Position numbers and translations under genes: made by a program. The notes below the pieces were generated by a model. That model saw only the letters and a program-made list of their open reading frames with translations. It was not told the DNA's origin and did no database searches. Below, one piece after another: positions 1 to 64,000 of a DNA stretch of 64,000 bases. Position 1 is the stretch's first letter, and every line of letters begins with the position of its first letter. The DNA comes from Treponemataceae bacterium. GTDB taxonomy: Bacteria; Spirochaetota; Spirochaetia; Treponematales; Rectinemataceae. The stretch is taken from the NCBI GenBank assembly GCA_963678065.2, contig CAXXVZ010000005.1, positions 928,001-992,000 on the forward strand, read 5' to 3'.

Positions 1-102
1 TCGGCGGGACAAAATGTGCCTGAGCGGAATGAGCGTATGCGAGTGAAGCGAATGGCCGAAGAGGGAGCTTGCGACCGATGAGCGTGGGCAGTGCTGTTAG
101 GC
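1..102 (-). repeat. attC-like site (truncated by the window edge)
   Basis: Same family as the other repeats; R'' GCCTAAC (minus) at 96-102, 12 bp after the stop codon of ORF 115-957. Confidence 0.85.
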
Positions 103-114
103 GATGGCGCATGA

Positions 115-957
115 CTACAATCGGGCAAATGTTGCTACTTCGCCACTTGTATTACTATATATTTTAAGTCCGATATATTCCCGATTGTTGCTTAATAAAA
201 CTGATCCCGTGGGAATAGACTTATCGTCATCTAAAACATGAACATTTATTATATCCTTTTCGGATGATAACACTTGACATATTTTTATCTCAATTTCATG
301 GTTCTTATTTATAAATAAGCAAAACATAAAAGTACTAATAGGTATTATTCCATCATATATTTTGAAAATACCAGTATATTGCCTTTTATTGTATTCAATC
401 TCGTTTTTTGCTCTATCTAGTGCGATTATACTCTCTGGAATTATTTTCTCATTATTTTCATATGGATCATAAATCGTGACAGAATTTAAATGACTATCAA
501 ATATAGGTATTATCGTTCTTATTTTCCCATCATTTGTAAATATTCCATTCGCGTCACGTTTCCCATCTTTTGTTTTATATGTAATCTGAGATATTTGATA
601 TGTTTCATTCATATAGATATTCTTTACAATTTCAGTTATTATTTTTAGTCCACCTTTATAATCTTGTAATATTTTACATAATTCTTCTATATTATTCTCA
701 TTTATGCAGTCATTTATAAGTTCTATCCCTTTTTTTATTCCTTTTTTCATAAATATTGTATTAAACCCAATCATTTTTTTAATGGGACTTTCTTGTTCAA
801 TCATTATAGCGTAGTCATTTACTAACCGCAAATCTTGATTCTGTATTTCTTTGTTATTAAATATAATTGTCACCAATATCCCAACAACAGCAATAATAAT
901 AGATGAGAATATTTTGGTTATCACATCTATTTTATCCCAGTTATCTTTGGTAGCCAT
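115..957 (-). CDS. Cassette protein, 280 aa: N-terminal TM helix plus a possible degenerate trypsin-like domain
   Basis: Hydrophobic IFSSIIIAVVGILVTIIF; NGIFTNDGKIRT and PTGSVLLSNNREYIGL resemble trypsin/HtrA motifs; RBS-like AAGGA upstream; very AT-rich. Confidence 0.7.
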   Translation of the reverse strand: MATKDNWDKIDVITKIFSSIIIAVVGILVTIIFNNKEIQNQDLRLVNDYAIMIEQESPIKKMIGFNTIFMKKGIKKGIELINDCINENNIEELCKILQDYKGGLKIITEIVKNIYMNETYQISQITYKTKDGKRDANGIFTNDGKIRTIIPIFDSHLNSVTIYDPYENNEKIIPESIIALDRAKNEIEYNKRQYTGIFKIYDGIIPISTFMFCLFINKNHEIEIKICQVLSSEKDIINVHVLDDDKSIPTGSVLLSNNREYIGLKIYSNTSGEVATFARL

Positions 958-985
958 TTTAATCTATCCTTTGTCATGCGCTTTC

Positions 986-1127
986 GCCTAACGTTCGCCT
1001 GCCTACGACGTTGTGGCGAGCATCGGCGAGCCACAATGTGCCTGAGCGGAATGAGCGATAGCGAGTGCAGCGATGGCCGAAGAAGGAGCCGACAGGCGAC
1101 TGATGAGCGTGGGCAGTGCTGTTAGCT
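986..1127 (-). repeat. attC-like site (142 bp)
   Basis: + strand gcctaac(986-992)...gttagct(1121-1127); L-box pair tgcctacg/cgtgggca; internal hairpin ttgtggc/gccacaa. Confidence 0.88.
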
Positions 1128-1195
1128 GATGGTTTGCCCCCCATCCATGTCTTTTCTCTCTTCACCTTATTCATTGTTCTTCAATATCTTATACC

Positions 1196-1705
1196 TTATA
1201 TCTTTATCCAATAATAACAATGTTCATGTTCTATCTTTTCCAATATCCCATTATTCCATTCTATTACTTTTCTTGATCCTCTGTTGGTTTCATCACATGT
1301 TATCAATACATCATTCACATCACGTTTCTTTATTTCGTTCAATGTCAGTTCCAATAACTTCTTCCCATACCCCTTATTTCGTTGTTCTTTCCGAATCCCA
1401 TATCCTATATGCCCACCATGAGCACGCAATTTATCGGTTAAGTAATGCCTCATTTTTGAGTACCCTAGTACTTCTTCATCATCCATAAGCCAATATATTG
1501 TTTGTGGCACATATCCTTTTTCAAGCTCAGGAGCTTCATACTGCGCAATAAGTTTTTCGATATATCCCGGATACTCTTCCCATGAGATCCCATATCCACC
1601 ATTCATAAATCCATTTTCTTCTTGATCAATCGATTGTAGCATCTGATAAATGTTTCTATTCGTTGTATCACGTTCAGAAACCTTCTGAATGTAAATCCTA
1701 CCCAT
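1196..1705 (-). CDS. Cassette GNAT-family N-acetyltransferase (169 aa)
   Basis: GHIGYGIRKEQRNKGYGK acetyl-CoA motif; LITCDETNRGSRKVIEWNNG; ATG 1705 with AAGGAA RBS. Confidence 0.9.
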   Translation of the reverse strand: MGRIYIQKVSERDTTNRNIYQMLQSIDQEENGFMNGGYGISWEEYPGYIEKLIAQYEAPELEKGYVPQTIYWLMDDEEVLGYSKMRHYLTDKLRAHGGHIGYGIRKEQRNKGYGKKLLELTLNEIKKRDVNDVLITCDETNRGSRKVIEWNNGILEKIEHEHCYYWIKI

Positions 1706-1859
1706 AATAATTCCTTGAACTATACACTGTAGTACCATAAAACCAGATCGGGTCATTTATGCGCATAAATTTGATATCCAAAGTCTCAAACATGAAGATA
1801 AATTTCGCATGCATTAAAACATAGGTATCTGCACATCTGATCTTGGGGGGCAAACTTTC

Positions 1860-1998
1860 AGCTAACGTTCTGCCTGTTTGCGACGATGGCGCGAGCATCG
1901 GCGAACGCCATTGTGCCTGAGCGAAATGAGCGTATGCGAGTGCAGCGATGGCCGAAGAGGGAGCCTGCGACCGATGAGCGTGAACAGCGCTGTTAGTT
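1860..1998 (-). repeat. attC-like site (139 bp)
   Basis: agctaac(1860-1866)...gttagtt(1992-1998); nearly identical to 3308-3445. Confidence 0.88.
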
Positions 1999-2118
1999 GC
2001 AGTCGTGACCTTCGAGCGCGCTTGGATGGGGAGACTTGTCTCCTCATCCAATACTCTATCTTGCGCGCGTTCTTTTCTTCCTCTTCTCTTAACCTTATTT
2101 TTTCACGATTGCAACTAA
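1866..2118 (-). mobile_element. ORF-less cassette, copy 2
   Basis: Only ~114 bp between R boxes; 30-nt near-palindrome at 2022-2051 and a polypyrimidine tract; near-duplicate of 3314-3570. Confidence 0.8.
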
Positions 2119-2253
2119 CGTATGCCTGCCTGCGACGTTTTGGCCCGCATCGGCGGGACAAAATGTGCCTGAATGAAACGAGCGAATGCGAGTGGAATGA
2201 AGGCCGAAGAAGGAGCCGAAGGCGACTAATGAGCGTGGGCAGCGCTGTTAGGC
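2113..2253 (-). repeat. attC-like site (141 bp)
   Basis: aactaac(2113-2119)...gttaggc(2247-2253); L-box pair tgcctgcg/cgtgggca. Confidence 0.88.
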
Positions 2254-2335
2254 GAAGTATTGATTTCCGGTCTATACTAAATCATCGCTGTGCTGAACGC
2301 CCGGAGGGCGAAGCAAGGCGATACAATTGCATTCT

Positions 2336-3238
2336 TTATTTTGAATATATTTTATTGATTAATTCTTTTAATTTATCAAAATCAAAACTAGCATATTCTA
2401 TACTGTTATTTATATTATTCGTTTCATCGATCTGTTGCTTCTTGAAATTGAAGGAAATATGATCTACTCTATTATCAGCTAAAAGCATATTCTTAAAATA
2501 GTTGAATAATTTGCTATATTGATCAACTTCTTTTTCTGATAGATTTTCATCTTGATTTACATAATAACCAATAAATGCAGTAATACCAATAAAGTATTTT
2601 GCACAAACTAAAATTAGATTTTTATCGTATTCGATTAATGGGAAAAATCCTTTTTCAAACAACCCATATTCTTCTAATCCTTTCCAGTTACTGTGAACTA
2701 TAGTATTTCCTTTCAGATAAATATGTTCCCAAACTTCTATGCCATAATTCATTAACTTTTTTCGGATATTTCCTTCTCTATATTCCTTGTTTTCTGGGTT
2801 TTTTGCCCAATTATCTGTTGATGAAGGTTCTAAAGTAAAAAGAAGTAACTGAAGCAACCTGCTTTGCAGTGAACGAATAATTATTGCTGCATCAAAATAA
2901 CATTTGTTCTTTATAAGTACGTAAATACTTTTTATCGTTTGGATGTTTTGCTTAATCTGTAACATATAGTACCAGTCGAAATCTTTCCTTTTATCATTCT
3001 TTGAATCTTTTCGAATAATTCTATAGATTGCCATATAAGTATTTGCCATGATCATAAATTCATCAAATTGATAATCCTTACTATTCCAATAATCCCGAAT
3101 CCTAAGTCCTCCGCTTTTCTGAAAACAAAATGCTTCAACAACTGGTATTGAGCTACAGCCTTGAGGAACACCCATTTTTAGTAAATGAATCATTTTCTCT
3201 TTCATCAACTCATCGTTTATAGTAAATTTATCTTTCAT
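2336..3238 (-). CDS. Cassette protein, 300 aa, possibly DUF5677/HEPN-like
   Basis: ATG 3238 (the upstream ORF extension runs through the attC); SIYVLIKNKCYFDAAIIIRSL...W...YLKGNTIVHS pattern; AT-rich. Confidence 0.65.
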   Translation of the reverse strand: MKDKFTINDELMKEKMIHLLKMGVPQGCSSIPVVEAFCFQKSGGLRIRDYWNSKDYQFDEFMIMANTYMAIYRIIRKDSKNDKRKDFDWYYMLQIKQNIQTIKSIYVLIKNKCYFDAAIIIRSLQSRLLQLLLFTLEPSSTDNWAKNPENKEYREGNIRKKLMNYGIEVWEHIYLKGNTIVHSNWKGLEEYGLFEKGFFPLIEYDKNLILVCAKYFIGITAFIGYYVNQDENLSEKEVDQYSKLFNYFKNMLLADNRVDHISFNFKKQQIDETNNINNSIEYASFDFDKLKELINKIYSK

Positions 3239-3307
3239 TTTGTGTGAGCCCGACGGCCAGAGTCCCGGGCGAACCTTTATAAAATTTAAGCCGGAAATCA
3301 ATATTTC

Positions 3308-3445
3308 GCCTAACGTTCTGCCTGTTTGCGACGATGGCGCGAGCATCGGCGAGCGCCATTGTGCCTGAGCGGAATGAGCAAAGCGAGTGCAGCGATGGCC
3401 GAAGAGGGAGCCTGCGACCGATGAGCGTGAACAGCGCTGTTAGTT
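3308..3445 (-). repeat. attC-like site (138 bp)
   Basis: gcctaac(3308-3314)...gttagtt(3439-3445); L-box pair tgtttgcg/cgtgaaca; internal hairpin atggcgc/gcgccat. Confidence 0.88.
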
Positions 3446-3570
3446 GCAGTCGTGACCTTCGAGCGCGCTTGGATGGGGAGACTTGTCTCCCCATCCAATA
3501 CTCTATCTTGCGCGCGTTCTTCTCTTCCTCTTCTCTTACCCCTATTTTTTTCTTTCACGATTGCAACTAA
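3314..3570 (-). mobile_element. ORF-less cassette, copy 1 (first position of the array)
   Basis: No credible ORF; perfect 14-bp-stem hairpin ttggatggggagac-tt-gtctccccatccaa at 3469-3498. Confidence 0.8.
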
Positions 3571-3666
3571 CTATGTGTCTATGAATTTGTGGGAAAAAAT
3601 TTGATGGGGATTTTAGCTGAATGGAGTAATTTGTTGTGGGGATTATTAGCTGAAAGGAATTGTGGG
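3565..3666 (-). other. Putative attI-like recombination site
   Basis: G|TTAGTT core (3571-3565) not preceded by attC sequence; imperfect direct repeats at 3598-3621 and 3628-3654. Confidence 0.65.
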
Positions 3667-3699
3667 TAATGTGTATGGGATGGGTGAAGTACGAACATG

Positions 3700-3728
3700 C
3701 AGATAGACATATACTGAAATTATGTCAA
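3700..3728 (-). promoter_or_regulatory. Candidate cassette promoter (proximal)
   Basis: TTGACA-17bp-TATCTG pointing toward attI; the -10 box is weak. Confidence 0.4.
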
Positions 3729-3828
3729 ATACAAACCAGTCATTTTCTGGTGGCGAGTTGGTGGAAATATCGAAAGCAGGATATGGACTCGGCCGAAACG
3801 CGATGGCATAACCGGCATTTCTATTTCC

Positions 3829-3856
3829 ATTATAAAGACATCCTGCTGGAATGCAA
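3829..3856 (-). promoter_or_regulatory. Candidate cassette promoter Pc (distal)
   Basis: TTGCAT-16bp-TATAAT pointing toward attI. Confidence 0.5.
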
Positions 3857-3894
3857 CAAAATTTTACTAACCATATAGGACATTTTTTTAAACA

Positions 3895-5076
3895 TCATGA
3901 CTCAACTTCACGATCGAGCGGGCTTGTGATGCTGAGGACGTTCCTTTTGGCAACATGTGTGTAGACCTGGGTGGTTTTCGGGCTGGCATGTCCTAACAGG
4001 ACTTGGATATAACGCAAATCCGTACCGTCTTCGAGGAGGTGCGTGGCGAAACTGTGACGGAGGCAGTGGATTGAGACTTCTTTGTCGATATTGGCTGTAG
4101 TTCGTGCACGGTAGAAGATTTCTTCCATTGAGCGGATGCTCAGATGGCCGCCTTTCTGGCCTTCGAAGAGCCAGGCTTCGGGGTTGTACATCTCGATGTA
4201 GGAAAGAAACAATTGACGGGATTTTTCGGCAAGAAGTGTATAGCGGTCTTTCCGGCCTTTGCCGCCGCGAATGAAAATGACTCGCCGGTCAAGGTCGATG
4301 TCGCAGGTCTTCAGGCGCGCGATTTCGCTGACGCGAAGGCCGCCGGAATATGCGAGGGATAGTATCAGTTTGTGTTTTAGGTTCTTAGGAGCTTTGATGA
4401 TGCGAAGGGCTTCGGGACGGCTGAGGACACCGGGAAGATGTTTGTCGGCTCGGGGCCGATGTTCGATTTGCAGTGGAAGGCCGAGAACGCGGTTGAACAG
4501 AAATTTCAGGGCGCTGATGACTTGGTTCAGCGTGGCGGCCGCCGCTCCGTTTTTCCTTCCCAGCATCGACAGGTACTCCTGAACATCGTCGATTGTGGCG
4601 CGCTCAAGGGGGTGGGGGACGATGAACGCGTTGAAGCGTTCGGCGATGGCTGTGTAACGGCGCGCTGTCTTGGGGGAGTATTTGTAGGCGGACAGAACGT
4701 CGCGGAGTGTTCGGGAAACATTAGCCGGAAGCGAAGAGGGAGATTGCGTTTCTTCGGGGGAAGGGGATCCGGAATCAGGACGCCTGATGGTGAAGGGGTT
4801 CACTACCGGCAAGGGCGCTGGCTGGACGGCTTGCGCGGATGCTGTCGTCGGCTTGCCTTTCGCGATGATGGTCCATGTCGAAAAAGCTGCTTTAAATAAG
4901 GAAAGATTTTCAACGGGAAAATTCCAAAACCTGGAAGCGTCGTCGAATCGTCGACCTGGAACAAGTTTGATAAGGCGAACAAACTCATCGGAGTATTCGG
5001 ATTGAACGCGAATACGCGAACCGTCCAGATCGGAAATGACGATGATCCGTCTGACTTCAGCGCGGGACTGCATCAC
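3895..5076 (-). CDS. Tyrosine recombinase / atypical integron integrase, 393 aa
   Basis: GLRVSE, GGKGRKDR, HCLRHSFATHLLE, LLGH, TQVYTHV (R-K-H-R-H-Y intact); SAM-like N-domain YSPKTARRY...ATLNQVISALKFLF. Confidence 0.93.
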   Translation of the reverse strand: MMQSRAEVRRIIVISDLDGSRIRVQSEYSDEFVRLIKLVPGRRFDDASRFWNFPVENLSLFKAAFSTWTIIAKGKPTTASAQAVQPAPLPVVNPFTIRRPDSGSPSPEETQSPSSLPANVSRTLRDVLSAYKYSPKTARRYTAIAERFNAFIVPHPLERATIDDVQEYLSMLGRKNGAAAATLNQVISALKFLFNRVLGLPLQIEHRPRADKHLPGVLSRPEALRIIKAPKNLKHKLILSLAYSGGLRVSEIARLKTCDIDLDRRVIFIRGGKGRKDRYTLLAEKSRQLFLSYIEMYNPEAWLFEGQKGGHLSIRSMEEIFYRARTTANIDKEVSIHCLRHSFATHLLEDGTDLRYIQVLLGHASPKTTQVYTHVAKRNVLSITSPLDREVES

Positions 5077-5310
5077 TGTTGTACCTGCCTCTCGTCACTA
5101 GATCGCACAGAGGGGGCGCGTCTGATTGAAGAGGTCAGAGGAAAAGCATGAATAAATGCCTGTCTCGGGAAGGAGACCAAGCGACTTGGCGACAGTAGGC
5201 CTATCGGTCTCCTTGACGGAAACTGATCGCAGTGTGCGAGCAATGAACCCGGCGGACAGGTGCTGAACTCTGGCTCGCTTGCCTGATTATTCGCATAGAC
5301 CCTGGATCAC

Positions 5311-5449
5311 ACGGTATGGCGCCGCTTGTCAGAATGGGAGATCAGAAACAGACGCTGGAGACCAGAGGCCAGACGGTGGTGCCGTTTATCAGAATAGGAG
5401 ATCAGAAACATAAGTTGGAGATCAGAGGATAGACGGTGGCGCCGTTGTC
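5311..5449. repeat. Degenerate 60-bp tandem repeat (~2.3 copies) overlapping the thrB 3' end
   Basis: Lines starting at 5341 and 5401 align at period 60 (atcagaaaca...tggagaYcagagg..agacggtggYgccgtt). Confidence 0.75.
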
Positions 5450-6307
5450 GGCGGCGGCAAGGGGGATGATTTTCCAGGAGGGGCCGGGAAGGTTTGCGAG
5501 GAAGGGTGTCATAGCGGAAATAAAGCCGGTATTGGTGGCTTCAGTGATGGCCATAATGGTGGGGCCGGCGCCGCTCAGGAAGGCTGCGAGGGCGCCGGAT
5601 ACCTTGCAGCAAGAGACGATTTCGTCGAAGTGGGGAATGAGGGGAGCACGGTAGCGCTCATGAAGACGGTCGGCGCAGGCGAACTCGAGCCGGGGCCAGT
5701 CGCGGACAAGGAAGGCCGCGGTTGTAAGGGCGGCGCGGCCGGAGTTGAAGACGGCGTCCTTGAAGGGCAGCGTGGAGGGGAGCGCGGCACGGGCGACCGA
5801 GGTTTCCAGTTCGAAGTCGGGGATGAGGGCGTTGAAGCAAAGATCGGCTCCGATGGAACTCCGGACCGCATGGACTTTGCCGTCCTCGAGAATGGCGACG
5901 GCAAAGCCTCCGAGGAGTGCCGGCGTGACATTGTCGGGGTGACCTTCCATGCGCGCGGCGAGGTCGAGGACTGTGTCGCGGCCTAATCTGCCGCCGAGGA
6001 GGGTGTCCGCGGCGAGAAGGCCGGCGACGATGCAGGTGGCGCTTGATCCGAGGCCACGGGCGATGGGGACTTCCGTCATGAACCGGACTGAAAGAGCAGG
6101 AAAGGGCGCGCCTGCGGTCTCGAATCCGAGACGACAGGCCTGGATGAAGAGATTGTCGGGGCCGGCATGGGCGGGATCGCATCCGCGCAGAACGAAAGAC
6201 TCCGAGAGTTCGACGTCGAATTGGTTGTACAGCCCGAGGGCGATGCCGAGACAGTCGAAGCCGGGACCAAGGTTAGCGCTAGTCGCGGGTACGCTGATGC
6301 GGATCAT
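5402..6307 (-). CDS. thrB: Homoserine kinase
   Basis: VPATSANLGPGFD, PIARGLGSSA, EGHPDNV, LSGAGPT. Confidence 0.95.
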   Translation of the reverse strand: MIRISVPATSANLGPGFDCLGIALGLYNQFDVELSESFVLRGCDPAHAGPDNLFIQACRLGFETAGAPFPALSVRFMTEVPIARGLGSSATCIVAGLLAADTLLGGRLGRDTVLDLAARMEGHPDNVTPALLGGFAVAILEDGKVHAVRSSIGADLCFNALIPDFELETSVARAALPSTLPFKDAVFNSGRAALTTAAFLVRDWPRLEFACADRLHERYRAPLIPHFDEIVSCCKVSGALAAFLSGAGPTIMAITEATNTGFISAMTPFLANLPGPSWKIIPLAAADNGATVYPLISNLCF

Positions 6308-6308
6308 G

Positions 6309-8048
6309 TCAGTCACCTTTAAGGAAGGCAATGAGGGCGGATTCCATGTCGGAAGGGTCGATAATTTCTGTGTGCCGTTCGGCGGGGAGTGCGGATGGCT
6401 TGCTTGAGGGCACTTGGTTTGGCGATTCGGCAGGGACCGGGTATCCGACGAAGGAGGCTATCGGCGAAGGAAGGAGGATGCCAGTGCGGGCTGAGAGAAC
6501 GCGGGCGAGATCGAGGTCGTTTTGGCCGATCTGGTCGATCTGGCCAGTATGGCCGGTATGTGAGAAAGAGAGGCCGGAGAGATTGGTTGCGTTGGGTGCA
6601 TGGGACGGGCTAGGCGAATGGGATGGGTCGGGTGTGGAGGAGGAGGCCGAGAGGGCGCCGAGGCAGACGGCGGGGAATTTGAAGGGGCTGGCGGTGGCGC
6701 AGACGACCATGGGAGTCAAGGAGAGCGAGGCGGGATGCAGTCGTTGGGCCTGGCGCTGGCGATATCGGCGGGCGGCGACGGAGGCGACCGCGGTGTGGGG
6801 ATCGAGGAGGTAGCCCGAACGGGAGTAGACGGCGGAAATTTCGGCGACGGTGGCGTCCTCGTCGACCCAGTCGGCGGAGAAGTCGTCGAACCAGGAGCGT
6901 TCGGTGGTGGAAAGGGTGTAGTGGCCGTTTTCAGCGAGGGATTTCATGAGGGAGGCGGTGCGGACAGGGTCGCGGCCGGTCGACTCGAATATAGCGCGCT
7001 CGAGGTTGCTCGAGACGAGGATGTCCATGGAGGGGCTCGAAGTGACCGAGAAGTCGCGGCGACGGTCGTAGGTTCCGGTGGCGAAGAAGTCGGCGAGGAC
7101 TCTGTTTTTGTTGGAGGCACAGACAAGGGTGCCGACGGGAAGACCCATTGCTTTCGCGTAGCGGGCGGCGAGGATGTCGCCGAAGTTGCCGGTCGGGACG
7201 GTGAAGTCGACGCTCTGTCCGGGTTTGATGACGCCCCGGACGAGGAGGTCGCGCCAGGCTTTCACATAATAGACGATCTGGGGGAGGAGGCGGGCCATGT
7301 TGATTGAGTTGGCGGAAGAGAGGCGGACGCCGGTTTCGTCGAAACAGCGTGCCGAACTGCCGAATATCCGCTTGACGCCGCGCTGGGCGTCGTCAAAATT
7401 GCCGCGGATGCCAAAGACTTTCTGTGAGGGGTCGGCGACGGTGGTCATCTGGAGTCGCTGGATGAGGCTCGTGCCTGTGGCGGGATAGTAGACGACGGTG
7501 CTGATGCCGGGGCGATGCGCGAATCCCGCTAGGGCGGCGGAGCCGGTGTCGCCGGAGGTGGCGACGAGGATGGCGACGCGGTCGGCGATGCCTTCGCGGT
7601 CGAGGCTGTGGCGGAGAATGCTGCCCATAAGGGAGAGGGCTAGGTCTTTGAAGGCGCAGGTCGGGCCGTGGAAGAGTTCGAGGATGTAGGTGGAAGCGGC
7701 GATTGCGGTGGAGTCGGATGTGGCGGATGTGGCGGCAGAGCCGGCGGGGGCGATGCGGTCGTCGAGACGGACGAGGGGGACGGGGTCGGGGCTGTCGAAG
7801 AGGGCCGAGGAGGCGTCGAGGGCGGCGCGGAACCAGGATTCGTCCCAGCCGGGGAAGAAGGGGGCCAGGACGAGCCAGGCGAGGTCGGTGTAGGACAGCG
7901 GCGCGGGGTCGAAGACGCGCGCGGGGAGGCACGGCATTTCGTCGGGAACGTAGAGGCCGCCATCGGGGGCGAGGCCGTCGATGACGGCGCGCTCGATGCC
8001 GACGGAGGGGGCGGTGGATCTGGTCGAGGTGTATCGTGTCGCTTTCAC
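6309..8048 (-). CDS. thrC: Threonine synthase (with low-complexity insertions)
   Basis: YTSTR, GLAPDGGLY, LELFHGPTCAFKD, ATSGDTGSA, SANSIN, PTGNFGD. Confidence 0.95.
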   Translation of the reverse strand: MKATRYTSTRSTAPSVGIERAVIDGLAPDGGLYVPDEMPCLPARVFDPAPLSYTDLAWLVLAPFFPGWDESWFRAALDASSALFDSPDPVPLVRLDDRIAPAGSAATSATSDSTAIAASTYILELFHGPTCAFKDLALSLMGSILRHSLDREGIADRVAILVATSGDTGSAALAGFAHRPGISTVVYYPATGTSLIQRLQMTTVADPSQKVFGIRGNFDDAQRGVKRIFGSSARCFDETGVRLSSANSINMARLLPQIVYYVKAWRDLLVRGVIKPGQSVDFTVPTGNFGDILAARYAKAMGLPVGTLVCASNKNRVLADFFATGTYDRRRDFSVTSSPSMDILVSSNLERAIFESTGRDPVRTASLMKSLAENGHYTLSTTERSWFDDFSADWVDEDATVAEISAVYSRSGYLLDPHTAVASVAARRYRQRQAQRLHPASLSLTPMVVCATASPFKFPAVCLGALSASSSTPDPSHSPSPSHAPNATNLSGLSFSHTGHTGQIDQIGQNDLDLARVLSARTGILLPSPIASFVGYPVPAESPNQVPSSKPSALPAERHTEIIDPSDMESALIAFLKGD

Positions 8049-8174
8049 GCGGCAAGGATACCTGATCGGAGCGCCGAAAGTTAAGTATTCACCGAGTAAA
8101 AATGTATCTATATACAGTATTTTGAGACGACTTGCGCATTTTGCGGATGGGAGGGGGAGGTCGGGACGGGGTCA

Positions 8175-8341
8175 GATGTCGATGCGGGCGGATGCTGATG
8201 ATGCGGGCGGATGCTGATGATGCGCGGATGCTGATGACGGGCGGATGTCGATGCGCTCGGGCGTCGATGTGGATGGATGGTGTTGAAGAGCGGATGTCGA
8301 TGTGGATGGATGCTGATGATGGGCGGATGAGGATGCGGGCG
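8175..8341. repeat. Low-complexity degenerate tandem repeat (cggatgctgatgatgcggg-like units)
   Basis: Repeated gatg/cggatg units in the ftn-thrC intergenic region. Confidence 0.75.
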
Positions 8342-8400
8342 CTTGTTGGGGCGGAGGCAGAGGGGGACGGTCAGCGATCGGGATAGGGGGATCGGCGGGA

Positions 8401-8433
8401 TAAAAATCCGGCTCCGGAATGGACCGGAGCCGG
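8401..8433 (-). terminator. Intrinsic terminator after the ferritin gene
   Basis: 10-bp stem ccggctccgg/ccggagccgg followed by ATTTTT on the minus strand. Confidence 0.7.
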
Positions 8434-8473
8434 GGGTAGGGGCTCAGACTTCTGGGAGCGGAAGATGCGGAGA

Positions 8474-9010
8474 TCAGCCGAGCTTGGTGAAGTCGGAGGA
8501 GACGGAGAGGTCGCGCTTGCCGAGTTCGATGTTGAGCATGAAGGCGCCCTGGGCGGAGCCTCCGAGGAGATCGTAGGTTCTGAGGGTGTCGGTGGCGTTT
8601 TTCTCTTCTTCGACTTGCTCGTCGATGTACCATTGGGCGAGGCCGATGGTGGCGTAGTCTTTTTCGGCGATGGCGAGGTCCATGATCTCGCGGATGCTGG
8701 CGGTGACAAACCGCTCGTGCTCGAGGATCTGGCTGAAAATGCCCTTCATGCTGGTCGATTCGACTTTTGGAGTGTCGATGGCGGCGAGTCTGGGGCTGGC
8801 ACCCTGTTCCTGGAGATACTTGTAGAACTTCATGGCGTGGAACATTTCCTCGTGGTACTGGACCATGAGCCACTTGGCAACGCCATCGTAGCCCACATCG
8901 GTCATCACGGCGGACATGGCCATGTACAGGTACGCAGAATACATTTCCCGGTTGATCTGAAGATTGATCCGGTCGGTCATTTTGGCAGATATCATTGTTT
9001 CCTCCATCAT
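8474..9010 (-). CDS. ftnA: Non-heme ferritin
   Basis: QINREMYSAYLY, EEMFHAMKF, QWYIDEQVEEE ferroxidase motifs. Confidence 0.93.
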   Translation of the reverse strand: MMEETMISAKMTDRINLQINREMYSAYLYMAMSAVMTDVGYDGVAKWLMVQYHEEMFHAMKFYKYLQEQGASPRLAAIDTPKVESTSMKGIFSQILEHERFVTASIREIMDLAIAEKDYATIGLAQWYIDEQVEEEKNATDTLRTYDLLGGSAQGAFMLNIELGKRDLSVSSDFTKLG

Positions 9011-9117
9011 AATTCTGGGGTTCGCGCAGGCGCGATATAACGGCTCCTCAGGGAACTGTATTCACCAAAAGTAATGCCTGGTGGCCAGAATGGCAAATGC
9101 AATCACGGTGGCCGGGG

Positions 9118-10011
9118 TCAGGAGAGCCAGGTGGCGATATACTTGAGTCCCTTCTCGTCGCGGGGGAGGCGGCCACGGGAGGCAGTCGTTCCGACGGCGC
9201 CGGTGGAGCCCGACGAGTCGAGGTTGATCCATGAGCCGGGCAGTCCGAGGGAGCGGGCGGCGACCTCGAAATGGCGCATGGCGATTCCCATGTCGACATT
9301 CTGCAGTCTGACCTCGCCGAAAATGCCGTTGTAGGCTTTGTCCTCAGCGAGGTAAAGATGGAAGGCCGCAGGAGAGGACGCGATGGGCGGGGTTCGGATG
9401 ATGCGCCATGGCTGTTTGTTGGAGGCGGAGGGGGCCATGCGGACGGCCTCTAATACGGTAGTCCAAGGCTCGGAGGAATTCATGGGGTAGGGTTGGTCGA
9501 AACTGCTGTCGAAAAAAAGCAAAGAAGGATCTTTGCGTGTCCGCGACGCGGCGGCATTTGTGACGAGGCGGTCGACGAGACTGCGGACTTCGGCCGGCCG
9601 GCCGATGGCGCAGACGGCAGGGATGAGGTCGCCCGGTTCGGCTCCGACAGCGGCGGTGGCGCGCGCATGGTCGAAGACTCCGCCTATCCAGCAGGTGCCG
9701 AGGCCGAGTCTGGTCGCCTCGAGGATCACGCCTTCCATGGCGTAGCCAAAATCTTCATTTGCGTGGGCGGAGCGGGAAACGGAGCCGGCGATGTACGCAG
9801 GCACGTTGGAGATGAGACCGTAGGTGCCCATTTTGACTTTGCCGCGGACCGCGGCCGTCAGTACGGCGAAGCGGGGTTTGCCGCCGAAGGGGCCTGGCAC
9901 GGCGGACTGGAAGGCCGCGGCGAGCACGGCGATTTCAGAGTCGGAGAGAGGGCTGCCGTCGTAGCTTCTTGTGGATCTGCGCGAGGTGATGGTGTCGAGA
10001 TCGATGTTCAT
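9118..10011 (-). CDS. Nitroreductase-family protein (tandem domains)
   Basis: SRRSTRSY, LGLGTCWIGG, APSASNKQPW, DMGIAMRHF; ATGA overlap with tag. Confidence 0.85.
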   Translation of the reverse strand: MNIDLDTITSRRSTRSYDGSPLSDSEIAVLAAAFQSAVPGPFGGKPRFAVLTAAVRGKVKMGTYGLISNVPAYIAGSVSRSAHANEDFGYAMEGVILEATRLGLGTCWIGGVFDHARATAAVGAEPGDLIPAVCAIGRPAEVRSLVDRLVTNAAASRTRKDPSLLFFDSSFDQPYPMNSSEPWTTVLEAVRMAPSASNKQPWRIIRTPPIASSPAAFHLYLAEDKAYNGIFGEVRLQNVDMGIAMRHFEVAARSLGLPGSWINLDSSGSTGAVGTTASRGRLPRDEKGLKYIATWLS

Positions 10012-10649
10012 GTGGGGTTTCCGTTCTGCTGGTGTCGCGGTATATCGCGCGACGCAGCATCGTGCGATGGTCCCGAGGCAGGCTCGGGGGGATTGTTCGC
10101 GGGGTGACGAAAGCAGGTGAGAAGGTGATCGTTGACGACGCCGACAGCCTGAAGATGGGCGTAGATCGTCGTCGATCCGACGAACTTGAAGCCGCGTTTC
10201 CGCAAATCGGCGCTGACTTCGTCGGAGAGAGGGGTAGTTACCGGAATTTCGGATAATGCGCTCCACGAGTTGACGACGGGGCGGCCGCCCGTGAAGTGCC
10301 AGAGGTAGGCGTCAAAGGAGCCGAATTCGCGGGCGACTTCCAGGAAACAGCGCGCGTTGGTGACCGCGGCTTCGAGCTTGCGCCGGTTGCGGATGAGACC
10401 CGCGTCGAGCAGCATCGCGTCGACTTCGGAGGCTCCGAAAGAGGCCACCTTCTGCGCGTCGAACCCAAGGAAGGCTCTGCGGTAGGCTTCGCGCTTGCCG
10501 AGGATAGTCCGCCAGGAGAGGCCGGCCTGCTGTGTCTCCAGAATGAGAAATTCGAAATGCTTCGTTTCGTCGTGTACGGGGGAGCCCCATTCCACGTCGT
10601 GGTAGGCGACATAGAGCGGGTCGCTGCCGCACCAGGAACATCGTTGCAT
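10008..10649 (-). CDS. tag: DNA-3-methyladenine glycosylase I
   Basis: RCSW, YHDVEWG, QAGLSW, GLIRNRRK, RGFKFVG, VNDHLLTC. Confidence 0.95.
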   Translation of the reverse strand: MQRCSWCGSDPLYVAYHDVEWGSPVHDETKHFEFLILETQQAGLSWRTILGKREAYRRAFLGFDAQKVASFGASEVDAMLLDAGLIRNRRKLEAAVTNARCFLEVAREFGSFDAYLWHFTGGRPVVNSWSALSEIPVTTPLSDEVSADLRKRGFKFVGSTTIYAHLQAVGVVNDHLLTCFRHPANNPPEPASGPSHDAASRDIPRHQQNGNPT

Positions 10650-10875
10650 TCCTGTATGATACTGCAGGTCGCAGGGAGCAGGCAAATTCGTCGTCGTGAG
10701 CAAATTCTGGCGCCGGCCGCACGAACAAGCCGGGAGATGACGGCAAATCGGACTGTGCGGCGGGGAGAGAAGAAATTTCGTGTTTACATTCAGTCGGACA
10801 ATAGTCTAGAATAAATAAACTTTGCCTGCCGAAAGCGAATCGGCAGGATCCGTCCGATCGTGTTTCAGAGGAGGA

Positions 10876-11400
10876 ATGATCTTGAAAAAACTGTTCATTG
10901 TGATGGTAATCGCGCTGCTGACCGTAAGCGCGGCGACGGCCGAAGGCTTCCTGATCCCCAAGGCCAAGCCGCACATGGCTCCGGGAGCATTTGCCGCCTC
11001 AGTCGGTGTCAATTTCGGCTATGGCTCTGTCGGCGTCGCCGGCGGCGTAGAAACGATTCTCGGTCAGATCAACATTCCGGATGCCTTCCCCCTGACCTAC
11101 GGCGTGGCGGCCCGCGGAGCCCTGTCGACATGGGGGAGCACGCTGTATACGGCGGCCGGCGGTTTCGCGACCCTGCATTTAGCGTGGACATCCTTCAACC
11201 TGCCAGAGTGGGTGCAGAAATTCGACACCTACGCCGGGATCGGACTCGGCGTCAACATCACGCCTTCGATGCATATCGGATTCGCGTCCCTCACCGGCTT
11301 GGCCTATCACCTCAACGACAACCTCGCGATCGTCGCCGAAGGGCTCTATCTCGGCTGGTACGGATTCGCTTCGTCCCTCGGAGTGCAGATCAAGCTGTAA
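10876..11400 (+). CDS. Secreted protein, likely a small outer-membrane beta-barrel
   Basis: GGAGG RBS, signal peptide MILKKLFIV...ATA, alternating hydrophobic Gly/aromatic strands. Confidence 0.7.
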   Translation: MILKKLFIVMVIALLTVSAATAEGFLIPKAKPHMAPGAFAASVGVNFGYGSVGVAGGVETILGQINIPDAFPLTYGVAARGALSTWGSTLYTAAGGFATLHLAWTSFNLPEWVQKFDTYAGIGLGVNITPSMHIGFASLTGLAYHLNDNLAIVAEGLYLGWYGFASSLGVQIKL

Positions 11401-11411
11401 GAGCCGGATCA

Positions 11412-11454
11412 CGGAAAACAAAAAGGCACCTTCGCGGTGCCTTTTTGTTTTCCG
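11412..11454. terminator. Bidirectional intrinsic terminator
   Basis: 19-bp inverted repeat cggaaaacaaaaaggcacc-ttcgc-ggtgcctttttgttttccg between convergent genes. Confidence 0.85.
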
Positions 11455-11505
11455 GAACACTTCCCTCACGGGATGCCTTCTGTCCGACAAGATCTACCTG
11501 AAAAC

Positions 11506-13695
11506 CTACCTAAAAAGTCGGCCGGTGTTGAATGAGACTTTCCAGGCAGGTGTCGCGAGGCTTTTCGTCACCGAGATCGAGAAATCGAAGGGAGCGAGGC
11601 CGAGTATGGAACAGGAAGCGGAAGCGGAAACTCCGGCGGCCATTTCCGGGATCGATATGCCGGCCATCGCCCCGGTGCCCGCGCGAAGATTCCCGCTCCA
11701 GACAGCGTCGAGCAGGGGAGAAAACTCGATATTCTGGACGATTACCATCTCGCCCGCATCGAATTCAAGGAATCGGGCGCGCCAGACCGCTTCGGCCGTG
11801 CCTATGATCCACACGGGAGAGAGAGCCGAGGGAAGAGGGCCCCGGAATCCGTCCGAGGCTTTCAAAGCCGTGCCGGGGCCGAATACGGAATCGCGTCCCG
11901 CCAGCCTGAAGCGCAGACCGAGCGGAGCCGAAATCTTCGAGGAGAGACGGACAGACCATTCGGGCCCGGCATTGCCCCGGGAATCGAGGAACCAATCCAG
12001 GCTGGCGTCCGAGGCAAGGGGGCGAACCTTGTGCGTTCGCGCGGATAAACCTGAAAAGACCCGCCATTCGGGGATACCGGTGGCGAAGGGGATTCCATAT
12101 TCTCCTCCCGCGAAGGCGGAGAAAACGAGATGACGGCTGCCGAACACGAATCCACTCTTTCCGGCGAGGTCGAGGTGGCGGGGGTCGAGGGGCAGACCGA
12201 TCGATACGGGTCTCCACGCTCCGGAAAGACGTCCGTCGATCCGCGCGAAAAAGCCGCCGACTGGCCGCGCCGAGGCCGAAAAAACGAGTCCCCAGGCATG
12301 GGATGGGTCGTCGCCGAGGCTGAAATCAAGACCGACGCCGGATGAGAGGATTCCGTCCCTCCTGATGGCGCGGAAGCCGAAATATCGTCGACCCAGATCG
12401 AAGCCGGTATCTCCGGCAACATCGTCGGCGAGTCTGAAAACGGGAATGACGATGGTCTGCGGCAAGTTGGGAGGCTCGTTTCCCTTCACGAAATCGTCTA
12501 TGGCAGCCTCGACGAGAGGGCCATACTCCGCGTTTTTTTTCAGAAGAACAGGGTCGGGCGGGGTCGGTTCAGCCACCGCGAGAATTTCAGGCAATGCGGC
12601 CTGGGCGGATACATACCCGCGGCTGACAATGCCGTGCGGCCGGGAAAATTCCATGTAGGAAACGCTCTCGACGTCGTTGCGGATGATGACTGGCTTCAAG
12701 TCGACAAGCCCCTGTACGGCGCTGCGGGTCTTCCCGATGTCGATAGCCCGGTTGATGACCGTCAAGGGGTTGGAAAACTTCATGGCCTTGTCGTACATGG
12801 TCACGGAGACGATGACTTTCCGGCTGTAGTCATAGGCGGCGGAGGCCGGGACGAGGTTGGTGATGCCGCCGTCGATGAGGAGATAGTCGTCGATCCGCAC
12901 CGGTTCGAAGACAGCGGGGAGGGCGAAGGACGCGGCCATGACATCGGCAAAATTGCCTTTCATGACGCGGACCTGACGCCGCGACTTGAGGTCTTCGAAG
13001 ATGATCATGATGGGAATGGGAAGATCGGCGATGTCGACATCGCCGACGATCGATCGGACGAAGGCCGCGAACCTGCCGGCATTTATGAAACCGCCCGACA
13101 AGGGAAGGACGAGGTCGATGAGGCTGCCGATGGAGATGCCGGACACAAGGGACTCGATCGTGTCAGGAGTGAAGCCGGCCGCATACATCATGCCGACGAT
13201 GGCTCCCATGGAGTTGGCGACAATGAAGTCGGGGCGTATGCCTTTTTCTTCGAGGGCTTTGAGGACGCCGATGTGGGCGAAGGCGCGGGCCGAGCCGCCG
13301 GAAAGCACGAGGCCGAGGGGTTCGCGCGCGGTGCGGACCGAATCGAGCCGGCGGGCGAAGGCTTCGCCGCCGAGTTTGATGGGTTCAATCGTGTCGAGGA
13401 TGCGGGCATTGTCCGTGAAGAAGGCCTTTCCGCCGGAGCCCGGGTCCACGGCAGGCGCGATCGGAGCCGGAGCTTCGGTCGATGCCGCGGCGGGAGTTTC
13501 GGCCGGGAGGGGGGCAGCGACGACGGGTAAGCCAAGCGCGATGAGGGCGGCGAGAAGGGCCAGGCGTGCGCGGCACGGCGAACGCAGAGGCACGAGGACC
13601 CCGATCGGGTGCCGCGGCGGCCGCGGCCTCGATGCGGCGGAGAGATAGCGTATAATCCCTTGCATCATCGCACTGTACAACAAAGCTGCCATCAT
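11506..13695 (-). CDS. Patatin-like phospholipase with a C-terminal beta-rich domain (start uncertain)
   Basis: LSGGSARAFAHIGVL, ANSMGA nucleophile elbow, LIDGG. Confidence 0.85.
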   Translation of the reverse strand: MMAALLYSAMMQGIIRYLSAASRPRPPRHPIGVLVPLRSPCRARLALLAALIALGLPVVAAPLPAETPAAASTEAPAPIAPAVDPGSGGKAFFTDNARILDTIEPIKLGGEAFARRLDSVRTAREPLGLVLSGGSARAFAHIGVLKALEEKGIRPDFIVANSMGAIVGMMYAAGFTPDTIESLVSGISIGSLIDLVLPLSGGFINAGRFAAFVRSIVGDVDIADLPIPIMIIFEDLKSRRQVRVMKGNFADVMAASFALPAVFEPVRIDDYLLIDGGITNLVPASAAYDYSRKVIVSVTMYDKAMKFSNPLTVINRAIDIGKTRSAVQGLVDLKPVIIRNDVESVSYMEFSRPHGIVSRGYVSAQAALPEILAVAEPTPPDPVLLKKNAEYGPLVEAAIDDFVKGNEPPNLPQTIVIPVFRLADDVAGDTGFDLGRRYFGFRAIRRDGILSSGVGLDFSLGDDPSHAWGLVFSASARPVGGFFARIDGRLSGAWRPVSIGLPLDPRHLDLAGKSGFVFGSRHLVFSAFAGGEYGIPFATGIPEWRVFSGLSARTHKVRPLASDASLDWFLDSRGNAGPEWSVRLSSKISAPLGLRFRLAGRDSVFGPGTALKASDGFRGPLPSALSPVWIIGTAEAVWRARFLEFDAGEMVIVQNIEFSPLLDAVWSGNLRAGTGAMAGISIPEMAAGVSASASCSILGLAPFDFSISVTKSLATPAWKVSFNTGRLFR

Positions 13696-13730
13696 AAAAA
13701 GATGATCCGTAATGTCCGGGCCAAAATTGC

Positions 13731-13759
13731 TTGCGCGCCCTCCGAATGAATGCTATAAC
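13731..13759 (+). promoter_or_regulatory. Sigma70-type promoter of the 2-oxoacid oxidoreductase operon
   Basis: TTGCGC-17bp-TATAAC with extended -10 TGn. Confidence 0.6.
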
Positions 13760-13957
13760 ATTTGAAACGGGGTTGCGCGGGTCGAAACAATCCTCCGCCG
13801 TAACCCCGATCATGCCGATTCATGGCAGCTCACACAGAATTTCCGATTTCTCTCCCGTTATCCCGGGATCAAGAACAGCGAGGCAACTCTAAAAGGATGT
13901 CTTGATACAGGATACCAGCGCTGCCTGTGGCAGAAAACACGCAAAAGGGCGGACAGC

Positions 13958-14593
13958 ATGCAGGAGATCCGGTTTCATGGACGGGGCGGACAGGGCACCG
14001 TGCTCGCGTCCATCGCTCTCGCAAAGGCCTTTTTCCGGGCTGGGTATTGGGTGCAGACTTTTCCTGTCTTCGGTTCCGAGCGCCGCGGAGCCCCGGTCGA
14101 GGCATATTTGCGGCTGGATACCGTTAAAATTTTCGTGCGCAGCAACGTCTATGAGCCCGATCATGTCGTGGTCCAGGATCCGCGCCTGCTGGAAATCATC
14201 GATGTGACAAAGGGACTGAAAAAAGGCGGCTGGATTCTCCTCAATTCGCCGTCGCTCCCGGAAAGGCCGGATCGTTTTACGGGATTCAGGCTGGCATGCG
14301 TGGATGCTTCCAGAATCGCTCTCGAACACGGACTGGGCGCGAAAATACAGCCCATCACCAATACGGCGATGCTGGGGGCCTTCGCCCGCGTGTTCGGCGC
14401 GCCGCCTTTCGACGCAGTAGCGGAGGCCATAGAGCGCGAAATGCCGACGAAACTGGCGGAGAACGTGGCGGCTGCCCGATCCGCGTACGACGAAGTGCTG
14501 ATGTTCGGCCTGATGGGCGGAGCCGCGCCCGATGGCAGCTCAGCGCCTTCGTCGCCTTTGTCGCCCGCATCGGGAAACGGGGCCGCGTCATGA
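13958..14593 (+). CDS. porC: 2-oxoacid:acceptor oxidoreductase gamma subunit
   Basis: EIRFHGRGGQG, FGSERRGAPV, NTAMLGA. Confidence 0.9.
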   Translation: MQEIRFHGRGGQGTVLASIALAKAFFRAGYWVQTFPVFGSERRGAPVEAYLRLDTVKIFVRSNVYEPDHVVVQDPRLLEIIDVTKGLKKGGWILLNSPSLPERPDRFTGFRLACVDASRIALEHGLGAKIQPITNTAMLGAFARVFGAPPFDAVAEAIEREMPTKLAENVAAARSAYDEVLMFGLMGGAAPDGSSAPSSPLSPASGNGAAS

Positions 14594-16401
14594 GCCGGGG
14601 AATGGAGGCTTTCCTTCCGGTTTCACTCTTCATGCCCAGGTCGAGCGGCTCCACTTCGGTCAACAAAACCGGCTCGTGGAGCTTCATGAGGCCGCGATAC
14701 CAGGAAAAAACGGCTCCCTGTTCCGCGCGATGTCCCTGCGGGCAGGACATTCCCCGAATCGAGATGCTCGTTTCACGCGGGCATTTCGCGGCCGCGTGGA
14801 GGGTCGCCCTCGCCGAAAATCCCCTGCCGGGAAGCTGCGGGCGGGTCTGCTTCCATCCCTGCGAGGGAGCCTGCAACCGCAAAGAGTTCGATTCTTCCGT
14901 TTCCATCAACGCGATCGAGCGCTTTCTGGATGACATGGCCGATTCCGAAGCGAGCCCGGGCGGGCTGAGCGCCGGAAAACCCACGGGCAGGCGCGTCGCG
15001 ATCGTCGGATCGGGCCCTGCCGGACTTTCGGCAGCCTACTTCTTGGCCCGCCTCGGCTACGACTGCGAAATCATCGAAGCCGAACACGAGCCGGGCGGCG
15101 TGCTGCGGTATGGCATACCGTCGTACCGCTTGCCCACCGCGATTCTGGACCGGGAAATCGGCAGGATAAAGGCACTGGGCGTCGAAATCCGCTGCTCGGA
15201 GGCCGTCGGGGAGGATTTCCTCGCAACCGCGGGCGAGCGCTTCGACGCGATGTTTATCGGCTGCGGGCACGGCCGCGCGCTCGGTCTGGAGATCCCCGGA
15301 GGGGCTTTCGCGGTGGACGGGCTCGCTTTCCTGAAGGAAATCAGATCCGGGGCGAAGGGCATAGAGGAAATGGGGAATGGGAGAGTGGCCGCCGTGATAG
15401 GCGGAGGCAACACCGCCATCGACGTAGCGCGCTCCCTGCTGCGTCTCGGCGCGATCCCCGCAATCGTCTACCGGCGCAGGCGCGAGGACATGCCCGCGTT
15501 TGGCCGGGAGATCGAGCGGGCGATCGAAGAGGGCGCCCGCCTCGTGGAGCTCTGTTCCCCGCACTCCATCGAGGCCGCGGGCGCCGGGGTCGTATTGAAG
15601 GTTCAGAAGATGCGCATCTCGGAACAGGGCGCGGATGGAAGAATGCGCGTCGTTCCGGTTCCGGGCGAACTGGACTCGCTCGCGGTGGACGCGGTGTATT
15701 CGGCTGTCGGAGCCGATGCGGATGAGCCGTGGTTGCCGCCGGCCGAAGGCCCCGGAACGCTGCGCTTCGGCCACTGTGTCGCGGTTTTCGGGCGTCGGGC
15801 TTCCACTTCCGGCGCCGTGGGTCATTCCGGTATGGGCAAGGGCGAGATCCCGAGGATATATGGCGGCGACCTCGTCAACGCGGAGGAAAGCGTGGCCGAT
15901 GCCATCGCCTCGGGGAAAGAGGCCGCCATCGCCCTGGACGCCTATTTCCGCGGCGGCGTTGCGGAGGTCGAACGGGAATTTGCCCGTTGCGGAATCGGCG
16001 ATGGAAAGGCTCTCTCCATGGAGGTATACCTCGGCGGGCCGAGGCAGCTCCGCTCCCGCCTCGTCGTCGGGTTCGAGGCGGTCAACGCCGATTATTTTTC
16101 GCCTTCGGAAAAGGAGGGCGGGCAGTCGGTTTCCGCGGCGGATTCGATACGGTCTTTCGACGAGATTGAGTCGGCCCTGGATTCCGGGAAGGCCGTCGCG
16201 CAGGCCGGGCGCTGCTTCAACTGCGGTCTGTGCAACGATTGTGACAATTGCAGGACTTTCTGCCCGGAGGTCGCGGTGATCGCCCCCGACGCGGTGGGGG
16301 CGACGGCGCGGCGGGTGAACGCGGACTACTGCAAGGGCTGTGGGGTCTGCGTGACCGAATGCCCGCGCTGCGCGATGGTCATGGAGGAGCAGCAATCATG
16401 A
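14590..16401 (+). CDS. GltD/SudA-like FAD/NAD(P) oxidoreductase fused to delta-subunit-type 4Fe-4S motifs
   Basis: NKTGSWSFMRP; CSARCP; GRVCFHPCEGAC; GSGPAGL; GGGNTA; CFNCGLCNDCDNCRTFCP; YCKGCGVCVTECP. Confidence 0.88.
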   Translation: MSRGMEAFLPVSLFMPRSSGSTSVNKTGSWSFMRPRYQEKTAPCSARCPCGQDIPRIEMLVSRGHFAAAWRVALAENPLPGSCGRVCFHPCEGACNRKEFDSSVSINAIERFLDDMADSEASPGGLSAGKPTGRRVAIVGSGPAGLSAAYFLARLGYDCEIIEAEHEPGGVLRYGIPSYRLPTAILDREIGRIKALGVEIRCSEAVGEDFLATAGERFDAMFIGCGHGRALGLEIPGGAFAVDGLAFLKEIRSGAKGIEEMGNGRVAAVIGGGNTAIDVARSLLRLGAIPAIVYRRRREDMPAFGREIERAIEEGARLVELCSPHSIEAAGAGVVLKVQKMRISEQGADGRMRVVPVPGELDSLAVDAVYSAVGADADEPWLPPAEGPGTLRFGHCVAVFGRRASTSGAVGHSGMGKGEIPRIYGGDLVNAEESVADAIASGKEAAIALDAYFRGGVAEVEREFARCGIGDGKALSMEVYLGGPRQLRSRLVVGFEAVNADYFSPSEKEGGQSVSAADSIRSFDEIESALDSGKAVAQAGRCFNCGLCNDCDNCRTFCPEVAVIAPDAVGATARRVNADYCKGCGVCVTECPRCAMVMEEQQS

Positions 16402-17564
16402 GAGAAGTACTCGAAGGCAGCCAGGCCGTCGCGGAAGCGGCGAGACTGGCGAGGGTCAAGGTGGTCTCCGCCTACCCCATCACGCCACAGACCCACATCG
16501 TCGAGGAACTCGCCAGATACTGCGCCGAGGGGACTCTGGACGGCAGGTTCATATGCGTGGAGAGCGAGCACTCCGCCATGGCCTCCGTGATAGGGGCCCA
16601 GTCGGGCGGAGTCCGGTCGTTCACCGCCAGCTCCTCGCACGGCCTCGCGCTCATGCACGAGATGCTGCACTGGGCTTCGGCGGCCCGCCTGCCCATCGTG
16701 ATGGCGGAAGTGAACCGCGCCCTCGGGCCCGGATGGAACCTCTGGGTCGACCAGACCGACAGCCTCGCCCAGCGCGACACGGGCTGGATCCAGCTGTACT
16801 GCGCCGATGGCCAGGAGGCTCTGGACACGACTCTGCAGGCCTACCGCCTCGCCGAAATCGTGAACCTGCCCGTCATGGTCGTCCTCGATGCCTTCTTCCT
16901 CTCGCACACCTACGAACCCGTGGACCTGCCCACGCAGGAGGAGGCGGACAGCTTTCTTCCGCCGTATGAGCCCACATTCATGCTGGACACGGCGAAACCA
17001 TACGCTCTGAACGAAGTCGCGCCGCCCGCGGTGTATATGGAGATGCGCCGGAGCATCCAACTGGCGATGGAGGCCGTTCCCGCCGTCTTCGCGCAGGTCG
17101 AGGAGGAGTTTTTCGGACGCTTCGGCCGCCGATACGGTCCGGTCGAAACCTACCGGTGCGAGGACGCCGACATCGTCCTCATCATGGCGGGCACCGCGGC
17201 GGGCACGGCCAGAGTGGCCGTCGACGGCATGCGGGCGGAAGGCGAAAAAGTCGGACTCCTGCGGATGAAAATGTTCAGGCCTTTCCCCGTTCAGGCGCTG
17301 AGGGAGAAACTCGGCAGGGCGAAAAAAGTCGCCGTCCTCGACAGGAACTGCTCCTTCGGCGCAGGCGGAATTTTCGCCCAGGAACTCAAGGCCGCGCTAT
17401 ATAGTGGCATTTCGCCTTCCATCTACAGCTACATCGCGGGGATGGGAGGCAGGGATGTCACCGTCGACACGATCAGAACCATGTACGCGATGACGCGCGA
17501 GGCCGCGGCGCCGGAATCGGAGAGCCTGTGGCTTGGCCTGAACGAGGAGTTGCTGCGATCATGA
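16398..17564 (+). CDS. porA: 2-oxoacid:acceptor oxidoreductase alpha subunit
   Basis: AYPITPQT, VESEHSA, FRPFP, GMGGRD. Confidence 0.92.
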   Translation: MREVLEGSQAVAEAARLARVKVVSAYPITPQTHIVEELARYCAEGTLDGRFICVESEHSAMASVIGAQSGGVRSFTASSSHGLALMHEMLHWASAARLPIVMAEVNRALGPGWNLWVDQTDSLAQRDTGWIQLYCADGQEALDTTLQAYRLAEIVNLPVMVVLDAFFLSHTYEPVDLPTQEEADSFLPPYEPTFMLDTAKPYALNEVAPPAVYMEMRRSIQLAMEAVPAVFAQVEEEFFGRFGRRYGPVETYRCEDADIVLIMAGTAAGTARVAVDGMRAEGEKVGLLRMKMFRPFPVQALREKLGRAKKVAVLDRNCSFGAGGIFAQELKAALYSGISPSIYSYIAGMGGRDVTVDTIRTMYAMTREAAAPESESLWLGLNEELLRS

Positions 17565-18439
17565 GTATGGAACCTTATTCCGGCGTCGAATACCTGAATC
17601 CAGGCCACGTGGGCTGCCCCGGCTGCGGAGCGACCATCGGCCTCAAGCTCGCGCTGCGCGCGCTCGGCGAGCGCACCATGGTCGTCATTCCCGCCTCCTG
17701 CGTGGCCATCATAGCGGGCAACTTCCCCCAGTCCGCGCTGAACGTGCCGATACTGCACACCGCGTTCGCCACCACGGCGGCTGCGGCCTCGGGCCTCAGG
17801 GCGGCTCTGGACCTGCGCGGCGACACTGAAACCACCGTCCTGGGCTGGGCGGGAGACGGAGGAACCTTCGACATCGGCTTCCAGGCACTCAGCGCGGCGG
17901 CCGAGCGCGGCGAAGACTTCATCTACGTGTGCTACGACAACGAGGCGTACATGAACACGGGCGTCCAGCGCAGCTCGTCGACACCATACGGCGCGAGGAC
18001 GATGACGACGCCGGGACGGGGCTGGAAGCGCACCGAAAAAAAGAATATCGCGGAAATAATGGCCGCCCACCGCATCCCGTACACGGCGACCGCCAGCATA
18101 GCTTACCCGGAAGACTTCGAGCGGAAATTGCGCGTGGCCGCGTCGATCCGAAGCGGTCTGCGTTTCATCCACCTCTACTCTTCCTGCCCGACGGGCTGGG
18201 GCTTCGCTCCGGAATATTCGGTCAAGGTGGCGCGCATGGCCGTCCAGTCGAAGGTTTTCCCCCTCTACGAAATCGTCGACGGGGTCGACTACACCATCAA
18301 CGCGGCGGGCGACCGCCCTGTGCGCGACTACGTGCGGATGCAAAGCCGCTTCCGCCATCTCGGGGACGAGGACATCGAGCTCATTCAGGCCCGCGCCGAC
18401 GCGGAGTGGGAGCGGCTTTCCAGGAAGGCGCGCGGCTGA
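17561..18439 (+). CDS. porB: 2-oxoacid:acceptor oxidoreductase beta subunit (TPP-binding)
   Basis: CPGCG, AGDGGTFDIG, DNEAYMNTG, CPTGW. Confidence 0.92.
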   Translation: MSMEPYSGVEYLNPGHVGCPGCGATIGLKLALRALGERTMVVIPASCVAIIAGNFPQSALNVPILHTAFATTAAAASGLRAALDLRGDTETTVLGWAGDGGTFDIGFQALSAAAERGEDFIYVCYDNEAYMNTGVQRSSSTPYGARTMTTPGRGWKRTEKKNIAEIMAAHRIPYTATASIAYPEDFERKLRVAASIRSGLRFIHLYSSCPTGWGFAPEYSVKVARMAVQSKVFPLYEIVDGVDYTINAAGDRPVRDYVRMQSRFRHLGDEDIELIQARADAEWERLSRKARG

Positions 18440-18543
18440 TAGTTCGCGGCTGATGGCCGCGGCGGCAGCGAGCGGAGCCTGGCATTGCCTCATCGAGAAG
18501 GCCTCGACGGAACGGAGTCGAAATGGTATCCTTTTAATACCCC

Positions 18544-19911
18544 ATGGGACCAGAATTATTGATACTGCTTTTCCTCATCCTCCTGAATGGTTTCTTTTCC
18601 CTCTCGGAAATGGCCGTCATCTCGTCGCGCAAGGCGCGATTGCGGCACGAAGCCGAACAGGGAAAGAAAAACTACAAGCTCGCCCTCGAAACGGCGGAAC
18701 ATCCTTCGGAATTCCTGTCGACGATACAAGTCGTCATCACGCTGATCGGCACGCTGGCGGGAGCCTTCGGCGGCGCCACGGTGGCACGCGAGCTGGAACC
18801 TCTGTTGCGGAAAATCGCATTCCTCGAGAAGGTCGCCGTTCCACTGTCTATCGGGCTTGTCGTCGTCGCCACTACCTTCATTTCGGTGGTGATCGGGGAG
18901 CTGGTGCCGAAGAATCTGGCGCTGGCGCACCCGGAGAGCATCGCGGCCTCCGTCATCAGACCATTGCGAGTTTTTACGCTGCTGTTCAAGCCGATCGTCA
19001 AACTCCTGTCGGCGACGACCAATCTCGTCGTCAGGCTGACAGGAACCCGGGGCATCGACGAACCGGCGGTGACCGAGGAAGAGGTCAAGGTTCTCATCGC
19101 GCAGGGGACGGAGACGGGCGTCTTCAATAACAGCGAGCGCGAAATGGTGGAAGGCGTGCTCGGTCTCGGGGACAGGCGGGTGACCTCGCTCATGACGCCC
19201 CGGACAGATGTCGTGTGCATCGACAAGGGCGACGCTCTCGCGGAAATCAGAAAAACACTCATAGAAAACGCGCACTACGCCTTTCTGCCCGTCATAGACG
19301 GCGATCTCGACAGGCTCGTGGGGATGGTGTCGACCAGCGAAGCGCTGGCCGCGATCGCGGACGGCAGGTTTGCAGGGCTGTCCGGGTTCATCCGCAAGCC
19401 CGTGCTGGTGCCGGAATCGATTTCTGCGCTCAAGGCCGTCTCCGCGCTCAAGGAAGGCGATGTAAAAACCGCCCTGATCGCGGACGAGTACGGCGGCATC
19501 GCGGGACTCGTCGCGTTTTCCGACCTCATCGAGTCGATCCTTGGAGAGGTGCCGCTGACCGGCAGCGATGTCGATCCGGACATGGTGAAGCGGGAAGACG
19601 GGTCCTGGCTCGTGGATGGGTCCATGAGCATAGAGCGTTTCGTGAAAGAGCTCGATCTCGACAAGAACCTCATGGGAACGGGCGACTATGAAACGCTGGC
19701 GGGACTCGTGCTCGACAGGATGGGATCGATTCCGAAGGCCGGGGACCGCTGTTCCTGGGAATCCTGCTCGATCGAAGTCGTCGACATGGACGGGAACAGG
19801 ATAGACAAGGTTATCGTGACGATTTCCGACGGACAGGCCGAAAAGCGCGCCGGCGATGAAACCGGACTGGAATCGGGCGAGGCGCGCGAAAACATGACTG
19901 ATTTCGACTGA
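18544..19911 (+). CDS. HlyC/CorC (CNNM) family transporter: DUF21-CBS-CorC
   Basis: NGFFSLSEMA, GELVPK, MTPR, DEYGG, YETLAGL, MDGNRIDKV. Confidence 0.92.
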   Translation: MGPELLILLFLILLNGFFSLSEMAVISSRKARLRHEAEQGKKNYKLALETAEHPSEFLSTIQVVITLIGTLAGAFGGATVARELEPLLRKIAFLEKVAVPLSIGLVVVATTFISVVIGELVPKNLALAHPESIAASVIRPLRVFTLLFKPIVKLLSATTNLVVRLTGTRGIDEPAVTEEEVKVLIAQGTETGVFNNSEREMVEGVLGLGDRRVTSLMTPRTDVVCIDKGDALAEIRKTLIENAHYAFLPVIDGDLDRLVGMVSTSEALAAIADGRFAGLSGFIRKPVLVPESISALKAVSALKEGDVKTALIADEYGGIAGLVAFSDLIESILGEVPLTGSDVDPDMVKREDGSWLVDGSMSIERFVKELDLDKNLMGTGDYETLAGLVLDRMGSIPKAGDRCSWESCSIEVVDMDGNRIDKVIVTISDGQAEKRAGDETGLESGEARENMTDFD

Positions 19912-19948
19912 AGCCTGATTTCGACTGAAGCCTGATTTCGACTGAAGC
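19898..19948. repeat. Perfect 17-bp tandem repeat x3 (ctgatttcgactgaagc)
   Basis: Copies at 19898, 19915 and 19932; the first copy contains the stop codon of the upstream gene. Confidence 0.9.
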
Positions 19949-20119
19949 GATCCGGGGCTTTGAGTCCACGCCGACGCAACGCGGGGCCGGCGCGGGCCTG
20001 GCGCAGAAATACCATCTCCACGCACTCTACACTACACATTTTCAACATAACAAAACGCTATGAAGCGTTCATGCGCCATGTATGGCTAGACAAGTCGTCT
20101 TTGTCGTATTCATCATGGT

Positions 20120-21490
20120 ATGAAGAACAGTCACCTCACATTGATACTCCTCTTCGCGATCGTCTCCGGCGCGGCACGGGCAGAAACGGTAAAGACACTG
20201 ACTGTGGCGGATTTTCTTGAAGCTGGCATGGCGTCGGCGTCAGGTATCGTCCAGGCCGATATCGCGCTGGACTCCGCCGTGGAAAGCAATGCACAGACCA
20301 AAGCGGCCAGGCAATTCAATCTGGACGCGAAGGGTTCGCTCGGGAGCGCGTACGGGCTTGGCTCGCTCGCCGAAAGCGCGACGGTCCCGATCGAGGCGGG
20401 GACAACGCTCGAAGGTTCCGCAAAGGACGTCTCTTTCCAGGTGGGGCTCACGCAGTCTTTCCTCTCGCCGACTTCGGGGACGGCGACCTCGCTCAGCGCG
20501 TCGGGAACAGCGACGCTTTGGGATGGGTACGAAGGCGGGAAAGGGGAGGCGACGCTCCAAAAAAGCGAAATAAGCGTCGACACGAAGCGTCTCGACACCT
20601 CGCTCGCGCGAAAAACGGCGCGGTACGAGATCCGCACCGCGTACTACACGTCGGTCGGCGACCTGCGACTCTGGCATCTCAAGCAGGACGCCGTCCGGAC
20701 AAGCGGCGAGCAGCGCAAAAAAATGGAAGCGAAATTCAGCGTGGGGAACGCGACCAAGCTCGACGTGCAGGAGGCCCAGGCGACGGAGTTGTCGGCCATC
20801 ATCGACGAGAAGGAAGCGGCCGCGACCTACATCGCGTCGAAACAGTCGCTCGCCCTGCTCTGCGGCATGGACCCGGAGATCGACTTCGAGGTGACGACTG
20901 AGCTGCCCGCGGTCGATACAAACGCGAATCAGGCCATCCTTCTCTCGGAGGGCCTCACGAATCGGGACGACATCAAGGCCTACTCTCTCGACCTGAAGTC
21001 GAACGCGGTCGAGTCGAAGCTGGCGCAGGCGCTTACAGCCCCGACAGTCTCGGCCACCAGCGACCTGTCCCTCACAAACAACTGGACAAAATCTTCCTCC
21101 TCCGGCGCGAGCATCAGCCTGGGCATCTCGATCGGACTTCCGGTCGTCGACGCAGGAAACGCCGCGGCGCGGGGACGCGAGGTCGAGGCGGAGCGGAAGC
21201 TGATCGAAGCGAAGAAGAAGTCTGCGGTGGCCAGTCTCCGGCTCGACATCACGCAGACTCTGAAAACGATGGAAGTCCTCGCGGAAAAGATCACGCTCGC
21301 CGAGCGCATGCTCGACATCGCGAAAGGGAAGGTCATTGTGGCGCAAGCGCGTTTCGACGAAGGGCTTGGATCGGCCTACGATCTCATGACGACGATATCG
21401 GACCAGGCAAGCGCAGCCGTGGATCTCGAACAGGCGAGGATCAACCTGGTACAGGCTTCGATAAAACTCGAAAACATCATCGGAAGGTAG
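20120..21490 (+). CDS. TolC-family outer membrane efflux protein
   Basis: Signal peptide, helical repeats, KFSVGNATKLDV / RFDEGLGSAYDL; operon with MFP and ABC. Confidence 0.85.
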   Translation: MKNSHLTLILLFAIVSGAARAETVKTLTVADFLEAGMASASGIVQADIALDSAVESNAQTKAARQFNLDAKGSLGSAYGLGSLAESATVPIEAGTTLEGSAKDVSFQVGLTQSFLSPTSGTATSLSASGTATLWDGYEGGKGEATLQKSEISVDTKRLDTSLARKTARYEIRTAYYTSVGDLRLWHLKQDAVRTSGEQRKKMEAKFSVGNATKLDVQEAQATELSAIIDEKEAAATYIASKQSLALLCGMDPEIDFEVTTELPAVDTNANQAILLSEGLTNRDDIKAYSLDLKSNAVESKLAQALTAPTVSATSDLSLTNNWTKSSSSGASISLGISIGLPVVDAGNAAARGREVEAERKLIEAKKKSAVASLRLDITQTLKTMEVLAEKITLAERMLDIAKGKVIVAQARFDEGLGSAYDLMTTISDQASAAVDLEQARINLVQASIKLENIIGR

Positions 21491-21496
21491 GATTGC

Positions 21497-22861
21497 ATGA
21501 AAAAGAAACTGATACCGATCGTCTTGATCGTGGTGCTGCTCGCAGCGGCGGGCGGGGCAGGGTACGTATTCCTGAAATCAAAGCAGGCAGCGAAGCCGGC
21601 CACCGCCGCGATGCTCTCAACCGAAAAAGCCGCGCGCGCCGACATCCGGAACACTGTCCCCGCGTCGGGCAGTTTCCAACCCGGAAAGTACCAGACGGTG
21701 CGCCCCGACGCCACGATGCCGACCCGGAAAGTGGTGAAGGTGTACATGAAGGCGCGGGACACGGTCACGAAGGGACAGGCTCTGGCAGAAGTGGACAAGT
21801 CGGGCCTGTACCTCGATGTGGAACAGACGAAAAACACGCTCGACTCCGCAAAATACAAACTCGCGGAGCTCAAGAGCTATCCGAAGCCCGAAGAGAAAAG
21901 TCAGGCGGACTCGGATATGCAGCAGGCGCAGCTCGACCTCACGCTGAAGACGACCGCCTACGAGAGCGCAAAAAAGTTATTTGACAGTCAGTACGCGTCG
22001 AAGTCGGAACTGCAGACGGCTGAAAAGAGCCTCAGGCTCGCGGAGGACACCCTCAAGACGGCTCAGTATAAATACAAAACCGTGATGGCGGGATCTACGA
22101 AGGACACGATCATGGCCCAGGAAGCGGCGGTGGTCGCGGCGCAGACAGCCTACGACGAGGCGCGTCTCATCTACGACTCGACGATCATACGGGCCCCGAT
22201 GTCGGGAACCGTGGCGAGCGTCTCGATCGTCGTCGGCGACCTCGTGAGCGCGAGTTCGAGCGTCAACGGAACCACCTCGCTCATGACTATAGCCGATCTC
22301 GACACGATGATTCTGAAAGCGCAGGTCGACGAGACGGACATCGGATTGATCAAGGTCGGGCAGAAAGCCCTCGTGAAGCCGGCGGTGAACAGCGGAACGA
22401 CCAATGCCCCGCAGAACGTGGAAGGGACGGTCACCGAGATCGACGCGGTTTCGGATTCGACGAGCACGAGCGTGACGGTGTTCAAGGTATCGATCGCGGT
22501 GCCGAACAAAGACAAATCCATTCTGTGGGGTATGAACGGGGATGTGGAGATTGTCGTGGGCGAGGCCAAGGACGCGCTCACGGTACCGAGTTCGTCGATC
22601 CAGACGGCGAATGGACAGAAGACCGTGACGGTGATGCGCAACGGCATGCCTGCGGCTCAGGTCGTGACGACGGGCCTGTCGGATGGAGAGAACACACAGA
22701 TCCTCGACGGGATCATGGAAGGAGACGAGGTCGTGGTCACGGGGCAGGCCCGGAAAGCCTCCACGACCGCGACGACGATAAAGCGAACCAGTGCCATGGG
22801 TTTCGGCGGCATGGGCGGCGGAGGCGGGGGCGGGCCTGGCGGCGGGCCTCCTCCGCAATGA
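21497..22861 (+). CDS. Periplasmic adaptor (MacA-like membrane fusion protein)
   Basis: N-terminal TM, long coiled coil, IRAPMSGTV, VDETDIGLIKVGQ. Confidence 0.9.
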   Translation: MKKKLIPIVLIVVLLAAAGGAGYVFLKSKQAAKPATAAMLSTEKAARADIRNTVPASGSFQPGKYQTVRPDATMPTRKVVKVYMKARDTVTKGQALAEVDKSGLYLDVEQTKNTLDSAKYKLAELKSYPKPEEKSQADSDMQQAQLDLTLKTTAYESAKKLFDSQYASKSELQTAEKSLRLAEDTLKTAQYKYKTVMAGSTKDTIMAQEAAVVAAQTAYDEARLIYDSTIIRAPMSGTVASVSIVVGDLVSASSSVNGTTSLMTIADLDTMILKAQVDETDIGLIKVGQKALVKPAVNSGTTNAPQNVEGTVTEIDAVSDSTSTSVTVFKVSIAVPNKDKSILWGMNGDVEIVVGEAKDALTVPSSSIQTANGQKTVTVMRNGMPAAQVVTTGLSDGENTQILDGIMEGDEVVVTGQARKASTTATTIKRTSAMGFGGMGGGGGGGPGGGPPPQ

Positions 22862-22910
22862 CGAAAACCACGCACAGCCGGGAGGGCCACATGAACAAAG
22901 GAACCATATC

Positions 22911-25085
22911 ATGAGTGAATCGGTGATTTCAGTCAGGAATCTGACGAAGACATATGACTCGGGCTCGGTGCGGGTCGAAGCTCTGAAAGATGTCTCGCTC
23001 GAGATCGGACGCGGGGAATTCGTCGCGATCATGGGCCATTCGGGCTCAGGAAAGTCGACTTTCCTCAACCTGCTCGGATGCCTCGATACGCCTACCGCGG
23101 GGAAATACTTCCTTTCAGGCGTCGATGTCGCGTCTCTGTCGGATGACGAGCGGGCACTGCTCCGCAGCACGACCATAGGCTTCGTTTTCCAGTCTTTCAA
23201 TCTGCTTTCGCGGACGACGGCGCTCGAGAATGTGGAGTTGCCGCAGATGTACGCGGGGCAGAAACCGGACGGAATCCTCGGGCGGGAACTCATCGCCGCG
23301 GTCGGACTTCCGGAGCGCTGGGACCATACGCCGAACCAGCTCTCCGGCGGAGAGCAGCAGAGGATCGCGCTCGCCCGCGCGCTGGTCAACTCGCCACCAC
23401 TCATATTGGCAGACGAACCGACGGGCAATCTCGACACACAGAGAAGCGCCGAAATCATGACGATTCTGCGCAGCCTGAACGATGCCGGCATGACGATCGT
23501 TCTCGTCACCCACGAGGAAGATATCGCGTCCTACGCCAAACGGCTGATCCGCTTTTCCGACGGGAGGATCATCTCCGATGTCAAAGTCGGAGCCCGTCCG
23601 GGCCTTGCTGCCGGGGGCGGCATAAGTCTCCTCAAAAGTCCCCGATTGGCAGCCCGAAATTTCATCGAAACGGGAAAAGGCGGGGAGATCGCGGTGGAGA
23701 CGGGCGACGACGAGCCCGGCGGGGCGGCAGATGACGCAGCGGAGAACGATGTCGGGAATGGAGCGGACGCGCCGATTCACGGACATGCCGCATCCGCCGC
23801 CGTGCTGCCCGCGGGATTGCTGGACAGACTCGCCGAGAACAGGGATCGGAGAGACCTCAGGCCAGTACGTTTCGCGAAGGTCCGCGCAAATCTGAAAAAC
23901 GCTTTCCGGTCTCTGAGGCAGAATCCGCTCAGGTCGGCGCTGACGGCGCTCGGAATCCTGATCGGGGTCGCGGCAGTGATCGCGATGGTGTCCATCGGCC
24001 AGGGCACGCAGGTGCAGGTGCAGGAGAATATCGAGAGTCTCGGCTCGAACATGATCACGGTGATGCCGGGGAGCCAGCGGACGGGAATGACCCGGGGGGC
24101 ATTCGGAACGACTCTGACCCTGAAATACACCGACGCGGATTCGCTTGCGAAAATACCGAATGTCGTGACAGTGGCGCCGGAACTCTCGATGCAGAAGCAG
24201 ATCAAATACGCGAACGACAACTGGAACACGAAGGTCGTCGGGACGACGGCTTCGTACATCGGGGTCAAGAACTGGAAACTCGCCGAGGGGGCGTTCTTCA
24301 CGGAAGACGACAACACCGTGCGGCGAAATGTCGCCGTGGTCGGATCAACGGTCGTCACGAAACTTTTCGGGGGAGCCTCCCCTGTCGGCAAGTCGGTGAT
24401 GATCGCGGGGATGAGTTTCCGCGTGACCGGCGTGCTCGAGACGAAGGGCGGCGGCGGTTTCGGCGATCAGGATGATGTCGTCCTCATTCCCATCAGGACC
24501 GCGACCACGCGTCTCACGAGCAAGAAGAATGTCTCGTCGATCAGCATGAGCGTCTCGTCGAAAGATGACATGCCGGCCGTGAAGGAAGCGATTACGCCCA
24601 TCCTCCGCTCCTTGCACCGGCTCGCCGATGGGACGGACGACGACTTTACGATCATGAGCCAGGACGACATCCTGAAAACCGTTCAGGGGGTTACATCGAC
24701 GCTGACATTGCTGCTCGCAAGCATCGCGGGGATTTCCCTCGTGGTCGGCGGCATCGGGATCATGAACATCATGATGGTCTCGGTGACCGAGAGGACAAGG
24801 GAGATCGGCATCCGCAAGGCTATCGGGGCCCGACGCAAGGACATTCTGTGGCAATTCCTGACCGAGGCGGTGATTCTGTCGGGATTGGGCGGCATCCTCG
24901 GCTGGCTGCTCGGCGCGGGTGTGGCGCGGGTCGTATCGACGGTGGGGAACATGCGCGTGTCGATCTCGCCGGGAACCGTGTCCATCGCGATAGGATTTTC
25001 GCTGCTGATCGGCGTGTTCTTCGGGATTTACCCAGCGCGCAAGGCGGCTTCGATGGATCCGATCAAGGCGTTGCGGTACGAGTAG
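22911..25085 (+). CDS. macB: MacB-like fused ABC ATPase and permease
   Basis: GHSGSGKST, LSGGEQQR, LADEPTGNLD; GGIGIMNIMMVSVTERTREIGIRKAIGA; DPIKALRYE. Confidence 0.9.
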   Translation: MSESVISVRNLTKTYDSGSVRVEALKDVSLEIGRGEFVAIMGHSGSGKSTFLNLLGCLDTPTAGKYFLSGVDVASLSDDERALLRSTTIGFVFQSFNLLSRTTALENVELPQMYAGQKPDGILGRELIAAVGLPERWDHTPNQLSGGEQQRIALARALVNSPPLILADEPTGNLDTQRSAEIMTILRSLNDAGMTIVLVTHEEDIASYAKRLIRFSDGRIISDVKVGARPGLAAGGGISLLKSPRLAARNFIETGKGGEIAVETGDDEPGGAADDAAENDVGNGADAPIHGHAASAAVLPAGLLDRLAENRDRRDLRPVRFAKVRANLKNAFRSLRQNPLRSALTALGILIGVAAVIAMVSIGQGTQVQVQENIESLGSNMITVMPGSQRTGMTRGAFGTTLTLKYTDADSLAKIPNVVTVAPELSMQKQIKYANDNWNTKVVGTTASYIGVKNWKLAEGAFFTEDDNTVRRNVAVVGSTVVTKLFGGASPVGKSVMIAGMSFRVTGVLETKGGGGFGDQDDVVLIPIRTATTRLTSKKNVSSISMSVSSKDDMPAVKEAITPILRSLHRLADGTDDDFTIMSQDDILKTVQGVTSTLTLLLASIAGISLVVGGIGIMNIMMVSVTERTREIGIRKAIGARRKDILWQFLTEAVILSGLGGILGWLLGAGVARVVSTVGNMRVSISPGTVSIAIGFSLLIGVFFGIYPARKAASMDPIKALRYE

Positions 25086-25149
25086 TGTCGGGAGTGGCAG
25101 TGCGCGGCGAAAAACCCTTTTCGTCGCGCAGAGCCCTTATTGCCTGTGC

Positions 25150-26010
25150 TTAATACTTTTTTGACTCGAGCGCCTTCTCGATGCTCCTGAAGCTGTCGAC
25201 CGCCTGCTGTCCCCGCTTGATCGCGATCATCGTGTAGAGAGTATCGATGATAGTCATCTGCGCTACGCGCGACGCGAGCGCGACGATCCGGTAGTGGGAT
25301 TCCTTGGACGCTGTCGTCAGCTGGACAGTCGAAATGTCGCCCAGGGGCGAACGACCGATATTCGTGAGGGAAATGATCTTGGCTCCGTTCTTCTTCGCGA
25401 GCTCCGCCGCGTCGACAATATCTTTGGAACTCCCCGAGTGACTGATGGCCAATACGCTGTCCGTCTCTTTCAGGAAGGTCGAGGCGATGATCTGCATGTG
25501 TGAATCGGTGTAGGCGACGGCGCTTATCCCCAAACGCATGAGTTTGTGCTGCATGTCGATCGCCACCGAGTGGGAGTTGCCGAGACCGTAGATGTTCACC
25601 CGGGAAGAACTGTTGATGATGTCGGCAGCCTGCTCCACCGTTTCGACTTTCAGCGTATCGTAGGTGAAGCGGAGCGTGTGGATGCTGCTCTGGAACACTT
25701 TATCCATGATCGCGGTGGCGGAATCCTCGGCGGAGATCTCTTCGTGAATGCTCTGCAGCGGCGTAACGATGTCCTGGGCCAGAGTTACCTTCAGGTCCTG
25801 GTAGCCGGACATGCCGATATCCCTGCAGGCGCGTATCACCGTGGCGACGCTGACTCCCGAGTTCTCGGCGAGCCCGGAAACCGAAAGATACACGACTTCT
25901 TCGGGATGTTCTATTATATAGTCGATGACGCGCGCCACGGATTTGCTCAGAGAGGAACGCAGGGCTTTCATCTTCATGATCAGCGCGGGCAATCGGTCGA
26001 CATCGTTCAT
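25150..26010 (-). CDS. RpiR/MurR-family transcriptional regulator
   Basis: HTH LAENSGVSVATVIR..GMSGYQDLK; SIS domain YGLGNS, ISHSG. Confidence 0.93.
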   Translation of the reverse strand: MNDVDRLPALIMKMKALRSSLSKSVARVIDYIIEHPEEVVYLSVSGLAENSGVSVATVIRACRDIGMSGYQDLKVTLAQDIVTPLQSIHEEISAEDSATAIMDKVFQSSIHTLRFTYDTLKVETVEQAADIINSSSRVNIYGLGNSHSVAIDMQHKLMRLGISAVAYTDSHMQIIASTFLKETDSVLAISHSGSSKDIVDAAELAKKNGAKIISLTNIGRSPLGDISTVQLTTASKESHYRIVALASRVAQMTIIDTLYTMIAIKRGQQAVDSFRSIEKALESKKY

Positions 26011-26036
26011 TCGGATGGCTCCTCTGCAGTTTCGTT

Positions 26037-26051
26037 AGTAATATTATTACA
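26037..26051. promoter_or_regulatory. Putative RpiR operator
   Basis: AGTAATATTATTACA, a near-palindrome of type TGTAAT-N3-ATTACA. Confidence 0.6.
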
Positions 26052-26276
26052 ATAATATGGTAAAACAAGAAATAATTCAAGCCGATCCACTGTGCCGGCT
26101 GTTTTTGGTACAAGCATAGCCAAAAAACGGATATTTCGCGGCGCTCTGTCCATCGGGTGGGGCGTGAATCCATGCAGCGGGCGCATTTATTTACATACAT
26201 TTACAGTTTTCGCTCCAGTGGCTTCGGCTACTTTGATTCAATTTAGAGAAAAACTTCATTTTTTTCTGTTTATTAT

Positions 26277-26291
26277 TGTAATACTATTACA
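26277..26291. promoter_or_regulatory. Putative RpiR operator
   Basis: Perfect palindrome TGTAATA-C-TATTACA. Confidence 0.65.
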
Positions 26292-26376
26292 TTCATGGTA
26301 AAATGATTCTCAAGAAGACGGGAGCACAATGCGCCCCGCATACCGCAGATCCGCGAAAAGGAGACGATCAACCACT

Positions 26377-27801
26377 ATGGAAATTCGAGGGTTCATGACC
26401 GATATGGTGCTTTCGGAACTCGAGGATATCGTCGGCGCGGCCAATGTGAGTCAGCGCGACAGCGACAAGATCGCGTACGGCGTCGACTACTTCTGGGTGG
26501 GCAGAATGTGGGCGGACAGAGGAAAAACCCTCCCCTCGCCGGACTTCATTGTCAGACCCGCCACCGCCGTCGAGGTCTCGAAGATTTTGAAAATCGCGAA
26601 TTACTACAAGATTCCCGTACACACCTGGGGCGGCGGCTCCGGGTCTCAAGGGGGGGCGCTGCCCATGTCGGGCGGAATGATACTGGACACGAAACGCATG
26701 AATCATGTCGTCGAATACGACGAAGTCTCGATGAAGGTGACGGTCGAGGCGGGGATGAATTTCCAGCAGCTCGAGTGGTACGCGAACGAACGCGGGCACT
26801 CCCTCATGCACTACCCCAGTTCCCTCACCTGCGCGACCGTGGGCGGTTTTCTCGCGCACCGGGGCATCGGCGTGCTCTCCAACAAGTACGGCAAGATCGA
26901 CGACATGTGCCTCAACATGGAAATCGTGCTTCCCGACAGCAGCGTCATAAACACCCTCCCCGTTCCGAAACACGCGGCGGGGCCGGACCTCGCCCAGATC
27001 TTCATCGGTTCCGAAGGCACCCTCGGAATCATCACGAAGGCGACGTTCAAGCTCTACGAGCAGCCCGAAGAGAGGCGGTTCCGGGCATTCATTTTCAAAG
27101 ACATTTCTTCGGGCATAGCCGCGGGCAAAGAGATCATGAGAAAGGTCAAACCCTCGATCATCCGCCTGTACGACGAGGCGGAGACGGCCTCCATCATCAA
27201 GGAAGTCCTCGGCGTGGCGAAAAAGGGCGCCTTCATGAATATCGCCGTGGAGGGAATCTCCGAGATGGTCGAACTCGAAGAGCGGATCATTGTCGAGTCC
27301 TGTCTGAAGCACGGGGGCGAAGACTTGGGGGGCGAGTGGGGCAAGAAGTGGTGGGACAACCGCATTACCTTCTTCTACCCCGGGCACATCATGGACATCC
27401 CCCAGATGTTCGGGACGATGGATTCGGTCGCCGCGTACGCGGATATCGAGAAAGTCTACTGGGCCATGAAGCATGCGATAGAAGACAATTTCCCGGAGGT
27501 CCGGTTCATAGCCCACTTTTCGCACTGGTACGAGTGGGGATGCATGATCTACGACCGCTTCATCATGGACAAGCCGCCCGAAGATCCGCGGGAAGCCATC
27601 CTCCTGCACAACCGCATCTGGAATGCCGGCGTGCGGGCGGCGCTCGCGAACGGAGGCGTGATCAATGATCATCACGGCGTCGGCCTCAAGCTCTCCAGGC
27701 TCATGAAGGAGCAGTACGGCCCGGCCATGAAGGTGTTCGAGGGGATAAAGAAAGCCGTCGATCCCAACGGGATCATGAATCCCTGGAAGATGGGGGTTTG
27801 A
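26377..27801 (+). CDS. FAD-linked oxidoreductase (YgcU/AGPS/GlcD-like)
   Basis: WGGGSGSQGG, ATVGG, AAGPDL..IFIGSEGTLGIIT, HHGVG, DPNGIMNP. Confidence 0.88.
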   Translation: MEIRGFMTDMVLSELEDIVGAANVSQRDSDKIAYGVDYFWVGRMWADRGKTLPSPDFIVRPATAVEVSKILKIANYYKIPVHTWGGGSGSQGGALPMSGGMILDTKRMNHVVEYDEVSMKVTVEAGMNFQQLEWYANERGHSLMHYPSSLTCATVGGFLAHRGIGVLSNKYGKIDDMCLNMEIVLPDSSVINTLPVPKHAAGPDLAQIFIGSEGTLGIITKATFKLYEQPEERRFRAFIFKDISSGIAAGKEIMRKVKPSIIRLYDEAETASIIKEVLGVAKKGAFMNIAVEGISEMVELEERIIVESCLKHGGEDLGGEWGKKWWDNRITFFYPGHIMDIPQMFGTMDSVAAYADIEKVYWAMKHAIEDNFPEVRFIAHFSHWYEWGCMIYDRFIMDKPPEDPREAILLHNRIWNAGVRAALANGGVINDHHGVGLKLSRLMKEQYGPAMKVFEGIKKAVDPNGIMNPWKMGV

Positions 27802-27802
27802 G

Positions 27803-28933
27803 ATGAAGGAGGGATCGCCGATGTTTTCCGGAAAAGCCAGAAAGAACGCCGACGCGTGCAGATTCTGCTGGATGTGCAGACACCTCTGCCCCGTGGGGCT
27901 CGTGACCGGAAGGGAGACGAACACGCCGCGGGCGAAGGGTCTCATGGTATCCCTTGTCGAAAGGGGCTACGGATACACTCCCGAGATGGCCGCGGACATG
28001 TACGAATGCTGCCTCTGCGAGGCATGCACGACAGACTGCGCGACCGGTTTCGAGCCGCCTTCGTACATCAGGGAAGCGAGGACCAGGGCCGTCGTTGACG
28101 GGATCGCGCCGCCAGCGGTGGAAAAGTCGATCGATGCCCTTCTGGAAAAAGGCAATCTGTACGGATCGGAACGGGAAGAGTGGATGCGCGGTTTCGAGGA
28201 AGAGACGCGCGGCCTTCCCTCAAAGGCGCCCGTGGCTCTCCACATAGGCGCGACAATCGCGTACAGGGAGCCAGAGATCGCCGTCGCCGCGATCCGCCTT
28301 CTGAAAAAAGCGAAAGTCGACTTCTGCGTTATCGAGGGCGAATTGCCGACGGGCGCCGAGTTCGGGGACTTGATGGGCTTCGTCGACGAAGTGCGGACAG
28401 TCGCCAGGGCGGCCGTCGCGCAGATAGATGCGACGGGAGCGGGCAGGCTCGTGGTCCTCGATCCGAGCTGCGCCAGGCTCTTCATCCGCGAGTGCGGAGA
28501 ATGGGGCTGCAAGCCGGCGGCAGAAGTGGTCACGGCCACCGCCTTCTTCGCTGGCCTCCTGAAATCGGGACAGCTGCACCCTGCGCCACTTGCGCCCGGC
28601 GCAGTGACATTCCATGATCCCTGCAGGCTGGCGCGGGATCTGGATGAGACCGGGCCAGCGAGGGAAATTATCGCGGCGACGGGACTCGAGCTCAAGGAGA
28701 TGTTCCGCAGGGGCCGCGACACGAAGTGCTGCGGAGGTGTGGTGTTGCAGGGCCATTCCCCGAAGCTCACCGGGCTCACCTCGGCGGGGCGCTGGGAAGA
28801 CGCTGTGAGAACCGGCGCGACGACGCTCGTGACGGCCTGCCCCGGATGCCGCGACGTGCTGAAGAAAACGGCGCCCGAAGGCATGAAGGTCGAGGACATC
28901 TTCGTCCTTCTGGCGCGAGCCTGCGGGGTTTGA
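27803..28933 (+). CDS. Fe-S protein with CCG domains (GlpC/GlcF-like)
   Basis: CRFCWMCRHLCP, CCLCEACTTDC, FHDPCRLAR, CCGG, TACPGC. Confidence 0.88.
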   Translation: MKEGSPMFSGKARKNADACRFCWMCRHLCPVGLVTGRETNTPRAKGLMVSLVERGYGYTPEMAADMYECCLCEACTTDCATGFEPPSYIREARTRAVVDGIAPPAVEKSIDALLEKGNLYGSEREEWMRGFEEETRGLPSKAPVALHIGATIAYREPEIAVAAIRLLKKAKVDFCVIEGELPTGAEFGDLMGFVDEVRTVARAAVAQIDATGAGRLVVLDPSCARLFIRECGEWGCKPAAEVVTATAFFAGLLKSGQLHPAPLAPGAVTFHDPCRLARDLDETGPAREIIAATGLELKEMFRRGRDTKCCGGVVLQGHSPKLTGLTSAGRWEDAVRTGATTLVTACPGCRDVLKKTAPEGMKVEDIFVLLARACGV

Positions 28934-29012
28934 GTCCGCAGCCGGGCATGGGTCCGCGTCCGAACCTCAGTCTGTGGCGGAGGCGGGCCGATTCCCGCGA
29001 CAAGGAGACCTG

Positions 29013-30530
29013 ATGGGCGATACCTACCTCCTCGGCGTCGATTTCGGCGGGGGCGGATCGAAGGCGACCCTGCTTTCGGACGAGGGCCGCGTGGTCGCCG
29101 TCGCGACGAAAGAGTACGCGACGAGCCATCCTCACGAGGGCTGGGCCGAACAGGATCCGCGGGAAGTGTACGGCGCCTTCGTCGCCGTCGTGCGCGAGAT
29201 TCTGGGCTCATCCGGAATAAAGCCGGAAAAAATCGCGGCCATCTGCCTCGACGCGGGGACGCACATCGCCGTCCTTCTCGACAAACACGGCGAAGTTGTC
29301 AGGGACGCGATTTACTGGAGCGACCGGCGCGCCATCAGGCAATCGGAGTTTCTCCTCGCGGACTGGTCGGACAGGATCATGGAGCTCTGCCTCAACGCGC
29401 CGAGTCCTCTGTGGACCCTGCCCCAGCTCATGTGGATCCGTGAGAACGAGCCGGAAGTCCACGCCGGGATCCGGACAGTCATGTTCTTGAAGGATTTCGT
29501 GCGATACAGGCTGACCGGCGAGATTGTCACCGATTCGATCGACGCGATGGGAAGCCTCCTCATGGACGAGGGCTCGGGGAAGTGGTCGGACGAGCTGTGC
29601 GCCCTCGCGGGCATCACCGCGTCCATGCTTCCCCGCATCGCCGATCCGAGCGAAATCGCGGGGACCGTCGACGCTCGGGCCGCGGCAGAAACAGGCCTCG
29701 CGAGAGGCACGCCCGTGCTGGCCGGCGCCACCGACACGGCCATGGAAGTATACGCTTCGGGCGCGATATCTCCCGGACAGGCCACCGTCAAGCTCGCGAC
29801 TGCGGGCAGGATTTGCCCTGTCACAGACCACGGCATGCCCCATCCTATGCTGGTGAACTACCGGCACATCGTACCCGGTCTCTGGTATCCCGGCACTGCC
29901 ACAAAATCCTGCGCCGCCTCCTACCGGTGGTACAGGGACGTTCTGTGCGAAGGGGAGCGATCGCGCGCGGCAGTCCTGCACGAGGATCCCTACAACCTCA
30001 TGAGCGGGGAAGCCGCCTCGATTCCGCCCGGCTCGGACGGGCTCTTCTTTCACCCCTACCTCCAGGGAGAGATGACCCCCTACCTCGACAACGATCTGCG
30101 GGGAAGTTTCACCGGCCTGTCCTCTTTCCACGGCAAGGCACATTTCACGCGCGCGGTGCTCGAAGGCGTAGCCTATTCCCTCCTGGACTGCATGGACGTA
30201 CTGCGCTCACTCGGGATCGAGCTTCGCAAGGCGATCGTGATAGGCGGAGGGGCCTCCAGCCCTCTGTGGCGCGGCATACTGGCAGACATGCTCGGCATCG
30301 AACTCGCAAAGAACGAGAACGACGACTCGTCTTCCTTGGGCTCGGCGATGCTTGCAGGCGTAGCTGTCGGCGTTTTCGATTCGTTCGAGGACAGTGTCCG
30401 GAAGTGCGTCCGCGTCCGCGAGATTGTCGCGCCAAATGAACGGAATCACGAATTCTATAAAAACAAATTCATTATATACAAAGAAATACATGACGCCCTC
30501 GCTCCCGTGTACAAAAAACATTCCCACTGA
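29013..30530 (+). CDS. FGGY-family carbohydrate kinase (xylulokinase-like)
   Basis: LGVDFGGGGSKA, WAEQDP, PYLQGE, RAVLEGVA, GGGASS. Confidence 0.9.
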   Translation: MGDTYLLGVDFGGGGSKATLLSDEGRVVAVATKEYATSHPHEGWAEQDPREVYGAFVAVVREILGSSGIKPEKIAAICLDAGTHIAVLLDKHGEVVRDAIYWSDRRAIRQSEFLLADWSDRIMELCLNAPSPLWTLPQLMWIRENEPEVHAGIRTVMFLKDFVRYRLTGEIVTDSIDAMGSLLMDEGSGKWSDELCALAGITASMLPRIADPSEIAGTVDARAAAETGLARGTPVLAGATDTAMEVYASGAISPGQATVKLATAGRICPVTDHGMPHPMLVNYRHIVPGLWYPGTATKSCAASYRWYRDVLCEGERSRAAVLHEDPYNLMSGEAASIPPGSDGLFFHPYLQGEMTPYLDNDLRGSFTGLSSFHGKAHFTRAVLEGVAYSLLDCMDVLRSLGIELRKAIVIGGGASSPLWRGILADMLGIELAKNENDDSSSLGSAMLAGVAVGVFDSFEDSVRKCVRVREIVAPNERNHEFYKNKFIIYKEIHDALAPVYKKHSH

Positions 30531-30545
30531 GGGCCGGGCAGAGCC

Positions 30546-31358
30546 ATGAAACGCGTCGTCGTCTGCATGAAGCAGGTTCCCTCCAGCGCCAGTGTCGGTT
30601 TCGATCCGGAAACCAACAATCTCGACCGATCGGCCGCGCCGACCATGACGAACCCGGCTGACTCGTGCGCCCTCGAGGCGGCCCTCGCGTGCAGGGACTC
30701 GACGGGCTGCGAGGTGTCGGTCGTCACCATGGGAAGACAGAGCGCCGTCGCCCTCCTGCGCGAGGCTGCGGAACGCGGCGCGACCGGACTGTATCTCGTT
30801 TCGGACCCCGCCTTCGCGGGATCGGACACTCTCGCCACCGCGACCATCCTCCGACGCACGCTGGAATACATAGGCGGCGCGGACCTCGTGATCTGCGGAC
30901 GGCGCTCCATCGACGGCGAGACGGGGCAGACCGCGCCCGAGCTCGCCGAACTCCTCGCCTTGCCCTGCGTCACGAACGTGGTCGGAATCGAGTTGGCCGG
31001 AGAGACCGCGATCCGATGCACACGCCTCGCGGATCGTCGCTCAGAGACCGTCGAGATGTCGCTGCCGGGGCTCGTGACCGTCTGCGAGGGGATGAACAGG
31101 CTCAGGCCGGCGAGCATCGCGTGCATGCGAAGAGCGCGGACAATCCCGATCGGGCGAATCGACAACAACTCGCTCCGGATCGACGCGGCGTCGATCGGCC
31201 CGGCCGGTTCCGCCACCAGGGTCCGCAAGCTCTTTCCTCCGGTGGACGATGCGAGACGATGCATTCCCGAGATGGACCCTGACCTGGGCGCGCGGATCGC
31301 CTGCGAAAAAATCGCGGGAATTCTTGGGCTGAACGGTATGGATGCGGGTACAAAATGA
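30546..31358 (+). CDS. etfB: Electron transfer flavoprotein beta subunit
   Basis: VCMKQVP, FAGSDTLAT, DGETGQ. Confidence 0.9.
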   Translation: MKRVVVCMKQVPSSASVGFDPETNNLDRSAAPTMTNPADSCALEAALACRDSTGCEVSVVTMGRQSAVALLREAAERGATGLYLVSDPAFAGSDTLATATILRRTLEYIGGADLVICGRRSIDGETGQTAPELAELLALPCVTNVVGIELAGETAIRCTRLADRRSETVEMSLPGLVTVCEGMNRLRPASIACMRRARTIPIGRIDNNSLRIDAASIGPAGSATRVRKLFPPVDDARRCIPEMDPDLGARIACEKIAGILGLNGMDAGTK

Positions 31359-32461
31359 GCACGGATAAGGGCATGAACATGGACCGCAAGGATATATGGG
31401 TCGTGTGCGAAAGCGCGGCGAACGCGGTGCTTGGCTCCTCGCTCGAACTCGTCGGCGAGGCAGCAGCGCTGGCGCGATCGGCTCATGAAGCGGCGGCCGA
31501 CCACGCGGGGCATTTTCCCCGCTCCGTCACCGCGCTTCTGTTTGCCGACAGCCGCGGCCCCGCAGCGGGGAGCATCGACGCGCTGGCGGCCTCGGGCGCG
31601 GACAGGGTTTACATTCTCGAGGTCCCGGGTGCCGCCGGCCCGGACGAAGGCGAGCGCTGTTCAGACGACAGCGTCTTCGCCAGGGCGATCGCGCGGGCGG
31701 CGGAGCGCGAACGGCCGGACATTGTGCTCATGGCGGCGACTGTTTTCGGAAGGTCGGTCATGCCGCGTGTCGCCGCCCGCCTTCGGACGGGACTGACGGC
31801 GGACTGCACGGCCCTGCGCCTCGAAGAGGACGGAACCCTCGTGCAGACGCGCCCCGCCTACGGCGCGAATCTTCTCGCGGAGGTTGTCTGCGGTACAGCC
31901 AGACCGCAGATGGCCACGGTCAGGCCGGGAGTATTCCGCGCGCCGGAACCCGACCCGGCCAGAAGGGCGGATATCGTCAGGCTGCAGTCCGGTTTCAGGG
32001 ACCCCGGACTCGTGCGGCTGTTGCGCAGGGACGAGGCAAAAGATTCCGGCAGCGATCTTTCATCCGCGCGCTTCGTCGTTGCGGGGGGGCGCGGAGTCGG
32101 ATCCAAAGAGGGATTCAGAACGCTCGAGCGTCTGGCAAAAGCGCTGGGAGGCGCGGTCGGGGCATCCCGCTCGGCGGTCGAAGCGGGATATGCCCCGTAC
32201 TCGAAGCAGGTCGGACAGACCGGACTGACCATCCGTCCGGAACTATACCTGGCCTGCGGGATATCGGGATCGGTCCAGCACCTCGCGGGCATGTCGGGGG
32301 CCGGCTGCGTCATCGCCATCAACGCGGACAGAAATGCGCCGATTTTCGACCACGCGGACTACGGCATTGTGGGAGATCTCCGCGTTGTCGTCGAAGCGAT
32401 GATCAAGATTCTGGAGTCTCACTCCGGAAGCACCCTCGATTCCGCTCTCACATGTCCATGA
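31355..32461 (+). CDS. etfA: Electron transfer flavoprotein alpha subunit
   Basis: GLTADCT, RPQMATVRPG, QVGQTG, GISGSVQHLAGM. Confidence 0.92.
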   Translation: MSTDKGMNMDRKDIWVVCESAANAVLGSSLELVGEAAALARSAHEAAADHAGHFPRSVTALLFADSRGPAAGSIDALAASGADRVYILEVPGAAGPDEGERCSDDSVFARAIARAAERERPDIVLMAATVFGRSVMPRVAARLRTGLTADCTALRLEEDGTLVQTRPAYGANLLAEVVCGTARPQMATVRPGVFRAPEPDPARRADIVRLQSGFRDPGLVRLLRRDEAKDSGSDLSSARFVVAGGRGVGSKEGFRTLERLAKALGGAVGASRSAVEAGYAPYSKQVGQTGLTIRPELYLACGISGSVQHLAGMSGAGCVIAINADRNAPIFDHADYGIVGDLRVVVEAMIKILESHSGSTLDSALTCP

Positions 32462-33419
32462 TGGCGCTGTAGACTGACATCGCATCCCGCCTCGCGAGGG
32501 ATTCGTCGACGCCGCGCAGCTTCAGATTCCCGGCGATGGTCCGCGCCTTCTCGGTGGCTTTGATGCACAGGGCGCAGGCAGCGGCCGGGTCCACCCGGTG
32601 GGGAAAGATGTCGAGCGAGAGCCAACCCCGGTACGAGCTTCGGTCGAGCCAGAGGCAGAACTCCACGAGCTCCCACCAGTGCGAAACTCCGGCGGCCATG
32701 TCCCAGTCCCAGTCTCCCAGGTTGTCGTTCAGGTGAATGTGTCCGAGTTTGCCGTACGAAGCGAGGAGCGCGGCGGATTGGCTCGGGTTTTCGCCGCCAA
32801 GGATCGCGTGTCCGAAGTCGAGGGTGACGCGGAGATTCGGGGCGCCGGCGGCCATGACAGCGAGCAGGGTTTGTGACGCGGAGTTCGGGACATTCCGCAC
32901 ACGGGGTTCCTTTGCCTTGTACTCCACCGAAAGGCAGACCTCGGGAACGGCCGCCGCGCTCTCCTTCAGCCCCGAGACCAGGTCTTCCCAGAGTCGGGCA
33001 TAGTCAGCCTCGAAGGGATAATCGAAGCCGTCCTGCCCCATCCAGAGGTTCACGAGGCCGACGTTCATCGCTTTGGCGCAGGCCAGGCAGTCGGCGATCC
33101 TCGCGATCGCCTCGTCGCGGAGCTCTTTGCGCGGATTCGTGATGGAGCCCTGGGCCCAGCGCCTGTCGCCTGTGACGTTCACTGCCAGGGCGCTCACGGC
33201 GAGTCCCCGGTCGGCGGTGAACCGCGCGATGTCGCCTGAGGTTTCCGGGGTCACCGCTCCGGGCGCGAATGGCAGCTCGACGCCCGAGCATCCGGGCACT
33301 TTCGACGCCGACTCGATCTGGCTTTCGAGCGAAGGCCGGTCTCTGTAACCATGTGCCATATAGCGGTCAGGGACAGCGCCGAAGGCCCAGGTTCCGATGG
33401 AATAGCGGAAGGTTTCCAT
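32448..33419 (-). CDS. Xylose-isomerase-like TIM-barrel sugar isomerase
   Basis: LWMGQDG, EYKAKEPR, DFGH, HLNDN. Confidence 0.85.
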   Translation of the reverse strand: METFRYSIGTWAFGAVPDRYMAHGYRDRPSLESQIESASKVPGCSGVELPFAPGAVTPETSGDIARFTADRGLAVSALAVNVTGDRRWAQGSITNPRKELRDEAIARIADCLACAKAMNVGLVNLWMGQDGFDYPFEADYARLWEDLVSGLKESAAAVPEVCLSVEYKAKEPRVRNVPNSASQTLLAVMAAGAPNLRVTLDFGHAILGGENPSQSAALLASYGKLGHIHLNDNLGDWDWDMAAGVSHWWELVEFCLWLDRSSYRGWLSLDIFPHRVDPAAACALCIKATEKARTIAGNLKLRGVDESLARRDAMSVYSAIMDM

Positions 33420-33420
33420 G

Positions 33421-34302
33421 TCAGACCGCCTTTCCGGATCTGGCGGCGCGAGCGTCGGCGGAACCGCTGGCGGAACTACCTGCGCCGGCGCGCAAAAGCT
33501 TCAGCGCGAGGAATTCGGCGCAATCCCTCGCGCATTCGGTTGGAGTTCCCACCGGTTTTGCCTCCATGGAGAGATAGCCCTCGTAGCCCACTTCGGAGAG
33601 CGCGGCGATGAGGGCGTCGAAGTCGCAATGGCCTTTCCCCGCGCCCCGGCGATTCGAATCCGCCGCGTGGAAATGTCCGATCCGTCCCCGTGCGGCGCGC
33701 AGGGCAACCAGGGGATCGGGGTCTTCGATATTCATGTGGAACTGGTCGAGAAGAAGCATGGTTCCGTCGAGCTTGTAGTCGTGCAGGAACTCGAGGCACT
33801 CGAGGGTCGTATTCAGGGTGTTCACCTCGAAACGGTTGATGGGCTCGAGGCAGAGCGTTATTCCGCGTCCGGCACCGTATTCCGAAAGCCGCGCCACGCT
33901 GTCCGCCAACACCGAAAAGTAGTGTTTCCACGAGCGGTCAGCGGCTTTCATGCCCCTGCTGAAGCCGATGGGCATATAGGGGGCGCCGAAAATCGCCCCG
34001 TTGTCCATCTCCTTCTCGTATTCGGCGATGTAGCTCAATCGTCTTGCATCGACGACATCGGTGAAACTCGAACCTGTCGCCGACAGCGCGATCGGCAGAT
34101 AGTTCACGACTTCGATTCCGTGGCCGCGGAAAAGATCCGCCATGGCCCGGACCTCGTCCCCGGCGATGAAGCCGGAAAACAGGTCGACGCCCTCGTAGCC
34201 GAATGCCGCGCACTCGTCGAGAGCCCGGCCCATATCGCAGCCGTTGTAAACGATGTAGGGAAAAGATGCCGCGTGCGGGCACACCGCGATTCCAAGCTTC
34301 AT
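33421..34302 (-). CDS. Sugar phosphate isomerase/epimerase (ketose 3-epimerase-like)
   Basis: LEPINRFE, DQFHMNIE, HAADSNR, G.G..DF. Confidence 0.88.
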   Translation of the reverse strand: MKLGIAVCPHAASFPYIVYNGCDMGRALDECAAFGYEGVDLFSGFIAGDEVRAMADLFRGHGIEVVNYLPIALSATGSSFTDVVDARRLSYIAEYEKEMDNGAIFGAPYMPIGFSRGMKAADRSWKHYFSVLADSVARLSEYGAGRGITLCLEPINRFEVNTLNTTLECLEFLHDYKLDGTMLLLDQFHMNIEDPDPLVALRAARGRIGHFHAADSNRRGAGKGHCDFDALIAALSEVGYEGYLSMEAKPVGTPTECARDCAEFLALKLLRAGAGSSASGSADARAARSGKAV

Positions 34303-34481
34303 ATGACAGCCTCCATGCACTCACGTTCCGGGTTTTCATGTTCCGTGTATTCACGTTCCGGCGGATCGGCGTATTCCATGTCGACGGACCTGCCCGAGCG
34401 CGAGGATTCGGCGATCGCCTCGATGACGGCGCTGACAATGCCGACGCCTATCCTCTTCCCTTTTTTCCATTGCTCCGACAT
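34299..34481 (-). pseudogene. 60-aa ORF, probable internally deleted Gfo/Idh/MocA oxidoreductase remnant
   Basis: Strong RBS (GGAGG); KRIGVGIV joined directly to AVIEAIAESSRSGRSVD. Confidence 0.55.
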
Positions 34482-34533
34482 ATCGAGTCCTCCCTTGGCA
34501 GCGCCGGTTTCTTCAGAGAAACAGATCCAGCCT

Positions 34534-35202
34534 TTAAAGAAACAGTTCGAGCCTTTCGCCATCCAGCCCGGGGAACGCGCCCCGGACCATGAGCCGGGCG
34601 CAGTCAGGTCGGGCGATCAGCCACTTGTTTCTGGCGAACAAGAGACGGGACTCACCGGAATCGCCCAGTGGATGGTCTGGGTCGAGGGGCAGGTTCGTCC
34701 CCGCAGGCAGGACGACCAGGGAGCGATAGCCCCGCCCGGAAGTCCTGCACGGGGCAAAATGCAGGGTCCCCGCGTACAGCTCGACGGGAACGCCGGCGGG
34801 CAGGAAGAATGATTCGATGGCATCATCATGCAGGTGCCCGTCTTCGAGCCAGGAAGCCCTGGCCAGAAACAGGACAATGTCCGAGTCCGCGACAGTGACC
34901 TCGGGACTCTTGTGGTATTCGAGCGCGTCGAGGCCGGCGGTCATGCCGTTGCAGTACCCGAGCTGCAGGTCCATCGCCCCGAACACTCCGTCCGAGACAG
35001 CGCGACGCAGGGGCAGGGCCTCAAGTTCCGGGAGGGACGGCACATAGACAGCCCCTTCCGGAATGCCGGTCGAGGATTCCAGACAGCGCAGCGCATCGGC
35101 GAAGTCGATGCCCTCCACGACATGGCCGTATTCCCTGAAGCGCCTGTCGTTCGCCGAGAATATCTGATACCTGTTGCGCCCGTTCAAGATTTCCGAGAGC
35201 AT
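34534..35202 (-). CDS. DUF4867-family protein (SqvB/SftX-like)
   Basis: FREYG, QLGYCNG, ALEYHKSPE, ELYAGTLHFAPC, VVLPAGTN, LLFARNKWLIA. Confidence 0.85.
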   Translation of the reverse strand: MLSEILNGRNRYQIFSANDRRFREYGHVVEGIDFADALRCLESSTGIPEGAVYVPSLPELEALPLRRAVSDGVFGAMDLQLGYCNGMTAGLDALEYHKSPEVTVADSDIVLFLARASWLEDGHLHDDAIESFFLPAGVPVELYAGTLHFAPCRTSGRGYRSLVVLPAGTNLPLDPDHPLGDSGESRLLFARNKWLIARPDCARLMVRGAFPGLDGERLELFL

Positions 35203-35217
35203 GGACACCTCCTTTCC

Positions 35218-36213
35218 TCAGGAAGGCTGTTTCAAGTGCGAATCGAAGGCTCTTTCGGGAGCGGAGCGCTGAAGCCGGCGGACGAAAGCGAGGGATTCCT
35301 CCGCGCCTTCGCGCCTGTCCATCCCGTTGTCCTCCCATTCGACCGAGAGGGGGCCCGCGTAGCCGATGTCGTCGAGGGCGCGGATCATCTCTTCGAAATC
35401 CACGTCGCCGCGGCTCACCGACCTGAAGTTCCAGGTGCGGCGGCTGTCGCCGAAGGGCAGGTGAGATCCCAAAAGCCCCCGCCTGCCGTTCTCGCGGATC
35501 GCCACATCCTTCATGTGGGCGTGCCGCACGAAGGGCGCGAATTCCCGGATGAACCCGGCCGGATCTATCCCCTGCCACAGAAGATGGCTGGGATCCACGT
35601 TGAGGCCGAAAGCCTCGTGACGCTCGAGTTCCGCGATCAGGCGCTCAGTCGAGTAAAAGTCGAAGGCGATCTCGGAGGGGTGCGGTTCGAGGGCGAGACT
35701 CACTCCCGCGGAGCGGAATTCGTCCAGGATGGGCCGCCACAGCCCGGCTACACGAGCGTATCCTTCGTCTATCATCGAATCGGGAGTGGGCGGAAACGAG
35801 TAGAGGTATGGCCAGATGGGCGAGCCCATGAAGGTAGTGACCACGGCGCATCCCAGGTTCCTGGCGGCTGCCGGAACGGCCATCATCGAGTCGATGGCCC
35901 ACTGCCTGATGTCTTCGGGTTTTCCCCGCAGCGATTCGGGAACCAGGGCGTCGAGGCGGGGATCGGGCCAATCGGCGACGCACTTGCCGATCGCGTGGGA
36001 GGAGAGCGCCCAGCAGCGCAGCTTTCCCGTCCCGAGCGTGGCGAGAAGCTCGTCGCAATACGCGCGGCTCGCGGCCGCTTTCTCGAGGGAGAGGAATGCG
36101 GGCCTGATGGCGAGTTCGAGCCCGTCGTAGCCCATCGAGGCGGCCGCGTCGCAGAGACCCGCAAGTCCGAGGTCCGACCACTGGCCGCTCGTGAGCGTGA
36201 CGGGGCGCTTCAC
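35218..36213 (-). CDS. Sugar phosphate isomerase/epimerase (IolE/AP endonuclease 2 fold)
   Basis: SGQWSDL, LEPHPSEIAFD, DPSHLLWQG, HMKD, SVEWED; GTGA overlap with the kinase gene. Confidence 0.88.
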   Translation of the reverse strand: MKRPVTLTSGQWSDLGLAGLCDAAASMGYDGLELAIRPAFLSLEKAAASRAYCDELLATLGTGKLRCWALSSHAIGKCVADWPDPRLDALVPESLRGKPEDIRQWAIDSMMAVPAAARNLGCAVVTTFMGSPIWPYLYSFPPTPDSMIDEGYARVAGLWRPILDEFRSAGVSLALEPHPSEIAFDFYSTERLIAELERHEAFGLNVDPSHLLWQGIDPAGFIREFAPFVRHAHMKDVAIRENGRRGLLGSHLPFGDSRRTWNFRSVSRGDVDFEEMIRALDDIGYAGPLSVEWEDNGMDRREGAEESLAFVRRLQRSAPERAFDSHLKQPS

Positions 36214-37184
36214 CTCGCGTCCCCCGCACGGCGCACAAGCGCCGCGCCGCCGAGGAATCGCTCGACTTCGACTTCCGACGGGATGCCCTTCCGTCCGCCT
36301 GGCCTCGAACACTTGATGGCCGAACTCGCGCTCGCGAAGCGGACGCAATCCTCTAGCGGCATCCCTCGCAGATAACGGTGCGCGAAGGCCCCGTGAAACA
36401 CATCGCCCGCGGCGTTCGTGCTGACGACAGGTCCCGGCGCCTCGAAACAAGGGTAGCGCCGCACCGCGCCGCCTTCGAGGTAAAACCCGCCCTTCTCTCC
36501 CTGGGTGACGACGAATATTCCGGGACGGTATTTCTCCATGATGCGGAACGCCGCGGTTTCCGGATTCGCGGAGTGACCGAACTCGGTCACGAAAGCTTCG
36601 GATGCGATGAGGATCTCCGTGAAGGCCAGGACTCTCTCGATGCCGGGGTAGGGACTGCCCGCGTCCAGAAGCACTTTCGTCCCCGCCGCCCGGGCGATGG
36701 CCGAGGCGCGCGCGGCCGCATCGATGTGGTTTCCGTCGAGGTAGAGCATGCGGGCTCCCGCCACCGCGGCCTCCGGGAGTTCGCCGGGTTCGAGCGACGG
36801 AACCGTGCCTTTCGTCCAGAGGATTGTCCTGGATGATGTCTTCTTCGAATTGATGACGACGGCCGAACCAGCGACGAGTCCCGGCTTCATGACGACGAGG
36901 GAGGTATCGACGCCATAGCGCGAGAAGTCTTCGAGCATGGCCGCCGAATAGGCGTCATCGGAGAAAACGCCGAGGAAGGCCGCCCTGGCTCCCATCCGCG
37001 CCGCGGCGACGAGGCCGGTCGCCGCGGGCCCTCCGCAGTGGAAGGACTGGGCGTCGATCCTGAGCTTCGTGTCCTCATCCGGGTATTCGGACGCGTCGAG
37101 CACGATGTCGTAGAGAGAGGCCCCGATGGCGACGATATCGTAGCCCCGATGGCGATCCAGATCCCCGCCGGATGCCGGAATCAT
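36210..37184 (-). CDS. PfkB-family sugar kinase (YihV/sulfofructose-kinase-like)
   Basis: GGPAATGLVAAARMG, VTQGEKG, STNAAGDVFHGAF. Confidence 0.87.
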   Translation of the reverse strand: MIPASGGDLDRHRGYDIVAIGASLYDIVLDASEYPDEDTKLRIDAQSFHCGGPAATGLVAAARMGARAAFLGVFSDDAYSAAMLEDFSRYGVDTSLVVMKPGLVAGSAVVINSKKTSSRTILWTKGTVPSLEPGELPEAAVAGARMLYLDGNHIDAAARASAIARAAGTKVLLDAGSPYPGIERVLAFTEILIASEAFVTEFGHSANPETAAFRIMEKYRPGIFVVTQGEKGGFYLEGGAVRRYPCFEAPGPVVSTNAAGDVFHGAFAHRYLRGMPLEDCVRFASASSAIKCSRPGGRKGIPSEVEVERFLGGAALVRRAGDAR

Positions 37185-38026
37185 GCCTTCCCCCCCGATC
37201 CGAAGACGCTTATCCTGTCGGCGACGAATTCGTCGATGCAGGACTTCGCGGCCAGAAGGAAGATATCCAGAGGCTTCGAATAGACGGGATCGTCGGAGGC
37301 GAGACTCCTGAATCCGCGATAGAAGGCCTGGCAAATGTCGGTCGCGACGTTGACCTTGCGTATTCCCGCGGCTATCGCCTTGCGGATTTCGGCGTCGGGG
37401 ATTCCCGAGCCGCCGTGGAGCACGAGAGGCAGACCCGCGCGTTTTTTGATGGCCGCGATGCGCTCTATGTCGAGCTTGGGCTCGATTTTGTAGGCGCCGT
37501 GAGCCGAGCCGACCATCACGGCCAGCGCGTCCACTTTCGTCCTCTCCACGAATTCCGCGGCGGCTTCCGGATCGGTGAAGGTCGAGCTGTCGATCTCCTG
37601 GTCAGCCCTGCCGACATGGCCCAACTCAGCCTCGACGCTGACGTCCACATGCCGGGCCAGGCGGACGATGCCGGCGGTCAGTTCGACATTGCGCTCGAAG
37701 TCGAGCTCGGATCCGTCTATCATCACGCTCGTGTAACCGTTGCGTATCGCCCTCATGACTTCGCGTTCCCCGGCCCCGTGGTCGAGGTGAAGGGCGACGG
37801 GAAGCCTGGAACGCGAGACCATGGCCCCGACGCAGACGGAGACATTCATCGCGTCGCGCGACGAAAAGAGTCGGTTGTAGACCTGTACGATCACGGGCGA
37901 ACGAAGTCTCTCGGCTGTCCGTATGATGGATTCGGCCGTTTCGACGTTGTAGGCGTTGAACGCGGGTACGGCATAGCCGCCGCGTTCGGCTTCGGTCATG
38001 AGTTCGACGAGTGAAACCAGTGCCAT
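37181..38026 (-). CDS. Class II ketose-phosphate aldolase
   Basis: AVPAFN, LHLDHG, SVMIDGS, VEAELG, GSAHG, LVLHGGSG, KVNVAT. Confidence 0.92.
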   Translation of the reverse strand: MALVSLVELMTEAERGGYAVPAFNAYNVETAESIIRTAERLRSPVIVQVYNRLFSSRDAMNVSVCVGAMVSRSRLPVALHLDHGAGEREVMRAIRNGYTSVMIDGSELDFERNVELTAGIVRLARHVDVSVEAELGHVGRADQEIDSSTFTDPEAAAEFVERTKVDALAVMVGSAHGAYKIEPKLDIERIAAIKKRAGLPLVLHGGSGIPDAEIRKAIAAGIRKVNVATDICQAFYRGFRSLASDDPVYSKPLDIFLLAAKSCIDEFVADRISVFGSGGKA

Positions 38027-38047
38027 TGCAGTGCGCTCCTTTGTCGT

Positions 38048-39442
38048 TTACATCGCATCCAGGGCCAGGCCCGGGACGAACTTGCAGAACTCCGCGAGCG
38101 CTTCGGTGTAGTCGCCCTCGATCTCCGCCATGTGGTGGATGTACGGCCCCTCGATGAGCTTCTTCTCCAGCGCGGGGAGGTTGGGAAACTTCGCCCAGAG
38201 GTAGTTGCCGAAAGTGTAGGGGCCCGCGGTCGTCCCGAAACTTCCCTCGAGAAGCGAATAGTTCCCCTTCAGCGCGTCCATCCGGGCTATCGTATAATGC
38301 CCGTCCTTGAGCTGGAAATTGCACTTGAAGTTGAAGACCGAGGCATTCACCTCCGGTTTCTTGAGCGAATAGGCCACGGGACCGCAGTGCCACAGAAGTT
38401 CCGCGTTCGGATCCTCCGGATGGCGCACGGTGAATTCGATGAAGAAGGGTTTTTTTACGCCCCGGCTCGCGGCGGAGAGGAGGGCCATCGTGATCGCGCC
38501 GTGGATGTCGGATTCGCAGGTCACGATGATCCCTTCATCCGCGATTTCGCTCATGGCGCAGCAGGGCATCGCGTCCACCGCGATCTGCATCGCCGTCCAG
38601 CACTCGGTGGAGATGACATCGCAGCCGGTCTCTTCGCGGATTTCGCGGTACAGGCGCTTGAAGGCCATCATCCTGGCGAGCTGTTCGTCGGGGATCGCGC
38701 CGACATCGTAGCGCGACTTGAACGAGGCCACGGCCGCGGCGAGTTCCTCGCGGGACGACTCCATGATCGCTGCGTGTTTCTTGATCACAAGGGCGAGATT
38801 CACGGGAATGACCTGGATCCGGAATTTTTCCATGAGCTCGGCCTCGTTCACCATGACGCTGGCGAAGGGTTTCGGCCGGCAGCCCACCTGGGCGACCTTG
38901 AGTCCCTTGAAATTTTTCACCATGCAGGCGACGGACAGGAATTTCTGAAAATCCTTCCCGAACACGGGATCGGTGACACGGCAGTTCTCGATGTGGCTGA
39001 AGGGCACATCGCAGCGGTGCAGGTATTTCGCCATGGCGAAGAGCCCGCATTGGGCGTCCGTGTACCTCGTCCCATCCGGCTCGAAATGGATGTCCTTGGG
39101 CGCCCAGATCAGAACAGGAACGCCGCAGGCCGCCGCAAGCTGGCCCGCGGCCTCCTCGTTGCCGAAATTGCAGTTGATAAGGAAGAGAGCGTCGATCTTC
39201 TCCCTCGCGAAACGCTCGGCCACAGCGGGAACATCCCGCTCGTCGTACAAAAGGCCTTCCTCATTGAGATACTCCAGGTCGACAAACGATATCGAGTCGT
39301 CGCTCCCGAACGTGTTTCGAAGCCAGGCGAGCACTTCCGTCTTGCTTGCCCGCGCATAGTCCTGGTTGAAAATACCTGTTCTCTTGCCCGGCAAATTCCT
39401 GCGTATGGGCGCAAGGCCTATTCTCACGGTGTAATCAAGCAT
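38048..39442 (-). CDS. L-fucose/L-arabinose isomerase-family protein, SftI/SqvD-like
   Basis: NEEGLLYD, CNFGNE, DAQCGLFA, CESDIHGAIT, LLWHCG, LIEGPYIHH; GAGGAGG RBS. Confidence 0.85.
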   Translation of the reverse strand: MLDYTVRIGLAPIRRNLPGKRTGIFNQDYARASKTEVLAWLRNTFGSDDSISFVDLEYLNEEGLLYDERDVPAVAERFAREKIDALFLINCNFGNEEAAGQLAAACGVPVLIWAPKDIHFEPDGTRYTDAQCGLFAMAKYLHRCDVPFSHIENCRVTDPVFGKDFQKFLSVACMVKNFKGLKVAQVGCRPKPFASVMVNEAELMEKFRIQVIPVNLALVIKKHAAIMESSREELAAAVASFKSRYDVGAIPDEQLARMMAFKRLYREIREETGCDVISTECWTAMQIAVDAMPCCAMSEIADEGIIVTCESDIHGAITMALLSAASRGVKKPFFIEFTVRHPEDPNAELLWHCGPVAYSLKKPEVNASVFNFKCNFQLKDGHYTIARMDALKGNYSLLEGSFGTTAGPYTFGNYLWAKFPNLPALEKKLIEGPYIHHMAEIEGDYTEALAEFCKFVPGLALDAM

Positions 39443-39485
39443 CGGGAACCTCCTCAAAGTGTCTTCCGGGCTAGGATACATCTAC

Positions 39486-39500
39486 TGTAGCAAAATTACA
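39486..39500. promoter_or_regulatory. Putative RpiR operator upstream of the isomerase operon
   Basis: TGTAGCAAAATTACA matches the palindromes at 26037 and 26277. Confidence 0.5.
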
Positions 39501-39895
39501 ACTTATTTTGTAAAATTCTGATTGATAATGATAATATTCTAAAAATATCACTCCCGCGGCAATCCCATTTTTTACTGACGGGTTATGACAAAGAAGCCGA
39601 CGCCACGCAGCATCCCATCGGAAAAATCGCCATTTCTGCATGTTTTCTATAATATTCAACAAAATACTCCGACAAAGGAGGAAGAATACACAGGATTTCA
39701 TGCAAAACCCCCGCTTGGCTGCTCAAAATCTCTGACCGGAATCACTCCCGCGGCACAGCTGAAAAGGTCATTTGGAATATCGGTTACATTAATCAAAAAA
39801 ATAACTTGTAAAAAAGTTTTATGCATGGTACACTATTTCTGGATGTGAGCTACAAGAGTTTTCACAGTCGCGCTCACAACCGGGGGTGCCAGCCA

Positions 39896-40714
39896 ATGAG
39901 TTACAAAAAAACATATGTCCGTCACGAGGGATACACTTCGCTCTGCGGGCCGGAAAACTCCTCGCTCGGAATGCTTCGCTTCGGGATGATCGACCTTTCG
40001 GCCGCCACTGTACTCACATTCGATACCGAGGAAACCGAGACAGCCTTCATTGTGCTTTCCGGAACCTGCGACATCGAATCGGACTCGATCTCCTGGAAAG
40101 ATGTGGGCCGCCGCAGAACGGTGTTCGAGGGCAAAGCCTTCTCAGCCTATCTGCCGAGAAGGACAAAAGTCGCGATACGGGCCACAACCAAGGTTAAAAT
40201 AGCCGTCGTCCAGTCCCCCATCGCCGAGGATACGCCCCCGACGCTCGTGAAGCCCGAGGATGTGAAGACCGCGGTGCTCGGAAAGCCGACCTGGATGCGC
40301 GACACCCACTTCATCGTCGACGATCGCGTCCCCTCCAAACGCCTCTATGTCGGCGAAGCCTTCATCAATCCCGGCAACTGGGCCGGATTCCCGCCGCACA
40401 AGCACGATGTCGACGACATGCCGGACGAGGCCATCCTCGAGGAAGTCTACTATTACCTGTTCGAACCCTCGCAGGGCTTTGCGATGCAGCGGCTGTACAC
40501 CGCGGACGGATCGATCGACGAAGCCTATGTGGTAAAGAGCGACGATCTCGTCGAATTCCCCAGAGGCTACCACCCTGTCGTGAATGCTCCCGGGTACACC
40601 TGCTACTTCCTGTGGGCGATGGCCGGAGAACACCGGGGCTTCTTCCGCCGCAGCGACCCGGAGCACGAATGGGTCTCGGCCCTGGAAACCTATCTCAAAA
40701 AGAACGGCATGTAG
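39896..40714 (+). CDS. iolB: IolB/KduI-family isomerase (5-deoxy-glucuronate isomerase-like)
   Basis: GRRRTVFEG, GNWAGFPPHKHD, LEEVYYY, PRGYHPV. Confidence 0.85.
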   Translation: MSYKKTYVRHEGYTSLCGPENSSLGMLRFGMIDLSAATVLTFDTEETETAFIVLSGTCDIESDSISWKDVGRRRTVFEGKAFSAYLPRRTKVAIRATTKVKIAVVQSPIAEDTPPTLVKPEDVKTAVLGKPTWMRDTHFIVDDRVPSKRLYVGEAFINPGNWAGFPPHKHDVDDMPDEAILEEVYYYLFEPSQGFAMQRLYTADGSIDEAYVVKSDDLVEFPRGYHPVVNAPGYTCYFLWAMAGEHRGFFRRSDPEHEWVSALETYLKKNGM

Positions 40715-40822
40715 ACTCCGGACCGCCGCGACCTCCGGAAAGATTTTGGGCGGGTTTTGCGCGTGGCTGTATGACGGCCTTCATGGCCGCGTTTATACGG
40801 ATATTTCACAAGGAGGAGAGAG

Positions 40823-42094
40823 ATGAAAGGCAAACTGTTACTGGCAGCGCTGATCCTTTCGCTGTTCGGACTGCCCCAGGTTTTCGCTCAAGGCAAGCTT
40901 TCGGGCAAAGTCGTCATCTATCACTACATGTCGCAGAAAGTGAAGAACGAAGGCTTGGCCGCCCTCGAGAACGAATTCAAAAAGACCTATCCCGATGTCA
41001 CCTTCGAGAACAACCTCGTCGTGCAGACGAACTACTTCAGCACGATCCGCCAGCTGGTCGCCGCGGGTGAGACCCCCGACATCATCATGGGACAGCCCTC
41101 CCAGTATCCGGACATCATAGCGACCGGGGCCATCAAGGATCAGACAAACGAATCCTTCGTCAAATCCGCGAGCCTTTCGAAGGGCGATATCAACGATTCT
41201 TCCTATCAGGGCAAGATGTACGCCTTCCCCTTCGATTTCAAGTCATACGGAATTTTCTACAACAAAGAGATCTTCAAGAGACTCGGCCTCTCCGTTCCCA
41301 AAAACCACGCCGAACTCATCGCCGTCGCCGAGAAACTCAAGGCGGCGGGCATCGACCCCTTCATCCGCTGCTACGCCGACCAGGTTTTCCCGGACATCGA
41401 AGTCAGGGCCTACTTCTGGGCCACCCTCATCAAGAGCGGGCAGACCGACGCGTGGAAGCAACTCATGGCCGGCAAGAAGAAATTCGCCGACTATCCTGAG
41501 TGGACGAAAGCCCTCGAACTCTGGACCCAGCGGATGAAGTTCTCCAGGATCGACGACATGGTCAACGACCAGAGCAAGTCCTACGACCTCTTCGTGGGAG
41601 CCAAGGGCGCGATGCTCTACCAGGGCACCTGGAGCGCGGGCGACATCATGGCGCGCAATCCCAAGTTCGACATCGGATTCTTCGCAATCCCGACGGACAG
41701 GGGCGCAGGGAACTTCTGTCTCCAGGTAGACGACCTGTACATGGTGAACGGCCAGTCGGCCGGCGGCAAGATCGCCCAGAAGTTCATGGAGTTCTGCATG
41801 ACCCCGGCCGCGGCCACCATCTGGTCCAAAATCACCCTGCAGCCGAGCCTCGTGGCCGGCGTTGACACCAAGCCGCTTCCCGCATTCCTCCAGGACGTAA
41901 TCGCGGCCAAGGAAGCCAACCTCGTGGCCCATGCCGGCGAGTGGGACGCGCAGATCTACGGCGAGTTCGTCACCACATACCGCATGCTCCTCCAGGAGTA
42001 CGCCGCGGACCAGCTGTCCACGAAAAAGCTGACTCCTGCAACTTTCACTGATAAAATGCAGAAGGCATGGGACGCCATCGTAGCGACGAAGTGA
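40823..42094 (+). CDS. Sugar ABC transporter substrate-binding protein
   Basis: Signal peptide, GETPDI, FYNKEIF, AMLYQGTW. Confidence 0.9.
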   Translation: MKGKLLLAALILSLFGLPQVFAQGKLSGKVVIYHYMSQKVKNEGLAALENEFKKTYPDVTFENNLVVQTNYFSTIRQLVAAGETPDIIMGQPSQYPDIIATGAIKDQTNESFVKSASLSKGDINDSSYQGKMYAFPFDFKSYGIFYNKEIFKRLGLSVPKNHAELIAVAEKLKAAGIDPFIRCYADQVFPDIEVRAYFWATLIKSGQTDAWKQLMAGKKKFADYPEWTKALELWTQRMKFSRIDDMVNDQSKSYDLFVGAKGAMLYQGTWSAGDIMARNPKFDIGFFAIPTDRGAGNFCLQVDDLYMVNGQSAGGKIAQKFMEFCMTPAAATIWSKITLQPSLVAGVDTKPLPAFLQDVIAAKEANLVAHAGEWDAQIYGEFVTTYRMLLQEYAADQLSTKKLTPATFTDKMQKAWDAIVATK

Positions 42095-42276
42095 CCGTTT
42101 CTCTCCCGGCGGCTGCCTCGGCCCCTCGGCCTTCCGGCCGACATCGCTGCCGGGAATTCGACATTCGACCCTAGAAGACACAAGCGCTCCGCGGCCGCAG
42201 GGATCCTACGATTCATGCGGCCGCCGCCGCAGTACGGCAAACAGGGACCATTCTGACGGGAAGGGGAATCTGCCAG

Positions 42277-43134
42277 ATGAGAAAGAAAGATTTTAGGAAG
42301 AATTTAACCTACATCATGTTCGTCCTGCCCGCGTTCGCGTTTTTCCTGATCATCTACGTGATCCCGTTCATCCAGGGAATCCCGTACTCGTTCACGAACT
42401 GGAATGGCGTCAGCAAGGTCTACCGCTTCGTCGGTCTGAACAATTACAAGGCTCTGTTGTTGAATTCCGATTTCAGGGATGTTTTGGGCAACACACTGTA
42501 CTTCACGGCTTTCTACCTCGTGCTCTGCAACGCGCTCGGCCTCATATTCGCGCTGCAGCTCAGCGGAAACACGCGTTTCAACGCCTTCCTGCGAAGCGTC
42601 TTCTTCATACCCTTCGTCGTCGCGCTCGTGACGACAGCCTTCATCTGGCGATACCTCTACATGGACGTGTACTCCGTCATCCTCAAGCTTCCGAGCCCCT
42701 TGGGCATCGTGAGCCAGGCGATGATGGGCATCGTCTTCAACGCGGTCTGGCGCGACACGGGCTACTGCATGATCATCTACATCGCCGCCCTCCAGACCGT
42801 TCCCATGGAATACTACGAAGCCGCCGACATCGACGGCGCGGGAAGGATGCGGAAATTCATGTCGATAACCGTGCCCTGCATAATGCCCGCATTCACCGCC
42901 AACATAACCCTCATCCTTGCATGGGGACTCAAGCTCTTCGACTACCCGATGGCCGCGACGAGCGGAGGCCCCGGACGGGCCACGATGAGCGTGGCGATGT
43001 ACGTGTACAACAATCAGTTCAGCTACATGAAGGCCGGCTACGGACAGGCCGCCGCGATCATGATGACGATCGTGATGGTCATCATGAGCAGCGCCGTCAA
43101 TGTCCTTCTCAGGCGAAAAGAGGTAGAAGCATGA
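42277..43134 (+). CDS. Sugar ABC transporter permease
   Basis: SFTNWNG, EAA motif YEAADIDGA. Confidence 0.92.
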   Translation: MRKKDFRKNLTYIMFVLPAFAFFLIIYVIPFIQGIPYSFTNWNGVSKVYRFVGLNNYKALLLNSDFRDVLGNTLYFTAFYLVLCNALGLIFALQLSGNTRFNAFLRSVFFIPFVVALVTTAFIWRYLYMDVYSVILKLPSPLGIVSQAMMGIVFNAVWRDTGYCMIIYIAALQTVPMEYYEAADIDGAGRMRKFMSITVPCIMPAFTANITLILAWGLKLFDYPMAATSGGPGRATMSVAMYVYNNQFSYMKAGYGQAAAIMMTIVMVIMSSAVNVLLRRKEVEA

Positions 43135-43982
43135 CGGCCGCACAGAGAAAGACACGGAAAACCATACTCTCCGCGTTCGCGAAAATCCCGATCGCCATCG
43201 TGGCGCTTTTCTGGATAGCGCCCTTCTACATCGCCGTCGTCTACTCGCTCAAGAGCAAAGAAGAGATCACCAACACCCTGTTCGCGTTTCCGACGCGGCT
43301 CTTTCTGGGAAATTTCCTTTCTGTCATAACCGAAAATCCGGCGTTCCTGAGCGGACTGAAAAACTCCATCATATCGACGATCATGACGGTCGCCATGCTC
43401 ACCATAATAACGCCGATGTGCTCGTACGTTCTCGCGAGGCGCAGCCACAGCAAGTTCTACGGATTCATCTACATGCTCATGGTCGGCGCCATCCTGATCC
43501 CCTGGCAGGGCATCATGTTCCCGGTGTACGTCAATTTCAAATCCTTCGGGCTCACCAACACGGTCTGGGGCTATGTCATCGCGCGAATCGGCTTCCAGGT
43601 TCCGATCTGCATCCTGACGATGACAGGCTTCGTGAAGGGCATCTCCGTCGACCTCGAGGAAGCGGCCACGATCGAGGGCGCGGGGGTCTTCACCGTGTTC
43701 TGGCGAATCGTCTATCCCCTCATGCTGCCGGTCAACATCACGATTTTCATGCTCAACATCGTCTTCGCCTGGAACGATTTCAACGTTGCCCTCACGATGC
43801 TGCCGAAGAGCTACAGCCGGACCCTGCCGCTCGCCCAGTTCTACTATTTCGGCGATACGAACCTGGAGATCAATCTCGCCTTCGCCTTCTTCATCCTCTC
43901 GATGCTGCCGATAATCATCATCTACCTGTTCTGCCAGAAGTATATCGTGCGCGGCATAACGAGCGGCGCGATCAAGGGCTAG
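43131..43982 (+). CDS. Sugar ABC transporter permease
   Basis: LEEAATIEGA, WNDF, QKYIVRGITSGAIKG. Confidence 0.92.
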   Translation: MTAAQRKTRKTILSAFAKIPIAIVALFWIAPFYIAVVYSLKSKEEITNTLFAFPTRLFLGNFLSVITENPAFLSGLKNSIISTIMTVAMLTIITPMCSYVLARRSHSKFYGFIYMLMVGAILIPWQGIMFPVYVNFKSFGLTNTVWGYVIARIGFQVPICILTMTGFVKGISVDLEEAATIEGAGVFTVFWRIVYPLMLPVNITIFMLNIVFAWNDFNVALTMLPKSYSRTLPLAQFYYFGDTNLEINLAFAFFILSMLPIIIIYLFCQKYIVRGITSGAIKG

Positions 43983-44071
43983 GAATCATATCGACGCATC
44001 CGGCACACTATGTCGACGCCCGGGACCGAAAACGCCGAACCGGGAGCGGAATACCGAGGACGGAGACTGTC

Positions 44072-45544
44072 ATGAAAATAGAAATACCCTTTGAATCCGG
44101 CCCCGTGGAGGCCGAACTCCCCGAGGGCACCAACATCCTGCGGATGGGCAGACATGCCCCGCCCACCGATCCCGGGGCCGCCGTGCGAGCCGCGCTGGCC
44201 GCACCGATCGGGAGCGATCCGCTGATCGCCATCGCGCGGCGCAAGCTGCGGCCTGGAGCCAGAGCCTGCATCGTCGTCTCCGACAAGACCCGCCCCGTGC
44301 CCTACAGGGGCCCGGGCGGCCTTCTGCTCCCTATTGTCGAGACACTCCATTCGGCGGGATACGCGTCGCGCGACATCACGATCCTCGTCGCCTGCGGCAT
44401 GCACACGGGGATGAGCCGCGAGGAACTCGTACGGATGCTAGGACCCGAGCCCTTCGATATGGGCATCGAGATTGTCAACCACGACTGCAAGGACGAAGAC
44501 TGCCTCGTTCACATCGGCCGGACTCTTCGGGGCACGGAGGCGCTGGTAAACCGCCGCTACATCGAGGCCGACCTGAAAATCCTCACTGGCCTCGTCGAGA
44601 GCCACTTCATGGCGGGAGCCTCCGGGGGCCGGAAATCCATATGCCCCGGACTTCTGGGCGAGGAAGGAACCCGGGTCTTCCACGGCGCCGAACTCATGTC
44701 ACACCAGAACACGGCGGACCTCGTCCTTCAAGGGAACCCGGTGCACGAGGAAGCGCTCGCGGTCGCGAAGTTGGCCGGCGCCGACTTCATCGCGAACGTG
44801 ATCGTCAATTCCGATTTCAGGATGACGGACATCTTCTGCGGCGAGCTCGAGGCGGCCCACGGCGCGGCCGTCGCCCGCCTGCGCGATCTTGTCGGCATCC
44901 CTGTCGACGAACCCTACGATCTCGTCGTCACGCACGGCGGATTCGTGGCGCAGAACCACTACCAGGCCGCCAAAGCCGCTGTCGCGTCGCTCGGTGCTCT
45001 TGCGACCTTGCGCGCGGACAGTGTCGGCAGCGCAGGCGGTGCGCAGGGGGCGGGCGGCGCACGCAGAGCGGATGGCGCTGACGGCGGCATCATCCTCGTG
45101 GCCGACAACAGAGACTCGGAGCCTGTGGGATCGGACCGATACCGCTGTGTACTCTCGCTCCTCAAGACTATCGGCCCGTACGCCCTGGATCGTGTCCTGG
45201 CCTCCCCCGACTGGAACTTCATACCCGACCAATGGGAAGTGCAGATGTGGGCGAAGGTGTTCAAGAGGGTGAAGATGGACGACTTCGTCTACTTCGCGCC
45301 CCAACTCGGCCCCGCCGACCGCCGCATCATCCCCGGCGTCGATGGCCGCGGACTTCTGGCCCCGGGCGCGCGCGGTGACCCGTGCGCCGAAGTGGCGGAG
45401 GTGGTCAGAAAGGCGGTATCGCGTTTCCTTGCCCGTCGGGGCATGACCGAGTCCGATGTGGCGTCCGGAAGAGTGAGAGTAGCGTGGCTGGCCGACGGAC
45501 CGTACGGGATACCGATAGGCCAGCTTCCGGGCGCGCGGGCGTGA
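44072..45544 (+). CDS. LarA-family nickel-pincer 2-hydroxyacid racemase/epimerase
   Basis: VSDKTRPVP, ACGMH, NHD, HFMAGASGGRKSICPG, GNPVH. Confidence 0.88.
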   Translation: MKIEIPFESGPVEAELPEGTNILRMGRHAPPTDPGAAVRAALAAPIGSDPLIAIARRKLRPGARACIVVSDKTRPVPYRGPGGLLLPIVETLHSAGYASRDITILVACGMHTGMSREELVRMLGPEPFDMGIEIVNHDCKDEDCLVHIGRTLRGTEALVNRRYIEADLKILTGLVESHFMAGASGGRKSICPGLLGEEGTRVFHGAELMSHQNTADLVLQGNPVHEEALAVAKLAGADFIANVIVNSDFRMTDIFCGELEAAHGAAVARLRDLVGIPVDEPYDLVVTHGGFVAQNHYQAAKAAVASLGALATLRADSVGSAGGAQGAGGARRADGADGGIILVADNRDSEPVGSDRYRCVLSLLKTIGPYALDRVLASPDWNFIPDQWEVQMWAKVFKRVKMDDFVYFAPQLGPADRRIIPGVDGRGLLAPGARGDPCAEVAEVVRKAVSRFLARRGMTESDVASGRVRVAWLADGPYGIPIGQLPGARA

Positions 45545-45564
45545 TATGGAGTGGCTAGCCGGCT

Positions 45565-47331
45565 TCAGCTCTCCGACAGGATTGTCTGGAGGCCGAACTG
45601 GGCCTCGTAGAGCGCCGCATAGCGTCCTTTTTTTGCCAGCAGCTCTTCGTGCGTGCCTTTTTCCCGGATGCCTTCATCGTCGATAAAGATGATCTCGTCC
45701 GCATTTTTTATGGTCGAGAGGCGGTGGGCGATCACGAGGCTCGTGCGGCCGCGCGCGAGTTCTTCCAGGGATCTCTGGATGTGAAGTTCGGTGGCCGTGT
45801 CGAGGGCCGAAGTGGCCTCGTCGAGGATGAGAATGGGCGGGTTCTTGAGGAATATGCGGGCGATGCTGATGCGCTGTTTCTGCCCGCCCGAGAGGAGAAC
45901 GCCCCGCTCGCCGACATTGGTGTCGTAGCCGGCTGGCAAGGATGTTATGAATGTGTGGATGTTGGCGCGCTGCGCCGCGGCGACGATCTGGGCGTCGCTC
46001 GCGTCGAGCTTGCCGTAGCGGATGTTCTCGCGGATCGTGTCGGCGAAGAGGAAGACGTCCTGCTGCACGATTCCGATATGCTCGCGCAGGGAGGCGAGGC
46101 GGATGTCCCTGATATCCCTGCCGTCGATCAGAATTGCGCCTTCTTCTATTTCGTAGAAGCGCGGGATGAGCCTGCAGAGCGTGGTTTTCCCTCCGCCCGA
46201 GGGGCCGACGAGGGCCACCGTGCGCCCGGCGCCGATCTTCAGGTCGACATGGCCGAGGACGCTCACGCCATTTTCGTAGGAGAATGAGACATCGCGCAGG
46301 ATGATCTCGCCTGCGACTTTGTCGAGCTCCACCGCGTCCACTCTGTCCCTGATCTCGGGCTCCACCCGCATGAGTTCCACGAAGCGCTCGAAGCCGGCCA
46401 TGCCCGTCGTGTACTGCTCGAAGAACGAGACCAGCTTCTTGATGGGCTGCAGGAAGGTGTTGACGTAGAGAGTGAAGGCGATGAGGTCGCCGTAGTCCAT
46501 GGAGCCCAGCATGACGAAGCAGCCGCCCGCGCCGATGACGAGGACATTGAGAATGCTCGTCGCGAATTCCATGCCGCCGTGGAAGACGCCCATGGCCTTG
46601 TAGAAAAGCCCCCTGGCCTCGCGGTAGAGCTTGTTCCCGTCCAGGAATTTCTGGATCTCGTAGTCTTCGTTCGCGAAGGCTCTCGTCACCCTGATGCCCG
46701 AAATGCTGCTCTCGAGATTGGCGTTTATTCCCGCCGTCTTTTTCTTGACCTCGATCGAGGCATCCGAGAGGATCAGGCGGCGCCGGGCGGTAAAGACGAT
46801 AATTATGGGGATGACGAGGACGAGTATCAGGGCGAGCTGCCAGCATATGAAGGTCATGGCGATGAAAGAGCCCGTCAGCGTGATAAAGGAGATGAAGAGA
46901 TCCTCGGGGCCATGGTGGGCGAGTTCGACGATTTCGAAGAGATCGCTCACGACGCGGGACATGAGATGGCCCGTCCTCGTCCGGTCGTAGAAGCGGAAAG
47001 AGAGCTTCTGCAGGTGGGCGAAGAGGTCGCGGCGAATGTCCGTCTCCATCCGGACACCGAGAAGATGTCCCCAATAGGTTACGACATACTGGAGAATGGC
47101 CCGGATGGCGAAGGCCAGCAGGGACAGGACGATCACCGTGATGAATGCGGCCCAGGCTTTGTTCGGTATCAGTTGCTGGAGGGAGTAGCGCGAGACCATG
47201 GGGAAGGAGAGATCGATGAGGGCGATTCCCAGGGCGCAGGAGAGATCGAGGAAAAAGAGTTTGCGGTGAGGTTTATAATATCCGATGAAGATCGAAAGCT
47301 TACTTTTGTCCGGGAATGCGCTTGAGTCCAT
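45565..47331 (-). CDS. ABC exporter, fused TMD-NBD
   Basis: ELAHHGPED, GPSGGGKTT, LSGGQKQRI, DEATSALD, IAHRL. Confidence 0.93.
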   Translation of the reverse strand: MDSSAFPDKSKLSIFIGYYKPHRKLFFLDLSCALGIALIDLSFPMVSRYSLQQLIPNKAWAAFITVIVLSLLAFAIRAILQYVVTYWGHLLGVRMETDIRRDLFAHLQKLSFRFYDRTRTGHLMSRVVSDLFEIVELAHHGPEDLFISFITLTGSFIAMTFICWQLALILVLVIPIIIVFTARRRLILSDASIEVKKKTAGINANLESSISGIRVTRAFANEDYEIQKFLDGNKLYREARGLFYKAMGVFHGGMEFATSILNVLVIGAGGCFVMLGSMDYGDLIAFTLYVNTFLQPIKKLVSFFEQYTTGMAGFERFVELMRVEPEIRDRVDAVELDKVAGEIILRDVSFSYENGVSVLGHVDLKIGAGRTVALVGPSGGGKTTLCRLIPRFYEIEEGAILIDGRDIRDIRLASLREHIGIVQQDVFLFADTIRENIRYGKLDASDAQIVAAAQRANIHTFITSLPAGYDTNVGERGVLLSGGQKQRISIARIFLKNPPILILDEATSALDTATELHIQRSLEELARGRTSLVIAHRLSTIKNADEIIFIDDEGIREKGTHEELLAKKGRYAALYEAQFGLQTILSES

Positions 47332-47522
47332 GCTGGATACCTTGGCCTTTCCTGTCAGCCGGGATTCCCCACATGGCTCGCCATTCCTGTAAATCCCGCG
47401 AATCTCTTTAAATCTTGCTCTGATTTTACTTCGTACGGGAATCATGTCAAGGCACACGCAGGCGAAGCGATCGGATCCGTTATTTGGGGCCATAATTCCG
47501 TCAAAGACGCTGATTCCACGAA

Positions 47523-47539
47523 TTGATTATGTCGATCAA
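47523..47539. promoter_or_regulatory. Putative DeoR operator
   Basis: TTGAT-N7-ATCAA upstream of deoR; similar sites at 48622 and 51921. Confidence 0.55.
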
Positions 47540-47618
47540 TATGAATGGTAAATTTGCTTCACTTTTGACTACTACGCTCATTGCAGTTGACGTATGGAAC
47601 GGAATGATGTATGAATAG

Positions 47619-48401
47619 ATGGTGAAACTTACCAAAGAGACCAGGCAGATCGTTCTGAATTCGCTGGAAGAACACACCAAACTCAATGTTATCGAAGTAT
47701 CGAAGCTGATCGATGTCTCGGAAGCCACGACTCGACGGCTTTTTGTGCAGCTGGAAAAAGAAGGGCTCGTAATCAGGACTTTCGGCGGAATCCAGCTTCG
47801 TCGATCGAGCGGCGCGAGCTATTCCTTCAACCTGTCTTCTTCCCTGCATACACGCGAGAAAATAGCTATCGGCAATCGCGCCATCCTGGAGGTTTCGGCC
47901 GGAGATCAGATTTTTCTCGATTCCGGGACGACGGTTCTGGCGATGGCGCAGTGTCTTGCGCGACGGATGGAATCGGAACGAATTGAAGATGTGCGAATAT
48001 TGACAAATTCGCTCATTCTGACCGACCTGCTGACGCCGTACTGCAAAGTGGTTCTGATCGGTGGGGAAATCCGTCCGGAGCGACGCGACACCTGCGGCTT
48101 CGTGGCCGAAGAGATGCTCAAGCGACTCCATGTAAAAAAAGCCTTTCTGGGTTGCGATGCCCTGCACTTTACCAGCGGCTTCATGACGACGGACGAACGC
48201 ACGGCGCGGATGAACGAGATCATCATCGCCAACGCATCCAAAGTCTATATACTCGCCGATTCTTCCAAAATCGGCGAAACCTCCTTTGTGAGCTACAGCA
48301 CTTTCGACCGTATTGACGCCTGTATCGTCGATTCGGCGCTGAATGCCGAACAGAGGGAGAAGCTGTCGGCCAGGGTCGGCCAGCTGATCATCGCGGACTG
48401 A
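47619..48401 (+). CDS. DeoR/GlpR-family transcriptional regulator
   Basis: VSEATTRR, IRTFGG, IFLDSGTT, LTNS, ADSSK. Confidence 0.93.
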   Translation: MVKLTKETRQIVLNSLEEHTKLNVIEVSKLIDVSEATTRRLFVQLEKEGLVIRTFGGIQLRRSSGASYSFNLSSSLHTREKIAIGNRAILEVSAGDQIFLDSGTTVLAMAQCLARRMESERIEDVRILTNSLILTDLLTPYCKVVLIGGEIRPERRDTCGFVAEEMLKRLHVKKAFLGCDALHFTSGFMTTDERTARMNEIIIANASKVYILADSSKIGETSFVSYSTFDRIDACIVDSALNAEQREKLSARVGQLIIAD

Positions 48402-48621
48402 AAAACCCGATTGGGCCCTGCGCTTTTCGATACTCCTTGCGCTGGAATGGCGAATCCCGACCACAGCGAAAATCTCCGGGTCCAACAGAAGGGTCGCCCG
48501 CAAACTGCGGGTCCGAAATTCGTCGATCCATAATCCAGCCCCGATGGTACAAGCACACGTTTTTATCATGCAATATTTAATTACCTCGCTGTGCTGCTGC
48601 TTGGTGTTTATGATAGAGAAA

Positions 48622-48693
48622 TTGATTGGAAAGATCACAATTTTGATTAAAAATAAAATAAAGTTGACAGATTGTATCTTTCGGGTTTAGCAT
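48622..48693 (+). promoter_or_regulatory. Putative DeoR operator and promoter of the ABC operon
   Basis: TTGAT-N7-ATCAC (48622-48638); TTGACA(48664)-18bp-TAGCAT. Confidence 0.55.
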
Positions 48694-48726
48694 TGTTCCA
48701 TCTCATTTGACGATGGAGGAGATCGC

Positions 48727-49989
48727 ATGAAAAAAACCTGTTTCACACTTATGCTGATTCTCATGGTCGGCGTTTCATTGTGGGCGGCTCCGAAAGTGAC
48801 ATTGCGCATCATGTCGCCTGCCAGTGATTTTACCGATGAGTGGATCAAGTCCTGGAATACGGCCAATCCGGATATCCAGCTGATACGGGAAGAAGTGGAC
48901 CAGACCAAATGGATAGCCGATTATCTGGCGGGATCTCCGGCGGATATCATCAATCTCGGCAGCGGCGCCGATATCCCCTATTTCGCGAAGCGCGGACTGC
49001 TTCTCGATCTGACCAAGTACTTTTCGGGCAGCAAGAAAATCTCCAACGACATCGATAAAGAGGGCTCTGGTTCCTATTTCTTCGAGAAGAAATGGTATGG
49101 ACTTCCCAAAGACTACAACAATGTGACAGCCATCACCTACAACAAGGAAATATTCGACAAAGCCGGCGTTCCGTATCCGAGCGCGACCGTACCGATGACG
49201 TATACCGAATTTTTCGCCCTGGCGAAAAAACTCGCGCAGCCGGCGAAGGGCATTTTCGGGACTGAAGTCCATGGAGGCTGGCAGACCTTTATCGCGAGCG
49301 ACATGGCATACATGATCGGCAAGACCCTCCACACCAATAATCAGACCAAGATGAACGAGGATCCCGCGGTCCGCGACATCTGGAAATACTTCCTCAGACT
49401 GAGAAAGGAAGGAATCTCCAGCAATCTGACGAATACGCTGAGCGGCTGGGCGGGCAGCGCCTTCCAGGCAGGCAACATCGCCATGGTTCAGCTGGGCTAT
49501 TGGTACGGCGCATCGTGCGCCGGCGTTCCCGGCTATGTCGACAAATACGGCTGGGCTCCCGCCCCCATTATGGCCAAGGGCGGCACGAGAGTCACGGACA
49601 GTCTCGGAGCGACAGGTTTCGTAATCAGTTCCAAGACCAAGTATCCGGCAGAGGCCTTCAAGGTCTTCGAATGGTACATGGCCGACAAGCCCGGAATAGA
49701 GCGCGCATCGACGGGCTGGGGAATTCCTCCCCTCAAATCCCTTCAGGGCCTGCTCCCGGCCGCCAACAAGTTCGACAAGGGCAGAAAAGACATAGCCCTC
49801 GAGGAAGTGAAGTACATGCGGCCCCCGCAGACTTCCTGGTACACCAGGACCACCGTATATGCGAATTTCTGGGCGGAAGCCGAACGGGAATATCTGTCCG
49901 GAAAATTGACTGAAGACCAGGCGATCGACATGTACTACAAAGACATGAATGCGGCTCTGGTGCTGGGCAAGGAAGAGATCGGCGACTGA
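48727..49989 (+). CDS. Sugar ABC transporter substrate-binding protein
   Basis: Signal peptide, YGLPKD, YNKEIFDKAGVPYP, FQAGNIAM. Confidence 0.9.
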   Translation: MKKTCFTLMLILMVGVSLWAAPKVTLRIMSPASDFTDEWIKSWNTANPDIQLIREEVDQTKWIADYLAGSPADIINLGSGADIPYFAKRGLLLDLTKYFSGSKKISNDIDKEGSGSYFFEKKWYGLPKDYNNVTAITYNKEIFDKAGVPYPSATVPMTYTEFFALAKKLAQPAKGIFGTEVHGGWQTFIASDMAYMIGKTLHTNNQTKMNEDPAVRDIWKYFLRLRKEGISSNLTNTLSGWAGSAFQAGNIAMVQLGYWYGASCAGVPGYVDKYGWAPAPIMAKGGTRVTDSLGATGFVISSKTKYPAEAFKVFEWYMADKPGIERASTGWGIPPLKSLQGLLPAANKFDKGRKDIALEEVKYMRPPQTSWYTRTTVYANFWAEAEREYLSGKLTEDQAIDMYYKDMNAALVLGKEEIGD

Positions 49990-50016
49990 GCTTTCTCATG
50001 CCGGAGGAATGAACGA

Positions 50017-50042
50017 ACCCCGGAGCAGAGCAGCTCCGGGGT
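50017..50042 (+). other. Intergenic hairpin after the SBP gene
   Basis: accccggagc-agagca-gctccggggt 10-bp stem, no U-tract. Confidence 0.5.
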
Positions 50043-50086
50043 ATGGACCCGCATGCGAATCAGGGAATTCTTTAATGAGGACGTGA

Positions 50087-51025
50087 ATGATGCCAAACAA
50101 GAAAGCCGGCATGCTGGTGGAAAGGGAAAAACGAAAATCCTTCTATCTATTCATGGCATTGTGGATCGTGGGATTTTCGGTTTTCCAGGTGATACCCATA
50201 CTCTGGGGATTCAAAACAAGCCTGACCAACCAGATGGCATTTTCGGTGAAGGTAAAATATGTCGGTTTCCTGAATTATATAAAAATACTGTCCGACTCCT
50301 CCGTTTTCTACTCGATCTACACGACCTTTCTCTTTTCGTTCCTGAACACGGTCATCCAGGTTTCGCTCGGGTTCTTCCTGGCGCTGCTCGTGAACAAGAG
50401 ATCGAAAGGGCAGAGTTTCTTCAGGGTCATGTACTATCTGCCCTATGTAATACCGGTCGTCGCGACCGGATGGATCCTGCGGGTATTCTTCGACAAGAAT
50501 ATCGGAACATTCAACATTCTGCTCTCGAGCCTGCACCTGATCGATCACAATATCAGCTGGTTGGGCGATCACCCGCTGTTCACCGTCCTCACGGCAGGAT
50601 TCTGGCGCGTCGGATGGAGCCTTCTGATTTTCCTCGGGGGGCTGTCCACCATTCCGCAGGACCTATACGACGCGGCCGATGTGGATGGAGCCGGCTATTT
50701 CCGGAAAATGGGAATCATCACCCTTCCCATGCTGAGCCCCTTCATCGCGTTCCAGAGCATCGTGAGCTTCATCTATGGGATGCAGGAATTCATCCTGCCC
50801 TACATTCTGAATCCGACCGCCATACGGGGGGCCCAGGTTACGATGCAGGTTCCTCCCAAGGAAACATTTTTCATCCTCGCGAAGGGATACGACCTCATTT
50901 TCAACAAAGGAAGACTCGCCTACGGTTTCGCGGTTCTGTGGGTCACCTTCCTGATCATTTTCATAATGAGCCTGATATACGCGTACATCGAGAAAAAGAC
51001 GACGTACTCGGAGATGGACAATTAA
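50087..51025 (+). CDS. Sugar ABC transporter permease
   Basis: YVGFLNY, LYDAADVDGA, ITLPMLSP. Confidence 0.92.
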   Translation: MMPNKKAGMLVEREKRKSFYLFMALWIVGFSVFQVIPILWGFKTSLTNQMAFSVKVKYVGFLNYIKILSDSSVFYSIYTTFLFSFLNTVIQVSLGFFLALLVNKRSKGQSFFRVMYYLPYVIPVVATGWILRVFFDKNIGTFNILLSSLHLIDHNISWLGDHPLFTVLTAGFWRVGWSLLIFLGGLSTIPQDLYDAADVDGAGYFRKMGIITLPMLSPFIAFQSIVSFIYGMQEFILPYILNPTAIRGAQVTMQVPPKETFFILAKGYDLIFNKGRLAYGFAVLWVTFLIIFIMSLIYAYIEKKTTYSEMDN

Positions 51026-51865
51026 ATGCGCAACAACCCGACTTCCGCCATCCGGCGCACGCTCACATATGTCGTACTCATTTCGATCCTGATTTTGTTT
51101 TTCCTTCCGCTCCTGAGCATGCTCAGCGTATCATTCAAATCGGAAGACGAGATCTACAAGTCATCGACAGCCCTGTTTCCGAAACACCTGTCATTCGCGA
51201 ATTACGCGGACGCCCTGACAAAAATCGATCTGCTCAAATACCTGTACAATACGATCGCCGTTTCCGTCCTCTACACGGTTTCCTGCACATTCTCCAGCGC
51301 GATGGCAGGTTATGCGCTTGCGCGGTTCAACATCCGCGAAAACAAGATATTCTTCACGATCGTGCTCTCCTCCATGATGATCCCCTACATAATTACGCTC
51401 ATTCCCTTTTACCTCCTTGTCAAAAACCTGGGGCTGAACGACATGCACCTGCTCTGGTTGGTATACGGACTGGGGGGCGCTCCGTTTCTGATTTATCTGT
51501 ACCGGCAATTTTTCGCCACAATCCCGAATTCTTTCGAGGAATCGGCGCGGATGGATGGAGCGGGGAGATTGTCGATATTTTTCAAAATCATGTTCCCGCT
51601 GGTCAAATCGGGGACAATAATCACGGCGATATTCGCTTTCCAGTGGTCCTGGCAGAATTACATCATGCCGGCGCTGTTTCTGAGTTCGCTGAAAACCACA
51701 CTCGCCGTCATGATCAACACCGCTTTCGTGGACGTCCAGCAGAATATCCTTCTCGGGGAATTGATGGCCGGCGTCATGTACTACATCGCTATTCCCCTGA
51801 TCCTGTTTTTCGTATTCCAGAAATACATCATGCAAGGAATGCTCGACGGCGGAGTGAAAGGATGA
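51026..51865 (+). CDS. Sugar ABC transporter permease
   Basis: AGYALAR, FEESARMDGA, FQKYIMQG. Confidence 0.92.
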   Translation: MRNNPTSAIRRTLTYVVLISILILFFLPLLSMLSVSFKSEDEIYKSSTALFPKHLSFANYADALTKIDLLKYLYNTIAVSVLYTVSCTFSSAMAGYALARFNIRENKIFFTIVLSSMMIPYIITLIPFYLLVKNLGLNDMHLLWLVYGLGGAPFLIYLYRQFFATIPNSFEESARMDGAGRLSIFFKIMFPLVKSGTIITAIFAFQWSWQNYIMPALFLSSLKTTLAVMINTAFVDVQQNILLGELMAGVMYYIAIPLILFFVFQKYIMQGMLDGGVKG

Positions 51866-51920
51866 TCTCCGGGAGCGGGCGCGGCGGATCGCTGCGAAGT
51901 TGAAGTGAATCGACACAGTT

Positions 51921-51974
51921 TTGATTTTTTCAATCATTATTTTGCTTGACATAATCTCTCAAGATGCTTATCGT
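51921..51974 (+). promoter_or_regulatory. Putative DeoR operator and internal promoter
   Basis: TTGAT-N7-ATCAT (51921-51937); TTGACA(51946)-17bp-TATCGT. Confidence 0.55.
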
Positions 51975-52016
51975 AATCATGACCTTGACGTGAAACTGCG
52001 CGAGGAGAGGATCGAA

Positions 52017-53423
52017 ATGGATTTACGCATCGGTCTTTTGGGTCTCTATGTGAAGCTGTATGACGACAAATCGCCGGAAATACGCGCTGAAATCGAGAAT
52101 TTTTACGACACCATAGCGAACTCTTTCGAAAAGACGGGGATGAGTGTCACCAGGAACAGTCTCTGCCGGCTCAAGCCCGAATTCGATTCCGCGGTGAAAA
52201 GCTTTGAAAAAAACGAAGTCGACGCGATCGTGACCCTGCACCTCGCGTATTCGCCCTCGCTGGAATCCATCGACAGTCTCATGGAAACCGACATTCCCCT
52301 CATCGTGCTGGACACGACGCCGGATTATTCCTTCGGCCCGGACGGAAAACCATCGATGATTTCGTTCAACCACGGCATCCACGGCGTCCAGGATATGTGC
52401 AGCCTCCTCGTCCGGTATGGCAGGAAATTTTATATCGAGGCGGGGCACTGGCAGAAATCGGATGTGCTGAAACGGGTCTCAGGCAGGGTTCGGGCGATAG
52501 CCGCGGCCAAAAAATTCAGGGATTCCCGGATCGGCGTGATCGGAGAACGATTCCCCGGCATGGGCGATTTTCTCGTCGAACCCGGGAATCTGCGGACCCG
52601 ATTCGGAATCGAAACGGTCGCCTACCACTCAAGAGACGCCGTTCCCGAGGTTCCGGCAGTCCCCGGCGTCTTGGCTGCCGCTGAACCGGTCCGGAGAGAA
52701 GCGGAATATTATCGCACTTTCATGAAAACGGACCGCGTGCCCGCAGACATCATGGATGGAAATATCCGCGCCGCGCTGTCCCTGCGCGAGTGGGTGAAAC
52801 GGGAAAAACTCGACGGCTTCACCTTCAATTTTTTGTCGATATCGCGGGAATCGGCTATCGACAGGGTGCCGTTTCTTTTTGCCGCCGTCGGCATGTTCGA
52901 GGGGCTCGGCTATGCGGGCGAAGGCGATGTCCTGACGGCGGCCCTCGTCGCCGCTCTCCTGAAGCTCAACCCCGAAACCTCTTTCACCGAGATGTTCTGT
53001 CCCGACTGGGAAGGAGGAAGGATATTCCTCTCACACATGGGAGAAATCAATCCCAGGGTTTGCCCGGAAACAGCGGAGGCTGTGCATAAAGAGAACAAAT
53101 ATACGGATGCGTCTCCGACCGTGTATTCCACGGGCCAGTTCAGGAAAGGCGATGCGATCCTCGTGAATCTCGTTCCGATGAGCGAAAGCGAATTCCGGCT
53201 CATCGTATGTCCCGTCAGCGTGGAAGAGGAGCCGGATTGTGCGTTTGTCGATTCGGTTCACGGCTGGATCAGGCCGGCACTGCCAGTCGGCGATTTTCTC
53301 AGACAGTTCAGCCTTCTGGGGGGAACACATCATTCGGCCCTCGTCTACGGCGAACTCGTCGAGACGATCAGGACTTTCGGAGAAACGCTGGGCTTCGATG
53401 TCCGCGTGATCGACCGGTCATGA
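52017..53423 (+). CDS. L-arabinose/L-fucose isomerase-family protein
   Basis: HLAYSPS, NHGIHG, GYAGEGD, FTEM, SHMGE, GGTHH. Confidence 0.85.
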   Translation: MDLRIGLLGLYVKLYDDKSPEIRAEIENFYDTIANSFEKTGMSVTRNSLCRLKPEFDSAVKSFEKNEVDAIVTLHLAYSPSLESIDSLMETDIPLIVLDTTPDYSFGPDGKPSMISFNHGIHGVQDMCSLLVRYGRKFYIEAGHWQKSDVLKRVSGRVRAIAAAKKFRDSRIGVIGERFPGMGDFLVEPGNLRTRFGIETVAYHSRDAVPEVPAVPGVLAAAEPVRREAEYYRTFMKTDRVPADIMDGNIRAALSLREWVKREKLDGFTFNFLSISRESAIDRVPFLFAAVGMFEGLGYAGEGDVLTAALVAALLKLNPETSFTEMFCPDWEGGRIFLSHMGEINPRVCPETAEAVHKENKYTDASPTVYSTGQFRKGDAILVNLVPMSESEFRLIVCPVSVEEEPDCAFVDSVHGWIRPALPVGDFLRQFSLLGGTHHSALVYGELVETIRTFGETLGFDVRVIDRS

Positions 53424-53455
53424 CGGACCATTCCGGCGCGAAGGAGGCGGGAACC

Positions 53456-54526
53456 ATGAAAGAACTCTTTGTCGTCAACGAAAATGACAAGCGCATATAC
53501 CGGGAAGAACTCGAGAATTTCCTGCCCGGGGAAATCATAGACATCCATACACATGTCTGGCTGGAAAAATACACGGCGCGGAACGCGGAAACAAAAAAAA
53601 GGGCTGTCACATGGCCCTCACTGGTGGCAAAAGAGAATCCGATAGAGGATCTTCAGGAAACATACCGCCTCATGTTTCCGGGCAAAAAGGTGACGCCTCT
53701 CATATTCAGCGCCATAAAACGGAACGACGACCAGGAAGCCCTGAACGGCTACATCGCGGATTGCGGCGCGAAATACGGAGTACCGACGCTTCTCTACGCT
53801 TTCCCGGAATGGAGTGCCGAGGATCTTTTTTCGAGGATCACGCGGGGGCATCACCTGGGCGTGAAGGTGTATCTGAACCTCGCGCCCGAGTACATACCGG
53901 AAAAAGAAATACGGATATTCGATTTCATTCCGCACCACCAGCTGGAATTGCTGAATTCGAAAAAGATGATCCTCATGCTTCATATCCCGCGGGACGGACG
54001 ACTGGGAGATCCTGTCAATCTGGCGCAGATGCTGGAAATCGAAGAGCGCTATCCCGACATCAATGTCATCTACGCCCATATAGGAAGGGCTTATTGTCCC
54101 GAGGACTTCGGGAAGGCGTTCGAGCTGGCAAAAAAAACGAAAAAACTCACCTTCGATTTTTCGGCCACGACGCAGGATGAAGCCATGTACCGGGCTCTCG
54201 ACTCGGTCGGAGCGGATCGTCTCATGTTCGGTTCCGACCTTCCGATCCTCAGGATGCGCATGCGGCGCATCTGCGAGAACGGCAGGTACGTGAACATAGT
54301 GCCGAAAGGAATGTATGGCGATGTTTCCGGAGATCCGAACATGCGTGAAGCGGATGAGGAGGAAGGCGGAAAGCTGACGTTCTTCATGTACGAGGAATTG
54401 CGGGCGTTCAAGAGGGCGGCGGCGAGAGCGGGCCTTACACGCGGCGAGATCGGGCGGATCTTCTGCGGCAACGCCAAAGACATGATTCATGCGGTCAAAA
54501 TGAATCTCTACGGAGAAGCTTTCTAG
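53456..54526 (+). CDS. Amidohydrolase-superfamily protein (amidohydrolase_2-like)
   Basis: IDIHTH, LHIP, AHIGR, FGSDLP; AAGGAGG RBS. Confidence 0.85.
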   Translation: MKELFVVNENDKRIYREELENFLPGEIIDIHTHVWLEKYTARNAETKKRAVTWPSLVAKENPIEDLQETYRLMFPGKKVTPLIFSAIKRNDDQEALNGYIADCGAKYGVPTLLYAFPEWSAEDLFSRITRGHHLGVKVYLNLAPEYIPEKEIRIFDFIPHHQLELLNSKKMILMLHIPRDGRLGDPVNLAQMLEIEERYPDINVIYAHIGRAYCPEDFGKAFELAKKTKKLTFDFSATTQDEAMYRALDSVGADRLMFGSDLPILRMRMRRICENGRYVNIVPKGMYGDVSGDPNMREADEEEGGKLTFFMYEELRAFKRAAARAGLTRGEIGRIFCGNAKDMIHAVKMNLYGEAF

Positions 54527-54613
54527 TCGATGGGCCGCGATTTCCGGACGCCGGTGTCGGTATCGGAGCCGGTGTCGGGGCGCGGGTCACATCCTTCGCG
54601 CGGAGCGTACAAC

Positions 54614-56095
54614 ATGGAATACTTCATCGGGCTTGATCTCGGAAGCACGGCGATAAAGGGAGTTGTGGTTTCCGGCGAAGGGAAGGTGCTCGGGACAGCG
54701 GAAGCGAGGATACAAAAGATCGAGAGCGGCGACGAGACCGCATTCGAGATCGACCCTGAGCTCTTTATCGACGCGGTATTCGGGATCATCAGGCAACTCT
54801 CTTCAGGCAGGGAAAACATAAAGGCCATTTCCTGGGTCTCCGCGAGCGGAAACATCCTTCTGCTCGATGAGAAAAACCAACCCTGTGCGCCGATGATCAG
54901 CTGGCTGGATACGCGGCCTCTGGACGGCAGCGTCGAGGAGTCGCTGGCGGGCATTCCCGTCGAAGCGGTTTACGGGATTGTCGGATGGCCTTTTTCATGG
55001 CAGTTTCCGTTCGGACGCCTTCTGTGGCTGCGCGAGAATCGTCCGGAACTGATGCGCAGGACACTCAGAATCTGCACGAGCAACGACTATCTCGGATATC
55101 GCCTGACCGGAACCTGGGCGATAGACAATTCCACCGCGACGACACTGTACGTGTACGACCAGGTCGGAAAGCGCAAAAACGCCTCTTTCATCGGCCTCCT
55201 CGGATTGAAGCCGGAAATGTTTTCCGACCTTCGCGAGGTCGGGACTCTCCAGGGAAGGATACGTGCGGGAGCATGCAGCCGGACCGGGCTGAACGAAAAC
55301 ACACAAGTCTTTCTCGGATCCTTCGATCATCCGGGCGCAGCCAGGGCATTGAATATACACAGCCAGAGACAGCTGCTGGTGTCCTGCGGCACATCCTGGG
55401 TCGGACTGGTCACGCTTCCGGACAGAAACGCGGGCATCAGGCGGAACATGCTGCTGGATCCCTACGAATCGGGATCGGGCGGCGCATGGTGCGGAATATT
55501 CAGTCTGACAGCAATCGGAAAGACCTTCGATTCCTGGGTAGCCGAAACCTTCAGACGCTGCGGAAAATGGCCCGAGCTGTTTTCCGCAAACGGAAACGCC
55601 GACATGGCGGAACTTTTCCGGATCATGAACCACGAGGCGGGTATTGTCGATCCGCGCGACGCCATTCCGGTTCTGGATATGAGAGGAATGAAACCCGACG
55701 CGGGTAGCCTGGGAACCCTGTTGGGCCATCATTCTCCAGGCAAAATCTTCAGGGCATTGATGGAATGCACGGCATTCGAATTCAAAAAACTGCTTCATGA
55801 AAAAGAAGTGGATCTTGGCGCCATCGATGAAATATCGATGGTCGGAGGGCCGACGGAAAGCCCCGTCTGGCGTCAGATACTCGCCGACGTTCTGGCGAAG
55901 CCTGTCAGTATCCGTTTCGGCAAAACAGCGGGAGCCGTCGGAGCCGCGATCATCGCCGCGAATGGAGCGGGATTCCGTCTGGAAATGAAGGAAGCCGGCA
56001 TGAGGATCGACCCCGACAGGAACTCCGTGAGCATGCTCGAAGAACGATACGGCCGTTTCCGGGAACACAGACTGGAGGAATCATGTCAGACATAA
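54614..56095 (+). CDS. FGGY-family carbohydrate kinase
   Basis: IGLDLGSTAIKG, ISWLD, GTSW, VGGPTESPVWRQILADV. Confidence 0.9.
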   Translation: MEYFIGLDLGSTAIKGVVVSGEGKVLGTAEARIQKIESGDETAFEIDPELFIDAVFGIIRQLSSGRENIKAISWVSASGNILLLDEKNQPCAPMISWLDTRPLDGSVEESLAGIPVEAVYGIVGWPFSWQFPFGRLLWLRENRPELMRRTLRICTSNDYLGYRLTGTWAIDNSTATTLYVYDQVGKRKNASFIGLLGLKPEMFSDLREVGTLQGRIRAGACSRTGLNENTQVFLGSFDHPGAARALNIHSQRQLLVSCGTSWVGLVTLPDRNAGIRRNMLLDPYESGSGGAWCGIFSLTAIGKTFDSWVAETFRRCGKWPELFSANGNADMAELFRIMNHEAGIVDPRDAIPVLDMRGMKPDAGSLGTLLGHHSPGKIFRALMECTAFEFKKLLHEKEVDLGAIDEISMVGGPTESPVWRQILADVLAKPVSIRFGKTAGAVGAAIIAANGAGFRLEMKEAGMRIDPDRNSVSMLEERYGRFREHRLEESCQT

Positions 56096-57651
56096 AGAAT
56101 TGTTTCGTACCGATAAAAGAGTCCCTGAGAACCTTGTTGGGAAACGAGTATGTCGACCGGGCGATAAAGGCCGCGGGGTTTTTCGAGCCGGAGCGGCTGG
56201 GCGAAATCAGAGACGCCGCCGACGAAGTGGTCGATTTCTACCCCGAAAGCATGAGAGCCAGGTGCGACGAACTGCTCGCATCGGTCGGATCGGTGGTCTG
56301 CCCCGAGTTGGCCGATCAGACGGCCGGAGCGCCGACGGATTCATTCAGGAAGGCCCAGAACAACAAGGCTTCGCCGATCGCCGGCTACGGCTTTCTGCGT
56401 ATCGCCCAGAACGGGAAGCTGTACCTGGTTTCGAAGAGCGAACACTACCACGCCTCGCTCGGGCACAGCTTCCCTGGTTACCGCCTGATCGAGAACGCGA
56501 AAAAGCTCGGAATCGCCAACATCACCCACAACAATACGCGCGGACACATACAGCGCCTCCTTGAACGGGAACTGGTGCGCGTCATCAACGACATCGAGGA
56601 AGGAGAGGCCGCCGAATCGCTCATCGACGCGGCCATCGCTTCGGCCGAGCCCCACACGCTCAATCGCGTCATCAATCTCGAGACGGGCAGCATAGCCTGC
56701 GAAGCGGCCCTGAAAATGATGCTGGCCCGATTCTACAGCCACGAAGCCACGGGAAAGAAACCGGAATACGCGGGAAAGACGCCCGTCATTCTCGTCATGG
56801 CCGACAACGACGGAGGATTGCAGGCCAATTACCATGGCACCAATATCTTCAACCAGATGCTGCGCGGGATGTGGCCCGGCATGTACGAAAAGCTCGAACG
56901 GTCGGGAACGATGATCGTCAGGCCGGTGCGGATCAACGACGCGGAGCATTTCAGGAAGACGGTCGAAGAGTGGGAGGGCGGCGCATTCAAGATCGCCGGA
57001 TTCTTCCACGAGATAATCCTCATGAATTACGGGGCGATCAAACTCGACAGGGAATACCTGCGCGAGGCGTACAGAATATGCGAGTCCCGCGATATTCCCG
57101 TATGCTGCGACGAGATACAGTCCTGCATCTGGTATCCCGACCTCTTCCTGTTCAAGGAATACGGCCTTGAGCCGGATTTCGTCACGCTCGGGAAAGGGTT
57201 CCCGGGAGGACAGTATCCCGCCTCGAAAGTGATCACGACGGCAGCCATGGACAATCTGAGCCAGTTCGGCGCCCTCGTGACGAACGGGCAGGAAGAGCTG
57301 GCCGCGATCTCGTACCTCGTGACCATGAAGTTCGCGCTCGCCAACCGGGATATCACGGTGAAGGTCGGCGATTATTTCGAGACCAGCCTGCGAGAGGTGG
57401 CCGCCCGGCATTCCGGTCTCGTCAACAAAGTGGAGGGATTCCGCCTCCTCGCCTCGCTCTATTTCCACTCCGCGGACAAGGCCATCGCCTTCGTGAAGCT
57501 CCTCAACGGACAGTGCATCGATATCAGCGCGCACACATACAAGGCGAACTGCGAACCTTCGGCGCTGATGAAGCTGCCGCTCACCGCGACCTTCGCGCTC
57601 GCGGATTTCATGACAACGCGGATCGACGCGGCCCTCGCCGCGCTCGAATGA
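56083..57651 (+). CDS. Divergent class III PLP-dependent aminotransferase-like protein
   Basis: SLGH, TGSIACEAALK, NYHG, DEIQS, PDFVTLGKG (PLP lysine). Confidence 0.82.
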   Translation: MSDIKNCFVPIKESLRTLLGNEYVDRAIKAAGFFEPERLGEIRDAADEVVDFYPESMRARCDELLASVGSVVCPELADQTAGAPTDSFRKAQNNKASPIAGYGFLRIAQNGKLYLVSKSEHYHASLGHSFPGYRLIENAKKLGIANITHNNTRGHIQRLLERELVRVINDIEEGEAAESLIDAAIASAEPHTLNRVINLETGSIACEAALKMMLARFYSHEATGKKPEYAGKTPVILVMADNDGGLQANYHGTNIFNQMLRGMWPGMYEKLERSGTMIVRPVRINDAEHFRKTVEEWEGGAFKIAGFFHEIILMNYGAIKLDREYLREAYRICESRDIPVCCDEIQSCIWYPDLFLFKEYGLEPDFVTLGKGFPGGQYPASKVITTAAMDNLSQFGALVTNGQEELAAISYLVTMKFALANRDITVKVGDYFETSLREVAARHSGLVNKVEGFRLLASLYFHSADKAIAFVKLLNGQCIDISAHTYKANCEPSALMKLPLTATFALADFMTTRIDAALAALE

Positions 57652-57764
57652 GGCGAGGATAAGGAAGCATGGACGCGGTGGCGCGCAACCCGCAGGTTCT
57701 CGTGCGCTCGTCCTCGGAATTTCCCTTCGTCCCTGCGGCAGTACTATGAAAGCGGAGGTCTCAG

Positions 57765-58847
57765 ATGGACATCGAGAGAATCGTCGCTCAGTATGAAGAG
57801 AGGCGGGAAAGCGTTTATGCCCTAATTTCCGGCCTGTATAATCCCGCGGGCGCGACGAAATTCATGGTCCGTCAGATCGTGCCCGCCAATCTCTGGCACG
57901 ACTGCAACGACATTCCGCGCATCGTCGAAAACAATCTCGATTTTTTTGCCCGGCAGCTGGCGACGCCGAGCGACGATCTGCCTTTTCTCGAACCCTGGAT
58001 CGGCACGGGCGTCTACGCGAACGCATTCGGCTGCGACTATATCTGGCGCGAGAAAGAGGCGCCCGCGACCCAGTACCGCTATCACTCGATCGATGAGCTC
58101 GGGGACCTGTCCTACCCCGACTGGAAGGAAAGTCCCGTCATGCGCATGGTGCTCTCCTGCATCGACGCCTTGCACGAGAGCACCGGAGGCAGACTCCCCA
58201 TATCGCTCACCGACACGCAGTCGGCCTTCGACACGGCGACCCTCATCCTCGATGCCGCCGAGCTTTTCACCGCCTGCTATACCGAAGAGGACGCGGTCCA
58301 CGGTTTCATGACGCAGATAAACAAGCTCATCATCGAGTTTTCACGGGTACAGACAGAGCGCATCGGCGCCGGCATGGTCGCGAGCCCGGGCCATCAGATG
58401 CCGGGGATGCCCGGAATCGGAGGACTCTCGCTCAGCGACGACAACCTCGCCGTCGCGTCGCCCCACATAAACGAACTCATATCGTTCCCGCAGAACCGCT
58501 CGCTGGCGGAGGCCTTCGGCGGTCTCGCCATCCACAGCTGCGGCCGCTGGGCCCACACGATGGCGCTTCTCGACAGACTGCCCGGCACGACGATGATCGA
58601 CTGCGCGCTTTCTCCTGACTGCGATCCGTCCTGGAACGAGCCGGAAGAAGTGCGCGATGCCCTGGCCGGCAAGAACATCGTGGCGAAGGTCCGCACCGGC
58701 TGCGATGTGGAAAAGACCATCGACATGCTCGCGAGACTGTACCATCCGAGCCTCAAGCTCTGCGTCGAGATAGGTTTCGACGAGGCTCGCGCGGAGGAGA
58801 ATCATGACCGCGTGCGAAGGGCGCTCGAGTCGCTCTATTTCGGATGA
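57765..58847 (+). CDS. Uroporphyrinogen decarboxylase/MtaA-fold protein
   Basis: DTQSAFDTA, LSDD, IHSCG. Confidence 0.7.
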   Translation: MDIERIVAQYEERRESVYALISGLYNPAGATKFMVRQIVPANLWHDCNDIPRIVENNLDFFARQLATPSDDLPFLEPWIGTGVYANAFGCDYIWREKEAPATQYRYHSIDELGDLSYPDWKESPVMRMVLSCIDALHESTGGRLPISLTDTQSAFDTATLILDAAELFTACYTEEDAVHGFMTQINKLIIEFSRVQTERIGAGMVASPGHQMPGMPGIGGLSLSDDNLAVASPHINELISFPQNRSLAEAFGGLAIHSCGRWAHTMALLDRLPGTTMIDCALSPDCDPSWNEPEEVRDALAGKNIVAKVRTGCDVEKTIDMLARLYHPSLKLCVEIGFDEARAEENHDRVRRALESLYFG

Positions 58848-58901
58848 CGAGGGAATCCGCTCGCTCGCGGCCCGACGGCCGTCTCATTCCGCACGGCCGG
58901 C

Positions 58902-59552
58902 TCATTCCGCGATGAGGGGCCCCACGTAGGAATGCGAGAAATCCATGTCGGCGAGAAGGGCTTCGTTGAAGGCACCGGGATCTTTTCGCGCGAAGGCTTC
59001 GATCAGCGAGCGGTGTATATGGAAGGATCGACCTGAGTCCTGGCTTTGGAAATTGATCGAGAGATAGGGGCCAATCCGCGCCCAGAGCCCATTCACGATC
59101 TCGAGCAGTATCGGGCAATCCGCGAACGAATAGATGAAAAAATGCATGTCGTGATTCAGGGCGATGAAGCGCTTCGCGTCGATCTTTGCCCCGCCCATCT
59201 CATCGAGAATGCGCGAGGCTTCATCGATGGCGCTCTCCGGCCTCAAGAGACAGGCCCGCTCCCCGAGGCGGGGCTCGAGAATCCTCCGTATCGAAAAAAT
59301 CTCCTCGAACTGAGCCCGGTTGAGCGTGTTGATGCGATAATCTCTGTTGTCCCGCCGGAGGACGACCTTATCGGACTCCAGCTGGACCAGAGCCTCTCTG
59401 ACCGGCGCGACGCTGACACCGAATTTGGCGGAGAGGTCCCGCAAGGTTATGGATTCTCCCGGTAAAAGTTCCCCGGCGATGATGAGATCCCGCAGGCTCG
59501 CGTAGACTTTGGCCCGGAGGGTCTCCTTGCTGATAGCGGCTATCTCGGCCAT
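58902..59552 (-). CDS. GntR (FCD) family transcriptional regulator
   Basis: VYASLRDLIIAGELLPG, FGVSVAPVREAL. Confidence 0.9.
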   Translation of the reverse strand: MAEIAAISKETLRAKVYASLRDLIIAGELLPGESITLRDLSAKFGVSVAPVREALVQLESDKVVLRRDNRDYRINTLNRAQFEEIFSIRRILEPRLGERACLLRPESAIDEASRILDEMGGAKIDAKRFIALNHDMHFFIYSFADCPILLEIVNGLWARIGPYLSINFQSQDSGRSFHIHRSLIEAFARKDPGAFNEALLADMDFSHSYVGPLIAE

Positions 59553-59673
59553 GTACCTTGTGCTCCCGGCATCCAGCCAAGCGGTTCCGACCGCGGGATG
59601 CGCTCGCCCGAATGGGTGGATAGAGTATAGAGACTGCACCTTCTCCGTACAAGATCGCCGAAAACCGTCTCCA

Positions 59674-61242
59674 CTACTTTTTGTCCGGGAATGAGATCAT
59701 CCCGTCCCAGCTGTTGAGAACCTTCCCCGCCCGCGCCTCCTCCTCAGAAAACCAGTGTGCGGTCACACTCTTCAGTTCCGTGAAGAACCGGATGCCGTCC
59801 GTCCCCATCGCGTGCAGATCCCCGAAAAACGAGTTCTTGTGCCCCGTGAACCCGAACACCCCCAGCGGCACGGGAATCCCGACGTTGACCCCCACCTGCC
59901 CGCCATGCGTCCGCTTCGCAAACTCCCGCGCATAGTACCCACTCTGCGTGTAGATCACCGAACCGTTCGCATACTCGTTCCCGTTCATGAGCGCAAGTCC
60001 CTCCTCGAAGTCCTTCACCCGCTTGATGCACAGAACGGGTCCGAAGACCTCTTTGTCCCCGATGCTCATCCCCGGTTTCACGTGATCGAAGAGCGTTGGT
60101 CCGACATAGAACCCTTTTTCGTAGCCCTTCACGACGACATCCCGTCCGTCCAGCACGAGTTCGGCCCCCTCCTTCACTCCCTTCCCGATCCAGTCGACGA
60201 CGAATGCGCGGTGTTCCGCGTTCACCACCGGCCCCATCTGGCTCGACGCTTCGTACGCCGGCCCCACGGTGAGCTCCGACATGAGCTTCGCGAGGATCGC
60301 CACGAGTTCATCCGCAATCTCTTCCTCTACAACGACCGCGGGCAGGGCCATGCAGCGCTCGCCCGCACAGCCGCAGGCCGAGTTGACGATACCCCGGGCT
60401 GTGCGCTCAAGGGCGGCATCCTTGAGCACGAGCGCATGGTTCTTCGCCTCCGTGAGGCACTGCACCCGCTTCCCCGCGGCCGCCGCCGTGGCGTAGATAT
60501 GTCTCCCCACCCCCGTCGAGCCCACGAAGGATATCCCCCTCACATCGGGATGCCCGAGGAGTATCTCCGCCTCATGCCTCGAACAGGTGACCAGATTGAG
60601 CACCCCGGGTGGCAATCCCGCCTCGGCCCAGAGCTCCATGATCCGCATCGAGGTCTGCGGCGTGAAGCTCGCCGCTTTGATGACCATCGTGTTCCCCGTG
60701 GCGATGCACAGGGGCGCCATCCAGCCCATCGGAATCATGGCCGGGAAGTTCCAGGGCGCTATCCCCGCGAAGACTCCCAGGCTCTCCATGTACTGCGTCG
60801 TGTCGTAGCCCGTCGTGCAGTTCATGAGGGCGGGACCCTTCATGAGCTGCGGGATACCGCAGGCGAACTCCACGACTTCCGTGACCTTGAGCACATCGCC
60901 CATCGCCTCGCCCAGCACCTTGCCGTTCTCGCGGGCGCAGAGCTGTGTGAGTTCGTCGAGATGTTTGTCCAGAAGGGCCTTCATCCGGAACAGCACCTGC
61001 ACGCGCTTGTTCGGCGGGGTATCCGACCAGGCGGGGTAGGCCGCCGCGGCCGAAGCGACCGCCGATTCGACCTCATCTGAGGTGCACTGGGGTGCGCGGG
61101 CGATGATTTCGCCCGTGGACGGATTGTAACAATCCATGTACTTGTCGGTCTTCGAAGTCTTCCACCCGCCATCGACCCAGTACTGAAGCTGCCGCACTCC
61201 GGCCGCAGCATCGGTTTTATCATTACCCATATCGTTATCCAT
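59674..61242 (-). CDS. mmsA: CoA-acylating (methyl)malonate-semialdehyde dehydrogenase family
   Basis: PWNFPAMIP, ISFVGST, EAKNH, AGERCMAL, EVFGPV, GVNVGIPVP, SFFGDLH. Confidence 0.9.
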   Translation of the reverse strand: MDNDMGNDKTDAAAGVRQLQYWVDGGWKTSKTDKYMDCYNPSTGEIIARAPQCTSDEVESAVASAAAAYPAWSDTPPNKRVQVLFRMKALLDKHLDELTQLCARENGKVLGEAMGDVLKVTEVVEFACGIPQLMKGPALMNCTTGYDTTQYMESLGVFAGIAPWNFPAMIPMGWMAPLCIATGNTMVIKAASFTPQTSMRIMELWAEAGLPPGVLNLVTCSRHEAEILLGHPDVRGISFVGSTGVGRHIYATAAAAGKRVQCLTEAKNHALVLKDAALERTARGIVNSACGCAGERCMALPAVVVEEEIADELVAILAKLMSELTVGPAYEASSQMGPVVNAEHRAFVVDWIGKGVKEGAELVLDGRDVVVKGYEKGFYVGPTLFDHVKPGMSIGDKEVFGPVLCIKRVKDFEEGLALMNGNEYANGSVIYTQSGYYAREFAKRTHGGQVGVNVGIPVPLGVFGFTGHKNSFFGDLHAMGTDGIRFFTELKSVTAHWFSEEEARAGKVLNSWDGMISFPDKK

Positions 61243-61278
61243 ATCGTTCCTCCCGGAAATCCATCTACACAGTTTGGT

Positions 61279-62313
61279 TCATAGCGCGAAGGCTTCGATC
61301 GGCGCCCAGCCCGTCTCCACGAATTGGGCGAGCGTTTTCTGGACGACGCCGAAGGTTATAAACTCCGCCGGCTTCAGCCCATCAGGTTCGTATGCGCGGA
61401 TGAACTCAGGGATAGCGGACAGCCTTTTCAGAACAGCGGGTTCGACCGGGACGTCTATGCGTTCCTCGAACGGCCCGTCGAGCTTCGCGAGCATCGCCTG
61501 AATCTTCGGGTGAACGGAGAACGACATATCGGCGCCGGCCAGGCTCGTCGCGTGATACGCGCCGCGCATACCTGCGGGCATCAGCACGGCATCGTATCCC
61601 CGTTCGGCGAAAACAGCCCGCGCCCGTTTCATTATCGCCGTCCCGCATTGCACAATGTCCGATTCCAGAACCTCTGCCCTGCTGTCCGCCGCGACATCCC
61701 GGATGTAGTCGTCGATGCGGCCGACCATGACCACGGCGAAGCAGCGCCCAGGCGCGAGGCCGGAGGCCTTCGCCCTCATCGAGCCCCGCCGGTATCGCTC
61801 GGCCGCGGCCAGGGCCTGCGCCAGCGTAAAGCCCACCGTGGCGGTGACGGTGATGCCCAGGGCAGCGCACTCCTCGAGCGCCTCGAGGCCCGCCGCCGTG
61901 GCCGGCAGCTTTACGGCGATATTGGGCGCCCACGCGGCCAGCCTCTGCGCCATCCTGAACATGCCCTCGGCGTCGCCCGGCTTCCGTGGATTCACCTGCG
62001 CGCAGGCGTAGCCTTGAGACCCTCCGCTCGCGCGGTAGACAGGCTCCACCATGGTCGCGGCCGCGCGCGTGACGACCTCGAGTATCGCCTCCGCTTTTTG
62101 TGCGCTATCGGCAGCGGCGGGGATTTTTGCCAGAAGAGGGCGCCAGAAATCCGGTATCGCTGCCAGCGATGTCGCGACCAGCGGGGGATTCGTCGTGATA
62201 CCGGTCGCGCCATTCTCGATGCCCGCCCTTATTTCGCTGGGATCGGCAGAATCGTGCCACCATTTTGTGGGCGTGTTCGTCGACATCCACTGAAGAAATC
62301 TATTTTCCGCCAT
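61279..62313 (-). CDS. Transaldolase-family protein
   Basis: WWHDS, GITTNP, NIAVKLP, VGRIDD. Confidence 0.88.
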   Translation of the reverse strand: MAENRFLQWMSTNTPTKWWHDSADPSEIRAGIENGATGITTNPPLVATSLAAIPDFWRPLLAKIPAAADSAQKAEAILEVVTRAAATMVEPVYRASGGSQGYACAQVNPRKPGDAEGMFRMAQRLAAWAPNIAVKLPATAAGLEALEECAALGITVTATVGFTLAQALAAAERYRRGSMRAKASGLAPGRCFAVVMVGRIDDYIRDVAADSRAEVLESDIVQCGTAIMKRARAVFAERGYDAVLMPAGMRGAYHATSLAGADMSFSVHPKIQAMLAKLDGPFEERIDVPVEPAVLKRLSAIPEFIRAYEPDGLKPAEFITFGVVQKTLAQFVETGWAPIEAFAL

Positions 62314-62367
62314 ATGCTTTTTTCTCCTTCGCCCCCACCACGGGCTGCGCGGACAGGGTTACCTCAG

Positions 62368-63426
62368 TCAGGTCCACCTCGGCGATGTTCCGTCGGTTCC
62401 GTAGATCTCGAGGGGCGCCCACCCTGCCTCGATGAACTGCGAGAGCGTCCGCTGGGCAAGGCCGAACGTAAAGAACTCGTGCGGGGCGAGGCCATCAGGC
62501 TCGTAGGCCCGCGCGAACTCAGGAATTCTTGAGAGTCTGTCGATCACGCTCTTCCCGATGGGGACGTCGAAGCGGGTCTCCTGCGGGGGATCGGCCTCCA
62601 GTATCATCCTCTGGATGCGCGGGTGGAGCGAGAATGTCATATTCGCCCCGGCGAGTTCCGTGAGGTGGTACACGCCGCGCAGGCCGGCGGGCATAATCAC
62701 GGTCTCGTAGCCCCGGGCCCCGGCGATCTCGTACGAGCGCTTGGCGACGGCCAACCCTGCCTGCGCGATTTCTTCGGCGGCGAAATCGAGGCCGAGGTCC
62801 CTCGCGACGTCGCGGATGTAATCGTCCAGCCTCCCGACCTGCTGCACCGCGAAGCAGGGCCGCGTCGCTATTCCATTCCTGCGCGCCCGACAAAGCCCCT
62901 TCCGGTAGCTCTCCGACACCGCGATGAACTGGGCCACCGAGAAGTTGATGGTCGCACAGACGGCGACGCCCTCCGCGGCGAGTTCCTCCAGCACCTCGAT
63001 CCCGGCAGCCGTGCTCGGAAGCTTTACGGCGACATTGGGTGCCCAGCGCGAGACCCTGCGGGCCATCTCGAGCATGCACAGGGCGTCCGTCGCCTTCGTC
63101 GGATCGAGCTGGCCAAAGGCGTATCCGTGGAGGCCGTGCGTCGCGCGGAATATCGGCTCGACCATACCGGCGGCGCGCGTGGCCACCGCCTCGAGGCAAG
63201 CCTCGGCGCGCCGCTCGTGCGCGACCGAGGCCGGAATGGCTTCGACTAGTTTCTTCCAGTATTCCGGGCGGGCCTGCAAGGTCTTGTAGGTCAACACCGG
63301 GTTCGTCGTGACGCCCAGAGCGCCATTTCTGACGGCGGATTCGATCTCATCGGGTATCGCGGAATCGTGCCACCATCTGGTCGGCGTATCCTCGGTCAAC
63401 CACTGCAGATAGTTCCTTTTGTCCAT
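62368..63426 (-). CDS. Transaldolase-family protein (paralog)
   Basis: WWHDS, GVTTNP, NVAVKLP, VGRLDD. Confidence 0.88.
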   Translation of the reverse strand: MDKRNYLQWLTEDTPTRWWHDSAIPDEIESAVRNGALGVTTNPVLTYKTLQARPEYWKKLVEAIPASVAHERRAEACLEAVATRAAGMVEPIFRATHGLHGYAFGQLDPTKATDALCMLEMARRVSRWAPNVAVKLPSTAAGIEVLEELAAEGVAVCATINFSVAQFIAVSESYRKGLCRARRNGIATRPCFAVQQVGRLDDYIRDVARDLGLDFAAEEIAQAGLAVAKRSYEIAGARGYETVIMPAGLRGVYHLTELAGANMTFSLHPRIQRMILEADPPQETRFDVPIGKSVIDRLSRIPEFARAYEPDGLAPHEFFTFGLAQRTLSQFIEAGWAPLEIYGTDGTSPRWT

Positions 63427-63453
63427 TTCTCGCCTGCCTTGAGGATCGGGGGA

Positions 63454-64000
63454 TCAATCGGCAGGGAAGAACATCCCCTTGATGCCCCTCTCGTCCTGAA
63501 TGTCCTTAAAAACACGCTCCCATTCCCCGATCCCCGTCCGGTGCGTGATGAGCCTGGACAGGTCATACGGTGTAGAGGCCATCAGCTTGAGCGCTTTGTC
63601 CCAGGAGCTGTAGCTCGAGCTGAAGTTGAAATGGAGATCCAGCGCCTTGAACATCGCGGAGTTCCACTTGATCCGGGCCATATCCCCGGCTCCGAGTCCT
63701 ATGGCGCATATCCTTCCGCAGGTCTTGGCCATATCGACGATCTGCACTATCGCGGGATTCGAGCCGCTCGTCTCGATGACGAGATCGGCGCCCTTCCCCT
63801 GTGTCATTTCGAGCACCTTTTTTACAGGGTCCTGCCGCTCCACGTTGATGACCTCGTCGACGCCGAGGGACAGGGCTACGGGGAAGCGGACGGCTTCGCT
63901 CTTCTCCATGCCCGTCATGACGACCCTGTGGGCACCGCAGGACTTGGCCACGAAGGCGGCCAGGATGCCGATGGGCCCCGCGCCTGTCACCACGACGAAA
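63454..64000 (-). CDS. Zinc-binding (MDR) dehydrogenase, C-terminal part (5' end outside the window)
   Basis: VTGAGPIG, GADLVIETSG, LITHR. Confidence 0.85.
   Translation of the reverse strand, partial: FVVVTGAGPIGILAAFVAKSCGAHRVVMTGMEKSEAVRFPVALSLGVDEVINVERQDPVKKVLEMTQGKGADLVIETSGSNPAIVQIVDMAKTCGRICAIGLGAGDMARIKWNSAMFKALDLHFNFSSSYSSWDKALKLMASTPYDLSRLITHRTGIGEWERVFKDIQDERGIKGMFFPAD

Follow-up and report, generated by a model that had tools for sequence, protein, structure and literature searches.

In two papers (PMC7790495, PMC9024848), the I2 insert is taken as defining integron integrases and as enabling recombination of single-stranded sites, and one of them names the lack of evolutionary intermediates as a limit. 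The recombinase examined here, P0001, heads an array that resembles those of Vibrio cholerae VchIntIA with its VCR sites (structure 2a3v) and of IntI1: a tyrosine recombinase, an attI of 7-5-7 layout with G|TT, and a long AT-rich, promoterless array with one site per cassette. It also shares with canonical sedentary integrons a bottom-strand folding bias, gene-less cassettes and a cargo of GNATs, toxin-antitoxin and defence-type genes. Unlike canonical IntI systems, it has no I2 helix, no β4-β5 hairpin and no canonical extra base in the L box, and its sites show a 5-versus-7/8 spacer asymmetry, cognate ends of 9-10 nt and an (A)CGTC motif on the R' arm. The Treponema "inverted-integrase" integrons (Wu et al. 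2013, PMC3607928) differ from it in two ways: their IntIs keep the insert complete, with a span of 138 aa, and their attC sites are canonical and have the protruding G. A system of that type is present separately in this genome, on contig C3.

Tyrosine recombinases lacking the insert have been described as well. In the available part of Smyshlyaev et al. (10.1101/542381), "integron-like" recombinases, among them the enzymes of IS91 and IS3 elements, are close IntI relatives without the insert, and no insert-less member is tied there to cassette arrays. PMC4889954 deals with 50 recombinases other than IntI near attC sites. Behind the IS91-type copies of this genome lies what we read as a transposase-like frame, in place of attI or cassettes; these copies lack the N-terminal domain of P0001 and form a branch apart from it, and no Y2 transposase gene, the IS91 criterion, adjoins P0001. 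XerC/XerD and archaeal XerA have an insert-less catalytic domain like that of P0001, and XerC/D-like genes are present in this genome separately from it. In the literature, we found no description of a cassette system served by an I2-less integrase.

The platform and its array

The window, by which we mean the whole 64,000-nucleotide stretch analysed, contains the head of the array, with the following features.

3895..5076, minus strand: tyrosine recombinase P0001 (393 aa); a HARP-like domain and a linker precede the core-binding and catalytic domains, the IntI insert is absent, and transcription runs towards the array
4849..5049, minus strand: N-terminal HARP-like domain, residues about 10-76, from Pfam HARP and fold matches
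3565..3583, minus strand: attI-like site; 7-nt left box, 5-nt spacer, G|TTAGTT, with the inferred crossover at 3571/3570
3314..3570, minus strand: cassette 1, a gene-less unit of 257 bp that the array holds in about 50 copies
3308..3445, minus strand (the top strand of the sites): attC-like site 1
2119..3313, minus strand: cassette 2, 1195 bp; ORF 2336-3235 (299 aa) with a weak DUF5677 match; 24-nt terminal inverted repeat
2113..2253, minus strand: attC-like site 2
1866..2118, minus strand: cassette 3, 253 bp, a second gene-less copy; repeat 98% over 168 nt
1860..1998, minus strand: attC-like site 3
992..1865, minus strand: cassette 4, 874 bp; GNAT acetyltransferase ORF 1196-1756; 6 related copies in the array
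986..1127, minus strand: attC-like site 4
1..991, minus strand: cassette 5, cut short by the window edge; its ORF 115-957 (280 aa) belongs to no Pfam family
1..102, minus strand: attC-like site 5, cut at the window start

The sequence-only reading had described integron architecture here, with AT-rich cassettes and an attI-like G|TT at 3571/3570, and on rechecking all of this held, with the G|TT on the minus strand, including the coordinates of all five sites. It had passed over the size of the array, the two gene-less cassettes of the window, the HARP-like domain at the N-terminus of P0001 and the presence of a canonical intI on another contig. The attI-like crossover is bounded only to within GTTA, and its left box, which differs at 2 positions from those of the closest relatives, fails our attI motif rule.

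A genome-wide site scan places the window at the head of a 177-kb array of 179 attC-like sites, all on one strand, which runs about 173 kb past the window start, up to G000:C5:754,679. Since the rest of the 5.27-Mb genome has a single partial match to this site type, the array is not a product of chance. Its cassette DNA is 26-37% GC, compared with about 59% for the genome; ORFs lie mainly on the top strand in 96 cassettes and on the bottom strand in 12, and 63 have none of 80 aa. Eight of the 179 sites have no clear ends and were excluded from the geometry counts, so a few of the "cassettes" in the cassette counts are merged pairs. The cassettes are co-oriented, each with one downstream site, between bounds RYYYAAC and GTTRRRY. 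The two ends of a cassette form a cognate inverted repeat of 9-10 nt in 161 of 170 cases, whereas non-cognate pairs of ends do so in 29 of 170. Repeated cassettes bring their own downstream site with them (identity was higher for the own than for the preceding site in 11 of 12 repeat groups), and the 49 copies of the gene-less cassette are followed by 36 different cassette starts. The immediate neighbours of P0001 are this array and thrB-thrC. A promoter scan of 3300-5450 returned no sigma-70-like site, and Rfam gave no match over 1-5200 besides one chance one (E 0.47). In contigs assembled from 4 sequencing runs (of 23 listed, from 4 studies), the joints derive from repeats and do not speak for excision. 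Two of the runs, X6 and X10, include the platform but have no coverage of cassettes 2 and 5, a gap from which nothing follows. Taken as a whole, the locus probably belongs to a second type of sedentary superintegron, of which it would be the platform with the leading cassettes, and with P0001 as the putative integrase of its own array.

Ancestry and domains of the recombinase

Re-reading the translation confirmed that exactly 23 residues separate GKGRKDR from WLF in P0001. The span from the catalytic R to HxxRH is 96 aa, compared with 138 in IntI1 and the spirochaete IntIs; relative to IntI1, P0001 is without about 31 plus 10 residues, corresponding to the I2 helix and the β4-β5 hairpin, and its match to the VchIntIA structure 2a3v is split. 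All six catalytic residues (R248, K273, H337, R340, H363 and Y372) are invariant in 77 aligned sequences. P0001 scores below the cut-offs of the IntI and Xer models: 197.3 bits against 265 on the IntI model TIGR02249, 172 of 335 and 164 of 330 on the Xer models TIGR02224 and TIGR02225, and 213.8 against 220 on the XerA model NF040815, while its top fold matches are XerA structures.

Trees of 67 sequences were built on 270 columns, from which the N-terminal domain and the IntI insert had been removed, using FastTree and the fast mode of IQ-TREE with SH-aLRT. Fourteen IntIs are monophyletic (FastTree 1.0; SH-aLRT 100) with P0001 outside, and in both trees P0001 also lies outside the Xer groups; the deep order gives no call on gain versus loss of I2, and the I2-less family is not recovered as one clade. 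The label "Xer-like recombinase" given earlier to P0001 does not hold for its ancestry: it lies outside both IntI and XerC/D, and its N-terminal domain is common with the spirochaete IntIs.

That domain matches Pfam HARP (PF07443) at E 1.5e-5 and 24.8 bits against a cut-off of 25, and HARP is seen at E <= 0.05 in 14 of the 77 aligned sequences. Its fold resembles the N-terminal domains of T4 UvsW and archaeal XPB with middling Z scores of 6.3-6.6 (rmsd 2.0-2.1 over 55-60 residues), and an ESM Atlas search with residues 1-80 returned unnamed clusters only (0.89-0.90). The same domain is found at 28 of the 31 canonical IntI loci compared; these comprise 30 loci of the order together with IntI1, and IntI1 is without it. 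We considered it as a substitute for I2 and rejected the idea, because canonical spirochaete IntIs carry it too.

One could read P0001 as a recently broken IntI whose insert was deleted, with the array left as a frozen relic, and the HARP-like domain and the co-orientation common to P0001 and the spirochaete IntIs would fit such a history. We consider this very improbable and largely refuted: nearly all of dozens of homologues, at 40-58% identity, have the same insert-less span of 96-102 aa (108-113 in three), the fully supported IntI clade leaves P0001 out, and some duplicated cassettes are 99.9-100% identical at different places in the array.

Site geometry and the proposed reaction

The sites differ from canonical attC in their geometry. 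With the canonical L-box model placed from the cognate R box, none of 171 sites reaches even 5 of 7 pairs; the canonical extra L-box base is absent, the R' arm has 2-3 extra bases, and pairing is best at +2 or +3 in 139 of the 171, as against -1 in 11 sites of the C3 array, which were themselves chosen by the canonical model. The (A)CGTC motif on the R' arm is present in 170 of 171 sites here and in 0 of those 11. The site of the gene-less cassette also has a canonical-like register from an upstream AAC (6 of 7 pairs), and the copies flagged as canonical in a loose genome-wide scan reflect this same ambiguity. In 170 of 170 sites the bottom strand folds better than the top (mean -27.9 versus -20.9 kcal/mol), a bias that is part compositional, and an end-to-end hairpin forms in 4 of 4 window sites with bottom-strand z-scores against shuffles (-0.09 to -2.14) that are not exceptional.

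The most probable reading is a second integron class whose I2-less integrase would recombine sites of its own type as folded bottom strands, to which we give a probability of roughly 0.7. A cassette would begin with the TT that follows the crossover and end with the G of the site downstream of it. The site would be used as a folded bottom strand in which the R boxes pair, followed, just past the cut, by an asymmetric loop with 2-4 extra bases on the R' arm, and then by an unbulged L stem. P0001 would exchange one strand at G|TT, joining the hairpin either to a double-stranded attI with its 7-5-7 core or to another hairpin, and the junction may be resolved by replication, by analogy with IntI integrons. 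Strand and orientation would be set by the asymmetric loop, not by an extra L-box base read by I2. Cassettes would be shuffled and duplicated through excision and re-insertion at attI, and the canonical IntI of the same genome would act on its own array.

It is also conceivable, though we think it unlikely, that P0001 is the enzyme of this array and works on double-stranded sites by two strand exchanges in the manner of Xer, or with a host partner, the hairpins being incidental. P0001 is without both of the IntI segments that contact extra-helical bases (for these roles, see PMC3053210), and the XerA fold matches and weak folding z-scores point the same way. Against this, the two R boxes of one site are 115-130 nt apart and make one core only via folding, and the L stem keeps its complementarity despite sequence change between lineages, with its top-strand C.A mismatches becoming G.T pairs on the bottom strand. 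Double-exchange recombination requires central homology, and the 5 nt preceding G|TT are unlike between attI and the array sites.

Two arrays in one genome, and the arrays of relatives

The sequence-only reading had named as evidence against itself a canonical intI elsewhere in the genome combined with homologues of P0001 unlinked to arrays. The first is there: a canonical intI (450.6 bits) on G000:C3 heads its own array of canonical attC sites. The second is contradicted by array-linked homologues. These homologues, some in genomes where no canonical IntI was found, together with the separate C3 array of a different site type, support the proposal of a distinct class of cassette-capture system.

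The presence of the C3 gene raises the question of whether the P0001 array is an orphan cluster driven in trans by the canonical IntI, with P0001 a bystander. IntIs tolerate varied sites (PMC3053210), the gene-less site can be read in a canonical-like register, and one canonical site does occur in the P0001 array. That site is nested within a cassette at an internal GTT, not at an array crossover; the canonical IntI apparently put one cassette into the array, and the genome-wide scan found no P0001-type site in the C3 array; the two arrays barely mix. Arrays of the altered type in genomes where no IntI was found, and an attI-like site similarly placed behind many homologues, further make control in trans improbable.

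Homologues head arrays of the same altered sites across Spirochaetota and on Bacteroidota plasmids. An altered-type site lies within 2 kb downstream at 17 of 49 homologue loci and a canonical site at 0 of 49; behind canonical IntI genes the figure for canonical sites is 12 of 25 loci (shuffles, 0/245 and 0/125), these being the loci left once those with short downstream DNA were dropped (order 11/36, phylum 8/32, IntI 5/30, other 1/6). The "altered-type" calls at 5 of the 25 IntI loci were rejected: in 4 a canonical site had been read a second time starting at a repeated AAC, and the fifth was unrelated. In longer stretches, such sites were seen in 13 of 20 homologue records and not in 7, with a detector insensitive enough to miss both canonical control arrays as well; of 98 sites in homologue records, none agrees with canonical geometry, and for 95 the best pairing lies between +2 and +4. 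Among 27 held-out loci of the order, 13 have the attI motif (1.2% in shuffles); it occurs at 0 of 19 other recombinases and is absent from 14 of 27 order-level and 24 of 25 phylum-level loci; its 7-5-7 layout with G|TT is the same in relatives. The search for related loci with P0001 alone gave 2 loci only; loci L003 and L045 share a contig. The family profile matches 98 of 301 sampled phylum genomes, only some of which were checked for arrays.

No IntI above cut-off was found in the single-contig genomes G039 and G400, where 7 and 13 sites were seen, or in G311, G468, G505, G072 and G027, with G311 and G468 represented by partial sequence; in G027 one homologue adjoins its array in mirror orientation. 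An IntI match is missing from 19 of 23 genomes with a close homologue and present in 91 of 215 genomes of the order; most of the relatives are drafts, and kin are not independent.

Beyond the spirochaetes, an Acinetobacter plasmid has a homologue cut short by IS26 that aligns with 61% of P0001 at 46.5% identity; behind it come an attI-like GTT and tet(X3). Past tet(X3) there is an incomplete site, and the locus fails the strict attI and site rules. Genes of this kind beside tet(X) variants have been called XerD, with no cassette system described (PMC7473080, PMC11194056), and one of these papers raises whether "xerD" mobilises tet(X). The system proposed here could account for the recurring "xerD" genes next to resistance genes in Bacteroidota.

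If true, this would add many overlooked arrays. Because the sites, too, depart from the canonical type, detectors trained on IntI might overlook them instead of reporting orphan clusters, the other outcome foreseen from the sequence alone. More tentatively, folded single-stranded cassette capture may work without I2, and the widespread HARP-bearing I2-less family may represent the ancestral state before IntI, with arrays orthogonal to those of IntI even in one cell, evading IntI-trained detectors and supplying plasmids with resistance genes of Bacteroidota origin such as tet(X3). The two systems side by side in one genome would be a ready-made specificity test, and an I2-less enzyme with hairpin sites of its own would be either an evolutionary intermediate of the kind whose lack has been named as a limit or a second solution.

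Recombinase P0001 and the IntI insert

The window (G000:C5:928001-992000) belongs to a 5.27-Mb, 5-contig assembly (completeness 99.94%, contamination 6.72%), and re-examination of its sequence confirmed all coordinates that the sequence-only reading had assigned to the sites and the attI-like G|TT. The recombinase heading the array is:

3895-5076, minus strand, tyrosine recombinase P0001, 393 aa, oriented towards the array

Translation gives 23 residues between GKGRKDR and WLF, as claimed, and alignment with IntI1 and spirochaete IntIs bears out the missing IntI segment: about 31 residues are absent (the I2 region with its RKYP motif), and a further 10 or so, corresponding to the β4-β5 hairpin, are gone as well. 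In the VchIntIA structure, the I2 region and this hairpin contact the extra-helical bases of attC (PMC3053210). P0001 scores 197 bits against TIGR02249, under the cut-off of 265, and stays under the cut-off of every Xer model; in two trees built with IntI and other recombinases, 14 IntIs form one fully supported clade with P0001 outside it, grouped with other array-linked spirochaete homologues, while the deeper branches have no resolved order. Its AlphaFold model (mean pLDDT 81.5) has XerA and VchIntIA as top fold matches. All six catalytic residues are present in P0001 and invariant across an alignment of 77 of the 121 proteins collected. A reading of the array as a relic is, in our judgment, very improbable.

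Residues 10-76 make up a domain of their own, for which Pfam gives a borderline HARP match and the AlphaFold model a middling structural resemblance to UvsW and XPB domains. This domain occurs in 16 of 22 family members and 28 of 31 canonical IntI loci (0/19 other recombinases); since it is common to the I2-less family and canonical IntIs, it is no replacement for I2, and that candidate was rejected. The domain, co-orientation and attI layout instead link the I2-less and the canonical integrases. The stretch between the recombinase gene and thrB contains a tandem pair of 60-nt repeats with 83% similarity (window 5317-5436).

The C5 array and its sites

The window holds only the head of the array. 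A site profile run over the whole genome finds 179 sites on one strand of contig C5, from 931,449 to 754,679, a 177-kb stretch that makes up 3.4% of the genome; elsewhere it finds 1 partial copy of this site type (the C5 or altered type, described below). Outside both arrays, contig C2 has a partial canonical site and, 7 kb from it, a partial site of the altered type (G000:C2:660.7 kb and 667.5 kb). Among 171 cassettes with clear ends, ORFs are mainly on the top strand in 96 and on the bottom strand in 12, and 63 have none of 80 aa. A gene-less 257-bp cassette recurs in about 50 copies and is also the first cassette at attI; its sequence includes a tract rich in purines and a nearly perfect palindrome of 30 nt (window 3439-3571 and 1992-2119; copies in G000:C5:755-931 kb), is often tandem, in runs of up to five, and is joined by a second gene-less type in 3 copies. 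Gene-less promoter cassettes are reportedly the subject of PMC6557892 and 10.1101/2023.11.21.568050. A sigma-70-like promoter was sought in window 3300-5450 and none was found. By Pfam, the 106 distinct AT-rich ORFs scanned include many GNAT acetyltransferases and PIN-domain proteins, with ParE, HEPN/HepT, HicB, Fic, RelA/SpoT, Schlafen, Mrr and HNH besides; such a mix is typical of integron cargo. Distal cassettes hold a streptomycin adenylyltransferase-family protein (L169:13982-14833) and a BsuBI/PstI-type restriction-modification pair (L169:3647-6059).

In 161 of 170 cassettes the two ends form cognate inverted repeats of 9-10 nt; non-cognate pairs do so in 29 of 170. Because repeated cassettes retain their own downstream site while their neighbours change (11 of 12 groups; 49 gene-less copies have 36 different followers), the minus strand is the top strand and the cassettes have been shuffled. 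These data place the crossover somewhere within GTTA. Canonical attC has R-L box spacings of 5 and 5-6 nt and one extra base in L''; taken from the cognate R box, that L-box model gives even 5 of 7 pairs in 0 of 171 C5 sites, whereas pairing is best with 2-3 extra R'-arm bases and no L-box bulge in 139. The bottom strand is the better folder in 170 of 170, partly via G.T pairs. In some folds one base on the opposite arm, closer to the R box, stays unpaired; not all relatives show it. Two observations count against the altered-site reading: folding energies are not exceptional relative to shuffles, and the site of the gene-less cassette can also be read in a second, canonical-like register.

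Since the R boxes lie 115-130 nt apart, and pairing is kept rather than sequence, the substrate would be the folded bottom strand. By analogy with IntI, one strand would be exchanged at G|TT and the junction resolved by replication; strand choice may be set by an asymmetric loop beside the cut, instead of by an I2-read base. It is improbable, in our estimate, that the enzyme acts on double-stranded sites or depends on a partner; the unexceptional folding energies leave some room for such a reading. Against it, double-exchange recombination requires central homology, and the 5 nt ahead of G|TT are not alike in attI and the array sites.

A canonical integron in the same genome

A canonical intI (450.6 bits) does lie elsewhere, at G000:C3:96,962-98,137, followed by 14 canonical-type sites to C3:124.7 kb in an inverted-type integron. 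One IS is common to both arrays (five copies 99.7-100% identical, a sixth 97.5%), and these near-identical copies argue, despite the contamination figure, that the C3 and C5 contigs come from one lineage; the element (1.4 kb, 397-aa ORF) sits in six C5-array cassettes plus the C3 array. A rival reading, that the C3 IntI runs the C5 array in trans, has in its favour this enzyme and the one canonical site in the C5 array, which is split by a group II intron. The site profile finds no C5-type site in the C3 array, and the lone canonical cassette sits inside another cassette, at a GTT within it, rather than at an array crossover; therefore the two systems, side by side in one genome, hardly exchange cassettes, and control in trans seems to us a long shot. 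The nested cassette lies at G000:C5:773-776 kb, and the C3 array holds a group II intron 93% identical to the one that splits its attC. Other canonical sites occur at C3:823k, 854k and 2,358-2,370k, two of them adjoining IS91-type recombinase genes.

Relatives and the place of the system

Named P0001 homologues belong to Rectinemataceae and other Spirochaetota, which makes a spirochaete the probable host. Within the order, 23 of 215 genomes have a close homologue, and of 301 genomes sampled across the phylum the family profile hits 98. Scoring no more than 9 candidates in each genome gave IntI matches in 4 of those 23 genomes and 91 of the 215 overall; with all candidates scored, no IntI exceeds the cut-off in single-contig G039 or G400, both with altered-type arrays. 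The sequence-only reading would have been refuted by a canonical intI elsewhere combined with homologues unlinked to arrays; the former exists on C3, but an altered-type site lies within 2 kb downstream in 17 of 49 homologue loci (canonical, 0/49), and a canonical one in 12 of 25 loci with IntI (shuffled controls, 0/245 and 0/125). Longer stretches have sites in 13 of 20 homologue records, at least 3 in 11; 0 of these 98 sites fit the canonical model, the best pairing falls at +2 to +4 in 95, and stem sequences differ between lineages. In the other 7 records none were found by a detector that also missed both canonical control arrays. An attI rule derived from six loci, five of which fit and the window's own site does not, holds in 13 of the 27 order-level loci kept aside for testing, 1/25 across the phylum, 0/4 plasmid loci and 0/19 other recombinases. 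The array forms two oppositely oriented blocks in G434 (L133) and in G027 (L033) is mirrored, adjoining the 3' end of the gene; homologues of family f20 (L137, L144, L136) carry a 12-17-residue insertion at the I2 position, with no RKYP motif and spans of 108-113 aa. The platform, 3567-5113 or more, is present in contigs of 4 studies, the longest pieces 0-13 letters different; one of the sequencing runs concerned may be the assembly's own source.

On plasmids of Chryseobacterium and Rufibacter, genes in a common orientation, with altered-type sites between them, follow a homologue. The Chryseobacterium array (L066, NZ_CP041688.1, 10130-19017) has a gene-less cassette four times; some of its sites have been invaded, by an IS110 and by a group II intron. 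Acinetobacter contributes 50 of 83 plasmid records with a homologue match; the one examined (L067, NZ_CP094546.1, 6139-8088) has an IS26-truncated homologue, an attI-like GTT, then tet(X3), whose ends match partly.

The literature searched, with most subscription journals outside its reach, holds no description of an I2-less cassette system of this kind, and we consider it rather unlikely that one has already appeared somewhere. One survey came across 50 recombinases other than IntI in the vicinity of attC sites and discounted them (PMC4889954).

The C5 system is real and would work like an integron. The P0001 system falls outside the IntI family by three tested features, namely insert, clade and attC geometry. 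The proposed distinct class of cassette-capture system is supported, with a recombinase that is not Xer-like in ancestry. Building on the observed parts, boundaries, geometry, linkage and separation of the two systems, we favour, at roughly 70%, a second type of integron, in which an I2-less integrase would recombine folded bottom strands of its own type of site.

Follow-up and report, generated by a model that had tools for sequence, protein, structure and literature searches.

Organization of the Cassette Array

The window considered here, a stretch of 64,000 nucleotides of a spirochaete genome, takes in the end of an integron-like cassette array of 177 kb on which the integrase lies, and the question that it raises is what the long inverted repeats at the ends of its cassettes do and which kind of recombinase would need them. 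The tyrosine recombinase next to the array (393 aa, 3895..5076) is transcribed towards it. The array ends at a lone GTT arm 329 bases behind the recombinase stop; no repeat interior lies beyond, and a putative attI was placed here (3565..3583), with a degenerate left arm that was not recognisable (score -4.0). In sequencing run X10, a contig matches from the integrase to position 3567 and continues with 444 other letters, that is, with a different first cassette.

All the ORFs, ORF-less cassettes, and repeat interiors of the window given below, as well as attI and the recombinase, are assigned to the minus strand. The first cassette of the array (3439..3571) has no ORF and is bounded by 17-bp arms (3439-3455 and 3555-3571). 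It is followed by an attC-like interior of a second type (3315..3438) and by cassette C, in which a start arm (3291..3314) and a 24-bp end arm (2247..2270) enclose an ORF of about 300 aa, counted from the first ATG inside the cassette (2336..3238), without a family match. Beyond the next attC-like interior (2120..2246) lies a second ORF-less cassette (1992..2119; 17-bp arms at 1992-2008 and 2103-2119), to which a second-type interior with a covarying inner stem (1867..1991) is linked. Cassette B (start arm 1844..1866; 23-bp end arm 1121..1143) encodes a GNAT acetyltransferase of 186 aa (1196..1756). The interior next to it (993..1120) has an asymmetric spacer, an 8-bp inner stem without an extrahelical base, and a multibranched loop. 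The start arm of cassette A (973..992, the R' side) has the crossover triplet, read as AAC in the plus strand, at its end, and the 20-bp end arm of the cassette (96..115, the R'' side in gene sense) is overlapped by one base by the stop codon of a 280-aa ORF (115..957) without Pfam, NCBIfam, or PADLOC matches; PADLOC gave no match for any of the three ORFs. The last interior (1..95) begins 30 bases left of the window and, by a linkage test, travels with the cassette at 96-992.

Over the whole array, the repeat on the gene-distal side travels with its cassette (linkage 94/111 versus 38/102), and 67 of 77 ORFs lie on one strand. The ORF-less cassette is present in 52 copies with 17-bp arms; promoter and terminator scans detected no site in it, and the Rfam search yielded nothing beyond a single match with an E value of 0.49. 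Repeated cassettes were found beside differing neighbours and the cassette content varied among contig runs, which indicates that cassettes do move. Joints listed from the contigs of four runs, which drop rare forms, included no circle junction. The GC skew of the region was too weak to read the orientation of replication.

Anatomy of the Arms

The initial annotation had described five arm pairs of 20, 23, 17, 24, and 17 bp; their positions and lengths were reproduced exactly, and pairing ends right past the arm boundaries. The two 17-bp pairs are identical because both belong to the one ORF-less cassette, so the window contains four independent cases of a cassette with arms of its own rather than the five first counted. 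Of the 173 units that separate successive repeats of the array, 168 have arms of at least 17 bp (median 22 bp); counted by distinct families, 77 of 82 do. The reading of the arms as cassette boundaries is correct. When arms of different families were cross-paired as a chance control, the median was 6 bp and 2.3% reached 17 bp. Long ends are not routine in canonical integrons: among canonical controls, in which no Vibrio superintegron was identified, 0 of 93 cassettes reached 13-bp ends, and the ends were 7-8 bp in 9/9 units of contig C3, which carries a canonical I2-bearing integron in the same genome. The end-pairing of the array cassettes is three times that of ordinary integron cassettes.

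The arms share a layout of nine paired bases, a defect of one or two bases at positions 10-11, and then about ten paired bases that are free in sequence. The mismatches noticed earlier near positions 10-11 are real, with G.T on the plus strand at position 11 in 5/5 window pairs and T.T at position 10 in 2/5. Position 11 was never a Watson-Crick pair in 77/77 families (G.T in 68, T.T in 9), the start arm having an invariant A that the end arm never mirrors. The motif GATGG/CTTTC, singled out as common to two unrelated cassettes, does occur in both and is merely the array consensus around positions 8-12. Positions 13-22 are free in sequence and almost perfectly complementary; at positions 14-19, the entropy is 1.8-2.0 bits and the mutual information with the partner column is 1.6-2.0 bits. 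The crossover lies inside the shared GTT/AAC.

Seventeen to 26-bp inverted repeats at both unit ends are also known from MITEs and insertion sequences. Both were rejected here, since the array has 77 different, cassette-specific arm families, no common terminal repeat or target-site duplication, and a conserved hairpin repeat always flanking the unit.

Repeats and the Adjacent Recombinase

The repeats carry the AAC/GTT triplet, RYYYAAC/GTTRRRY-like boxes with a 7-base R-box consensus, and a hairpin whose spacer is asymmetric by 1-3 bases. The canonical extrahelical-base geometry (L'' arm, canonical spacing) was found in 0/169 array repeats on either strand by a detector that recovered 10 sites in the canonical C3 array. 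The repeats are thus not ordinary attC sites, and the recombinase has no I2; both facts had been overlooked in the initial annotation.

The enzyme lacks about 41 residues present in IntI (gap 31+10), with a motif spacing of 67 instead of 109, and its TIGR02249 match covers only positions 4-171 and 234-314 and falls below the cut-off. The catalytic residues R248, K273, H337, R340, H363, and Y372 are intact and invariant among 85 homologues. The top structural matches were XerA (Z 23.1 and 20.7) and VchIntIA (Z 18.7). The N-terminal domain matched Pfam HARP (E 1e-6), its structural matches to the N-terminal domains of XPB and UvsW reaching only Z 6.4-6.8; the canonical IntI of C3 also has an extension at a comparable place, which matches HARP only faintly (E 0.055) and gives no BLAST alignment. 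The HARP-like domain may be a candidate reader of the mismatch. A quick tree of 120 rows, which left out three short rows, IntI1 among them, did not resolve the enzymes linked to arrays into a single clade, and it has no bearing on whether IntI originated from these enzymes.

Related Systems in Other Genomes

In Bacteroidota and in further spirochaetes, enzymes related to this one likewise stand next to arrays that show the same signature, with arms of 14-22 bp. Signature arrays were found downstream of homologues in 14/18 stretches by a scan in which the position-11 motif was imposed, and were absent from 4/18; the Aquiflexum stretch, covered by a separate scan, gave none either. When the constraint was lifted, position 11 was unmatched in 99/99 distinct units of eight arrays, and in 93 the bottom strand has G.T there. 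A motif scan of 79 homologue loci from genome_contigs, many of them short contigs or distant enzymes, was mostly blank, with seven signature units downstream and one upstream. The first arm follows the recombinase stop at a distance of 54-329 bases in 27 loci; of these attI-like sites, 9/27 have an inverted arm copy 6-7 bases upstream (2.4 expected by chance) and 18/27 do not. The unit of tet(X3) has only partly cognate ends.

Arms keep to a uniform length inside each lineage, and that length changes from one lineage to the next: beyond position 14, about 10 more bp are paired here, 5-9 bp in other spirochaetes, and 3 bp in Flavobacteriaceae. The shortest arms, of 14 bp, belong to a Gilvibacter array of at least 60 kb and equal a G plus about one monomer footprint.

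Predicted Folding of the Putative Recombination Site

Folding was computed at equilibrium, protein-free, on pieces of about 1 kb. The bottom (plus) strand folded more stably in 83/83 circle junctions. The outer arms and the inner stem are both cognate at the circle junction and in no other state, and the pairing probability of the crossover triplet is 0.99 at this junction versus 0.40 in the array. The mean duplex energies were -29.8 kcal/mol for the circle, -27.7 kcal/mol for the site formed across the gene, and -16.7 kcal/mol for the classical in-array fold; before loop cost, the across-gene site was better than the classical fold in 144/157 units. Poor in-array folding is likewise known for Vibrio attC sites, according to the available text of PMC5371416. 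In folds of whole single-stranded segments, the arms paired across the gene (P>0.5) in 13/16 cases here, 11/15 in relatives, and 0/5 in the canonical array. The arms could therefore serve excision as well, and the earlier proposal that they act only in the excised circle holds for the joint cognacy of both parts and the pairing of the triplet, and fails to account for this predicted pairing in the array. The covariation of the inner stem within a single repeat is unnecessary for the across-gene fold and speaks against it.

Proposed Mechanism and Alternative Explanations

The arms are probably the split outer half of a recombination site in an integron-like system whose I2-less recombinase would need a duplex, Xer-like arm on both sides of the crossover, and the absence of I2 is the likely reason why the arms exist. 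The bottom (plus) strand of one cassette would join its own ends, so that positions 2-12 would rebuild an 11-bp arm for one monomer, the inner stem of the repeat being the site for the other. The folded single-stranded DNA would thus mimic a site in double-stranded DNA, in the way that XerCD is served by the hairpin of the CTX phage. The paired-end state of an excised circle would lead to integration at attI, and the same state, predicted in the single-stranded array with the gene as a loop, would offer a route to excision. The role of extrahelical bases in marking strand and orientation would fall to the A at position 11 of the start arm, and the extension past position 14 would be a stabilisation tuned by lineage. 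That an I2-less enzyme acts on folded DNA is an assumption, since the available text of PMC7790495 describes I2 as required for the capture of cassettes and as found nowhere else.

This mechanism has a core in common with a reading, serious though rather doubtful in our view, that differs from it only on excision: the arms would matter in the excised circle alone, integration would be efficient, in-array sites would be poor, and the array would grow as a ratchet with rare excision and no across-gene fold in cells. The stability of the fully cognate circle relative to the classical in-array fold speaks for it, as do the very large size of the array and the arms of adjacent cassettes, matched no better than shuffled ones at positions 12-21 (3.41 versus 3.42); it is opposed by the near-equal stability of the across-gene site, with its success in most units and segment folds, and by the mobility of the cassettes. 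The extension beyond about position 14 could instead be a by-product of cassette making or repair, unneeded for recombination, with one end copied onto the other through fold-back synthesis or conversion in a hairpin. We consider this unlikely: sequence-free complementarity at positions 13-22, lineage-specific length, and some homologous cassettes with simultaneous changes in the two arms (positions 5 and 6) are what copying would give, but copying would also remove the mismatches at 10-11, and these are kept without exception. Moreover, single-arm changes exist (positions 13 and 19), and the higher G+C content of the arms (0.46 versus 0.35 in cassette bodies), together with flanks beyond them that are pyrimidine-rich on the bottom strand, fits a selected stem with a defined end.

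It is very improbable that an ordinary attC cluster is served in trans by the canonical IntI of C3, with the adjacent recombinase incidental. The genome does hold this IntI (profile score 450 bits), and the repeats share the AAC/GTT triplet and a 7-base R-box consensus; however, their geometry is not canonical, the first arm keeps its place behind the recombinase across loci, and IntI over the family cut-off was found in 0/5 array-bearing genomes, three of them single-contig, and in 0/61 of family f21, 13/61 of which have the array-type enzyme. Scarcely any credence can be given to a pairing of the 5' and 3' ends of cassette mRNA that would control stability or translation. Arms do bracket ORFs running on one strand, but the invariant pair is A.C on the transcribed strand with the wobble on the other, ORF-less cassettes also have arms, and the paired stretch terminates in register with the triplet of recombination.

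Comparison with Known Systems

The array shares with canonical integrons a tyrosine recombinase of the IntI neighbourhood, the AAC/GTT crossover, hairpin repeats, cognate R boxes at the cassette ends, and co-oriented promoterless genes behind the recombinase, as also in the reverse-oriented Treponema integrons (PMC3607928); a G.T bias on the bottom strand is common to both (PMC5027507). It differs in the absence of the I2 insertion and extrahelical base, in the asymmetric spacer, and in ends that pair over about 22 bp with a fixed mismatch at 11, whereas canonical ends pair over 7-12 bp. As in XerCD/dif, the 11-bp arms start with TTA and end with AAT (available text of PMC2731167 and PMC7790495), and the 11+6+11 layout of dif given in PMC2731167 is matched by some attI-like sites of the family, that of this genome being degenerate. 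A loose-pattern search of the whole genome for dif found nothing. Folded single-stranded DNA that mimics a duplex site for enzymes without I2, proposed here, is described for IMEX of the CTX phage type in the same two texts. Unlike XerCD/dif, one dedicated recombinase stands here beside an array of many cassettes, each with its own arm sequence. The available text of Smyshlyaev et al. 2021 (PMC8138268) reports neither arrays nor sites nor arms for insertion-less members of the 'Integron-like' tyrosine recombinase subgroup, and no description of such self-pairing long cassette ends was found in the literature.

Biological Significance

With the arms as an exact guide, such arrays can be divided into their cassettes, and the complementarity of the arms, free as it is in sequence, offers a way into the problem of how cassettes arise. 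Tools that require an I2 profile and canonical attC geometry would presumably miss such arrays, huge though these can be. Missing intermediates are named as an obstacle to understanding the origin of the integron integrase in the available text of PMC7790495; an active I2-less system, if real, would be such an intermediate and would allow a direct test. We tentatively put forward, at somewhat less than even chances, that a second, widespread class of integrons never had I2: the cassette would fold on its own ends and loop out its gene, an Xer-like enzyme would read the base of the stem as a duplex site, and the fixed mismatch would set orientation. If this is true, the tnpF platform that lies upstream of tet(X3) would belong to the class, which would also explain the apparent absence of integrons in Bacteroidota and other groups and would supply the intermediate that is missing between the Xer recombinases and IntI.

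Array Layout

The genome has a size of 5.27 Mb. A profile built from four repeats of the window (C5:928001–992000) gave 182 matches genome-wide; 179 of them share one direction and lie between C5:754,680 and 931,445, and 169 repeats are complete. At window position 3571 the array comes to an end, 329 bases behind the recombinase stop codon. Cassette genes are same-strand in 67 of 77 families (five opposite, five without an ORF), and the gene/array layout is that reported for Treponema integrons (PMC3607928); therefore, the minus strand was taken as the top strand and the plus strand as the bottom strand.

One ORF-less cassette, about 130 bp long, accounts for 52 of 173 units (window 1992–2119 and 3439–3571, and 50 more in C5:764k–931k). 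It is frequently in tandem and occupies the first array position; a promoter scan of it gave no match. In related arrays, other ORF-less units (129–313 bp) occur. Five copies of insertion sequences, each about 2.4 kb long, lie inside repeat interiors, the attC-like hairpin stretches between cassettes (G000:C5:761854, 796681, 822895, 835430, and 788043); four are one element, whose two-ORF layout looks IS21-like. Off the array, a single half repeat that has a GTT end adjoins a transposase gene (G000:C2:667433–667508).

Cassette-End Arms

The initial annotation described cassette-specific terminal inverted repeats (arms) of 17–24 bp on five cassettes between window positions 96 and 3571, and all five pairs were exact on re-checking. 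Across the whole array, arms of at least 17 bp were present in 168 of the 173 units with both ends defined and in 77 of 82 families (units grouped by left arm; median 22), while arms from different families set against each other paired over a median of 6 bp. Five exceptional families had arms of 4–10 bp; one resumes pairing past a one-base indel, and the others look like fused units. Long-armed cassette ends are a real, array-wide feature.

Counted from the crossover triplet GTT/AAC, GTTA is fixed in the 77 families, positions 5–9 are paired in 99–100%, position 10 is paired in 44% (T.T in 43), and positions 12–19 are paired in 91–100%, falling to chance by position 24. Position 11 is paired in none of the 77 families (on the plus strand, G.T in 68 and T.T in 9), and its start-arm base is A on the top strand without exception. 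Positions 14–19 are nearly free in sequence, yet have 1.6–2.0 bits in common with their partners.

Comparison with Canonical Integrons

The second integron of the same genome, on contig C3, has an IntI matching TIGR02249 at 450 bits, and the ends of its units pair over 7–8 bp (9/9). This reverse-oriented canonical integron (G000:C3:96956–126000) has at least 10 attC sites, and every cassette in it opens, directly behind the R box, with a small GC hairpin whose loop is GNRA/UUCG-like. The control set comprised 42 stretches adjoining canonical IntI genes, 18 of which had at least three canonical sites. From these 18 came 93 distinct units whose R boxes are cognate (70 from spirochaetes, 15 from gammaproteobacteria, 2 class 1, and 6 from this genome). 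The control ends had a median of 8 and a maximum of 12 bp in these 93 units, none of which is known to come from a Vibrio array. None of the 169 window-type repeats passed the canonical-site detector on either strand. Their inner stem, about 8 bp long, covaries between repeat types; an extrahelical base is absent, and the spacer is asymmetric, with its longer side adjoining the bottom-strand AAC.

The open full-text literature (main texts; subscription journals are largely outside this coverage) yielded no account of long cassette ends or of arrays whose recombinase lacks I2, the additional insertion domain of IntI, and passages of PMC5808330 gave nothing relevant.

Recombinase

The tyrosine recombinase (window 3895–5076, minus strand, 393 aa) matched TIGR02249 in two pieces flanking the I2 region, under the cut-off. 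Compared with IntI, 31 + 10 residues are absent and the motif spacing is 67 versus 109, with all catalytic residues kept. PMC7790495 reports I2 as necessary, PMC8138268 describes the insertion as not fully conserved within an integron-like subgroup of tyrosine recombinases, and the integrase of PMC6764341 is a different, tRNA-targeting one. Named homologues came from Rectinemataceae and other Spirochaetota; a structural search with the predicted model (mean pLDDT 84), alongside a sequence search, gave archaeal XerA and VchIntIA as best matches. At E 1e-95 the family profile matched 54 of 301 genomes from the phylum, and canonical IntI was present in 36 of 301; in genome family f21, the I2-less enzyme occurred in 13 of 61 genomes and canonical IntI in 0 of 61. 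In a quick tree, 13 canonical IntI formed one clade (100) and the window enzyme fell inside a spirochaete clade of 12 (99); the array-linked enzymes together were not resolved as a single group.

A HARP-like N-terminal domain was detected at window 4852–5076 (Pfam, E 1e-6; structural match to the XPB/UvsW N-terminal fold at Z 6.8), and two 60-base direct repeats, 83% alike, lie upstream of the gene (window 5317–5436). Another I2-less tyrosine recombinase, on a separate tree branch, is present in three near-identical copies (G000:C3:853420, 865965, and 2359013).

Cassette Mobility and Relatives

Copies of one cassette had a common repeat on the left (plus-strand) side in 94 of 111 pairs versus 38 of 102 on the right, and sit beside different neighbours; the crossover is therefore placed at the AAC ending the start arm. 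Position 4 is variable yet cognate in Gilvibacter, which places the crossover within GTT/AAC. Cassette content and the first position vary between samples: in contig run X7 the recombinase was covered and ORF-bearing cassettes A and C were not, and one X10 contig matches through the recombinase to 3567, followed by 444 other letters.

Units with the same signature lay downstream of homologues in 14 of 18 stretches and, in a separate scan, in four relatives. When eight arrays of relatives were re-scanned with sites set by the repeat interior alone, positions 4–9 were cognate in 106 of 126 units and position 11 was unpaired in 99 of 99 distinct unit forms (93 being G.T on the bottom strand). The median perfect run past position 11 was 3 in Gilvibacter and Winogradskyella (Flavobacteriaceae), 5–6.5 in f21, and 7–9 in genomes G051 and G309. 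IntI over the cut-off was found in 0 of 5 such array-bearing genomes, two of them with part of their bases not covered. The array-recombinase association is shown for part of the family only, since 79 more distant loci had just seven signature units downstream and one upstream; many of these contigs run for no more than a few hundred bases beyond the gene, and the enzymes are often distant ones.

In Gilvibacter OZ255720.1 (L121–L123), the 60 kb behind a homologous recombinase contain at least 55 cassettes, and the array continues at the stretch end. The tnpF upstream of tet(X3) (L040:12001–14110, FJ012881.1) belongs, in truncated form, to this recombinase family and has an attI-like site after it; the ends of the tet(X3) unit are cognate in part and show the position-11 signature.

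Folding and Proposed Mechanism

The arms had been proposed to flank one site only in an excised circle and lengthen its hairpin. In folding, the crossover triplet had a mean pairing P of 0.99 at circle junctions versus 0.40 (bottom) and 0.18 (top) at in-array sites, with the bottom strand the more stable in 83 of 83 modelled junctions. Vibrio attC sites likewise fold poorly inside arrays (PMC5371416). Folds of whole segments of the array covered 16 of the 46 families below 900 bp (every third taken): own arms were predicted to pair across the gene in 13 of these 16, and 1 of 32 flanking sites formed the classical hairpin; relatives' segments gave across-gene pairing in 11 of 15. Five canonical C3 units had the opposite outcome (own ends 0.00, classical hairpin 0.44–0.99). 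The across-gene site, comprising own arms and an inner stem drawn from two successive repeats, had a predicted stability of −27.7 kcal/mol, compared with −29.8 for the circle site and −16.7 for the classical one (157 units, loop cost left out).

We infer the arm mechanism as a whole from sequence and equilibrium folding. Across-gene folding could occur in series along successive cassettes, and a repeat plus cassette would be released as a fully cognate circle if exchange took place between two consecutive AAC. Because arm positions 2–12 are similar to the 11-bp Xer arms listed in PMC2731167, and an inverted arm lies 6–7 bases upstream in 9 of 27 attI-like sites (this genome's attI is without one), the arms may be read as a duplex binding arm for one monomer plus a stabilising extension. 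The unmirrored A at position 11 may be a strand mark, the role of extrahelical bases in canonical sites (PMC5027507). Judged by sequence, the array would resemble an integron in its working, but it differs from a canonical one in two defining features, I2 and the extrahelical base.
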